From contig CM106586.1 in NCBI GenBank assembly GCA_048013815.1, forward strand, positions 4,650,001 to 4,714,000: 64,000 bases of DNA. Reading direction: 5' to 3'. This document shows positions 1 through 64,000 of the stretch, in pieces; position 1 is the stretch's first letter, and every line of letters starts with the position of its first letter. The stretch is from Setoptus koraiensis (taxonomy: Eukaryota > Animalia > Arthropoda). The position numbers and the translations under genes are program-made. The notes under the pieces were generated by a model. It was not told the origin of the DNA. It was given only the letters and a program-made list of their open reading frames with translations, and did no database searches.

Positions 1-3000
1 TATCGTTTGGCCAGTCTCGAATGCTTTACAAGCACCATCGGCCGAACATAAGGTAGGCAGGCCGTATTCGCGAGCAATCACTGCACCATGACTTATTATG
101 GCTCCGATCTCAGTAACGATACCTTTCAACATGGGAAAGTAAACTGACCAGGACACGTCTATACTATATGTGATTAAAATATCGTCTGGTTGTAAATCGT
201 CTATTTGTTCTATGCGCTGAATGACGCAAGCCCGGCCAGTAACCAGGCCGGAACATGATGTTATACCTGTGATATTCTTTGACTGACCACCAGGGGTGAT
301 AGCATCAGTTACATCATCTTTTCCATGAGTTGACTGTTGTTGTTGTTCACACAATACCGGATCTGTAACCTGTCTAACTATTTCAGCAAATTCCTCAAAT
401 TTCATATCGATCTTACTAAATTGTATCTTGTTTAGAGTTGACATTCGTTGCATTCTCCTTCTTGCTTTATAAATTAGTCTTGATGCTGGAACTGTTCCCT
501 TGATTAATTGCTCTATTTCATCGAAGCGCATATGAAATATTAAATCAACACTGGGCAACTTGCCAACTAAACACAATTGTTTGGCCAGTTGTCTAAACAT
601 CATCCTATATCTGTGAATTGTGAGTATAACATACGATTTAGATTTCTCTCGACGTATAACAGCATTACGAGCTCTTGGCAAGACGTAATTGGAAAGAACT
701 GAACGATTTTTGACCACTTTGCTCAATATACTATTGACAAGTTGCTCTTCTGATTGTGCACCTTCGGCATTGTTGTTCTCTTGATCTGAATTCTGACTAG
801 CACCGGTATCTTCATTACTACTAGAAGTCTTTTGTCTCGTGCTGTCACTATGTTTCACTCTCACACAAATAGATTTTACTATGTAAGAAGGGTCGTCGCT
901 CCATGAAAGAGAGCCAAGATCAAATTCTTTGTAAGAGCGATGTCCATTCTTAGACATAAACTCTGAGAATAATTGACTGCACTCATGGGTGGTTGTAGTC
1001 AAATAATTGTATGCCTCTTTATCATTAAATGATTTGAATTCCTCTAAAGATTCGCTGTTTTCAACAATAGATCCCACAATAGAGCTTAATAACCCAGCAA
1101 CATCTGAACTCTCAGACTTGCATGCTTTTTTCATCAAACAACTAAAATCGGTAACATTTTCCTCGGAATACATTTCGATAGGTACTTGACGTTCCGACAT
1201 CATCTTCAACATGATAGAATTCATGAATATGCTGACCAAAGTGCAACGGATATGATCAGACCAAGCAGAAAATAACATATCCGTTTTGTAAACAAGTAAA
1301 TTGAACAGGCTCTCGATTTGATCCTGGTGATCTTGATTGTCCTCGTCAACTTGAGTTGCTGATGAGGCCTTAGTTTTTTGATATGACTGCATGATCGGGG
1401 ATTGTGTTAGCTCATCCTTCTTGAATTCTTCCGAAACAATTGATGACGACTCTAGTTCATCGACAAATTTGCATAACTGATTAGTATCTTTAAATAATTC
1501 GCCCATAATTTTGTTGTTCTTATGTTTCGTGTGCCACTGTAGTGGGCCAGTTATGAGCTCCAGCGTAATTAATTTCGTCCAATGTATATTTGGTCTTTTA
1601 AACAATGGACTTGAGCGTTCTTTACACATTCTAAGCAGTTCTTCATCGTGAACTTCACTGTAACCAACAAATACCTGCCATGGGCCACGCTCACCTGGCA
1701 TATCGTAGGATAGCGAGTCTGTATAGGTTCTACAAAGCGTCACAACATTGGCGTAATTTGAAAAGCCCATCGTTGTACACGGTATGGCAGTGTGGTTGGC
1801 TTCGAAGGGTTTTAGGGAACCTCTTACTATGTTGGTCATTCCAATAAAGTAGCTTATTCCCAGTGTTGAGATCGAGTCAGGGAAGACCTCGCCCACATTG
1901 GCTCGAGACAGAAGCTCTTTGGGACTGCAAAGGCCAGAATCGCATTCATGATCTATCTCATAGTTGTCTAACTTGACCAAATTCGTCAATGGTCTCGATT
2001 GTAACAGGTAGATCTTCGTCAACAATTTGTTTTTCTTCTTTTTGGCTGCACTTTTCTTTGTGTTCTTCGCTTCTGTTGGCTCCTCTTTTTTCTCCGTATC
2101 AGAAGACGAAGAGGAGGACGATGATGATGATGACGATGAATCTTTTGTTATTGATTTATCAATCATTACTAAACCCCATTCTATTTCTCTATCTTGATTG
2201 ACGTCATTCTTGTTCTTGAGCCACAGGAATATTCTGGCTAAATTTTCTATTTGTTCATCATTTAAACAACAAGATTTACTCCTAGTTTCATCCTCTATCG
2301 CCAAACATCTTGTGTAGCCATTTTCTAGTTCGTGTTCGTTGTTTTTAACACCAGTCAATGATGTTTTTTTGGACACTTCCGCACTGTCGCTCGTTGTTGC
2401 TCTAATCGGACCAGCCGACGATCCCGCGATATGATGATGGTGATGATAATCAGACGCCTTGATTTCGACGCACTTGTTGCCTATTATCTTCTCTATGTTA
2501 ACAACCGTTTGCTCATTGCTCTTGTCCACAAGTGACACTCTACCATCGGTTTGTCGCACCTTAACCTTGACTCTTATTGTGTCCGGCTGACAATCGCCGA
2601 TGGTACCCACAACACTCTCGCCAAGTCCATAATTGGCTGTTATAACTAATTGTCTTGGATCGCCGCTGATGGGATCGCAAGTCGTGGCCACACCGGCCAC
2701 GTCGCAATCAATCAATTGTTGTATAACTACCGCCATTGGAGTGTTCACCGGTAAACCATTTTGGATTTTGTAAGTCACTGCTGTTACATCGAATTGGGAT
2801 GCCCAACACTGTATGATCGATTTGTATATTTGATCGAGTGTTCGCAGGCCCAAAATGGTCCTCATTTGACCCGCGCACGATGTCTCAACACTGTCCTCGC
2901 CCACCGCCGACGATCGGCAAGCATACAAATGCTCGCTAAAGCAACTAGGCCCAAAACAGCTAATCAGTCTACTTCGTATGGTGTCCATTATAATCCAGGG

Positions 3001-5257
3001 CAAACTGGACTTGGTTATTTTTTGTTTTGTTTCCAAGCATTTCTCTTGCATAATGGACTGTCTTTGTGCAATATCGAGAAAATCCTTAGAATATCTATTG
3101 TGTACGCCACTTTTAACGGCGAGAATTTTGCTTGTTTTATCCAGATTTATGATGGCCTCTCTCACTAGTGGGTCACTTCGAAGCCACAGTCTGTAAGCTT
3201 CCGTGGTGACAATAACACCGTTTGGTACATCAAATGGCACTTCATTATCATTGCCAAACGACACATGATCATTGGACAGATTGAAAGCAAGATTGGCCAA
3301 TTGTATAAGCGAGTTGCCCTTGCCGCCACACAATTGTTCGTCCGCCAATCCGTTTGACAACAATTGTAAATCTATTTTAAGATTGTGACCACCATTCGTT
3401 GATTGATTATATACTGCTGACTTGGATGGATCGATTATCATGGCCAACAATCTCTTTTGCACCTCAAAACTAGTCTTGTGTTGTTCCTCCAATACGACCA
3501 TCGCGTAACCACTAAAGCCATTTATCTCTATGGGAATGGGTTGATTGTGCTGATGATGTCGATTTGTTTTCAGCCTGATTTTGTATTCTTTTTTCTTGAA
3601 TGCCGTCACCACTAGTTGTATGCTATCAGTGAAATTCAAGAAGCTATTGTATTCACCAATTTGTACACTTTCACCAGATTCAACTGTTCTGATGAAAAAT
3701 TTACTTATTGGACTGCAATAGTCAAAACCGCTGTGACAATATCCATAGACAATATTTTTATAGATTAAATTCCTCACCAATTCTACAATGTGACCGCAAT
3801 CGGCATAGCACAATAATCTTTCATACTTTCCACCATAACGACAACTATCCTGGTCGTTGTTGGCATTAAACAAATAACTGTAATTGGTCAATGTTGATTG
3901 ACCAATCATTGGACTGCTGTGCTGATCAAAAACACTATCCTTTTTCATTGGCACCAATGGGCCGCCCAAATTTGCGATGACAAATTGATCCATTAAGACA
4001 CTGGACATCCGTTTGTAGGCCTTGTTGCCTTTAACGCCCCACAAATGATAGTCGTTTCGTAGACACGACGACCCAGAGGAACTATTACTATTATCGGAGA
4101 TCTCTATTGTTCCCTGAACCATGCAAGGTTGATCGATTCTGTCCTCCAATATTCTATCTAGAGCCTCTTTAATTTCAAACTCTAGACCATCGTCTGGCGA
4201 AGCAATAATTGCTGTGTGCGATGTCACATTATGATTTTTGTTTTTAGAAGAATTGCCAGCCACTACGGGTGATGAGCCCGAGCTGGCTAGCGGAGTCAAA
4301 ACAGCGGGCGAAACAGTGGAATATTCCATGCCGTATGTTTTTTCAATTGTTAGATCGTGCATTAATTTATCTGGTTCCATTCTGTAGGAAAAATCAAACA
4401 CATCGGCGCACGGATGTGTGGAAAATCGCATTTTGACAAACACCAGCTCGTCGTCGTTGTCGCCATGATACACTGGTGCTGCTTGTTGGTCATCCGTTTT
4501 GGAACATTCTGGATTCGGACTTTTCACACCAGCGACTGGCGACAAACCCTGACCATCAATTGAGGTCCCTGGTGAAGAAGATGGCGAATTGTTTAATTTT
4601 TTGCACCGCATAAAACCATTCAGACGTAATCTGGCAAATCTAAACGGGTAAACAACTTCGTAACTGACAGCGCCGATGTTGTATTTGAGTTCTTGATCAC
4701 TCAGTCGCATTTGTTCATCCACGAATATCGCCTCATCTTCGTATGATAACTCAACATTGTTAGTGGGATCTCTAAAGTCTAGACAGACCTTCAAATGGTA
4801 GTGCGACGATGTCTTTTGGCTTGAGTCGATTTGTCGAAATGTTGTATCCGGTAGTAAGGTCTGTTCCTGATTGTCAATAAAGTTGGTCTTTGTCAATGAG
4901 AACGCAATCGACTGACCTAAGGCGCCGAAGGCATGAATAGTGACACAATTGTCGTTCTCGTCGGACTGAAAAGAAGAGATGAGAGTGTTGGACAAGTGGA
5001 TGACCAAAAGATCAATTGAGAGAACTTGGTCACTTTGTTGACATAGATATTCTAGTTTACATTAGATCACTCACCAGCGCTAACCGCTCCAAATCGATTA
5101 TTTTATCCTCGGGCAATATTCTCAATGATCTTGCATCTCTAACTTTGAAAGGTTTCTCTGGATAGTAGCGATTCTTGATTTCTTTACCTCTGGACTTGAC
5201 AATGCCTCGAATGGCAGCAAAATGTTTTAGTTTCGAGGCGTCTGATTGGCCTGGCAT
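1..5257 (-). CDS. Rifampicin phosphotransferase (RPH)/YvkC/PigC-like PEP-utilising enzyme (ATP-grasp PPDK_N + substrate domain + C-terminal phospho-His swivel domain) with long N-terminal extension; 3' end truncated by the window edge
   Basis: Exon 1 is 5257-5075 (ATG at 5257, GTGAGT donor). A 109-nt phase-0 intron spans 5074-4966 (ends ttttcAG). Exon 2 runs from 4965 to <1; I read every codon and found no stop (1655 codons), giving >=1716 aa in total. Motifs: GGKGNSL (3327-3307), RSSAVGED..SCAGQ (from 2916), CWASQF, MAVVIQQLI, ANYGLGESVV, EIEWG, LLQSRP (2007-1990), RANVGEVFP, NGHRSYKEFDL and VTEIGAIISHGAVIAREYGLP (His codon 90-88). Confidence 0.92.
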
Positions 5258-8190
5258 TGTCAAGGACTCCTGACGAACTACTCAGAAAATATTTGTATAT
5301 ATATACCGATCGAATATAACGAGATAGGAAATTATCACATATAGTTACAATATTGTTGTGATCCAACCAGCATAAACTGATTCCCATAGTCAACATAAAT
5401 CTTTCTGTGAGTCAGGTAAGACGCGTAGGCAAACAAGTGGCGAGAGAGGAGCATCATGCCGGTGTTAAAATTTGCCCAAGGAGGGGCTCTACAGTCAAAC
5501 TCAGGCCCCCATCCACACTATACAGTATAAGTGTATATGTGATGGTCTCTTTGCCTTACAAGTACGACAATAAGCAAAGCTCAAATAGAAAGCTAGCCAT
5601 CTACTTACAAAATTGGTGATAACCTCTGTATTTGCTTACCTGATTGTGTGATTGTGTATTGTATTGCAATTGTATCATATAGATTGCTTTGTGCAAAATA
5701 TATTGATGCAACTTATTTCAACTTAAGGTGTCTATTTTGATGGCAGTGTCACATCAGTTGATGTGTGTCGTTTATTATGCAAATATGGTCTCTGGTCTTC
5801 AATAGTAAACTTTGTTTATTGTTCTTATCTATATACTATAGTGACTTAACTAATTAACTTAGTCACACTGCAAGTTCACGCATACATGATTTGTTGATAA
5901 GCATAGAGATTGAAAATTACTAATAATACTAGTTTCAAATAGACGACTATAGTAGTCTGTTGTGTCCACACTGATCATATACCTATTGTATAGATTGTTT
6001 GGCTAATACTGATGATGATTAAACTTTACAGAGTCACAAGTTAACTTGAATGACTATATAATGTGTGGAGGGTGCTCGAAACGACCATTGTCACATTGTT
6101 GTCGTGCGCGATGGACATCAGTGCACACAAATTGCACTTCCTAATTAAACATCAATCAATTAATATTATTACCTAAATGAAAGTTTTTCCTCAACAAACA
6201 TATGATATGACGAGCTTCCGTTTTCTAACAAATAAGTGATGATGGTGTTGCAGAATTTGTTTTTATGTATGTCTGTGTTTGATTTCCCTCGCTTCTCTAA
6301 AATGATCAAGATGTTGAAAATTATTACATATTGCTTACAGCTTTCAGCATATTAAATCGAATTAACTATTTGAGCGATATCCCGCGGCAAACGAAAGGCA
6401 ACTATGCGAGCATGCCTGTAACAATAACAATTGACCTCATTGAACGATAGGTACAACACTAAATCTGACAAAATCTTCATTTAATTTACCCATAGATCAG
6501 GCAGGCAAACTCATCAATGCTCATCCAACAGACAACTGATAGATACTTTATCGCATCATTGAATCTTTCAAGTAAACAATTTGTTTAGTTGCTCCTAATT
6601 TCATTCACCGACACCAGCAATATGGCTGTTTTTCATCGATAGCACCACCGCCACCATAGCCAATGATATCCTCATTGAGTACTATCATCAGATCACTATA
6701 TATAAATATAAATATATATATATTTAATCTGAAGCTTTCTCCTTGATCAGATAGGCCGGCATAAATCTAGTCACGTTTCTACTACCAATGACGCTAACTA
6801 TTACCATTATAACAATCATTATTATTATTATTATTAATATTAGTATTACTGTTTTCAGCATTTCTATCTGGGCTGGCAAAAGTGATCATGATGGCGATAT
6901 AGATATTGTCATTAGTAACTTTTGATGCGATCGAATGATACGTTAACTATATCTTAAGATTGCATTCGCGGATGCTTATAATCAACGCTTGCGAGCACAA
7001 TTCGCTAGTTGTGTATGTCTAAAATATAGAAAAATAATTGCTTTATTTCTGGTTGATTGTGATTTAGGTCTTTGTTGATCAAATGGTCTGTTTCTCATCA
7101 TGCACTCCAACTAGCGAGCATTATTTGATATTATTTAGGCGCTCTTGAAAACAATGGTCGCTATCCGATCATTTTCAATGTATTTATGCTGCGTTATGTC
7201 GCATTAGTAATTGGTATTGTGCGATAATAGTTGTCAGCAAATAGCAACTACAACCAGGACACAATGACACTTTTGATTATGATAATAATGAGCAGTTAGT
7301 GAGGTTGGCAAAATATGCAATAATAATGATAATAATAGATAGATAAACGTCGAGACGAAACCAGACCAAACTACCACAAAAACCACATTCATTTGGAGAT
7401 CATCGACATTTCGAGAGAGAGTTGTCCAAATACTGCTGTTGTAGCTTGCATTATTATAACGCTCAATTTGGGTTCTTATCAATACTATTATGATCACTGT
7501 GTGGTTATTACTATTATCATCATCTAGTCAAACTGAACTCGTCATCGCTCGATAGTGTCGAGAGACATAGCGACAAATAGCGACAAATGCATGACGGCAA
7601 ATGACTGGCACTAGTTGCCTAAACACACCCATACAAATAATAATAGGAGATGTCTCTCTGTCTCAAAAATAGCCATCTGCAGCAATCATTGTTGAACAAG
7701 ATACACAAATAGTCTAGTTAGAGAGTAACATTTGAATTGTGCCATCGCAACAATCAACAATATAATAATAAATATCATTATTATTGTTGTTGCTATATAG
7801 CCAGACATTTCAGCACATATTATATCAAATCAAATCGAAACATCCAAGGGAGGTTCATACAAGGGAGGCTACCTCCCTACCCTCTCCTACCATTGATCCT
7901 ATTTCATTATTATTAAATTTTTGTATTTTAAATGACTCAATTAATCATAATAAGAAGGAATAACTCAAATAACGCCAAACTCATATTGTAGTTTGAATTA
8001 TCCAACAATTTTTCAAATTATCCATTTATTGCGAGATACAAACACACAAATTTGGATAGAAATTCAGATTGATTAATTATAGGTGTATTAACATGATCTA
8101 ATAACTTCTAAACAGAAACACCATCGAAGTGCATTCTTTTATCAAGACCTGGGCCCTCAACAAACTACTAAATCAGTGTTGTGTTGTGAC

Positions 8191-9837
8191 ATGTCTAATA
8201 TCGTTTGTGCGAATAGGAGGATGAAACCTAGCGAAACAATTGTTGCCAGGAAACATGTTGAGCTTTCATTGGAGCTCAAGAAAAAACTTATACAAGAACA
8301 CGAGCATGGGGTACCATTTGCACTATTGGGCAAAAAGTATCACATAGCCACTTCGACGGCGGCAAATATTTGGCGCAAAAAAGAGTTCTTTCTTAGATCA
8401 AAAATGTCTGGCTCACGGAAGCGCTGCAATGATCGTAGTAAGTACAAATTAGTCAATCAAGTAACAGCGATATTTGTTAGGAATATGCTTCAGACAGATC
8501 ATAAAATTGACGGCGAAGTGATAAAACGTTTCGCCAGGACAGCTGCATCTCAGTGTAATTTTGGTGATTTTCATGGCAGCAATGGGTGGCTAGATTCATT
8601 TAAGAAAAGAGAAAATGTTAGATGGGTGAAGCGACGCAATCAAAAAAACCCAACAACTGCCAATAATAGTAATATTAATTCTAATAGTAACGATAACAAT
8701 AATAATATCGAGCCTGTTGGTCTAGACAATAACTCAATTTTGGGCGATAGATGTGTTCGCATGGGTGATATAATTAAGTCCAAGTTGGGCCTCCCATTTG
8801 ATATAGCCCAATTGACTGGAGATAGGCAAGATATCACCAATAATAATAATAATATCAACAATAGCAATGGCCATCATGAAACATCAAATGGTGATAGTAT
8901 AATTGATGAATGGTTTTTAGGCATACCATTGTTATGTAGGATTTTTCAAGAGAAACAACAAGATAACAAAACCAATAACAACAACAATAATAATATTAAT
9001 AATAGCAACAGTAGTATTAGTAATAACGATGATTATAATAATGACGTCATTATTGGTGGTAACAATATCAATATTACTAATCATGGTGATGATGTAGACG
9101 CAACAAACTTGGATCTTCGCTCAATAATATTGGACAATGACGAGACATTGTCAAAAGGAAATCTTTTCAATTATGAAACAAATAGTAATCTTGCTGATAA
9201 GATTGATGAATATTGTCAGTCGATCAAGAAGGAGGAAAATGAATTAATCTTGTTGGCCTCACAGGAATTGGAGCAAAATTCTGCAGCATTAACAGGTAAT
9301 TATGCATTAGGCGATCAAAGGGATTTCAATTTAATTCAACTGGATCATAACAACGATTGTAATAATTGGCTCTCATCAGACGAAGCCAACCAGTATCAAG
9401 AAAATAATAACCTACCTGCTATGTATACAAATTTCGATGGTGTTTGCTCTTACAATGAAGAGGAAATCCATCAACAGGGTGACAATGGGCAAATTTGTGA
9501 TAATTGCTCCTATATTGAGGATCATCATCAGCAAGACAGAGAGATTTGTGACACTTGCGCGTACAACGAAGAACATCATCAACAGGAAATGTGTGACAAT
9601 TCTCTAATTGAGGAAATATTATCAGAAAATAACACTGATAATACCGATAGTTTTCTAGATAACAACAATGACTTTAATTATGAAGATGAAATCCCGTTAG
9701 ATAGATTCACTGTAATGAGATCAATGGTAACACTGTTACGCTACGCCAACAGGTACAACCCTTGCATAATGAATTTGTTGATGAGAGTCAAACGATCCAT
9801 CGACCGTGATTTAGACAACAACATGGAACCTTTGTAA
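8191..9837 (+). CDS. CENP-B/Tigger(pogo)-derived DNA-binding protein (HTH_psq-like + HTH_Tnp_Tc5), no DDE catalytic domain; probable domesticated transposase
   Basis: Intronless ORF; first ATG at 8191, alternative at 8221. RKHVELSLELKKKLI...KKYHIATSTAANIWRKKE fits the CENP-B N-terminal HTH. FHGSNGWLDSFKKRE is the Tc5/CENP-B HTH signature. The rest is Asn-rich/acidic low complexity ending in a short helix. I saw no terminal inverted repeats. Confidence 0.8.
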   Translation: MSNIVCANRRMKPSETIVARKHVELSLELKKKLIQEHEHGVPFALLGKKYHIATSTAANIWRKKEFFLRSKMSGSRKRCNDRSKYKLVNQVTAIFVRNMLQTDHKIDGEVIKRFARTAASQCNFGDFHGSNGWLDSFKKRENVRWVKRRNQKNPTTANNSNINSNSNDNNNNIEPVGLDNNSILGDRCVRMGDIIKSKLGLPFDIAQLTGDRQDITNNNNNINNSNGHHETSNGDSIIDEWFLGIPLLCRIFQEKQQDNKTNNNNNNNINNSNSSISNNDDYNNDVIIGGNNINITNHGDDVDATNLDLRSIILDNDETLSKGNLFNYETNSNLADKIDEYCQSIKKEENELILLASQELEQNSAALTGNYALGDQRDFNLIQLDHNNDCNNWLSSDEANQYQENNNLPAMYTNFDGVCSYNEEEIHQQGDNGQICDNCSYIEDHHQQDREICDTCAYNEEHHQQEMCDNSLIEEILSENNTDNTDSFLDNNNDFNYEDEIPLDRFTVMRSMVTLLRYANRYNPCIMNLLMRVKRSIDRDLDNNMEPL

Positions 9838-10479
9838 TCTTTGATTGTACTTGCATGTCGTAAGGTTACTATGAGTTGAGTGTGTTAAGAAAAAATTAAA
9901 CAAAAGGCTCGCTACCTCAGCTCTTGGAATGTTTCAATTGATGCCTGTTGTCTGATTACATTTCTTCAACCATCTTTTCTCATCGGCGCCAATTTCTTCT
10001 TTCTAGTCCGCTGTTCTTTCCCGTAGCTATTTATGTTTCTCTTTTTTGAACAAGGCTCATGAGGAACCGATTCCGGTGATGGAGCGGAAATCATTCAGGG
10101 GACTCATTCTATCAGATATCCATTATACATATTATATCAATTGTCGCTATTACATTGGTGGACATTATATTCATGAATGGAAATTCCTTTTCTTTCTTTA
10201 GTTCTATTCACGCATGAATAGAGCGCTGACAATACACATGCATGTGCCGTTCCATTGGTGCACCAAATGTGCACCTTTTAACTACAACGCGCAGAATGAA
10301 TTCATTCGGCACAATTAATTTTCAATAACATACCATCTGATCGATGGTTACCACGAGTCACACCGACACTAGTCAGTTGGTGCATATTTTTTTACACTAT
10401 AGGATATATACTTACATCCCATATCATCCCATATTATCTGACTCATATTATTACCTACTCAGCTCATTATCTACCCGTC

Positions 10480-11142
10480 ATGATGAAGGATTCTAAGAGC
10501 AAAAATTCGGTTGGACAGAGGATAGATCCGACGGACGATCCTCGGGACTATTTATTCAAACTAACTGAGGATGTCCGCTCACAAGTAGACAGAATGCTTA
10601 AATCGAATAGATGTAATATTGATGAGGAATTGAAAGATAAGATTGATTCATTTCTCAAAGAAGATAACCTAAATTACGAATCTTTGAGTAGGTTGCATCA
10701 ATACATGCAACGTGCAGATCCCGATTACAACGAATACTTCTACCAATTCGAGTCACGATGTCAGTCTATACGGCCTCCACCAAGAGCTAACAAAGAATTA
10801 GAGAATAGGCTTAGATATCTCAAAAAAGTAGATTCCCAAAAGAATTACAACAATATGACTTCCATGTTTAATAATAACAATAACAATTACGAAGAAACGT
10901 CAACAGTTACTTCATCCCAAATGACCAAAGGCAGCCATATGGGTGAAATTAAACAATTGAGAGCAACAACTATTGCTGTAATTAACTCATTCCTAGTCTT
11001 CATATGTACATTTATATTTTGTTACAAGGCGGTTGAGTATTCAATGCATATTCCGCATATACCAACTCAAGTACTTTCTGGTTTAGCTGGTTCTACAATA
11101 GTGGCCATAGCAGAATTATATTTTCTGTTTCGGGTAGTATAG
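10480..11142 (+). CDS. TMEM199: V-ATPase assembly factor TMEM199/Vma12
   Basis: Intronless 220 aa. ELENRLRYLKK...YNNMT coiled segment followed by two C-terminal TM helices (VIAVINSFLVFICTFIF; VLSGLAGSTIVAIAELYFL), the Vma12 layout. Confidence 0.75.
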   Translation: MMKDSKSKNSVGQRIDPTDDPRDYLFKLTEDVRSQVDRMLKSNRCNIDEELKDKIDSFLKEDNLNYESLSRLHQYMQRADPDYNEYFYQFESRCQSIRPPPRANKELENRLRYLKKVDSQKNYNNMTSMFNNNNNNYEETSTVTSSQMTKGSHMGEIKQLRATTIAVINSFLVFICTFIFCYKAVEYSMHIPHIPTQVLSGLAGSTIVAIAELYFLFRVV

Positions 11143-11160
11143 CTGGTCTATTATAAATTA

Positions 11161-12467
11161 TCATTCGAACAACCTTTGTAGCACTTCATAGGTCAGCAAA
11201 GTAAAACCAAATTGCGGAGCACTCCTGAATATTCTGGCCGGACCACCTTTCCAGAAGGCCGCGAAACCCTCCTCTTTATAAATTTTGGCTAATCAAGAGA
11301 ATGAAAATTAAGTTTTATGAAGTAAACATATTAAATAAAAAAATGAAGAATTATAATATTCAAGAGATACTGTCGTTTGGATACTTACATATAGCATCAA
11401 GCATTCCATTATAGATAGTTTGGCCTTCACGTGCCTGGACTTGTAGTCTAGTTTTAATAACATCAGCTGGAGTGACCAAGTAGGCCGCGGGCACTCCGGC
11501 TATAACAGCAGATATCAACAAGGAACTAGGATTATTGTATCCATTTTCGTCTGCAAATTGTTTCTTAAAATGGGCGTAGGTCGGAAAATAAATGGCTGAA
11601 AAGGGTATATCTCGCGCAAAGCAAGCTTTGGAACCCTGTATATTGGACATTTGAAGTGATATGGATGGATCGAGAAATGATGTTAGTTGGCAAAAGTTTC
11701 TCCATGATGTGTAACGGGTAGAGGTCATACAATAGTTATGTAGTGTGGAATGATGCACTTGGTGTCAAACATACTTTGTATAGGCCCCTAAGTCCAAGTT
11801 CCCTAATGACGTCGAAAGCCCTAGTCTTGGGTCCGGTGACAATTTCACCGACGACCTGTAATCTGATTTTGACAATCTCAAGCGGGTTAGTGAACATCAC
11901 TTGAGAAGCGCCAGCCTGTGGTGGGGGGGGGGAGCGGTTATCGGAAGCAAAGAAACGATGGAAACAACAAAGAATTAGCGCGTGCTTTGATTCGCGGCTG
12001 CTATTACACGGCGATTATATTATTAGTATGGATCATTCGGATGTACTTACACAACCTCCGGCCACAATCTCTTGCCAAACTTCAATTTTACCTGTTGCAC
12101 TAGTTAGTTTGCCCCTGACAAAGTCATTCATAGTCAACTTGATGGCCTTCTCGGGACACACGCCCACCAATTGTGGCAGCAGGCCCCTGTAGAGGCCGGT
12201 GGGTCCCTCGTATCTGATAACTTTCTTGGCGCAATCCAGGCTACTTCTGTACATGAGTTCGCCAACATAGGAGCCCGTGCGTTGATTTTGCATTCTAGTT
12301 TTGACCAGGTCGATAGGATAGACAACAGTGGCGCCCGCTGCGCCAGCTATAGAGCCCAATGTGAATCTGAATAGACTCTCGCGGACCTCGGTGAAGAATT
12401 GTTGCACGCTGTGGACGGGGGTTCTATCAGCTGTTGTGGTGGCGTCTGGAGAATTGGGCACACTCAT
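11161..12467 (-). CDS. aralar1: Mitochondrial aspartate/glutamate carrier (aralar/citrin, SLC25A12/13 type), carrier domain only, 310 aa as modelled
   Basis: Exons 12467-12051, 11915-11775, 11635-11389 and 11288-11161 (933 nt, all GT-AG, frames consistent). [52 protein letters not shown] and [11 protein letters not shown] are aralar-specific carrier repeats. The start is uncertain because a good acceptor (tcctcattgctcAG) lies just upstream of the ATG. Confidence 0.88.
11334..11339 (+). terminator. Candidate AATAAA polyadenylation signal for TMEM199, lying inside the last intron of the antisense carrier gene
   Basis: AATAAA at 11334-11339 is the first canonical signal I found downstream of the TMEM199 stop (11142). 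It falls in carrier intron 11289-11388. Confidence 0.45.
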
Positions 12468-14589
12468 TGTTGTGTGTGTGTTGCTGAGCAATGAGGACAG
12501 GTGTTGATGGCGATAATAAATAGTAATAATGGCGTGTGTCTAGTCTGCCGGCCTGTGTGAGTATCAATCAAGTTGATTAATTGATTGGTTAATTAATTAA
12601 GTCACGGGAATATGGCACCAACAACAATAATTGAACTTGTGTATGAGGTGAGCGTGTGTGTGTGTGTGTGTGTGTGTGTGGTGGGCAAAATGGCGAGCCT
12701 ATCCATGTGTGTGAATTGTTTTGTCGGGGGGCGCATATAGACTGTACGGCTATGCGTTCGTCTATGCGTTTGTACGTACGCGTCGCTCATGACGCGATGG
12801 CACATTGGTTTGCGAGGGCGCATGCGTCGCGTGAAGGGTAGGTAAGGGTTGCGCACAGTTGGCTACTGGCTGCTGCGGCACAATGCCGAATCGTCGCCGC
12901 CAATAGACGCACGCAGGCGAGCGTACCGAGCATACATTTAGTTTAGCTCTTAATTTCTCCTTGTCGCCAGTCGCGCCGAGCTAGACATACTAACACACAT
13001 GCGTGTACTGCCAGCCGATGGGTGCCTCCGCTCGCTGACACATGTTAGTGTTGTTCGAGTCACTCGAATCGAGTGTTGCGATCCGGCCGCCGCCGCCGCG
13101 CGGATATCCGCGCGCCACTCTCCGCATCTCCCGTGTTGTGTCTTGTTGCGACTGGCAACTTGTGAGGGGCGCACAGCAACACACACACACGGCGGCAGAC
13201 TGCAGCAGCAGCACGGAACGACAGAGCGTCAACGCGCCTCGCCATGAGCATTCAATCCCACAATATCTAACAATTATCTTGTCGCTATTGGATTTATGCT
13301 CCGCATTGCATAATGGGCAGACTGTCTGTAGGCTGGCAAATGCGCTTGCCAGCGACTATCCAAGGCTGTCTGTTGTCTGACATTGATCGCGCGCTGTGTG
13401 TGACATTCACGTCGCCAGCCGCAAGTTCAATGTGACACACTGTACTTACGTGTGCGCAGCAATGCTGTCACACTAACAACAGTAGTGAACAGTCTACAGT
13501 AGTACTGTGACAGCAGTGCACTGTGCACGTACAGCCTGTACGATACAGAATGTCGCACATGTACGCGCTGTATCGGCTGTATTCGGTGGTGTTATGCAGG
13601 CGGCACAGCGCGCAGCCCAACGAGTTGTGCGTGCGACTCCTGTGACTGACGCCTAATGTTACATGTTTATATATTTATAATGTACAATGATGCATGTATA
13701 ATGCACCAATCACAGTGCACTCATACACGCAATTGTGCATTGTTAGAGGACGCGGCCGTTTCACCGGGCCGCGCTTGACGCAGCCGCCACCAGGTAGCGC
13801 TGCCGGCGCCAAGCTGGCTCGCCACAGCCAGCTCGGCACCGACTGGGCTCTGCACCGCGCACCGTGCACCGTGCACTTGCAGCAACCTACATCATGCCTA
13901 CCAGTCACTGGTAACCAGTGCACCGTACATGCGCAATCTGTGAGTCACAGGCTGTGACTGGCTCGCTGCGCATCACAAATTAACATAACATAACAGTTAG
14001 CATAAAAGGTTGAAAATTTCAGCCTGAAATATATTTTATACATGTGATGTATGCTGCTGACGTAATATGCACGTTGGATGCATATTGGCTGCCTGTAGCG
14101 TGTGCAAATCCGCTGCCAATGTGGCCGACAATTAGACAGTTAGACTGGCTGGCACGATAGCAGTGGGCAGTTAGTTGGCGATGCATCAATTAGGAACAGC
14201 GTCGAGTCACGATCTTGTGATCGTTGATGCTCATTAGCGCCGCTAATAACGCTATGGCGCTAACAAAGTGGGACAAAGTTATGCGCTCGACGGATAAACG
14301 ACCTTGAAAGGTGATGCAAGCTCATTTTGCGAGCTACAGCCGCTTTAGTAGACGCTAATGAGCTCCGGCAGCCAAATGGCACCGCCCACCGAACTGATGC
14401 TGATCAATCCAACTGACCCAATCATGTGTTATGTTACCCAATGTTACCTGTTGTGAGTGCGTCAGTGCATGCGCCCGGTCGGCCGGCCAAAACAGACGCG
14501 CAGATCGATCAGAGGGAGAGATCGATTGAGACGATCATTATGATGGTCACATTATGATGGTCATTTGTTTCTCGTCTGGCCTCTGGTTG

Positions 14590-14627
14590 AGCCGACAGCG
14601 ACTGGTCGAGCCGACAGCGACTGGTCG
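14590..14627. repeat. 19-nt perfect tandem duplication
   Basis: agccgacagcgactggtcg x2. Confidence 0.9.
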
Positions 14628-15301
14628 CACGGACACAACAGACACCGGCATCATGAATCGTACGGGCCAACGTGAACGGTGCGTGTTACATAATGTGCAA
14701 GCGGGGTGTTTGTTTAGCTGGCCGGTGGCAACGACATTTGACAGTGCGAATTTGTCATTGAACCCCAGCCAGTCACACAATTGGCAGCGCTTTTGGGCCA
14801 ACGACAGCAACACACAAGACAAGGCCACTCGAGACAACAGAACACATTGCGACAGATTGCGTCAGCGACGCTGGCCAAGGTCAATCAATGTAGCCAACAT
14901 GCCCGCGAGTGGCCAACAAAAATCTAAAAGTTTATACAGGCATAAGTGCCCTCGTCGGGCTTCCTCTACCCTTGATTGACTTTATATTTTATTTTTACTT
15001 TATACAATCTGTACATAATATAAAATAAAGTGTCTGCGTTCTCACACAAGTGTCATTATTGACTCTGACTAACTAGCCCGGCTCGTCAACAATTAATGAA
15101 AAGCCAATCAAGCATGCTCAATGGCGACTGTTGCTCAATGGTGGCTCAATGGTCACTGTTGTTCAATGGTCGCTGCTGTTGTTTAGTGGACAAAACTGGC
15201 AGCTTGCGCGCCAGACTCCCAACATGCACTATATATAATATTGTCACTAACTATAAACTATTATTCGTCACGCTCTATGTGCCCAGTGCGCCAACTTGGG
15301 C

Positions 15302-15420
15302 CACTACAGGTGACACTACAGGTGACACTACAGGTGACAGTATGAGGCAACTTGCACGAACCCATGCGCCATTGACAGTTGCTTACAGCTGACGGTGCCA
15401 GCACAGCTGACGGTGCCAGT
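15302..15420. repeat. Two adjacent short tandem arrays (12-nt x3; 18-nt x2)
   Basis: cactacaggtga x3 (15302-15337); acagctgacggtgccag[c/t] x2 (15385-15420). Confidence 0.9.
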
Positions 15421-16969
15421 AATGAGACGGCGACTGTCATCAGCGGGCTATCATCGTGTCTAGACGCTTTGATGGAGTTTGTTGAAACAATTGCGCCATC
15501 GCACATTCTAACTTGATTTGTTGCTCCATTCGAGCGGCCGGCCGGCCGGCGTTCATGCAGCCCGCTCGTCTGGCCAGTGGCTCTATTGATGAATTGGCGA
15601 GTCGGTGAGTCAGTGAGTCGGCGAGCTGAGTTGGCCAGCTGGCCGCAAAGGAAGTGTCATTGGATCTGTCTTGTGAGCACAAGTTATTTGTTGATCAATC
15701 ATCGTCATTCAATCATCATCATTCAACGATAATCACGGCCAGTGTCACTTGATTGGCGAGGTCACTCACACTGACACCCGTTGTTGTTGTTGTTTCATTG
15801 AATGTTGGTGCTGCCACCAAAAGGCTGATGCTGCTGCTGCTGCGGTTAATGGTCGTGCTCGCAATCGGCACTGGCCGGCGCCAGTGGCCAGTGGACAGTT
15901 GCAGCTCAGGTGAGCAGTCGCTAGGCAACTGCCGCTCACCTGAGCTGCTGCCGTGCGATATACAAATAAACAGCGCGTATCAGATCACATAGCGCATTTA
16001 TAGCGCATGATTTGTCATGCGGACGCATGCGGGCCGATACATTTGGCCAGCCTCGGCGTTTAATTCGAGCATGCGTTTGTGATAAGGTCAAACCGTTTAG
16101 TATGGTAGCATCGCACTGATGGCGTGCCGGAGCGCCGGCAATTGTTGATCGGGCTCACTGCGGCCACTTTGCCTCATCGTTGGTCAACTAATTAGATTGA
16201 CCATGTCCACGCTATGCGTCCCCACTGCGCCTGACATATATGACTCGTCTCTGGCATCGCATGCCTCACATGATACGAGTCATATCACCACGCTGCAAAT
16301 TCAAATCAAATCCGGGCTCATGCCACAATGAACCCGGCCATCATTGTGCCAGTATTGTTCGTACGCCCACCACTGCAATCCGGCGATTTGGCCAAGCTCA
16401 GCGCTGCACCATCAAAGCTCAACGCTGCACCATCGAAGCGCAAGCTCGGGCAAGCTCATTGATGGATAGATAATTGCTAATGAAAAATAGCCAAAACAAA
16501 ATTGATTGATTATGCGAACAGGGAACTGGATCATCGCACACGGTGTGTGTGTATGTGTAAAATAAAGCGTGGGATTTGGTTTAAATTGTTAAGATTGCGG
16601 TTGTATGACATTGTCTATTGATTCTATTGTCATGTGTCCAATCACATGTGCCTAATGTGTCGCCTAATATTGTTGCTATTCATGGTGTATGTATACAATG
16701 GCATTAACGTACTGTGTTTGCTATGTAAATAGCGGACACACTCGGCCTGTCTGATGCATTGTTCACTGCATCGAACAAAGCAACAAATTCAAATTCAAGT
16801 CTGGTGACATTGACACACAATTGTTGCACTTGTCCAGTTCTCATTAGTAGTGTATTTTAGTTATCCCAGTCGCGCTGTCATGATGCCTGCCCGGCAACCA
16901 TTGTGCCCATTCACGGCACCATCTTTGTTTGTTTGCTGGTTGGAGCTGGTTCTCATTTTGACTTTTGAT

Positions 16970-17010
16970 GCAACTAGCTGGACGCAACTAGCTGGACGCA
17001 ACTAGCTGGT
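16970..17010. repeat. 14-nt tandem array x3
   Basis: gcaactagctggac repeated about three times. Confidence 0.9.
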
Positions 17011-20000
17011 GCAACTGGCGACTTGCACCAAAAATCCGTGTTGCATGCCAAGGAATCAGCTTGTGCCCTCTCTCTGGCATAAGCTAGCCAACAAGGGTGA
17101 GCGCAAAACAATTGATGCCGGCCACTGGCCAAATCTCACTATAACAACTAACAGCGGTCGTCTTGGCAAACGGTACTGTCTCAGGCTGCCTGTAACACAT
17201 TTCTGTCTAACAGCAGATATGTGTTATTATATTACAATGAGTTTGATGTAATAATAATAATAACGTATTACGACAGAGCTAAATGGGTTGTGTGAGCCAG
17301 TTGCATCGACAATTCAGAACGAAATCAGCTGTACGGAATCGGTGATACGAAATCAGTGGGCGGATGATGAGATCCAGCGGTAGCTGGATAAACCAAAAAG
17401 TTGTTGGTTGTTGTTTGGCATAAACAGGCCATGGTAGCGTATGCCCGTGATTAGTTTAGCTCGGTCGCGCATGCGGTGTCCCCATCATCATTGCGAGTTT
17501 ATAGTCAAGTTTATATAAATCATGAATGTCTTACAAACACCGACTGTATTATGTGATATTATGTGATGATATCCTAAATATATTTCGACAGCACACACAC
17601 AACTGCACTGTCGGCGAGCCAGTGCGCCAGAGCAAGTGAACTTGACCTTGCCAACAACACCACCGGATCATTGTGATACGCTGCTGCTGATTTTGACGAA
17701 TGGTGCCTACGGGTCGAGAGATGCCGCACAACCCATTCTCAAGTCATAAATAAGTCAAATGGAGATGAGGCATATTTGAAGCATTGTTTACTCCTTTCGG
17801 TTGCTTACAACGGGCGCCAATAATAAGCCGAACACAGAGGAGCCCTCCTGTCTGGCCGTCATTGCTACCAATGGTCATTGCTAACATTGGTCATTTCATT
17901 TAGTGCCGGCTAGCCCGTACACACAGAGCATGATATATGTAAGGTTGTATTGGGTCGGTGTTGAGCGTCGCCGACAAATCACATTGAGAAGGGCTAAATT
18001 AAATCAAATAATGGCAGGCGCATAAAAACGAACGAATTCAATTGTTTGCCTCTATCTAATAGGCAAACAACGGCGTCTATTAGATGGACGCTGCTGACAC
18101 TGAAACGACCATTCATTCAAATATATATTATATAATATATATATGTATATCCTGTTTAGGTCTATGTGCATCAATAATCATACAGCCAGCAATGGTCGTT
18201 GTGTGCGCTTCAAAATTCACACAACACCGCTGATGGCTGCAGCTCGGATTCAATGAACCGAATCGCAAGTTAGTTGCTGATGAGACAAACCAATAATACT
18301 AATAATAAAAGCGACGAAGACGACGACCGAAAGAAGAGCAAAGAGAATAGAAGCCAACGCAGGTACGCTACAGACCGTATCATCAACTACCGTATCGGTA
18401 GCGGCAACCCAATGGCTGTTGCCGCTGTTGTTGTTGCTGCTGCCGCTGCTGCTGTTGAGCTGAGTTGAATTGTGATAATCTCTGAGCAGCGCCAGTGTAT
18501 ATTACATAATAATGTAACCACCATGATGATCATCATGGTCATCGCATACAAAGTCACTCGTCATTACATGATACAAGTCAATAAAGATATATGCTGTAAC
18601 ATCATCAACTCCTTCCTGAAACGCTGACATGTGTTTGTGTGTTGCCATAAATGCTGCATGTGTAGACGGACGCATTGCATTGACATTCGGGGATGGCATT
18701 TCGTTGTTTGGTCACTCGCCGGCAATGCCAGTAATTGGAAGGCTTTCGCAGCGCACGACCATACGACAGGTGTGATGATGCTCGTAGGTAAATGGTGCAT
18801 CATTGGTTACACCTCTGAACAACACTGAGCCATTGGAATTGCACACAATTCCATTGGCTCACGCTTCATTCATCATCAGTGTGTAGTATGATGAGGTGCA
18901 CACGACACGCCAGTCTCAAAGAATACAGTGAGCGGGCTGACCAATGAGATGAGCAATAAGAAATAGATGGCTCGAGATAAAATAAATTTAAAGTTAGTTA
19001 CTGTTCGTGCATGATAGAGCGCATCGTCTGACGGATCGGGCGATCACACCTAGGCTATTGTATGGCTACCACTGTTGCTGTGTGTATCATCGTGTGGTCA
19101 ATCGGACAAAGATGATTGTCGCTATTAATCAGCAAGCTCACACTGCACTGGATTAGCGCAATGAGGTATCTAATGGCAATTGCGTGCATTCTCAGTTTAT
19201 CTCCAAGCTTGTCAGCATCAACAATTGCGCGCAACAGGCGGCAAGAGCGCCGAGATAGAGGGAGAGAGAGAGAGAGAAGCTAATCACAGCCATTCCATTT
19301 AGTAATAAAACATAGACAAACAGCTAGATGGGCTAGTTAGGCGATCACTCTATCCACTCAGCGCGCTGTCTAGACATGCGAGACGAGCCGAACAAATGAA
19401 TATACTACTGTAGTGGGCAGGACCATGAGTTGAGTTGTGTCAATAACTGCAACTATAGGACCAACCCCATATCCTCACTTTATTCCGTTCTGCCGAAAAT
19501 ATCCGACAACTAATTCTCATGGAGGCAAAGTCACACACACAGTGGCCAGAAGATTGTAGGAACAATAGTAATATCATATTATTTATAGGTTTGTTCCGTT
19601 CACACCAACGAGTGCAACGCCGCCACCGCTGAGACATTACAATTGTGGGATTCTAACACACACACACACAATTGCGTAACGCGAACAAGAAGTTAACGGT
19701 CTACGACGGTCATCGCTTTTCTGTCAGTGGCAAAACTGTAACAGAGCTCACACAAATATAGACTAGGAAGGATAGTCACACAGTGATGGTCATCGATATT
19801 GCGGTCAATGTGTAAGCGACAATCAAATAAAACTGGCCCAACAATAAGTATGACAGAGTAGTTAGTTGTCGCTATTGTTAGTATCAACAAACCTGATATA
19901 TATATGTATATATCAGGTATTATATAACAAAGGAGCGAACGATGCGAATCATCGCTTCCTCCGATCACACATACATCAACACACACAGAGAATTATTTCC

Positions 20001-20900
20001 ATCATTTGTCAGCAGTTAAGTTGAGTGTGGTCTCTGGGTCGGTCAGTCCATTGCGCTGTTGTTGTCCATTGCGCATCGACCAAATCAAATTCGTTGTCAA
20101 TCATAATACAGTCAGACAGATCGATCGAGAAACCTAAAATGAGAGAATACAATTCAAAGCTCATCCTACACTAGACCTGTCAACACCGAATCATTTTTTA
20201 CACAATGTCACCTGTTGTGCCTAATTTATTCACGCCGAAACATACATAATAGAATAGTAATATAACAAACAGTAGTCAATAATTTAATTTATTATATTCC
20301 ATCTTAAATAATAACTTAAACAACAACAACGAGTAAAAGATAAAATAAAATATTTCTGCATTTGCAACATTAACAATTGCACACACAAGCAATTGAATAC
20401 ATGCAACAAGATTATTTTGTCGTGTCACATTAAACCGACATCGCCTCAAAGTGTCTCTATGTGTATATATGAATAGTAAATATATTTCTCATAGCCAAAC
20501 AAACAAGATGTTTATTTCAAGAGTGATAATTAATGTAAGTAATGGTTGTCAACAATTATCTGTTTGTCGAGTTGTCGCAAATACGCCAAGCTATCCGCCT
20601 CGGCGAAACTGCGTTTGGATTTCGCGCGCCAAACCGAAACGCGCCCTTTATCTTATGCAAAAAGTTCTGCACTACATTGTAGAAACCATTCGTCAATATA
20701 GATCAATATAGAGAGGCCTGTCATACAGCGTGCCTCGTTACCAGATAGGATTACTTTTTATTTTAATCTAATTGATTTATTTTATTCCCTCGGAACATTA
20801 TCACAACTTGATTTATTTATCCTAACATCACACGATATTTCAAATAAAAAATCAGGCAATTATATATATATTGACTTTGAGCTGCAATATCAAGACAATC

Positions 20901-22853
20901 ATGATGATTAGTTCTTATCAGGAGTCACAAACTTACGACCCTTACCCAATACCTGCACCAATAACATTAAAAGCACATCCAGCCAGCATAAACGATCGAC
21001 AGCAGCAACAACCTAAACAGATTCCTAGTTCAGCAACACAATTAGAGAATGCGCCCACTTCCTTTGTTGACAGCTTGGCCACATTTACTTGGGAAAAGCT
21101 TAGAAATCAAACAATTAATCCTCTCATCGACAAAGACCTCAGCAAGCTAGATGATTCAAATAGTGATTCAAATGGCGAAATAATTGACGACGACGAAAGC
21201 ATTGCTGATCAGAGTTTAGATGATGGCCAGCCCAAGAATTCAACCAACACTATGGAAGATCAATATGAACAACGTCACAGGCAGCAACAACAACCGCAAC
21301 CACAACAACCGCAACCGCAACCACAACAACCACAACAATCTAATAATAAACAGTATAGAAAGTTGGAGCATCGCGGAGCAGATATTGGATATTCTCAAAA
21401 TTCCCAATACTCAAACCCAGTTAATCTGCCACTCATGACTACGACACCCGTAGAGCATTCAGAATCGGGTTCGTCAATTTCGACACCATTGATGGCCACT
21501 TCCACTGCGTCTACCTCATCGCCATCGGCCCAAGTCTACAATCAGTATAGTCCATATCAGCAAGCCAACAGCAAGCAACAACAGTCCTCGCCGCCAACTC
21601 GTCCTCTATCGATGGCACCGTACGCTAACGATCATTATCATAGTAGATCAGAGCCAACAAGGGTGCCCCAGTTCGATTCAATGGGTGAAATGTTTGATCG
21701 ATCAACAAAAACATATGAGCTATCTATGCTTAATTCAATGAGCCAAATATCTGCAACGCTCTCTAACGATAATAACGAAGCCCATAATAGACTTGTCAAC
21801 TCTCCCAATGCTGCCCTCAACTATAATCAACAATACAACAACAATAAAGACAACTCTTCTTCGCTGTCTAGGGAAAATCACCAATTACACTATTCGCCAA
21901 TTGGACTACAACATAACCACACTGAATTGAACAATAATCAAAAAAGCTCATCAATATCACCAATACTTAATAGACAATATGTAGAATCTAGTGATGACGG
22001 CGCGAAAATGTCGATCAAGTCAAATGCCGCCCAAGATCAACAAAGACAGGTTGACTTGCAACTTAAGCAACAACAACCAATCAGAGGTGTCAATGACAGA
22101 TATGTTAGCGCAAGTCAACAATATGCCGACGTGAACGAGTTGCAAGCCCTGATGAAAAATCTAAGCTACGCAAGCAACACCAGCCACAATGTTTCAAGTA
22201 GTCAGGACAATGTTAACAACAATAAAACGAACACACCGGCGTCTCATTCTGCAACAAAACAGTCAAATGATTCAACACCAAGCGGCCCACAGAAATATTC
22301 TAGTCAGTACCCATCATCGACAACTTCAAATTCTAAAGGAATTAACAATCCAACAGATAGTAGTAGCACCAGCACAACTTCGGCTATTATCACCGGCAAT
22401 AACCGTTTGCCGTCCATTATGGATAGAATTGGATCAATTGATAATGGTCCGCTATCAGGACAAGATGATAGATTGATCATGCGGGACATTGGCTCTTCTT
22501 CTTCTCATTTGATGGATTCCCAATCAGCGAACGACATGTCAGCGTCAGCATCGAGTATTGCTGATGAGTTTCACAATCATAATACCATTATTAGTCAGCC
22601 ACCATTGGATGTGCCCCCTGGACATTACGCTGCCTCTTTCATCAATGTGACAGCACCAATGATACCACCCCTGTCCGCCAGTGAGGCCATGGAAAATTCA
22701 ATACAAGCTGACAATATGTATCACGTTGTGTCGGTGGCACAAAATTCCGATCAGTCGCATATGCATCAAAACGAACACTTGAATAATACTGCTTTGAATT
22801 ACTACAACAATCCCATGGCTTCGACACATCAACAACAATCACAACAACAACAA

Positions 22854-22892
<39 letters not shown>

Positions 22893-25800
22893 CAACAACT
22901 GCAACAACAACATTTGAATGCCCAGAAAAACAATCTGCCATCGGGTTTGAATATGTCGACGGTCGCCTTGGACGACAATCAACGGTTGCGTTTGTACGGA
23001 TCGCCTAACTCACTTTTAAGCAAACGACCTGCTTATCTGCCACCAAGTGTGCCACAAGGTAATCAAGCAAGCGGATTTAGACCACCACAGCCCCTCTCGA
23101 GTAGTACTAAAATTCCGTCTGCTGTATCTAATGCAGCAGCCGCTCTAATGTTACCACCATCCATTATTCCGCCCCCTACATCAATATTAGCAGCACTATC
23201 ACCATCAACTCTATCACCTTATACAGGTTATGGTTCACCAGGATCAATGGCCTCAATTGTTGCGTCTTCTTCAACTCCAATGTCGCTATCTTATCAACCT
23301 GAGAGATATAATGCTGCCCTCACAACATCTAACGCTAATCATCAACAACAAAATCTTTCGCCATCAGCCGCGGCGGCCTCTCAGACAACTAGTGCCACAA
23401 CGGGTATAACCAACGGAAATAAGCCGCCCAATTCGGCATCAAGTACGCAGCAATCCATCAATACATTGACTGGTGGTGGAGCACTAGCGCCAACTGGTGT
23501 TGCCTCACCAAGTCCAAGCAATTCTTGGTCTAAGCGTCCGTTCAACATAACGCGGGTGGAGCACATATCCGCGGAATGCTCTAATGAGCTAATCAGAACT
23601 GTGATAATATTCAACGGTACATTCAAAGGTATTATCTACAGCTCTGGATATGTGCAAGATACGAATTGTCTTTATGTCAATGGTACAGGCAAGTCTAGAT
23701 ATGAGTTCAGTATAAAGCTGAATCAATGTGGAACTTTGGGTAGACAAGAGGAACGTAGACCTACGGGACCTGGTGAAGCTCGTAGGCGCGATCAGGTAAT
23801 GTGGAATACATTGTCAATACAATACAACACCATCATCGAACAAGAATGGGATGAACATTTTCGTGTTAGTTGCGAATACGGAAGTGATTTCTGGAAGACA
23901 ATATCATTCAATCCTTTCAATGTTGAAACAAACACCGGCTCACCTGTAGTATTTACAATCAATCCACCACAATGTCAAATGGAGATTTTGCGCGGACATG
24001 GTCAGATAGGACCTCGCCAGGACACAATATCTAGTCCCGTCACAGTTGGCGATCCATTGACTCTACTCATACATATGAAGAGTGAAAAAGGTAAGAAACA
24101 GAGAGAACCCAGATATAGAGAGATCTAGATTTATTCGAATGCGTGAGAATTAGTTGCATTGTCACCAATAAGTATGGCTGACATTGCATGCAATATTTTT
24201 CTACAACTCACTATAATTATCAACAACTCGATTTATTCTTCTATCTATAACCTCTTTCAGCTGGCTATGATATTCTAGTTAAGAATTGTGTCGCGCACAA
24301 TGGAGGTCACAATAGAATGCAACTCATCGACCAAAATGGGTAAGTAATCTTGCGGCTTTATAACGTTAGTGTTATCAAGAATGTCTAAGATTGAGTCTCA
24401 GCTTAATTATATTCTGGGTCAGTCATAATGTTATGTGAATGGCTCTCGTAAGATCTAGTTTACGCCTGCGTCTGCTCTGAGCGTGGCTACATTGTTACAT
24501 TTTATGACCTAATTAATCAATTAGTGAAGCCATTCTTCTCAACAAAAAAGTATAGATTCAAATTAGATTCATTTAAATTGAAACGGCTTAACATTGACCT
24601 CTATTCAGTTGATAGCATAGTGACCAGCAACGAGTTAAACAAGATTACTATTTTCTAACACTCATTTCATCCAATTGTTTACAACATGGTCGCAATAACA
24701 ACGAATTGTTTTTGAAACCCTAATCTTTTTATGGTCCACAACGACTTCGACAATCAACAAACTGATCCGGATGCCGAATCGCCCGTGACGTTATTATGTC
24801 TATTTGTCCTGATGCGGCTCATCTTCTTGAATTATACGCTCGCGAAATAAGATGTGTCGTAAACGAGCGCTTCATTAGTCCCTTCAGAGGAACCTATAAC
24901 GATAACGATCTTCGTCATGTTACCTTATACGCCTTCTTGAAGGCATTCCGATTCACAGGTAGTCCAGTATTATATTTGGAGTGCGAAATACACATGTGCC
25001 AGAGTGCCTGTCCGGTAAGTGTTGAAATTATTACGATATTTAGTGACTCTAGTCACTTGAATAGACATGGACATTCATGTAGATGATTGAACAAAGGAAT
25101 GTGGAAGTGCGCCATTGGCAGTGCGACGAAAATAGTGGTCTTGATTCTGAATAGGAACATGGCGAACCATTGTGATGATCTCTTTCGAAGGACAGTGAGT
25201 TCTCATGATGATGATAAGCGACCATGGAAATACTTCCACCAACACCAACTGGATGTGTGTGTATCTCTCTGTGTGGTTGCATCCATGTCTATTGAATTAT
25301 TTGTTCCTTGACGATGACAAATTTTCTCTTGGTACTATTCAATTCAATTCTGACCATACCAACATGTACCATGCCTTTCATGTGCAAGAACCGAGAAGGA
25401 TATTCTTCTCATGATATGGAGTATGCATCTACTAAGTGAGCTTGTCGATCATGCACTTGAATGATTGCAAATGTCTACTAGCTGAATGTGAAAAATGTTC
25501 CATGTCAATCATTACAGAATCCTGTGTATCTACCGTTTGGGTGGCTTGATCGACAAAATATTGAATTTGTTTTGTTAGAGTTCCTATCACATAAGAAAAC
25601 TGCCGTATAATAACACAAGAGTCTGCAAATTACTCATAACGAAAATACTCAATCCATCAATCTCCTGCTCTTTTCTCTATCCACATCGTGCACTACATCT
25701 GATATCTAGCCTCAAATGTGTTATTGGCGAAGATTGAGTAAAAGAGATACTGCGAACTCTACTATACCTGGTAATAATACTAACATGATAGGTGATACGG

Positions 25801-26888
25801 CAACTCTTTTAGAGGATTATGGTGGTGATACCGACCAAGAAATCAATGTCAACTATACAACAGTAGTTGATAGCGATAACGGTGGTGGACATTCTACCAG
25901 AAGTAGAAGAGCCTCAAGACATTTAAAGGACCATGATACAGTGCATAGAGTGTCGACAACAACAGCGCTTCCATCTAAAGAAGATACAACACTCAAACAA
26001 TCGCCCATATCGGATAAAGTGAGCCTTTTCTCGGCGCTGAGAGTCAATGAGGTCAATAATCTGTCTGAATTTGATCAAGACTCCAAACACAATAGCTCAA
26101 GTAGCGAGGCACAAGCTTACGATTTCGGACCCGACGTTGATTCTGCGAAATTTTGCTATGGACGGGGAGAAGTTATAGCCTTCATGATGACCATTGTTGC
26201 ATTACTTGTAGTCGCCATTAGCGTCACTGTTGGCTGCTGTTGGAGAGCCACCAATTTAAAATATTACTATGATACAAAAATGAGTGGCATCACTAATCAC
26301 AATGTGAAACTTCCCAACAAGAAACGAAATTTCGCTTTTGTATCTCCATTGGATTATTTGTTTTCATCTGCTGCCAATCAGCAAGCGGCCACTCTTTTCA
26401 ACGATCAGTACAATCATCATATGGCACCCATGAGTCCGGCTCCGTCGTCTCCGTCGACATCAACCTATTGCGAATCTCTACCCAGCAGAGCTAATAACAA
26501 TTATACTTCACATCAGAGCACTGCCTCTCTCGTTACTCCTATTCAAACTCCACCCACGGCTTCAGTCAATCACTGCCTCTCACTTGTAAAGCCCTGGTTA
26601 ATGAGTAATTACAATAATAGAAATCAACAAATACAGCAACACAATCACAAAAACCAACCCCAGCACGCATTCCGACAGAATCTCACTCAACCCAATAGAA
26701 CGTTAATTGACAATATGCAGAGTTCTGGAAATCTTTTATTGCCAGTTCAAAGTGATAGACAACAACAACAGCAGCAGTTAAGTCACGCTGGAAATGCTCT
26801 TCATTATTCTCAACACAAGTTGGATAATGCCGCTGTGTTGAAATCAAATCTTAGCAGAAATGGATATTGGTCTCAAATGAAAATGTAA
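20901..26888 (+). CDS. Zona pellucida (ZP)-domain, cuticlin-like type I membrane protein with very long low-complexity N-terminal region; 5' end unresolved
   Basis: Exons ~20901-24090, 24261-24339, 24852-25014 and 25710-26888, with consistent frames. ZP signature: CSNELIRTVIIFNGTFKGIIYSSGY..CLYVNG..CGTLG..VSCEYG..VTVGDPLTL..VKNCVAHNG..LIDQNGC..FLKAFRFTGSPVLYLECEIHMCQSACP. It is followed by a furin-like site RRLSKR and the TM segment VIAFMMTIVALLVVAISVTVGCCW. A polyQ tract lies near 22842-22898. No signal peptide is present at the modelled start. Confidence 0.85.
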
Positions 26889-27578
26889 AATAGATCGGAA
26901 TAATTAAATAGATAAAAGCAAGTAATTGAATTGGAAAACAACATTTCAGAACTCTAAACTTATCGAAGACAAATCATCTCTCGTGTACCCACCAAATGAT
27001 GTCATCAGGCTTCGAAATCATTGGCACGTCAAAACACAAAGTCCATATAAATATTCAAACATTGAGCATTAAACTAATCGAGCGAGTTAGACACAGAAAA
27101 TTGTCTGTTATAATATTTGAGGAATCATGTTCAATTGTGATGACGATCCCCTCAAGAAGACCCATGTCCTCCATCGAGTAAATTTAGCGGTCAACATTAA
27201 CTAATTGTGCAATACTTATCACTATATATCTGAATATAACTTATTTATTTATTTATTCACATAAATTGCAACTGTAGCTTAATCATTTCTGAAACTCAAT
27301 TTATTTCGTCTTCAGCAGCTTTCTTATCCTTTCTTCATCTCAATCAGTCTAAGATCGATTTCGTTGTGGATGTTTTCGTTCCGATTATTCACTATGATAT
27401 CGCCAGTTATCAATGATATTCAAGTTTCAGTATTAGTCACCTGCAATGTTGATTTTGCACACTTGCGTTGACAGATCAAATCGCTAGATTCAGATGTGAC
27501 AAACAAATTTTTCCACATGCCCATAAGGTGCTTATGAGATGTGATCACGTGCTGGGGAAAACAGGAGAAAAATTTAAG

Positions 27579-28538
27579 TCAGTGATCACAAATCGGTTGG
27601 TGTTGTATAGCACAATTTGAGCAATGAAAGCTTACCTTGGTCACCTGATGCAGACAGCAATGGCAAGACATGTTCTTTCGGACCGCTATTAGTGTGCAAA
27701 CGGTTAGTACCAGCGACAAACCGTCTGCGATGGTGGCTTGGGATGGACCCAATAATGTTTCATAATCTTTTCGGCTCACGGTCGGATAATGATCGATCCT
27801 GAACTCCATTATTGTTGATATATCGTCGTTGCTTTCGACATCGAATCGTTGATGTATAATCGATGCTGGCCTCACCATTGTGCTCTGATTTATTGTCTGA
27901 CAAGCACCACATCTATGATTAATGTGGTTGAAATCGTTGAACAGAGTATTTTTCTCCAGCAGTCTAAATCTCATGCCGTACAATACCATAACGACCCCAA
28001 CAATAACCATAAGGCATCCAAATATCTCAAGGTAAAGTCGTATCCCGACTTGATTGCGAGGATATATACCCATGGCTGCTATCGTAAATCCTATCAGAGC
28101 TGTTATCCCACCGGCGACAAACAAAATATCCGCCTTAATTAATTTGTTTGACTTGATGGAGTCAGATAAATCTCTAATGTTCTTGTAGTTACCCTGTGAC
28201 ACTTCTAGATCATTGAGAGTTGACCAATGGCGGACAAAGCGTTTCAAATTCCTTAGATCTTGGTCAGCTTTTGTTTTTCTAGAAGAGACTCTGACATCAA
28301 TGGTAGGGAGATTATGGTTTTCTTCAGTGTTTTGATGAACTTGGTCACTGGATTGATGATTGGTACTAGTGACTATTGTTCCGATGCTAACACTGGAACT
28401 CTTCAAATGGCTATTATCAGGTCTGGTGACAAAATCGTCTGTTGGGATAGGGATGATGTTGTGCGCGCCATTATCAGTATCTTGGGACTCGGATATTGGC
28501 CAAACTGCGCTCTTGTTCTTGCCTCTGATTGAAAACAT
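27579..28538 (-). CDS. Uncharacterised membrane protein with two adjacent TM helices
   Basis: ORF from ATG 28538, ~319 aa. Hydrophobic hairpin ILFVAGGITALIGFTIAAMGIY / LYLEIFGCLMVIVGVVMVLYGM. A GTAAGC donor at ~27635 suggests the C-terminus may be spliced differently. I did not recognise a family. Confidence 0.55.
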   Translation of the reverse strand: MFSIRGKNKSAVWPISESQDTDNGAHNIIPIPTDDFVTRPDNSHLKSSSVSIGTIVTSTNHQSSDQVHQNTEENHNLPTIDVRVSSRKTKADQDLRNLKRFVRHWSTLNDLEVSQGNYKNIRDLSDSIKSNKLIKADILFVAGGITALIGFTIAAMGIYPRNQVGIRLYLEIFGCLMVIVGVVMVLYGMRFRLLEKNTLFNDFNHINHRCGACQTINQSTMVRPASIIHQRFDVESNDDISTIMEFRIDHYPTVSRKDYETLLGPSQATIADGLSLVLTVCTLIAVRKNMSCHCCLHQVTKVSFHCSNCAIQHQPICDH

Positions 28539-28963
28539 ATTAGTGTGCAACTGTAATCGAGATAAAGTTAACACATTACGTGATTAGGGAAAATACGATC
28601 GGGCAATTCATTCAAGAGGCTGAGCCTTCTAGTATATCAATTTTGAGAATACTCGCTTCTCTCTCTCGTTTCCATAGCAAATTGTTTTGGAAAAATCTGT
28701 ATCTGCTCCATAGGTACATAAGAATCAGTCGCAGCTTTGCTCAGAGGCACAAATGTATGATACCATGGATTCATTAATATGAGAATAACTTCGTTTGAGT
28801 GGTCACGACAAAAATCGAGTGCAAGTTTGATATCAATGAGCAAACCCATTTGTCCACAGATACCAGTACTAGATCTATTATTCGCTACCTTTGATTTGTG
28901 CGTGACAAATGATTGGCGAGTTCTCTTATCGCATCGATGACTGTATTAACTTCTTTATTGACT

Positions 28964-28967
<4 letters not shown>

Positions 28968-29034
<67 letters not shown>
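28968..29034. repeat. (GA)n microsatellite, ~33 units
   Basis: Uninterrupted GA run. Confidence 0.95.
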
Positions 29035-29037
<3 letters not shown>

Positions 29038-29680
29038 GGCTCAATTTCGTTACTATATCGATTTGTTCATGATTCACACGACATGTAATCTTAGTGTTGT
29101 AGTTTACTTCCAATTGGTAGCGGTGAGGCACAATATAGACACGAAACTCGGGGCACTTCTTAAGGGCTGATCAGAAAGATCGGCCCGAATAGATTGGATG
29201 AGCACGTGATGGAAGACTGTTTTGTCACTCTTGCGTATAGCAAATCTGCGCCATTTTCACAAAAAAAGGCTTGATTCCAGGCTAGTAACTCTGTTATTCA
29301 TTTTCTATTATTCTAGCACCGGAAGTGAGCCAGAAGTATGGATTTGCTACAAATCTCGGCTACCGATGATTTTTGTCTAGTCAAGCGGATACTAGAGAGA
29401 CCTTTCAATGAAAATCTACAACTAAAAATCAGAGGCTCCGACTAGCCGAATCACTCTAGGAAGAACAAACTTTTCAAGTAACTTTAGAGTTGCTACTTTC
29501 TCAAATATATTATTAACTGAATTGCTCGTTATCAGTTTATTAGTTTGGCCTAGTATGTTTATTGGGACGGCATTTGCATCTGACAATTGATCCGATTTAC
29601 ATGAGATTAATTGTTTCATTCATTGATTTGATTTTTAATGATATCTCTATTTTATTTATAGAATCATTGGAGCTAATAGT

Positions 29681-30316
29681 CTAATAGGCATAATCGGAAG
29701 CGTCGTAATAGTCATCATCAATGTTCATTCTTGGATTAACTTTAACATTTCTCTCAACTCTGTTTATTCCAGTAAGATTGAGAGCGCCCGTCAATTGTGG
29801 TGGTAAGCTGACGTTTGGAATGATGTTTGAGAGAGGAATCGGCGTGGGAAGATTATTAATAGCGCCCGTTATTGTTGCTTGCAAGCCATCGTTGATGATA
29901 TAATCGATATCATAGCCGGTATCTTCAGAGATACGCTCTATAACGTCTGCAAAAATACAGAGTGTAATAGAAACAAAAATTAATTTATGAGCACTATAAC
30001 ATACCATTTAGCTGCAAAATCGCACTTTTACATACCATCAGCGACGTTCGACAATACTTTCCCTACTGCAAGCGCTGTCAGCAATGTTCCTAATAATTGT
30101 AATAAATCAAATTTTGACAATGCTCATTAGTGGTCGAATGCGATCAATAATTAATTAATTTTCGATTAATTCGATAGGCAACTATCAAAACCACCTCCAT
30201 TGAAATAACTTACTTTTATGTCTCACTAATGGTGCTGATTCATATGAATAGCAATTTGAGAGAATTAAGAATGCAATAATACTCATGACAACTGAGGCTA
30301 GCTTTCTTTGAGACAT
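29681..30316 (-). CDS. Orphan small secreted protein (140 aa): signal peptide, short propeptide ending in RHKR, amphipathic helix, Pro-rich segment, acidic Tyr-rich tail
   Basis: Exons 30316-30214, 30089-30036 and 29946-29681. GTAAGT/GTATGT donors and ttAG/gcAG acceptors, both introns phase 1, join into one open frame: MSQRKLASVVMSIIAFLILSNCYS-YESAPLVRHKR-TLLTALAVGKVLSNVADDVIERISEDTGYDIDY...DDDYYDASDYAY*. Confidence 0.7.
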
Positions 30317-32440
30317 TTCGTTGATACAAGCTGTTAATACTGATGATAGTCCAATAATCTGAGATTGAGATAAACTAAACTAAAATTGTCGGTTGTAGAA
30401 CGAACGGTTTCAAATTGTTGATTGATATGATGATGAAACAACAGCCTATGCGACACTTACTTGATTAATTTTTGCCTTATCGCTCGATTGTTGTGACAAA
30501 TTTAGCTACACGAAACATACACTTCTGCACTGTCTAATGAAATGTTTTTTTAGGCGGCAACTGGGTTTATTTTATACCAGCAATCGACACATATATCATT
30601 ATTTTTACGATCCCGAACACTAACGTCGACTGCGTTTTTGATACTCTCTCTCTCTCTCTCTCCCTCTCTTGGCCCCTTCCTCATGTTTAATCTTTTCACA
30701 TTTTATTAGCTGCGAACACGAGGAGGAAGTCATCTTGACATGAAGTATTGGTTTTCGAAACCATTGTGAATGCTTGTTAGCCGCATGGGGCCATTAAATA
30801 AACGGAGTTAGTCATGTACGTCAAAGAAGTCAGTCATGTATCCCAGATCACATAAATCTGGGATATTAATAATATTTAATATTTTTATTGATGTTCTTTC
30901 AATGACGAAGGACATATATTACATGTTAGTTTTAGATGATTTAGTCACAGTTTAATGGAAAGTTTTTTGGAACAATCTGTAATAAAAATTTTTTGGCACG
31001 GATGTAGCACGCACGCAGGCGATGGGATGATATATACGAAAGTGTATATACTCAAGCTTGACCTTTAATTGACGTCTATCAGCCAACCAGAGCAATCAAT
31101 CAGCGAAATCACTCTCATGTTCGTTTATCCCACAATGGTTTATCACCAAGATTAACTAGATTTATTGAAAAATAAGTTGTAGTACATGGGCACCTGTCAT
31201 GATCACGTTTTTATTCACGAGTTTTGATTTCATAAACGTCGGAACTTAATTGGAAGAAACCAACAATCGCCAATTTTTACACCCTGCCATGGGCAGAATA
31301 ACAAGCAGGAGTAAATAAATCTCACACAGTTGTTCGAAAAGGATATGAATGACAAAGCTACATCAACGATAAGAGTTGAGATTAGATTTAGCAGTCTCAC
31401 AGAGTCGCACCTAATTGATCATTTTTCATCAAGCTCGATAACTCACGATGGTAATGTTCGGAGACTGATGGCCAGATTTGTTTGTCAGCATTTGCCACTT
31501 GCTTAATTGGGGATGAAGTTACTGCAAAGCTTCCCACAAGCTAGTTGGTAGCAAGATGGTAAGAAGCTACGGTTTGGAAGAAGTAATCAGGTAGATCTAA
31601 CTTGTGATGCATGGGCAAATACAAATCTGACAAGAGATTCGCATTCAAATCTGCGATAAATAGTACCTCACTGAAAAGTTTACCTGGCTACTTGTATATT
31701 CTGCCGCTTCGTGGCTCTTGTAGCTTGCAAACTGCAGTTTGCAATGGCCAGACATAATGTCTGAGACATTGCAAGAAGCTCACAGGAGCCGTATAGTCTC
31801 ATGAATATTAGGCCAGTCGTACCATGACATCTACAGGACGTTTACAGCAACTACCTTGCATGAATACGCCATGGTACAGTAGCGATGGTCCTTGCTTTGT
31901 TCGCGCGAACACAGCTGCTTGTGGTAGCATACGTTTATATTTGCTGTCAAAAAGAAAGGAAGCAAATATATAATAACAGGCCACAGAGTCAACCAGTTTA
32001 CTCACTTTCTCGTTTGCCTTTGTGAGCTAACAACTATTAATTTTTGTTGTTATTGTTTATTTGTATTAATATCCCAGTAGTTGTATCATTATTATTATTA
32101 CATAACTCCACATACATTTTTCTACAAGTTCCTATTGGGCGTATTTACAGCAGGCCAATCTATACACTCGCACAAATAAATGAATTTAATTATTAACAAT
32201 ATCACAATCGGAGGATAAGATATAATAATAATCATACCGAGTTCACAAATAACCTGTGTTATATTTTATAAACACACAAAATCACAGATAGTCAGACGCA
32301 CACATTTAATAAAATCTGATCTCCAATACTAATAGTATTAATTGGAAGTTATCATCGGAGAGACACGCACGGATACATATATATATTGGTCATCTGTGTC
32401 ATTGATGCACAAAACAGATTAAATTAACAATATTATCAAT

Positions 32441-33258
32441 ATGCTGGCTTTTATCAACAAAATTGTTGACTGGTTCAAGCGCCTCTTCTGGATGGAGGAG
32501 ATGGAACTGACGCTTGTTGGACTTCAAAACAGTGGCAAGACCACATTTGTGAACGTGATCGCCGTAAGTCTATCCACATTATAGATATATAATTCTATAT
32601 CATAATATACTATCATAGTGTCTGATGCTCTCACTATGTCAAATGACTAACTTTTCCACTTTAAATTTTTCCACCTCAGAGCGGTCAATTTAATGAGGAC
32701 ATGATACCAACAGTTGGATTCAACATGAGAAAGGTCACTAAAGGGAGAGTAACAATTAAAATCTGGGATATAGGCGGACAGCCACGTTTTAGATCGATGT
32801 GGGTCAGATACTGTCGAGGCGTCAACGCCATTATTTATATGGTTGATGCTGCGGATCATGATAAAGTAGAAGGTTCCAGAAATGAACTCTCCAATTTGCT
32901 TGAAAAGCCTGAATTGGCCGGTATCCCCGTTCTTGTTCTTGGCAACAAGCGCGATCTACAAAATGCTCTAGACGAGAAGGAGCTGATATCCAGAATGTAA
33001 GTACTCCCTGTAGATCTTGTCTCAGATGATTTAATCATAACATCGATACAATTGATTCTAAACCAATGATATTTATACCGTTTTCCCAAACACCATGCCA
33101 CACAATAATATGAACAAAATACACACAGGAACCTAACCGCTATTAATGATCGCGAAATTTGTTGTTATTCGATCTCATGTAAACAAAAGGATAATATTGA
33201 CATCACTCTCCAATGGCTTATAGCACACTCAAAGACTCCGACTCCTTCTTCATCTTAA
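32441..33258 (+). CDS. Arl8: ADP-ribosylation factor-like GTPase 8 (lysosomal small GTPase), 189 aa
   Basis: Exons 32441-32563, 32680-32996 and 33129-33258. Motifs: [56 protein letters not shown] and [19 protein letters not shown]. Confidence 0.95.
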
Positions 33259-33735
33259 ATTTTTAGTCGATATTATGTATGTCTATTCATTATAAAAACA
33301 ACTCAAATCCATGAAATGAAATGATAAAATCTTATTGCATGAACATACATCACATAATTGTTATTATAAGATTGTTGACTCACACATACACAACAACAAA
33401 ATGATTCCATCAAAGAAGGATTCCCACAGACAGAATGGATAATAATTTTAGATCAGTCCCTTAAATAAATGAATGGTATTGTTTGTTTTAATGATGACTA
33501 TTGATAGGCGAAGCATTAAGTTATAATGTCAATATCACCACCGGACTGGGTCAAATATTGAACTTTTTTCTATTGCTGCATATAGTCAATCTTATCAGTT
33601 GTCATGCCCTGTTCAATTTCCGGTGGAGCCGCGCAACTTTATTTTTATTTGATTCCCTGACACTAGAAGAGATACAAAGCTAACAAATTACGAGATTGAA
33701 CAGTATCTAGGTAAATTGTTATTGACTGTTGTCAA

Positions 33736-36082
33736 TCATGCTAAAGACTTTCCAAGATTATGAGGCTGAATTTGCTTGTTACGACGTCGTCTATCTTTAA
33801 GAACCTTCATTAGTTTCTCTATAGTGTAATACACCGATACAATCGATAGGCCCAACCATAGAGCTAATAATCCACCTACATTGCCAATAAGATCTACAAG
33901 AATGAATTTAGGTACGTATTGGTGGACAGTATGTTGAAAATCGATAAACTTAATAGTTACAAGAGCACAGCAAGAGCGAAGTAACTTGCTCGACTCGTCA
34001 TCAAATAGAAGCTCTGCATCTGAAGGCCATCTCATCCTTTCTGATAGTACTAAATATTGAGTTGTACTACATTCGGCTGGGCACAATTGCTCGCAGCGTC
34101 TGTGATAAACTTTATAACAATCATAGTATTTGTGGGTAGTTAAATTAACTGTTTGTCCGCCGTGTAATCCGCTAACTGTAGTGGCCTCAGTTGCTGATTT
34201 GCTCTTGTTAGCATTATTATAGAATGTGCTGGTGCTAGCCCAACGACAGACTTCTAAGTTTCTTTTTGGATCCAGTTCATCATCTTCGTAGTAGGGCATT
34301 AATGTTGGCCAACATTTGCACTTTTCTATAGCGCTTTTCACAATACAATTTTGTAGACAAGCTTGTCGATTCAATTCTACCCTTGGTGATGTATCCAAGT
34401 CTGTTTGATATTGTTTAATATTAGCGGAAAAATAGTCGCGACAATGCGTATTGTATGGATAACTCAATCTTTTAGTATCCGATCTAGATATGTAGAAATC
34501 GTATTGATAGCCTCTGGTTACAAAGTAGTCTGTATCTGCTTGAGTGGCCACTTGTTGACGCGAATGGAATATAATTCTAGACCCAATCTGCCTCTTAAGA
34601 TCTGCATAATCACTTGGATTAAAGTCCAATATAAACTTAACAACTTGTTTTGTGTCAAAGTAACTATATTTATTACTTGCAGAAACTCTAGAACTATTAA
34701 AATGTTCGGGCCTGTTAAATAGATCATATTGAATGACTCCTTCATAAAAGAAAGTAGTACAAAGTCTATCTTGAATGGAATGAATTTGTTTAAAACGATC
34801 ACATTCAACAGTATCCATCCAACTTCTTGCACAACCTAACCATTTGATGAATCTACCTGGATGCGGTTTTATCATAAATTGATTACTCAATGTAGATCCC
34901 AACACTTCATTATCGGCATTGTAGCCCAAACGACGAAAAATAACATCCAAGTCGTCTCTAAATTTATCTAAATCTTCTTGAGTAAAGTATGTTTTATTCT
35001 TCCATTTGTCGCCATATGTCGACTGGAATTCATTTTCAAGCCTTTTATTCCTTGACATTAGGCGCTCTAGAGACAATCTGTTTTTTAGTGAGAATAGAAG
35101 GAAGTCTTAGTCGCAATCTTTCATTTCATTCAATAGATATTCTTTTCGAAATCGACTCAAAGTAGGTGATTGTGCGTCCGGTCAAAGTGTCTCCAAAGTT
35201 CATTATTATTGTAAATGTCACATGCATATCGTAACATGCAGAGAGAAAGAGAATGCGATATGTGATCACCTGTGCATGTAAGATTATTTTCCGACATATG
35301 GGTAAGGAGAACTTTTGGCATTTTATATTTTTTCTTTACTTTACGGTCACTCAAGTTTGACCAATCATTACTGTTAAGAAAGAACTCTAAAACTGCTTTT
35401 CTCTTTGTCCACTCAAAACCGGCATTAATTATGTGTGTTTCAAATAGTTTGTCATATGATGTCGCATAACAAGCTCTTTAATTGCCCAATCAAGAAATTA
35501 CCTGTTATTATTGCAGATTGTTATGCCAGGCAAAGTTTCTAAAAGTTGCGCTGGTATATGTTCGTATAAGTTGACGCTGCTAGGATACGCTAAGTAACTG
35601 ACTATCATGGTGTAGCACTGCGAAAAGCACAAGAATATTAGGATCAGAATTATTACTGTTTTAAACACACCGTGAGACGTGAGCCGACTTCGAAGAAATT
35701 TCACCAAATCATATATCCGGTCAATCAATTTCCCATTACTAGCAGTCGACGATGGTTTAACATTGGAACCTCTTTCGACGTCTTGTTTGGAGCACAATGA
35801 TACAGAGCTATTTGTAACGAGGTTTTGTGTACTGCTCGAACTAGAGTTTTGAGTAGCTAGATCACTATCAAAATACTTTTTATAGAATTCGCCACGTCTA
35901 ATCCAATAGATTCTAGAGTTACGTTCATATTCTGTGAAAATGTTCTTGAATTGTTCGTCATTGATAGATGCATAAGACGACTTAATTGCATCGAGTTTTT
36001 CTTGTTTTGCCAAGGCATAAGATGAATTGTTATCATTGTTTCTTTTGAACCGAATGAAGAATTTCAATCGCTCTTTCACCAT
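33736..36082 (-). CDS. DEG/ENaC (pickpocket-like) sodium channel subunit, ~640 aa
   Basis: Exons 36082-35502 and 35077-33736 with a phase-2 intron. Pre-TM1 HG motif (LTSHGVF), TM1, LPGITICNNNR, Cys-rich thumb (HCRDY..CLQNCIVK..CKCWP..CEQLCPAEC..Y) and TM2 GNVGGLLALWLGLS containing the GxS filter. Confidence 0.9.
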
Positions 36083-37374
36083 CTTGTCTCCCAATCGTCT
36101 TTCAAAGGATTAAAAGGATCTGTACTGGGCTTCTTCACTATTGTAGTGACATTTTTTGACTTATACTAGTGTAATCCATAGTATTTAGGATTTGGAAGAG
36201 CATATGAAGAGGCCAAGATAAAATAAATGCACAAGTCGTCCGAATAAAAATATTATAGCATCTCTATGAGTATAAAACATCAGAAGATGTTCCATGTTCG
36301 ATCTTGGCCATTATTAATGACCTTGACATAATGAGCTTTGCATCATCCGACTGTTATATAACCCGTAATTTGTCTGAGAGTAGACGTATATCGCGACATG
36401 TGTCATGAGCTGACTTGTTATAGTAGGAAATATTGAGCAATGCGTGAAACAAATTACAGGGTGCAGCATGATCGCAGTATGATTGAATGCAGTTTCCGAG
36501 AAAAGTTTAGACTGGATGGGCCCCATTTTCGATCCGCCATCAGTGAATGTATCATCAGGTATGTTACTATGTCAGTGAACATAGTGGCAGTTCGATAGAG
36601 TAGAAAAATATATAAAATGATAATAATAGCCAATAGAGGTTGCGGCGGGATATTTTGTATTTACAATTGTCGGCCACAAACATTTTGCAGGGTTAGTTAA
36701 TCCGCCTGCGATCATATGTTTTCGTTTGTGGTGACAATCGTGTGTTTGAATTTTTCTTCGTGTGGCATCGCGCATGCGTTGCTAGCTAGATTAAAGTTTT
36801 TCTATTTCTGCAATTTCAATCCGTTCTAGCCGCACAATCATCAAGATTAGTATCAAATTTATATATGGAACCTCTATTCAACTTTCTCTGTCTAACTTTG
36901 ACTGGCATTGGTAGAGAAGGGAACACTGTGGTGAGTGTGTGTGTGTATAGTTCTAGTTTACGACTATAGTTTAGTGACTAAAGTGAGTGTGTGAGAGCGA
37001 GAGAGATGAGTATTTGACTATGGTCCATATGGCAAAATGGAAGTTTAACCGATTTATAAGTTATTTAGTTTATTTAGTAGCATAAGGGGCAGCAATGTTA
37101 GTAATGGTAGTGGTATTATCGACGTATATGACTACCTAAACAAATGAACTGATGGTATTGCTGATGGTCGGGTGTACCCTATCAAGGTCATTGAAGCGCC
37201 CTCAGTTGGATTATAGCCTGTCTAGCCTATGGTTGCACTATTGTTTTTATGAAACTTTCATCAGGCTGCTGCTGCTGCTATTGCTGTTGGTGGCAACAGC
37301 ACACAGTGTAGTCAACTCGCAAGCTAGCTCTGTTTCTATATGGCCTACAGCAGCATTAGTATTGGTGGTCTTAC

Positions 37375-37378
<4 letters not shown>

Positions 37379-37436
<58 letters not shown>
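37379..37436. repeat. (AG)29 microsatellite
   Basis: Uninterrupted AG run. Confidence 0.95.
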
Positions 37437-37438
<2 letters not shown>

Positions 37439-37859
37439 AGTTGAATCATGAGTCTAATATCGAACACAGCACACAATGTAATACTAATAGTAATAGTAAT
37501 AATATTAATAATAACATCAACTTGATATCACTAGTGTGCGTAGACTCCACAGCATAGACTCTATGCCATAGAGAGTCCTTGTTCCCTTGCAAAGAGAAAT
37601 AGAGTGCACCAGCAACAACAGCAACTGCAACAACCTCGACAACAGCAACTACAGCGGCAACTACAACAACAGCAGCAGCAGCGGCGGCGGCGGCAGCACT
37701 AGTAGTAGTGGCGTCGGCATTACAAGTTTAATCCATGGTGGATATAAAGTAGGAACGTAAATATAGTATATACAGTATAGTGTAGTGTAGTATGGTGATG
37801 TAGTAACACATTGCATATTACTACTACCACCAGTCATATTACATGTACTATGAGAGAGC

Positions 37860-38204
37860 TTGTTAGGCAACAACAACAACAGCAGCAACAACAGCAGCAA
37901 CAACAACAACAACAGCAGCAACAGCCAAGCAAGCCAGTGATCGCAAGACAGACGCACAATGAAATAAGTGAAGCACGCACACACACACATTGACAAGAGG
38001 GATGAAGCGAGACACACACACAGACAGTCGCGCAATGGAGTGACAGTTGCGCAATGGAAGTGACAGTCGCGCAATGGAAGTGACGAACGCACCAACAGAT
38101 AAAGGCTCAACTAGTAAACAGACATGCGAGCGTCGACGTTGAGGCTGTTGGTGCGTGACTTTCTAGACTATGTGAGAATATTCTTTTCGTTGCTCGCTCG
38201 CCCT

Positions 38205-38259
<55 letters not shown>

Positions 38260-38328
38260 CGTCCGTCCGTCTGTCCGTCTGTCTGTATGTGTTTATGTAC
38301 ATTTGTGTGCTTGTTAGCATGTGTTGGC

Positions 38329-38382
<54 letters not shown>

Positions 38383-38400
38383 GCTTGCTTGTGTGTCGTG
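37860..38400. repeat. Microsatellite/minisatellite cluster: (CAA/CAG)n, ~20-nt unit x3, (TCTG/TCCG)n, (GT)22
   Basis: CAA/CAG ~37866-37925; gacagt[c/t]gcgcaatgga(a)gt x3 at 38023-38081; tetranucleotide run ~38200-38285; GT run 38333-38376. Confidence 0.9.
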
Positions 38401-40477
38401 CACAGAATGGCCGCCGCCGCTTCTCCATACTGCTAAACCAGCTGTGCTTGCCGGACAGGTCCGTTGGAGGGCGCTGGCGGCTATTTCCAAAGCTGTTAGA
38501 CGCAATGGAGACACATATGGCGGTTGCGTCCAGCCTCACTGATAATCAGTCTGGTAGCAAAACCAGCGCGTCGAGCAGGCACACCGAACAGGACCCCAAA
38601 TTTCAGACTTGAGCCACTCTTTGGCCTGATCTTTTCAAAGTGAGACAAACTCCTGGATATATTGTTTTTTTTTTGCTAACACTGTGTCAATTTCATGCAC
38701 CCTAAATAGTCCGGACATGACCCCTTGGCCTCACTCTGGTTCTCGTGGCGCCCCAGACGCCCCTGGCGGACCTTTTCTACACTAACTCTCATTCCATCAA
38801 AGATGGCCACCAAACGTATTTGTGCGCCCTGAAGTGACTTCAGTTACCCAAGTTCAGTAAAGTCTGTGTGAGTGCGTGTGTGTGTGTGTCTTTGAGCTGA
38901 TGATGTTGGAGGGAATGAGTTAGTTGAACCAGGCTCAGAGCTGCGGGGGAAACACACACACACACATATTGAGAATAACACAATGTTTGTCTGCGCTGGA
39001 CATTCAAGCACACACACTTGTACCGATGCATGTGGTGGTATTTATTGTGCCTCCACATACACATGCACTAGGTAGCCTTCATGTCTACGGGTGTGTAAGT
39101 GTGTGTCGTAGGTCGTATCGTTTATATACAAAAGTTTCAAGCAGATTGGATGTGTTCGCTAGAGTCTGCCGCAGTGTGGCGTTACCGTACGTAGCGAGCA
39201 AACCAAAGTTCGATATCGTTCCTGAGGAAGAGCATAAAACAGCTGCTGGCTTGTACTGCGCGCAAGCGTACATTGACACCGCCGAACAATCTCGTTTATT
39301 TTATAGTGAAATATAAAAAGCCGCCTCGCGGATGAGAGAAGCGAAAAATCTTATCGGTTTGTGTGATGGCATCTGTGAATGGAGACCGGATCACAAGCGG
39401 ATGAGCGGACCAAATTTGTGAGTGTGGCACAATTCTCCGCCCAGCATAACCGGGTCATCGGGCCTATTCATACAGGCGCTGTTGTCGTTATTTTTCTTGC
39501 CAGAGAGAACCAACAGCCAAGACTCTCTAAGGCATGCACTTGAACTTTTAATTCAAGCTCGGGCTAGCCGCGCCAGTCCGCTTAGACTCCACAATCCGTT
39601 CACGCCCACAACTCAAAAATGTGCTCGAAAAAGACTGGTCGCAAATCAACGCTCCGTGAGCGCTTAACTTGACTCCCGGTACCAACGCTAGTGCATGGTA
39701 CTATACGTGAATGTGTGTGCTCGTTGGATGTTAACATTTGCTTCCCTTTAGTCAACCTTACATTTCTGTCTCTCCTTCACCATATAGGGTGGGACAATCA
39801 AATGGCTCAACTATAAAAGGCGCTGTGCCGCTCACAGGCACAGATCATACTTTTCTTTTTATTTGCGCCGAATACCCAGTGCTAACGTGGATGAGTTTTA
39901 AAATGCTTGATGCCAAGTGCACACAGGCACAATCTGTGCTTACGTAGGACCCGCTGTTCATTGCGAAGAATGCATTGTGGTAGGCATCGTAGCTTGTAAG
40001 GCAGGATTTGAGCCACTTATAATTGTCCCTTCCTAAGAGGTTGAATCGACGTTTCCAAAAGCCATGGAAAAAATTGTCCAGCACACATGCACAGAATGTA
40101 CAACATATCCGTGTGTGCTGCTCGTTCTAAGCCTGTTATGTGTATTGCGTGAGCAATCGAATTTATTGACTGAATTCCAGGCTGCGTGTGCCATGGCACA
40201 ATCTGTGCATGAGTGAGATCCACTATCCATTTCGAAAAAGCATTGCAAAGGGCGTAGAATTGACAGTGCAATTCGAACCATTTGCTTGTTGCACCCTATA
40301 CACATACACACATTCAGACGCTGGTATACGCACAGTTCATCGAGTGTGTGTGTCTTGCTCTTTTCATTCTATTCGGTGTGCTAACTGCGGCTACTGATGC
40401 ATCAGCAGCTCTAGTTATCCCATACTATGGCACAGTGTCTGCACTGCTTTGAGGCTTATCTATGCTATCCTCGTTTA

Positions 40478-40479
<2 letters not shown>

Positions 40480-40512
<33 letters not shown>

Positions 40513-40745
40513 CATCTTGATCACCATCACCGCCAACCACCACCACTATCATTTCCACTACATTTACAACTACTATCATCACCACCATCATCATTATAAG
40601 CAACATTATTACAATATCACACAATTTACACAAAAACACTCACTCAGATAAACATACACATACACATTTACAGACACACACTCACAGACAAACACACACA
40701 CACATTCACACATACACTTGCAGTATATTTAGTGTTGGTGTATAG

Positions 40746-40780
<35 letters not shown>

Positions 40781-41050
40781 AGAAGACGAAGACGATGACG
40801 ACAAGAAGAGTCATGGAGGCTACTTGAGATAGAGAGAGTAAGAGGGATATTTCTTCAATGTGTGTGTGATTGTTCTCCGGAGTTCGGTGGCCATCCCTAT
40901 CTTTATTGATATTTTTATCTTTATTACAATTAATATTATTATTATTATTATTATTACTATTATTATTATTATTATCATTATTATTATTGTATGATATTAT
41001 CATATTGTAATCATCATAGCTACGACGACAAATACCCACTATTATTATTA
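40480..41050. repeat. Compound microsatellite tract upstream of bbx ((CT)n, (CA)n, (GA)n, (ATT)n)
   Basis: Visible runs at ~40481-40508, 40660-40715, 40750-40776 and 40930-40990. Confidence 0.85.
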
Positions 41051-41087
41051 TCACTGGTAAGGTGGCCGGGGTATTACCGCTATTGCT

Positions 41088-43486
41088 ATGGCCACAAACA
41101 CACCAAGCACCGCACCAACCAACTCCATAGGCAATAATACCAGTAACAATAATTTCCCTGCCAGTGTGGCCGTTAGTCCCTCTTCTCCATCATCGGCATC
41201 TACCAACAACCATGCAACCACCGCCTCTAAGATAGCTGCCTCCTTAACCAATGTTGCAGCTATTTCCTCTTCATCCACGTCGCAACAACAGCACCAACAA
41301 CAAAATCAGCATCAACAGCCACAACAGAGATTGTCAAATAATAATCTGGATAATACATATACAACACCCTTTCAGGCTATAACGTCACCGCAGACCACAT
41401 CAACCAGCACGACACCAATTAATACTACTCAATCTTTGACTAGAACAATTGTTCAGCAAACTAGTGGTGCACCAATAAATAGTACCAATTCTAGTACTAC
41501 CACCACCACAAACACCACCACCACTACTACTACTACCACCACCAACACCACCACTACTACTAATACTACTACTACTAATTCGACCATAAATAATAACAAC
41601 AGTACTAGTAATAACAGCAGTAGCACTAGTAGCGGTGCCTCTGTTAATAATAGTAATATTATGATGATGACCCCAGCAACTGGTTCGTTATTAGGATTGA
41701 AGCCTTCATCGGCCGTTATAACGCCCTCTTCACAGCAATCCAAGAAGACTGGCGAACAAAAGCGCCCTATGAATGCATTTCTTATGTTTTGCAAGAGGCA
41801 TAGATCACTTGTTAGAGAGAAGCACCCTTCATTAGAGAATAGAGGTATAACAAAAATTCTAGGCGATTGGTGGTCCAAATTAGACAAGGGTCAAAAAAGT
41901 AGCTATACAGAATTAGCTAGGCAGCATAAGGAAGCTTTTATGAAGGCCAATCCTGACTTCAAATGGTATAAAACAACAGACTTGAGGTAATGATCATTCA
42001 GGACATGTTAACAATGCTCTCCACTAATGTCAGATTCTTATTTCTAGCATATATATCTAATCTGTAAAATCTCTGTTTATGTATCGATCTATCTGTACCT
42101 GTAGGCCCCCAATTAATCGCAATACTGGTCCAGCATCACCTGTTTCCCTCAATATGGCCTCAGTCACAGATATGATATCCAATTCTAGTAGAGAGTCATT
42201 AATTAATAATAATAATGTTGATCCGAATGTGCCTGTGATCATAGGGCCTTATGTCACTAAAAACAACGGTGATTGTGCCACAGTCAACACAACTAATTCA
42301 GTTTCATCATCCCCAAAGCAGATAATGAGCAGCAATGTTGAGAAGAATGCACTCACGGTAACAAATAATGAGTAAGTTTCTTTGCGAGTTACTAAAACCT
42401 TACATTTTGATATTTCTAACAGACAATTTCCCTGAACTAACAATTTTGCTTCCATCATTCTTTCCAATTGACAGTGATAGACAGCATGGTGCACCTAAAC
42501 CACCCAAGAAACGTTATTTGGAGAATAGTCAGCACATGTTAGCTTCATCATCTTCTAATGATCTACAACAAACAAATAGCGAGGATGCAATGATGACGAA
42601 CGATACAATTGTTCCGATATTCTTCGATAAAGTAACTTTCGATAGAGTTATAGAACATGCCCTCTCCGATAACAAATCCAGCAACAGCAGTACCCCATCA
42701 AGTGCATTGTGTAATGACCTTGTGAATAATATTAAACCTCCTTTATGTGGTATTATGGACCAAATAAATAGTCAGCAGTCAACAAATAATCTAAGTTCCT
42801 CTATATCGAATGATAGGAACGCAAATAAGACGGTTGAAGATCTTGGAGCAAATGTGATTGGAGCCGCAGACTTATCGATGGCAAGGAAACAATCCATCGA
42901 TGAGCCTGTCGACTTCTCAATGAATCGAACATATGAAGCAACCAACCAAAAGATAATCAATAATCTTATTGATAGAATGTTATCGGATTCAAGAGATAGT
43001 ACCTCTTCGCTATCCAACAACACCTCTCAACCGATGGATCAAGATCCTCAGCCAAACCAGCAACGAATGCAACAGTCATCCTCGACACTAACTAGCAATG
43101 GCACTAACTCCAGCAGTCATCCCAATTGTAATGTACATTTGGTAGCCGCTACAAACAATAGCTCTTTCACGAACAAATCTTCATTACCTGAATTTGATTT
43201 AGAGAAGAAACTCACAGAATTACCCCTGTTCGAGCTCACTAACGGCAAATTTGAAGGAATAGACCAGCGCCAGCATGATGGTTTGGCGACCCTCGCTGAA
43301 GCGGCTGTAGCCGTCCAGCAGCTCCCACCGCAACTTCCACAACATCAGATACAACAGCAACAGAAACATAACCCACACTCAATTAACGTGGTAAAAAATG
43401 ATTCGGCCACGTCTTTGGCCACCTTAGCGGCGGTGGCTGGCCAGACTCCAAATTCAGTTGTGCCTGCCGCTAGCTTCAAAGATTGA
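41088..43486 (+). CDS. bbx: HMG-box transcription factor BBX (bobby sox), 725 aa as modelled
   Basis: Exons 41088-41986, 42105-42371 and 42475-43486 (2178 nt). The HMG box KRPMNAFLMFCKRHRSLVREKHPSLENRGITKILGDWW...KEAFMKANPDFKWYK has the BBX-type MNAFL.FCKRHR...ITKILGDWW pattern. The N-terminus is Thr/Asn-rich. Confidence 0.9.
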
Positions 43487-43631
43487 AATTCAATGTAAAT
43501 TTGTTACGGTCGATAATTGTTTAGGAATCAACAAGATTATTACCAGCTATCTGATGGATAATATATTATTGCAACCAATATTTGGGAGTAAATAAATAAT
43601 CTCTTATTTTTATTCCATCAGATATCAAGAT

Positions 43632-45455
43632 TTACATTCGACTGACAGTCTTTATCCCCAGCAGATTCAGGCCCTTTTCCATGACCAAAGCAGTGGATTC
43701 ACACAGTAGAATTCTATCTATGTTGATTTTTATGATTTTGTCTCCGCTAGTTTCGATACAGTAGCACTGTTCATAAAAATCTGAATATAGTGAGCTAAGG
43801 TCGTAGAGATATTGGCAAAGGCTATGGAAAAACAAATCTTCTACGCACTGCGCAATCACATCGGGGAATCGGAGTATAAACTTGGCCAGTTTTAGTTGTC
43901 TTGGATGTTCCAATTCAAATGGTTCATCAATGCTCCTATTCTTCATAATGTCATCTCTGGTCCCCAGATTGGCTTTTCTTGCTATTGAGCGTATTCGGGT
44001 AACGGTGTATAGCAAGTATACAGCTGTGTTACCCTGGTCTTTTAGCATTTGATCGAAACTGAAAATATAGTCCTTGTTACGGTCACGACTCAGATCTGAG
44101 TACTTGATACATCCGTAGGCAACGGCTTCTTGAGCTCTCTTAAGTTCTTCCTCCGATAGTTCTTTGTCACGACCCTTCTCCTTCAATTTAGCTAAAGATC
44201 TCTCCATTCCCTCGTCCAAAAGTTCCGATAGTTTTACGGTATCGCCGGATCTTGTCTTGAACTTTTTCTTATCCTCACCTAAGACAACACCGAATCCTAC
44301 ATGTTCCAGACGGACGCTATCGTCTGCGTATCCGGCCCTCTTAGCACAAGCAAAGATACTTTGAAAGTGTGACGCTTGACCACTATCAGTCACATAAATG
44401 ATCCTTTTAGCTTGTTCAACTTGTGTTCGATGTCGGACCGCAGCCAGATCTGAGGTATCATATGTGTAACCGCCGTCAGATTTTACAATCGTCAATGGTA
44501 CGCAGCCTTTTTGTTCCTCATTAGGCCAAAATAATTCTCTTCCTTCTTCTTTAATCAGAAGTCCTTTATCTTTAAGGTCTTGGATCATATCAGACATCAA
44601 ATCGTGATAGAAAGATTCTCCACGCTCGATCAGATCTCTAATATCAAGCCTCTGATAGAGAATATTGAACTCTCTTCTTGATATGTCGCAGATTTGTTGC
44701 CAAGCCCTTATAGCTTGAGGATCTTTCGACTGAAGTTTTACGACAGTTTCGTAAGACCGTTTTTTGAAATCTTCGTCTTGATCAAATTTCGCTTTTGCTT
44801 GCTTGTAAAAACTTTGTAAGCTCTCAATCTCTTGTGTAAATTTGGTATAATCGTCCCCGAAACTATCAAAGAGTAACGTGAGCAACATGCCAAACTGTGT
44901 TCCCCAATCTCCAATATGATTCAGTCGAAGGACATCGCAACCAACGAATTCAAGCAGATGGGATATGCAATCTCCGAGTATTGTAGATCTCAAGTGTCCA
45001 ACGTGCATTTCTTTAGCTATGTTTGGTGAACTATAGTCAACAATAACCTTAGATGACCCAGTGTAATTGATAGTGACACCACTTCCAAGAAGATCCAAAA
45101 TCTTATTTCCCACATAGTCTTTCCTCAAACTGAAATTGATGAAGCCTTTCACAACGGTGAAATTCTCGAAGATGTCCTCGTTCGTGTGTGGCAAAGAAGA
45201 AACTATATTTTCTGCAATCGTCACAGGGTTTGGAGGAGTACTCTTGGTTCCTTCCTCTGTTGGTGCAGGAAATCGTGATAACAATTTCATAAGAGGCATG
45301 GCCGAGTTACATTGATAATCAGCCTCAACTGAAGACGCTTGACGATCGGGAACTGGTCCAATAATAACGGGAGGATTTTTATCGGCTAAATGAGGGTAAG
45401 CTGTTAGGATGGCTTCTTGGAAGAGATTCTTTGCCTTAACTGTTATGCAATCCAT
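43632..45455 (-). CDS. RARS1: Cytoplasmic arginyl-tRNA synthetase, intronless, 607 aa
   Basis: ADYQCNSAM, VDYSSPNIAKEMHVGHLRSTILG (HIGH-type motif), NHIGDWGTQFGML, KSDGGYTYDTSDLAA, KKKFKTRSG and GNTAVYLLY. Confidence 0.95.
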   Translation of the reverse strand: MDCITVKAKNLFQEAILTAYPHLADKNPPVIIGPVPDRQASSVEADYQCNSAMPLMKLLSRFPAPTEEGTKSTPPNPVTIAENIVSSLPHTNEDIFENFTVVKGFINFSLRKDYVGNKILDLLGSGVTINYTGSSKVIVDYSSPNIAKEMHVGHLRSTILGDCISHLLEFVGCDVLRLNHIGDWGTQFGMLLTLLFDSFGDDYTKFTQEIESLQSFYKQAKAKFDQDEDFKKRSYETVVKLQSKDPQAIRAWQQICDISRREFNILYQRLDIRDLIERGESFYHDLMSDMIQDLKDKGLLIKEEGRELFWPNEEQKGCVPLTIVKSDGGYTYDTSDLAAVRHRTQVEQAKRIIYVTDSGQASHFQSIFACAKRAGYADDSVRLEHVGFGVVLGEDKKKFKTRSGDTVKLSELLDEGMERSLAKLKEKGRDKELSEEELKRAQEAVAYGCIKYSDLSRDRNKDYIFSFDQMLKDQGNTAVYLLYTVTRIRSIARKANLGTRDDIMKNRSIDEPFELEHPRQLKLAKFILRFPDVIAQCVEDLFFHSLCQYLYDLSSLYSDFYEQCYCIETSGDKIIKINIDRILLCESTALVMEKGLNLLGIKTVSRM

Positions 45456-45801
45456 TTTTGGTTGTATCTGATCAACTAAAGATGATAATCTAGGTTAGAT
45501 GAGTTTTCAAGTATTGAAGCGAAAATAACGTATAAGTCTTAAATATCTTTCATAATCAATGGTATTCAATCAAGATCTACAAGTGTGATTTATAATGATC
45601 ATGTTAACACAGTTGTACCGGTGAGCATTAGAACATGTGATCAAATCGTTTGCGCTGCATACATCACAGCTGTTCTCAAGGCTGCCGTTTGAAGTCACCA
45701 GAGCGCATTTCCAAAGAATATCCTGTCATGTAATTCCTAATCAATCATCAATAGAATGGATAAATGCAACTAACATTATGTCAACCATAACAACTACCAC
45801 A
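45456..45801. promoter_or_regulatory. Short divergent (bidirectional) intergenic region between RARS1 and EIPR1
   Basis: Head-to-head ATGs at 45455 (-) and 45802 (+), ~345 nt apart. I could not confirm any specific motif. Confidence 0.5.
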
Positions 45802-47109
45802 ATGTCGGGGGAAATAGATCCCCCGATCATCTATGGATTGGAGCATCAATGCAGAGCTCTAGCTTCGTTGACGTTGAATGATGAAAACGCTTCGAGATTC
45901 GTAGTTGGAACCCAATCTCTCAGAAACGATAATCTAATTTATTTATTTGAATATACTGAGGAAAGCAACACACTTACCAACATGATTTTCAAGCATCCCT
46001 TTGGCGAAATTTGGCACTTAGCTAGTTGCGCCCAGCATCCTAATCTTCTGACAGCTGTGATATCAAATCAACGCCAACACGAAGTCATACTGCTCCGATT
46101 TTCTCACGATATAACTGGACCAATGACTGACGATGATGGGTTATCAAATCCTGAAATGGAGAAAGTTGCGACCTTCGTGACTGCCAACAGCGGGTCTCAA
46201 CCGGACGATCACCTCACGCGACAATGTCTCTGGCAACCTGAAGATGGTAGTCAAATTCTAACTTGCAACGGTGCTGTTTTAAATATATGGGATGCTGAAA
46301 CACAAAAAGAAGTAGTCAGTCTACCTCTCCTAGAAGTACCTCTTTACAGTATCAATTCTGACTGGTCCAAGATAACAAATTCAATCTCAAGTCTAAGGTG
46401 GTCACCACATTCTAACTGCAATGTTGTGACTGTATCAACAGGACCGCACGTTTTAGCTTTAGATGTCAGAATATCGAGTAAGAGTCAGAGCAGTATTTGT
46501 TTCGCATTGGAGGATGCTCATGATCAAATGGTTCGTTCGATGGATTTCAATCCTAACTCGCAATACTATTTAGCAACCGGAGGCGATGATTGTAGAGCAA
46601 ATTTTTGGGATTTGCGCAAGAGGACCAGTCCATGCATGTCCATGTTGAATCACACTCACTGGATCTGGAGTGTTCGATACAATCCATTTCACGATCAGCT
46701 TGTTCTCACAAGCGGCAGTGATACAAGAGTATCACTAATACGAATGCAATCAATAGCTTCTGAGCCTTTTGGTCACTTGTTAGAAGACGATGACTTAGAT
46801 GAGACATGTTCTACCGTTCCAGACAAAGATGTCGACTCGGATCAATCTGATGATGCCGACAATGAAGTTCACCAGGATCAACCGGATGAAGCATTTCAAG
46901 GTGTTGAAAATACAGATACCAGTGCTAAGGTCAATCGTGATCGACAAATTCTACCTGATGAAGTTTTAAATATATACGAAGATCACGATGATTCTGTTTA
47001 TGTTGCAGAGTGGGCAAGTGATCCATGGATTTTTGTGTCATTGGGTTTCGAAAGTAGACTGGTGTTAAACAAAGTTCCAAAAGCAGAGAAATTCAACATT
47101 CTATTTTGA
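45802..47109 (+). CDS. EIPR1: EARP/GARP-interacting WD40 protein EIPR1 (TSSC1), intronless
   Basis: PPIIYGLEHQCRAL, RFVVGTQSL, HPFGEIWHL, AHDQMVRSMDFNPNSQYYLATGGDDC, HTHWIWSVRYNPFHDQL.LTSGSD and EDHDDSVY.AEW...PWIF.SLG...RL. The start could be ATG 45802 or 45778. Confidence 0.9.
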   Translation: MSGEIDPPIIYGLEHQCRALASLTLNDENASRFVVGTQSLRNDNLIYLFEYTEESNTLTNMIFKHPFGEIWHLASCAQHPNLLTAVISNQRQHEVILLRFSHDITGPMTDDDGLSNPEMEKVATFVTANSGSQPDDHLTRQCLWQPEDGSQILTCNGAVLNIWDAETQKEVVSLPLLEVPLYSINSDWSKITNSISSLRWSPHSNCNVVTVSTGPHVLALDVRISSKSQSSICFALEDAHDQMVRSMDFNPNSQYYLATGGDDCRANFWDLRKRTSPCMSMLNHTHWIWSVRYNPFHDQLVLTSGSDTRVSLIRMQSIASEPFGHLLEDDDLDETCSTVPDKDVDSDQSDDADNEVHQDQPDEAFQGVENTDTSAKVNRDRQILPDEVLNIYEDHDDSVYVAEWASDPWIFVSLGFESRLVLNKVPKAEKFNILF

Positions 47110-47875
47110 TCAAAAAATAAAAAAATTTAGTCGAGAAAATATTACCTACATTATTGTTGATATCATGAGTGGGTTATAACATAGATAGGAAAAGCTCACC
47201 AAGACAGATATATAAGATATAGATGATAAAAGTTTAAACCGTTGTATGTTGGCGTTCTAGTAAGCTCCGTTCGGTTCTGTCTAAACAGACTCGCATATAA
47301 GCTATTAAACTTGACCTTTGACTTTGGACGGCCGGACTTAAGCTAAGTTTAGCAGGACTCTGGTACGCAGAGACGGACCATCTCTGTCCAATCGAAGCTT
47401 CTATCCACGGCCGTAGAGATCTTTAACGAACTATGGGAGTGGTGTTAGCGCAGAAGTAGTAGTAGTACTACGACACACTACACCTGGTCGGAGACTTTCC
47501 TCAAACCGAGTCTGACATGATGATGTTGCTCACATAGGAGACATGGCATCCGTCACCGATGGGTCTGTATGCAAGTCGACATCGCCAACAACAGTAGGCT
47601 GATTGGGATCAAAGGCATTTCTACTTATATATACATGTTAGCGATAGATCAACTCTCAACTACAGCTTCCCAGCGCTACGAATAGCGTATTATCGTATAT
47701 TTGGACTTGTTTTATCTTGGCTAAATTATTTTCCATGAATTATGTCAGTCAGAAGTGACCATAAAATTCATAACAAATAAATAATAATGACAATTTAAAT
47801 TTGATTGAGTCTGTGATTTTGGGGCTTTGAGTCACGGAAAACGCCGCAGTGAGGACAATAAATTCGGTTTTATTA

Positions 47876-49026
47876 ATGCCAAAGCAGACCATGAACAGTG
47901 CTACTACAGCTAGTACGACCGCTACTAGAAATACTGCTAGTAATATTCAAAATAATGCAACCACTTTAACAAATATTGAGTAAGTGTCGTAGTGTTGATT
48001 GATTATTGTTATCATTATTATATTTATTATTATTTGATAATAAAATTATTTCCACTCGACGATTATTCTCATCAGATTTTTCTCACTTCCAAATTTTATT
48101 GCGAAAAAAAAAACAGACAACATGGCGCACCCAAACCACCAAAGAAGTGTTATTTGGTGAATAGTCAGACCATGTTGGCTTCTAATGATCTACAACAACA
48201 AGAAACAAAATATAACCAAACGGAGCCAATGATGACGAATGATACTATTGTACCAATATTCTTCGACAAAGTAACCCTCGATAGAATTATAGAGCATGCT
48301 CTCTCCGATAGCAAATCCAGCAACAGTAGCCCATCAAGTGCATTGTACAATGACGACCTCGTCAGTAATATCAATTTGGACCAATCAAATAGTCAACATG
48401 CAATAACAAATAGTTTAAATTTTCCTTTATTGAATAACAGTAGGAACACAAATGAGACGGCTAGTACGCATCTTGGAGTGAATGTGATTGGAACCGCGGA
48501 TTTGTCTATGGCCAGGAAACAATCCATCGATGAGCCTGTCGACTTCTCAATGAATCGAACATATGAAGCAACCAACCAAAAGATAATCAATAATCTTATT
48601 GATAGAATGTTATCGGATTCAAGAGATAGTACATCTTCGCTAACAAACAGCATTTCTCAACCGATGGACCAAGATCCTCAGCCAAACCAGCAACGAATGC
48701 AACAGTCATCCTCGACAATAACTAGCAATGGCACGAAATCCGCTACAAACAATAGCTCTTTCACGAGCAATTCTTCATTAATTGAGGACTTCGATTTAGA
48801 GAGGAAACTCACAGAATTGCCTCTGTTCGAGCTCACTAACGGCAAATTTGAAAGAGTAGACCAGCGCCAGGATGATGGATTGGCAACTCTCGCTGAGGCG
48901 GCTGTAGCGATCCAGCAGCTCCCACGACATCACATACAGCATCAGCACCAACAGAAACATAATCTTCAAACGAACAACGTTCTCCGAGGCTACCCGACTG
49001 TATGTTTGGCTATGACCTCGGATTAG
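47876..49026 (+). CDS. Partial duplicate of bbx (end of exon 2 + exon 3), lacking the HMG box; either a truncated paralog or a young pseudogene
   Basis: Aligns to bbx 42240-43400. The same phase-2 donor (GA|GTAAGT at 47979/47980) can splice in frame to 48117, giving 337 aa. A 119-nt block is identical (48514-48632 = 42884-43002). The bbx codon TAT(Y) corresponds to TGA at 47828, upstream of ATG 47876. Confidence 0.55.
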
Positions 49027-49241
49027 TCTACCTCACATACACAAACCAAACAATTTCAAATTTTTAATGTGCCGTGCGTATTTTGTCATATACAACGCCA
49101 GTATGATTTAAAACCTTTCATCAAGCCACATTATTGCCATCATTATTTAATGAATTCGTAGGAATATGAAATTATATTATTTTATGCTAGCAAGAATCAA
49201 TCCGATATGTATATATACACGCCTCTGTAATAGTGTAGATT

Positions 49242-50279
49242 CTAATGTATCGATATAAGGGCTCCTAACTCATCTGCGTCAATAACAAGTGTTCTTCCAT
49301 CAAAGAAAGCGACTTTCCCTTGTTTGCTCCTTTTTTGTTCTTCTTTGTCTATCTTCTCCAGAGCTACTGGTTTAACAGGAGATTTTCCGACAGAAAAACA
49401 TGTTATTTCTTGTTCCGTGTTCGTGCTTATCCTAAAGTCCTCGAGAGTGCAAAGTAATGGCGACAGTACTATCACTTCATATTCACATGTTGAGGTTTCT
49501 TTGATGGAATATATTTCATGTTTGGTGTCCTCACTACACACATAGAAAACCTTAGACATTCGATTTTTGTTTGTTAAGTCACATTGCGTTCCTGAGGTCA
49601 TGTTTATCCTGACATATGGCCTAGGGTGGCCTTCTACATTGATCGTGGGTCTAGTACCGTGAATTTTGTATTCCTCCATCTGCTTTTCGTATTCTTCTTC
49701 ATATAATTCAAAATCAGACATTTGGAACTTTCCTAGATAGAACTCTTGAGCTATAGAATTTTTGCCAAGTGAATTAGTTGAATGATACTGACGGAGAAAC
49801 TTTCCATGACACAGCTCATAGGTCCAATATTGCTCCAAGCGTTTTGAACAATATCCTCTAGAGAACAACATCTCAAATAGTTGAAAAGGGTTCGCATTGC
49901 GTTTTTCATCTTCGTCATCTTTGGCTGATGAATTGGTAGCCGATTGGTCGTTGATTAAATGAGACGGTGCTCTAGGAACTATGCATTGATATTGCTCATT
50001 CTGGCTGGAAGTTATCGTGACAAAATCATCGAACAATTGGGCCGAGTTGAGCTCCTTCTCAAAATTTTTGCGCTGTTTCGGATCACTTTGGAGAGCTTGA
50101 AGGTGCTCGTCGAGAGGTCCCTTCCAAGCCATTTTGTAGCTATGTCCCGACTCATAATTTAACTCCTGGAGGTAATCTAGGCCCGAATCATGGTGATCTA
50201 GAAAGAACGAGGCGTGAGTAGAGTGAGCGCTGGAGGCAATGAATAAATAGATAGAAAAAATGGCTAGTAAGACAACCAT
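49242..50279 (-). CDS. ERLEC1: ER lectin ERLEC1/XTP3-B-like with a single MRH (PRKCSH) domain, intronless
   Basis: Signal peptide MVVLLAIFSIYLFIASSAHS, then EQYQCIVP and MRH CSKRLEQYWTYELCHGKFLRQYH...EFYLG...GTQCDL...CEYEVIVLSPLLC, followed by EITCFSVGKSPVKP, which matches the region after ERLEC1 MRH1. Confidence 0.82.
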   Translation of the reverse strand: MVVLLAIFSIYLFIASSAHSTHASFFLDHHDSGLDYLQELNYESGHSYKMAWKGPLDEHLQALQSDPKQRKNFEKELNSAQLFDDFVTITSSQNEQYQCIVPRAPSHLINDQSATNSSAKDDEDEKRNANPFQLFEMLFSRGYCSKRLEQYWTYELCHGKFLRQYHSTNSLGKNSIAQEFYLGKFQMSDFELYEEEYEKQMEEYKIHGTRPTINVEGHPRPYVRINMTSGTQCDLTNKNRMSKVFYVCSEDTKHEIYSIKETSTCEYEVIVLSPLLCTLEDFRISTNTEQEITCFSVGKSPVKPVALEKIDKEEQKRSKQGKVAFFDGRTLVIDADELGALISIH

Positions 50280-51278
50280 GTTGAGAACCAAATTTCAAAT
50301 AGACAGAGTTCTACGAGATAAACAATAGCAATGTATAAATATTAAATACTTTGTCATGAATCATCACGCCTCTGACGAAGGCCTTTGCAAAAACATCTGA
50401 TCATCATTTAGCAAACATAGTCATGTTTCTATGCTAACGCTGACAGAATGCTGCGTTGCGAACTGATCGTATTGTATGGTATGGTAGATAGACGCACAAA
50501 CACACGCACACACACACACACACACAGAGAAAGAGAGAGAGAGACACTCACACACACACACATACATACGAATCGTGTGACACAAAAATCGTATGCGAAA
50601 CAATTCCTTAACAACTATCTGGCTTCATTGGTATATTACTGTAATAATTCTACACCTTCTTTTCTTTGCCAATGAAAACATATAGAGCAGAGAATCTATG
50701 CGAATTATTTCGTTGCCATTCAATATTGAGCTCAATTCGACAAATGCAAATTATTCAATACATTTGCACATCTTTTGCCAATAGAATCCTCATAATAACT
50801 AATCAGGAGATACATAAACCTCTCTAGTAGATTGCTGTTATTACTCATTCGAAGAGCATAAATTTATCATTGTATGGATATAAAATATCGCTGGACATCC
50901 ACCGATTTCGATAATAGAAACACTTGTGTTATAATTGTTTGAAATTAAAATTAGAAACAAACATCATTATTACTATTACTGTTATTACTATTATTATCAT
51001 TTTATTATTGAGCCTACCTTACAGAGCAGATGGCCCCGGAGTCAAGATTGGCTTCTATCTACATACGCAGCTGTGTTTCCAAACTGTGGCAAAGGCATTC
51101 CTCTATTGAATAGAATCACTAACATTGGACCATTTATCCAAGACTCATCATATCTATTAGCTCAATACTATCCCTGCCTATGAATTAGAAATAGTCAGTC
51201 ATTAGATCAGGTCAATATCACATTCTCGTTACATCCACATCTACTTAAACTGATTCAAATTCGATATCTTGTACTATT

Positions 51279-54468
<3,190 letters not shown>

Positions 54469-54553
54469 TATTATGACAGCCACAGTTATCAAAAAAAGAA
54501 ACTTAAAGCTAAGCTTACTTAAAAAGTACTATTTAATTATTAATAACTAATCT

Positions 54554-56251
54554 TCATTTCTGGGCGATACTGATCCCCTTTCTGGCTGCCTCCCATTCCA
54601 TTTTCCGTTTATACTGCTTGATAGCGTCGTTGGTGCGATCCATCATCATTTTTTCTGTCAATAGCCCATCTTCCGAAGCATATGTGGTAGCTTGCCAGTC
54701 GGCGGCTAGTTTCGCTATCTCTCGACCGCTCAAACCATCGGTCATGTTAGCTATTCTGTCACAGACCTCGATATAATCAAAGTCGTCCACTTTTATACCT
54801 CTTCTCCTGCGCCTGGCAGCGGGTTCCAAAATATATTTGTCAAAATATAATCTCACTAATCTTTTTCTCTCGTCTAAAGTCGGCGTACCAAACTCAATGA
54901 CTTCATCAATACGATTGTTCACAGCCCAATCAAACTGTTCCGGAGTGTTACTGGTCAATACCAGCATAAACTTGTTGGATTGTTCACCTGTTCTGAATAG
55001 GAACGCACTAAGGGCAGCTTTGAGGTGTTCGCTCATTGACTTGGCGTTTCTTTCACCCAAAAACGAGTCAGCTTCGTCGACAAACAAAAGTAAGCCCCGT
55101 CTAGATGTCTGGGCCCAATTAAATACTTTATGTAAAGCGGTGACACCTTCGTCGGCCATAGCCAGGACATCGCCTCCGCTCAGCACAGCATAATCCATGC
55201 CAGAATGTTGAGCCAGTTTTTTTGCAAATAATGTTTTACCGGTGCCGGGGGGTCCATAGAACAATACATTCCTGTAAGATCCTTTGTTTCGTTTTGTATT
55301 ACGAGTAGCTATTGCTACATCTCTCAACCTTTCCTCCAGAGATGGACGTAATATGACGCCTTTCAGAGCATCCTCTGGTCGCCTACTGGCATGTAAACGC
55401 CTCGCAGATTGGATCGGATTCTTGAATAAGTCGACAACATTTAACCGGGAAGTTTCTCTAAGTAAGGAGGGCTTACCGATTCTTGACTCAATGGACCTGC
55501 TGACGATAGATATCGAGTGTTTAGCAGTATAAACACCGCCTGCCATCAACGTCAGAGCTAAAGCTGTGGATGTGACTCTATTCCAATCTGTGACGAAATC
55601 TTTCAGGCCAGAACCAATAAGGGAACCTACAGACCCAATTGATTCAAGTACTGTAACACGAGTTTCCGCAGCTTTAGTCTTAATTTGCTCAAGATAAATG
55701 TCTCTGTTTTCTCGCTCAGCAAGGGCTTTAGCTTTAGCCTTCTTAAGATCAATCTCAGATCGCTTTTCAATCTCATAATCAATTGTGCGTTTCCTTATAG
55801 ACTCTTGTTTAGCAACTGATTCCTCTTGTTTCCTGAGCTGGTCCTCATATCGCTTCCGAGCCAATTGATCTTCATATTGAGCCTTCTGTTGATTGACTTT
55901 GGCTTGTTCAGCTAGTGTCTTGCGCTGTTCCTCATATCTGGATCGTTCCATGCCGGCCTCATACTCTTTGATTTGTTTCTGGATTTCCAGTTGCCTGCTG
56001 TCCTCTTGCTTTTTCATCAGATCAAGCATTTCTTTGGCATGTGGTGATTTTTCCAGTTCCTTGGCCGCCTTGGCAGCCCTCTCCAGTGCTGTGGAATCAA
56101 ACCTATATTGAGTGGCCAATTGTTTGTCACCCTTGTCATCAGGGCCGGATCCTCGTTGGCCCCCGCCCGAGGTGCCCATCAAGTTGGTGAATTGATTTAA
56201 TGTATCATCAGGAGGCGGTTTATTTGAGCTGGAACCGAAACCCCAGACCAT
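54554..56251 (-). CDS. ATAD3A: Mitochondrial AAA+ ATPase ATAD3 (belphegor), intronless, 565 aa
   Basis: FDSTALERAAKAAKELE N-terminal motif, coiled coil, RIGKPSLLRETSR, Walker A GPPGTGKT and Walker B LLFVDEAD. Confidence 0.95.
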   Translation of the reverse strand: MVWGFGSSSNKPPPDDTLNQFTNLMGTSGGGQRGSGPDDKGDKQLATQYRFDSTALERAAKAAKELEKSPHAKEMLDLMKKQEDSRQLEIQKQIKEYEAGMERSRYEEQRKTLAEQAKVNQQKAQYEDQLARKRYEDQLRKQEESVAKQESIRKRTIDYEIEKRSEIDLKKAKAKALAERENRDIYLEQIKTKAAETRVTVLESIGSVGSLIGSGLKDFVTDWNRVTSTALALTLMAGGVYTAKHSISIVSRSIESRIGKPSLLRETSRLNVVDLFKNPIQSARRLHASRRPEDALKGVILRPSLEERLRDVAIATRNTKRNKGSYRNVLFYGPPGTGKTLFAKKLAQHSGMDYAVLSGGDVLAMADEGVTALHKVFNWAQTSRRGLLLFVDEADSFLGERNAKSMSEHLKAALSAFLFRTGEQSNKFMLVLTSNTPEQFDWAVNNRIDEVIEFGTPTLDERKRLVRLYFDKYILEPAARRRRRGIKVDDFDYIEVCDRIANMTDGLSGREIAKLAADWQATTYASEDGLLTEKMMMDRTNDAIKQYKRKMEWEAARKGISIAQK

Positions 56252-57207
56252 TGTTGCGGTTTGTCGAGTTTAAGTGGATGAAGAAGGAAAAATAATAAAT
56301 GGGGAGCCAGATTGATTTTCGGTATACGAATGGCGTGTAGAGAACGATGTGCAGTGATTTAAACTGCATCGAAAGCAGCGATGCAACCAAAAACGTGCCA
56401 TGACCACATTGTTTTGTAGCGAGCACGCATGCGTCTGTTCGAAATTTGCAAGTTTTGGCGCCGGATTTGATACTCCAAACCATGTCATGGTTACCATTGC
56501 ATGGTTACCATAACCAAACTTGATCAAAACTTGGTCAACAACCAATCTCAATTTGTTGATAGTCAAGTTCGCCAATTAGTCACATTTCGTCGATATATCG
56601 GTCACAAGTGTCCGATATGAACTTGTCGGCACCTCTGTTGTGCAAGTTACAAGAGAGCTGTACTCTGGCAAGTTGTTGTTACAGGTTTGCTAAGAGTTAA
56701 GCAAGGTCTAACGAAACAGTCGTTTCTTCGTCGTGCGATCTATATGTAAATTAATGATTCTATGATACACATCTAAATCACTGTTACAACAATGAGTAAC
56801 TATCGTTTGCATTGATAATCATCAAATGAATACTGTATTGTTGTTATCTACAAGTTGGCATTACCAGCAGATGCTCTGCATTGAATAATAATAACAATAT
56901 GGTGGTGGTGGTGATAGGAAATGTGAAAATTAACTTAATAAGATAAAGAGTAAAAGTGGATATTGCGGCGGCCGCCTAATAACAACAAGTAACACATATA
57001 AAGTGAGAGACAGACAGACAGACGGAGAGAAGTTAAAGTGAGAGAGCCATGGTCAGAATCATTAATCATGATAACTTGACATGCAAACAGCCAGACGTAT
57101 TTTATTTTCATAATGAGCACTAACAACAACCCAAAGCCACTGATATCTGTGTTGGACATGTTGACTTACTGTTTGTGTTTAGTTTGTCGAGATATTACAG
57201 CAGCAGC

Positions 57208-57244
<37 letters not shown>

Positions 57245-59319
57245 GACAACAAGTTTGATAATAGATTTGAACTAGAATCGGCATCATCAGCATTGTTGTT
57301 GTGTATCACACCAGTTTTGCTTGTAATGATTGAAGTTTACTTTAATTATTATTAACAAGCGTGCATTTTCCACTTTCATTGGCTTCTTTAAGCCAGATTT
57401 GAATAGCTAAGTTGCCAATGGAGGAGAGTTGCTAATAGTTGATAGTTAACAGTTAAGGTTTGCTGTCTAAAATTTGCATTATTATTGTGCCACCAAGAGG
57501 AAAGATTTCATTTCAGTTATCAATCGTTGGCGATCTAGCAAGCCAACGTCATGCAGCCAATGGGGGCGAGCAAACACATAAGGCCTGCATTTAGCCGTAA
57601 TCGATGGTTTCTAGGAATTGTATTGGCCACTGTTGCTGTTGTTGGCTAGTCTCTAACATGGCCAGTCTACTAGCCAGTCTAAACAGACTGGCACATTCAG
57701 CCTATTTAGCCTTGTTCTCGTTGTTTCTTTTTTTTATCCTCTGCCCTCCAATCATTGAATTCATTTGAGATCTTGATTAGTGATTATAATTGAAGCGTCG
57801 TTCCAATATCTTTGTAGTTGCTGTTGTGGTGCTGTTAAGTCTTTTGAATCGGTCCAACAGCCGTAGCACGTCGCAACAGCGACCAACCAGCCGAGCTGAT
57901 TCGACATTGAAATGTTGTTAATCTTAATTTAGTCTATCAGTTGAATTAGAATCAAATGGAATTTCCATATTTATAAATGAGTAAGTGAGCAAGTGAGAGT
58001 CGCCGGTTAAGCGACCGGCCCTCGACAGCAGTCCAGTTATATCTATTGGCTGCTGCTGCAATAGTTGCGTTAGTTGAGCCAATCAGCATCACTAAATTTG
58101 GGTTTGTCAGTAGCAATCAGTTTCAGTTTGTATTTCGCTTCTAGTTGGTTAGTTTAAGTTTGTAACAATTTGTATAAGCCAATATATAAGATAAAATGAG
58201 CGAGTGAAATGATGTTGAAACATGATAAACAAAGGCGCGAACGTAAATGCTTGTTAGTTGTTGGTAGATTTAGAGAAAAGAACCGGCTAAATTGCTGATG
58301 GTGTTGATAAGAGAGAGAGAGGGATCGAGCGACCGTTATTGATTTGACGCTGCGAATAATAGCCTGTGAGCGAGAATAATCTGAACACACAACTTTGATG
58401 AGATCAGGATACGACGCTGACTAATTATCGTCACGGCTCATTATCGCCAATAATAACACACAAGGCAAACATATCGATGCTGATTAGTTGTTTAGCTTTT
58501 GTTTAGCTAAAATTTTTGTTCTTGTTATTGGGTACAATGTTGTTAAGCCGCCTTTCATTCATCTCATCTCATTTCTAATCATTCATTTTTGCTGTTGCGT
58601 TGTCCCGATTACTCTGATTTGTTGTGCGTTCGTCCCTCTGGTCTGAAAATTATCATTATCAATAATAATAATAACAATATTTGGCCAGTAATACAGTAAT
58701 AAGAGTAACAAAGTCGCTGATTTGTTTATTATCGGCAGCAGTTATGCGCGCGGACAATTGGCGCGTCGAAACTAGGGCCATCATCGATTCCTAATTTGTC
58801 GATAGATTGCTGCCTTTATATGAGCATTGGATTATTGTCTTGAACTTGAGCTCGTTATGTCGCTTGTGTATCGCGTCGAGATTGAGCCAACACAGTCGAG
58901 ATGAGTCCGATAGTGGATGTAGTTCAATGTTGAAATAAGTGAGCCGTGTCGTGAAAAGTCGATTCGCGAGCATCGATTTATTTGGAATGCAAGCACGCAC
59001 GTACCATGCTGAAATAGAGCAGTCTGGGTTCCAATTAACGGCCTAATGAGAGCTCTGAATTGACACAACCACAGCCTGCAAACTTTTAGACTTTCAGTGT
59101 GTGTATAAACTATTAAAATGAGTGATAATTATTTGCAATTTATAACCACTTGACTTTAGAGTGGTTGCATCTAAGTGCAAGTGAGGGCCCACTTGCCAAC
59201 TTGATTGCTCGCTTATTTTTATGCATCATCATCATGGTTGGATCGGACCGGATCAGATCGGATCGATAATGGCGAGATTGTTTGGTTCGTTCAATGAGCA
59301 GTCGTCAATTGCTCGTTTG

Positions 59320-59389
59320 CTTCACTCGAATTGGCGTTCGCTTCACTCGAATTGGCGTTCGCTCGGCGTTCGCTCGGCGTTTGCTCGGC
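59320..59389. repeat. Nested minisatellite: 21-nt x2 decaying into 11-nt x2.5
   Basis: cttcactcgaattggcgttcg x2, then ctcggcgtt[c/t]g repeats. Confidence 0.9.
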
Positions 59390-61095
59390 CTGGCTTCGCT
59401 TGGACCGGAGTGGCACGACCGCCGCACCAGGACTAGCGCGCAAATTAATGAAATTAAATTATATTTGTCCCAATAAGTCCTGATCACAAAGGCATGATAA
59501 CGACGCGACGCGACCCGACCCGACCCTTGCGCGACACTGTGCTCAAGCGAGCGTTGGCTTTGGCAAGATAAAAATAAATATAAAATATTAATAATCATAA
59601 TCATTAAACAACATCAGCTGATATTAGACATTCAGAATATTCACAGCATTGCGAGCATTGAGAGCATTCAGAATAGAAACCAATATAAACACACTGACTG
59701 CGAATGGGAGATTGCAAAAAGAATGCAATGTCATGTGTGCATATGTAAATGTAAATAATGTGAATATCATGTGCAATTGTTGGCTGGTGCCGAAGAGCAA
59801 TCGAGTCAGTTTGTTAGTTTGTTTGTGTGTCTTGTCGAGATAATTAGGACAGCGCGTACGCGAGTGACCATGTTTGCTTCGCGCAAGTTTATTGGGCAGC
59901 ACACACCGACATGCAGACTGACATGCAGATTGTGAGTAGTTAGCGGCTGGCAAGCTAGCTGGCTAACGATTAAAATACACATTGTATAACTGTAGCGGGC
60001 GTTGAAACAGTCGACAACAGCGACGGCAACGACAACAACGACAACGGCGACGCCAACGACAACAATGACGCCGACAGCAGCGACAACAAGACCAAGACAA
60101 GCCATTAGTGTGCAGTTAGGCCGACAAACGAGCTTGTGTCGTAAAGTGTCTAAATTGAACTAATGGCGAAACCGAAATGTCACTACAATGCCACCATCAC
60201 TGGCATATTGGTTGCTCTCAGAGCGCGCGTCTTGGCGAGCCGTTTGCGTTGTCGTTGTCGTCGTCGTTGTTGTCGTCGTCGTTGTTGTCGTTGGCCTGTG
60301 GCGCCAGTCGCTTGTCGTTCATTTTATCGATTCGAGCGCGCGATCTAGCCAACGCTCGTCAGCTCGTTGTCGGCCGGCCCGTTACTCGTTAGCTGGCTTA
60401 CACAATGTCAGTGGCTGGCTGGCTGGCTGGCTGGCTCGTTGTCGGTTTGGGGTGAATTGGCGAACCTTCAAGGAAGCTCCTTTATTTGGCTGGCAATCTT
60501 GTGTAACAATCGCAACATACGCACAATGTAACAGGACGCATTGTCCGTGTTTGTGTGTGTGTGTTTATTATTAGAAATGGTGCAAATATTGGTTAGTGGC
60601 ATTATTACTATTATTATTATATTATTAATCGCTGCCAGTTTGCAACGACAGCTACAAGTGGCGGCACGAGCCCAGTTGTTGCTACAACAGCAACAGGTTG
60701 CTGCGAGTTGCAACTTGCAGCCGAGTTGGCACAAGTCGGCACAAGTGGCAAGCGAGCTCGTTCCATTGCGCCAATCTGTGTCGCTGTGTCGCTCGCAATC
60801 GAGTCTCGATCGCCAGTTGGCACGATCTCTCCAACTGTCAAGGTTGACAATTTCAATTATTGATCTGGCTGACATGTTTATCAGGCGGCGGCAGATAGCG
60901 TCCATAAACGGTGCACAGCGCGCTGGCAATTGGATACCTGGCCAATTAATTTGATTGGCACAACAGCTCGCTGGCAAGCGACTGTGTTGCGCGATGAGCT
61001 ATTTGTGTGTTTTGCATATTGACAAATAGCCAGCCGGCAACAATGCATGCCATTGACGACACGCTAATAATACACTGTTCGCAGGCACAGAAAAA

Positions 61096-61400
61096 GTTGT
61101 GTCGATTGTTGTTGTGCCGATTGTTGTTGTGCCGATTGTTGTTGTGCGCCAACAACAAAACCGTTTGTCTGACAGCCAAGCGAGTGCCTGTACACACCCA
61201 ACAATGACAATGATCTTGGCGAATAAGAACTCGGCTGACATTGACTTTTCGAGGCGCATTGTCGCGAGCGCCACTCGAGCCGCCGAGATTCACCCGTGAA
61301 TTTGTGCGAGCAAAACGCGATATCGCTCGCCTATTCACGCTATCGCTCGCCTATTCACGATATCACTCGCGAATTCGCGCCATCGCTCGCGAACTCACCT
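61096..61400. repeat. 15-nt x3 array and 20-nt x4 degenerate array
   Basis: gttgtg[t/c]cgattgtt x3 (61096-61140); tatcgctcgcctattcacg[c/a]-type unit x4 (61321-61400). Confidence 0.9.
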
Positions 61401-62359
61401 GTGCAAATTCACTCACAAAAAGCAATGCTTGTGAGCCGCAATTCCAATCAGCATCTGGCCGGGCGCGCACCAAATCCGCATAAGTCGAGTGTTTGTTTTG
61501 GCTGGCCTACACAATGTTTGCTGTAGCTAACGAGCCAACAACAAACATCATTCGCGAATAGCGATGAATGATAGACAATCTATGCACTAAATCTTATCTC
61601 GTGTGTGTTTTAATTTGCTGCTCGTTGGCGGCCATTCGCTGATTGTGTCGGCTCATTGCGGGCAAGGTGAGCCGACACAATCACCGTTTGGCCGTTAGAG
61701 CGGCCACTTGTTGCCCGTGTCTCGTTCTCTAGACAACCACCAGTCAGCTCGTTTTTGTTTGGCCCAAACGCAACCACACCGGCGACACCGACAACGACGT
61801 CTCGCCAAATTGCATTTGTGTCGGGCCAGCGCTTGCCCGTTAGCCGGCTAGTTTGCCAGTCAGTTGGCTCGCTTGTCAGAGATCTTAGATAAAGCTCACA
61901 TTTATAATGCCTGTGTCTTCGTTGGCAAGCTTGCCAACACACGCACGTGAGATAGCGTTTGTCGGAGTTTGAGGGTCGTCGGCGATTCAAATCAGCGGTG
62001 AGCGGCCACACAAATTGTTGCGCAACAATTGCACTGTCCACTCGCCGCTGCCATCATCAGCGCCACCGGGTCCAATGGGAGCTCCCAAAGTGAGTGCCAG
62101 TCGCGCTTGGGAGCTCCCTCGCTGGCTGAGCCTGAGAAGAAGGTGCTCCCAATTGGTCGAGTCCCACGTGCCCCGCGCGAAGAGCGAGTCAACTTGGCCC
62201 GCGCGAAAGTGTCGCCCGACTAAGTGATTGCGAGCCGGCCCGACTTGTCAGTGTTTAGTTACTAACAAGTGCAATTTGTTGCAACGAGTCGCCTACTCGG
62301 GCCGCGTTGCCTGAGAATTCTCATTTATTCTTATATTTTATTTTTTATTGCACTACTGC

Positions 62360-62875
62360 TAACGACCACAACAGCCACCACAACCACCGCAACCGCCACA
62401 ACAACCGCCACGCTGATGACGCTGACGACGGCGGCCACGACGACGACAACAACGACAACAACAACGACGACGACAACGACGACAACGACGACAACCACGA
62501 CAACCACGACAGTCCATTCAGTGTTGTCAACTTTGTGTGACAGTGAGATTATCCACTCATTGTTGCTGATCCCAGCGCCACTTTGCACTGCCCTCCACTG
62601 GCGAGCTAGCCTTGAATGAATATTCCCAACGAGCGCTTAACAAGCCATTATTCGCAGTAGTACAACAGCGAGCCGCTTGCCAAGACCGAAATAAGACACC
62701 TTGTCTTTTCAATGTTTTCGTCGCTGTCTTTGTAACTGTTTTATTCTCTGGCTGCTGCTTGCTCGTTGCCATGATCCAGTTCTTTGTCTGTCCTTTGCTG
62801 GCTCTGCTCGCCAATCGAGAACGAGTTGCGCCTCGATTGTTGTCGTCGTCGTTGTTGCCGTTGCTGCTGTTGTTT

Positions 62876-62916
<41 letters not shown>

Positions 62917-62990
62917 GCCGTTGTTGTTGTTGCCGTTGTTGTTGCTGTTGTTGCTGTTGCCGTGTTCGCTGTCGTTGTTGTGCTCGCTCA
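62360..62990. repeat. Trinucleotide low-complexity arrays ((AAC/GAC)n and (GTT)n)
   Basis: AAC/GAC-type array 62360-62510; GTT-type array 62840-62990 including a pure (GTT)n run ~62878-62917. Confidence 0.9.
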
Positions 62991-64000
62991 ACGGTAAGTG
63001 TATCGTAACATGCAACAACTGAAAAAAGAACTCCGCACAAACACACGCATTCTCGCTTTGTTGGGCATCCTTGATAATTGGCGCACAATTGAGCCAAATG
63101 AGAAATCAAATCAGATCAAATTGGGTCCGATTATGCGATTATTCAATGTCCATTTTCAATCAAATGGACATTGAATAATCGCGTTGCGACCATATCAACG
63201 AGTATGATCACAATTGAATTTGCCATTCATCTGGCTTGTGATAAATGTGCAATGTTGTGCTACAGCGCGTTATGTTGCCTTATTATTATGTTACATTGCA
63301 ATGTCCGTGTCATGACCACCAACGAGTGGCTTGCAGCTAGTTGTTGCATAGATAGTTGCATAAATTAACTGTGCACGTGTTGCACCGTGACCGCAACAAT
63401 TGGTTACATTATTGAATATACTGGTGATATATTGGTGATACATTAAACGGATAATACCTGCCACCAATGTAACAAGCTGCAAGCACAAATTGCAGTTAAC
63501 TGCATTTCGACTGCACAGATAGTAATTTTGACATTTTATCGCTAGATGTCTGATAGATATCTGATTTATTTGTTGGTCGTGTGCCATTTGGGATTGGGTC
63601 GCCATTGTCATTATCGGCCGGTGCCAGTGCTCTTCCTAGTGGCCCCATCTGTGACCGAAGCGACGCACAATCAATTATCAACATCGATTCGATTAACATC
63701 GTTCGATCGCAACGGGGGCCCCGTTGCGATAACACAATAATCGCGTATAATAATTGTAATTGCAATGATATGTTGCCACTCATATTATACATTATTGTAT
63801 ATTAGGGCTGATAAGGCTCACAAGCCATTACCAAATTGTCCAAATTGAGACCATGATCAATGTTGTAATCGATGGCACGATCAATGTTGCAGTCAATGGC
63901 ATGATTGGCCACAACATTGTTCGTCAGTGCGGTCACCGTTACCTAAAACGCTCATTGTTTTGCTTATCTTCGCTCACCTTGTCTGATACTGGCCTGGCCA

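Follow-up and report, generated by a model that had tools for sequence, protein, structure and literature searches.

A predicted two-module mite protein joins an RPH-type dikinase to a double barrel related to bacterial DUF7065/DUF7064 proteins

RPH-Lm of Listeria monocytogenes (PDB 5HV1, 5FBS, 5FBT) is the nearest solved relative (E 5e-42) of a large dikinase encoded in the genome of the mite Setoptus koraiensis. The two proteins are alike in domain order, His motif, and a superposable central domain, but RPH-Lm lacks the N-terminal barrel of the mite protein. Phosphoenolpyruvate (PEP) synthase and pyruvate phosphate dikinase also have ATP-grasp and swivelling His domains in common with it, but their His domain is central and they carry a TIM barrel, whereas the mite protein ends with its His domain and has no such barrel. 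For the N-terminal part, the closest described enzyme is 25-phosphosteroid lyase (PDB 9FZN, 9G2I, 9G4C), which acts after a kinase in the anaerobic cholesterol pathway (PMC8449060). The cascade of 25-hydroxysteroid kinase and 25-phosphosteroid lyase has been published (PMC8449060, PMC11061730); there the partner kinase is APH-type and a separate protein, whereas the arthropod dikinase is RPH-type and shares its chain with the barrel.

The mite gene lies at the start of the window (the whole 64,000-nucleotide stretch analyzed) and is confirmed as a real, intact nuclear gene of mite type, with two exons on the minus strand and a product of 1,732 residues. Its frame is the longest stop-free one in the window (5061 to 1; 1,687 codons), and the chance probability of 1,655 stop-free codons at this composition is ~3e-49. 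The frame was missing from the program-made list of open reading frames because it has no stop before the edge of the window. Reading on in the genome sequence, the exon 2 frame from 4965 comprises 1,671 codons in total and stops at a TAG 16 codons past the edge (G000:C2:4649950-4649952); no coding sequence therefore lies beyond the His domain. The model proposed in the first-pass annotation, a 61-codon first exon, a 109-nt intron, and a long second exon, thus holds with its stop now located. Exon 1 is predicted from splice signals and logic. The first Met of exon 2 falls near residue 85, behind three strands confidently modeled by AF2, so that an upstream start exon is required, and the in-frame stretch 5061..4966 contains no ATG. 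Exon 2, whole or in part, and exon 1 served as separate queries in the similarity searches; the exon 1 query returned no significant homology, only a weak collinear match to the N-terminus of the protein P0001 (E 0.16, -0.1 bits).

Table 1. Features of the dikinase gene (window positions) and bacterial loci in which the two modules are linked
Feature	Position or loci	Strand	Basis
Exon 1, 61 codons, ATG at 5257	5075..5257	-	first ATG after in-frame TGA; GT donor at end
Intron, 109 nt, phase 0, GTGAGT..polypyrimidine..TTTCAG	4966..5074	-	in-frame TAA, no in-frame ATG
Exon 2, 1,655 codons within window plus 16 codons and TAG outside	1..4965	-	frame continued in genome
Predicted AttH-like / DUF7065-DUF7064-like double beta-barrel, exon 2 residues 1-497, three disordered insertions	3475..4965	-	AF2, fold search, hhalign
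Degenerate counterpart (LWGVKGNKAYKR) of bacterial G-x-G-x-R-D-H-S-W-G-x-R	4009..4044	-	alignment; Lys312 in place of Arg, Gly313 in place of Asp
ATP-grasp nucleotide-binding domain (PPDK_N, residues 544-932); GGKG at 3316-3327	2170..3336	-	Pfam, motifs
His5 low-complexity insertion	2431..2445	-	
Ser13 low-complexity insertion, between EW and LQSRP motifs	2101..2139	-	
Central helical domain, equivalent of RPH rifampicin-binding domain, residues ~1006-1527; invariant R-E-x-x-K at 637-651	385..1950	-	AF2, NCBIfam alignments, invariant columns
C-terminal swivelling phospho-His domain (PEP-utilizers); His codon 88-90	1..192	-	Pfam, motif, structure match
Gene pairs, RPH-like dikinase then DUF7065/DUF7064 (Actinomycetota)	L012, L029, L032-L035		
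EcKL/APH-kinase::DUF7065/DUF7064 fusions	L017-L021, L025		
RPH-like dikinase fused to DUF7065/DUF7064	P0039		

The C-terminal 1,125 residues are shown to be an RPH-type dikinase, with an ATP-grasp domain, an RPH-like central domain, and a C-terminal swivelling His domain. Pfam recognizes PPDK_N (PF01326, residues 544-932 of the exon 2 protein, 1.7e-42) and PEP-utilizers (PF00391, residues 1592-1655, 5.5e-14), and the motifs GGKG, RSSAxGED, AGQ, EW, LQSRP, GHR, RExxK, and SHGAVIAREYGLP are all present, the motif His being His1626 of exon 2 and His1687 of the protein. The AF2 model of the central domain aligns to residues 319-750 of Listeria RPH (5hv3; Z 15.4, rmsd 4.1, 393 residues), the only structure aligning across that model; Rph_4th (PF27448) is annotated in relatives. 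The RPH/YvkC/PigC-type domain order noted at first pass is borne out by these Pfam, motif, and structure matches. The best NCBIfam matches are PRK06241-type, RPH, PigC, and RedH models, with scores far below the equivalog cut-offs: 195 versus 999 bits for RPH (NF041857), 190 versus 1300 for PigC (NF052631), 195 versus 1350 for RedH (NF052632), and 233 versus 883 for PRK06241 PEP synthase. The protein is a relative of these enzymes rather than an equivalog of any.

About 607 residues (61 + 546) precede the GGKG motif, and the first-pass annotation had held that they lack any bacterial counterpart. That claim does not stand. Profile alignments and AF2 models show the N-terminal ~500 residues of the exon 2 protein to be a predicted AttH-like double barrel homologous to bacterial DUF7065/DUF7064. 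The core is modeled with pLDDT above 90, and a fold search retrieved AttH, fungal pericyclases, kievitone hydratase, and 25-phosphosteroid lyase (Z 15.5-17.5 overall). The lyase (Z 15.5-15.7) has the highest identity to the module among the fold matches, at 12-13%. The chemistry cannot be read from the fold alone, since hydratases, cyclases, and pericyclases are built on the AttH-like fold too. An HMM built on an alignment of arthropod N-modules provided the link to DUF7065/DUF7064: hhalign matched it to the bacterial proteins over 310-330 columns (Prob 97.9-99.3%, E 5e-13 to 1e-19), and it also scored 38-41 bits against the DUF7065/DUF7064 part of P0039. In a word search, the N-terminal 560 residues retrieved no relatives, probably because low-complexity words swamped it; the Pfam models for DUF7065/DUF7064 (PF23212/PF23213), applied at their gathering cut-offs, matched neither the window protein nor anything else in the genome, PF23212 being carried by some arthropod relatives (Pfam 38.1); and single-sequence phmmer against the PDB gave no match with either the N-module or the P0039 barrel. 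Searched against the PDB, a profile of 15 bacterial DUF7065/DUF7064 sequences retrieved a single enzyme, 25-phosphosteroid lyase (E 5.9e-11), and by this profile comparison the lyase is the sole solved sequence relative of the family.

In Actinomycetota, both modules of the arthropod protein are functionally linked. An RPH-like dikinase lies directly upstream of the barrel gene in 5 of 20 DUF7064 loci, and EcKL/APH-kinase fusions account for 6 of the 20; the pair L012 and the P0039 fusion are two further barrel/dikinase cases outside those 20 loci. These bacteria place the barrel downstream of the kinase or at the C-terminus, the reverse of the animal order, in which it is N-terminal. Among bacterial barrels, those linked to dikinases match the arthropod N-module best (rank test p 1e-4, although these copies are mutually related). 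Placement of the barrel beside or fused to kinases suggests a kinase working with a phosphoester-processing partner. The useful result is that an unexplained N-terminal third is now tied to DUF7065/DUF7064, a family regularly coupled in bacteria to small-molecule kinases of two unrelated folds.

The window gene is a further member of an already annotated, uncharacterized arthropod family. As the first-pass annotation had suggested, similar "putative phosphoenolpyruvate synthase" proteins exist in other invertebrates: the architecture of N-module plus dikinase recurs in annotated proteins from spiders, mites, and insects and from a priapulid (among them Uloborus, Argiope, Parasteatoda, Galendromus, Dinothrombium, Ooceraea, Zootermopsis, Clunio, and Priapulus), also under the names "uncharacterized phosphotransferase YvkC-like," "prodigiosin synthesizing transferase PigC-like," and "rifampicin phosphotransferase-like." The literature searched on this animal family contained only two incidental mentions, with no function assigned. 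Its members have the N-module, ATP-grasp, central, and C-terminal His domains, the motifs, and the clade in common with the window protein, and the N-modules are homologous, with R112, G117, G391, and G408 invariant in the A1 alignment. The window protein is nonetheless only 25-44% identical to these relatives and ~400 residues longer through disordered insertions. A word search with a spider N-module retrieved spider paralogues only. In our trees, the animal sequences form one clade with 100% support, within which the Setoptus copies group with trombidiform and other mite-like sequences as a long-stemmed, divergent mite subfamily. The unrooted tree resolves three clean groups (animals, DUF-linked dikinases, and other bacterial dikinases) and establishes no sister relation of the DUF-linked group to the animal clade. 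A bacterial ancestry of the animal family is plausible.

Divergence of the window copy extends to the polar positions of the barrel. Bacterial barrels retain the whole polar motif set. We compared the window protein with a set like that of 25-phosphosteroid lyase, comprising an N-E-S..D block, an H-Y-E-Q block, and the Arg-Asp of G-x-R-D-x-S-W-G-x-R, and found D-N-C..A/G, R-I-D-Q, and G-V-K-G-N-K-A-Y-K-R in their place; only the D-Q, Lys for Arg, and the last Arg are kept. Another residue takes the place of the R-D-x-S-W-G Asp in each of the 22 arthropod sequences compared, and the Priapulus equivalent reads G-V-R-E-H-S-F-G-I-R-D-W. PDB 9g4c carries Asn at this position, and from that single D-to-N variant we infer that the Asp may be catalytic. 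Arthropods partly keep other positions: the position-58 acid in 20 of 22, the D/E-Q of the H-Y-E-Q block, and Lys or Arg for Arg234. The window copy lacks the position-58 acid and the position-66 Asp/Asn; the N-E-S and G-F-D positions, kept in its closest relatives, are missing from it. With the motif Asp gone in arthropods and two further conserved polar positions lost here, substrate binding is likelier than catalysis. The N-module of this copy thus more probably binds substrate, and it might be decaying.

We favor, with somewhat better than even confidence, a functional nuclear arthropod gene for a two-module enzyme, in which an RPH-type dikinase is joined to an N-module that probably processed a phosphoester ancestrally and here most likely serves as a substrate or product holder. 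Following the RPH mechanism, the ATP-grasp domain would bind ATP and His1687 would become phosphorylated; the His domain would then swing to the central domain, and the phospho-His would transfer to a hydroxyl of a lipophilic small molecule, yielding AMP and Pi. The N-module may share its target molecule with the kinase. As part of the ancestral pair, the module probably processed the phosphoester; phosphate elimination, one such possibility, would amount to a net ATP-driven dehydration. In this copy the module most likely holds or presents a hydrophobic substrate or product. For the animal family, we infer substrate and chemistry by analogy, which gives a concrete hypothesis for all of its members: a lipophilic alcohol would be phosphorylated and the phosphoester then used or bound. 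A broader idea, to which we attach low confidence, is that Ecdysozoa at least possess a single-chain "kinase-lyase" family derived from a bacterial dikinase/DUF7065-DUF7064 pair, by which a lipophilic alcohol (such as a sterol, ecdysteroid, or terpenoid) would be dehydrated at the expense of ATP or converted in another reaction with phosphate as the leaving group, with the window copy a derived form whose barrel is now a binding module. We know of no animal enzyme for chemistry of that kind. Should the idea be true for less degenerate members, it would represent a new reaction type in arthropod lipid or hormone metabolism.

The window protein itself could be an active single-chain ATP-dependent dehydratase, in which an alcohol (for instance a sterol, ecdysteroid, or terpenoid hydroxyl) is phosphorylated by the dikinase and then loses the phosphate through elimination by the N-module, leaving an alkene. 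That the module family is homologous to 25-phosphosteroid lyase and repeatedly lies beside or is fused to kinases from two unrelated superfamilies argues for this, as do the published kinase/lyase cascade, the polar positions partly retained in arthropods, and FAD oxidoreductases adjoining three of the bacterial pairs. Absence of the motif Asp from every arthropod copy examined, together with the loss of the position-58 and position-66 residues here, nevertheless makes it unlikely for this protein.

RPH-type enzymes phosphorylate bulky phenolic or polyketide molecules, and YvkC reportedly has flavonoid activity. With the intact dikinase core, this counts toward the earlier suggestion of a xenobiotic kinase by which a herbivorous mite detoxifies plant flavonoids or phenolics, the N-terminal part being an extra, animal-specific substrate unit. 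We consider this quite improbable, and the detoxification claim unsupported. The N-module has bacterial homologues and is not animal-specific. Predators and blood feeders (such as spiders, Galendromus, ants, and a tick) have members of the family, which has expanded among them. Members are also known from midges, a marine priapulid, a predatory mite, and a velvet mite whose larvae are parasitic, and tick midgut shows induction of a homologue (PMC5099782). This distribution and the midgut induction show that the family is not tied to herbivory and speak against detoxification specific to plant feeders.

A decaying or non-functional copy, a bacterial contaminant, or an assembly artefact is very unlikely. 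The long low-complexity insertions and the conserved N-module positions lost in this copy would fit decay; the insertions flagged at first pass are genuine (His5 at exon 2 residues 841-845, Ser13 at 943-955). Against these readings, the 1,732-codon frame is uninterrupted, every core motif is intact, and the gene has a spliceosomal-type intron. It resides in a chromosome-scale scaffold of 24.5 Mb with eukaryotic neighbors (Vma12, cuticlin-N, and Tc5-HTH) and is nested inside an animal-only clade, which upholds the eukaryotic, non-contaminant setting claimed earlier. We reject both contamination and pseudogene status on these grounds. Two further paralogues occur in the same genome.

That the protein is a genuine PEP synthase (pyruvate, water dikinase), as the database names of its relatives and the PPDK_N and PEP-utilizers domains might suggest, is extremely improbable and is rejected: the PEP/pyruvate-binding TIM barrel (PEP-utilizers_C) has no Pfam match in the protein nor any place past the window edge, the His domain is C-terminal rather than central, scores reach 152-161 bits against PEP synthase cut-offs of 598-740, and the central domain corresponds to the one that binds rifampicin in RPH. 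The annotation of the family is corrected accordingly, its "PEP synthase" label being misleading; under that name, genome pipelines already predict the family in hundreds of arthropods.

The longest stop-free frame in the window comprises 1,687 codons on the minus strand (5061 to 1; the runner-up has 1,100), and, given the local base composition, a run of 1,655 such codons has a probability of ~3e-49. The ORF list leaves this frame out because it is open at the window edge. The genome sequence extends it by 16 codons past that edge (...ETGQTITLDATRGLCYIAQPGS) to a TAG, after which there is no further coding sequence. The gene reported by the first-pass annotation is confirmed and its interpretation supported in part; the downstream PEP/pyruvate barrel that it had named as counterevidence is absent. 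The in-frame upstream extension at 5061..4966 lacks an ATG and is closed by TAA. Given that the first Met of exon 2 lies at about residue 85, behind three strands predicted by AlphaFold with pLDDT >90, a start exon is required, and exon 1 (see table) is the nearest candidate. It aligns collinearly, but without significance, with the N-termini of relatives, which are poorly conserved. The predicted product has 61 + 1,671 = 1,732 residues; homology searches used exon 2 or parts of it.

The window (G000:C2:4650001-4714000) lies on a 24.5-Mb scaffold. Two nearby frames, for a Vma12 V-ATPase assembly factor and for a cuticlin-N protein, are ordinary eukaryotic/ecdysozoan neighbors; a third codes for a Tc5-type HTH protein, and the G+C content of the gene is similar to that of its surroundings. 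The gene is resident in the eukaryotic genome and is not contamination. The Tc5-type frame just upstream of it represents a gene derived from pogo/Tc5 or else the remnant of a transposon.

Coordinates of the window gene, its neighbors, paralogues in the same genome, and kinase genes from fetched bacterial loci (C2 is the mite scaffold; L numbers are fetched loci)
Feature	Location	Strand	Description
Exon 1	window 5257..5075	minus	Predicted, 61 codons; starts at first ATG after in-frame TGA; ends at GTGAGT
Intron	between exon 1 and window 4965	minus	Predicted, 109 nt, phase 0; GTGAGT donor; pyrimidine run and CAG at 3' end
Exon 2	L002:953-5965	minus	Used for homology searches
Tc5-type frame	window 8176-9837	plus	553 residues; Tc5-transposase HTH domain only
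Vma12-type frame	window 10480-11142	plus	V-ATPase assembly factor
Cuticlin-type frame	window 20871-24128	plus	1,085 residues; weak cuticlin N-terminal match just under Pfam cut-off
Paralogue A	G000:C2:18561894-18566168 (L013:1394-5668)	plus	1,425 residues
Paralogue B	G000:C2:7898169-7902353 (L014:2169-6353)	minus	1,395 residues
Family fragment	G000:C2:7976434-7976592 (L015)	plus	82-residue open frame
Bacterial RPH-like dikinases	L012:1082-5734; L032:2963-7540		~1,530-1,550 residues
EcKL/APH-kinase::DUF7065+DUF7064 fusions	L017-L021, L025		Actinomycetota G257, G112, G140, G153, G070, G179

The dikinase core spans exon-2 residues ~544-1671. Pfam recognizes PPDK_N (1.7e-42) and PEP-utilizers (5.5e-14), and the best NCBIfam models are PRK06241-type "PEP synthases," RedH, rifampicin phosphotransferase (RPH), and PigC, all scoring far under their equivalog cut-offs. 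The nearest solved structures are those of Listeria RPH (5HV1/5FBS/5HV2, E ~5e-42), and alignment with these entries places SHGAVIAREYGLP on THGAVIAREYGLP. A 60-sequence alignment shows the GGKG, RSSAVGED, AGQ, EW, LQSRP, GHR, R-E-x-x-K, and His motifs in the window protein. When residues 990-1671 are modeled with AlphaFold (pLDDT 73.6), the central helical domain superimposes on RPH 319-750 (5hv3; Z 15.4, rmsd 4.1 Å, 393 residues) and on a second RPH entry (5fbt; Z 14.0, 426 residues). RPH alone aligns across this domain, every other structural match being confined to the His domain. Since the protein also lacks a TIM barrel and has a terminal His domain, the core is an RPH-type dikinase rather than a PEP synthase. 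At 1,125 residues, compared with ~880 in spiders, insects, and Priapulus, it is lengthened by a His5 run, a Ser13 run, and other insertions.

The N-terminal module of the window protein has no Pfam match. An HMM derived from 23 full-length animal members finds the module in every full-length member (240-430 bits). Its AlphaFold model has a mean pLDDT of 69.7, with a beta core mostly >90 and three disordered insertions. Structure searches place it in a compact group of AttH-like double barrels: AttH (2ich, Z 17.5), the pericyclases Fsa2/Phm7/CghA from fungi (Z 16-17), kievitone hydratase (Z 15.8), and 25-phosphosteroid lyase (9fzn/9g4c/9g2i, Z 15.5-15.7), the last with the top identity (12-13%); the first unrelated fold scores 8.3. 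At 38-41 bits, the arthropod HMM also matches the DUF7065+DUF7064 part at the C-terminus of P0039; this RPH-like dikinase comes from a contig that looks bacterial. Across 310-330 columns, profile-profile comparison against 15 DUF7065/64 proteins from bacteria gave the arthropod modules probabilities of 97.9-99.3% (E 5e-13 to 1e-19). By both methods, then, the earlier statement that the residues preceding GGKG have no bacterial counterpart is wrong. When the bacterial profile was compared with the PDB, 25-phosphosteroid lyase was the sole significant sequence (E 5.9e-11), with AttH next (0.019).

DUF7064 is present in 41 of the 301 sampled Actinomycetota genomes, and the barrel recurrently accompanies a kinase. 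In 5 of 20 fetched loci, an RPH-like dikinase stops where the DUF gene begins. One Actinobacteria MAG encodes a TetR/MerR regulator followed, in order, by an RPH-like dikinase (1,550 residues), a DUF7065/64 protein (373 residues), and an FAD flavoprotein. Duplication of the central and His half gives the L012 and L032 dikinases two PEP-utilizers domains each; both lie beside a regulator that fuses MerR and TetR and a flavoprotein of the fumarate-reductase type. A further 6 of the 20 loci encode EcKL/APH-type kinases fused to DUF7065/64 (~660 residues), and at another locus an APH-like gene lies 3.5 kb away. Among the bacterial barrels, the seven linked to dikinases match the arthropod module best (31-67 bits versus ≤29 for the rest), a ranking that we treat as a lead because the seven are kin of each other, not independent observations. 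The dikinases linked to DUF barrels form one clade in the core tree.

The anaerobic cholesterol pathway offers a published precedent for coupling a kinase to a phosphate-eliminating lyase, although the two are separate proteins there. An APH-like 25-hydroxysteroid kinase forms a tertiary phosphoester, from which a lyase eliminates phosphate to give a Δ24 alkene, an "ATP-dependent dehydration" (PMC8449060, PMC11061730). The EcKL/APH fusions are candidate single-chain kinase-lyases related to this pair. Together, fold and kinase linkage support a role for the barrel in handling the substrate or product of the kinase. The identity of the module and its recurrent kinase partnership are new here and convert "function unknown" into a testable mechanism.

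Whether the module is catalytic was considered from conserved residues. Bacterial DUF7065/64 proteins share the invariant blocks W-N-E-S-x-Y-F-N-F-x-D, H-Y-E-Q, and G-x-G-x-R-D-H-S-W-G-x-R-D-W. In the lyase, the Asp of R-D-R-S-W-G present in 9fzn is replaced by Asn in the product complex 9g4c, which marks this Asp as the likely catalytic residue. The counterpart of G-x-R-D-H-S-W-G-x-R-D-W reads G-V-R-E-H-S-F-G-I-R-D-W in Priapulus, R-G-L-R-Q-R-R-W-G in insects, F-G-E-R-L-R-F-L-G in spiders, W-G-A-K-V-K-R-F in the mite subfamily, and L-W-G-V-K-G-N-K-A-Y-K-R in the window gene; no arthropod sequence examined keeps the Asp. Most arthropods have Lys/Arg for the motif Arg, keep the D/E-Q of H-Y-E-Q, and carry an acidic residue at the N-E-S position. 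In the window copy alone, N-E-S has become D-N-C and the following Asp/Asn has become Ala/Gly; judged by the known residue set, its module is unlikely to act as a lyase.

A word search with the core retrieved ~27 animal proteins (1,050-1,550 residues) with an identical Pfam set from spiders, mites (Dinothrombium, Galendromus), a stick insect, a termite, ants, a bee, midges, an aphid, and Priapulus. These are named "putative phosphoenolpyruvate synthase," "YvkC-like," or "PigC-like," and spiders carry many paralogues. Literature searches found no functional study of the family. Two papers touch on it: one reports that a "PEP synthase" was lost in psoroptid mites (PMC9113151), the other that a "PEP synthase" contig was 451-fold over-represented in midguts of Ixodes ricinus after partial feeding (PMC5099782). 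The reading of the gene in terms of herbivory and flavonoids is without support. Maximum-likelihood trees of the core unite the animal sequences in one clade (100% support) and place the window gene, on a long stem, as sister to ten assembly-derived proteins (35-44% identity), inside a mite-like group with Dinothrombium and two paralogues from the same genome. The window gene is a divergent, new member of an annotated but uncharacterized and misnamed arthropod family. The occurrence of the family in arachnids, insects, and a priapulid shows that the animal gene is old. The unrooted tree, which indicates neither donor nor direction, contains three clean groups: animals, DUF-linked dikinases, and other bacterial dikinases. 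Module order is reversed, the barrel being downstream or C-terminal in bacteria and N-terminal in animals.

Both paralogues are full-length, apparently intronless single frames encoding barrel and dikinase, with G-A-K-A replacing G-G-K-G in the first ATP-grasp motif. The fragment ~76 kb from paralogue B is 47% identical to window-protein residues 727-779 and is probably a pseudogene remnant of the family. The N-termini of a spider (P0011) and an ant (P0018) protein open with a hydrophobic stretch resembling a signal or anchor, which exon 1 of the window gene lacks, so subcellular location may vary among members. The Ixodes midgut contig carried the label "SigP."
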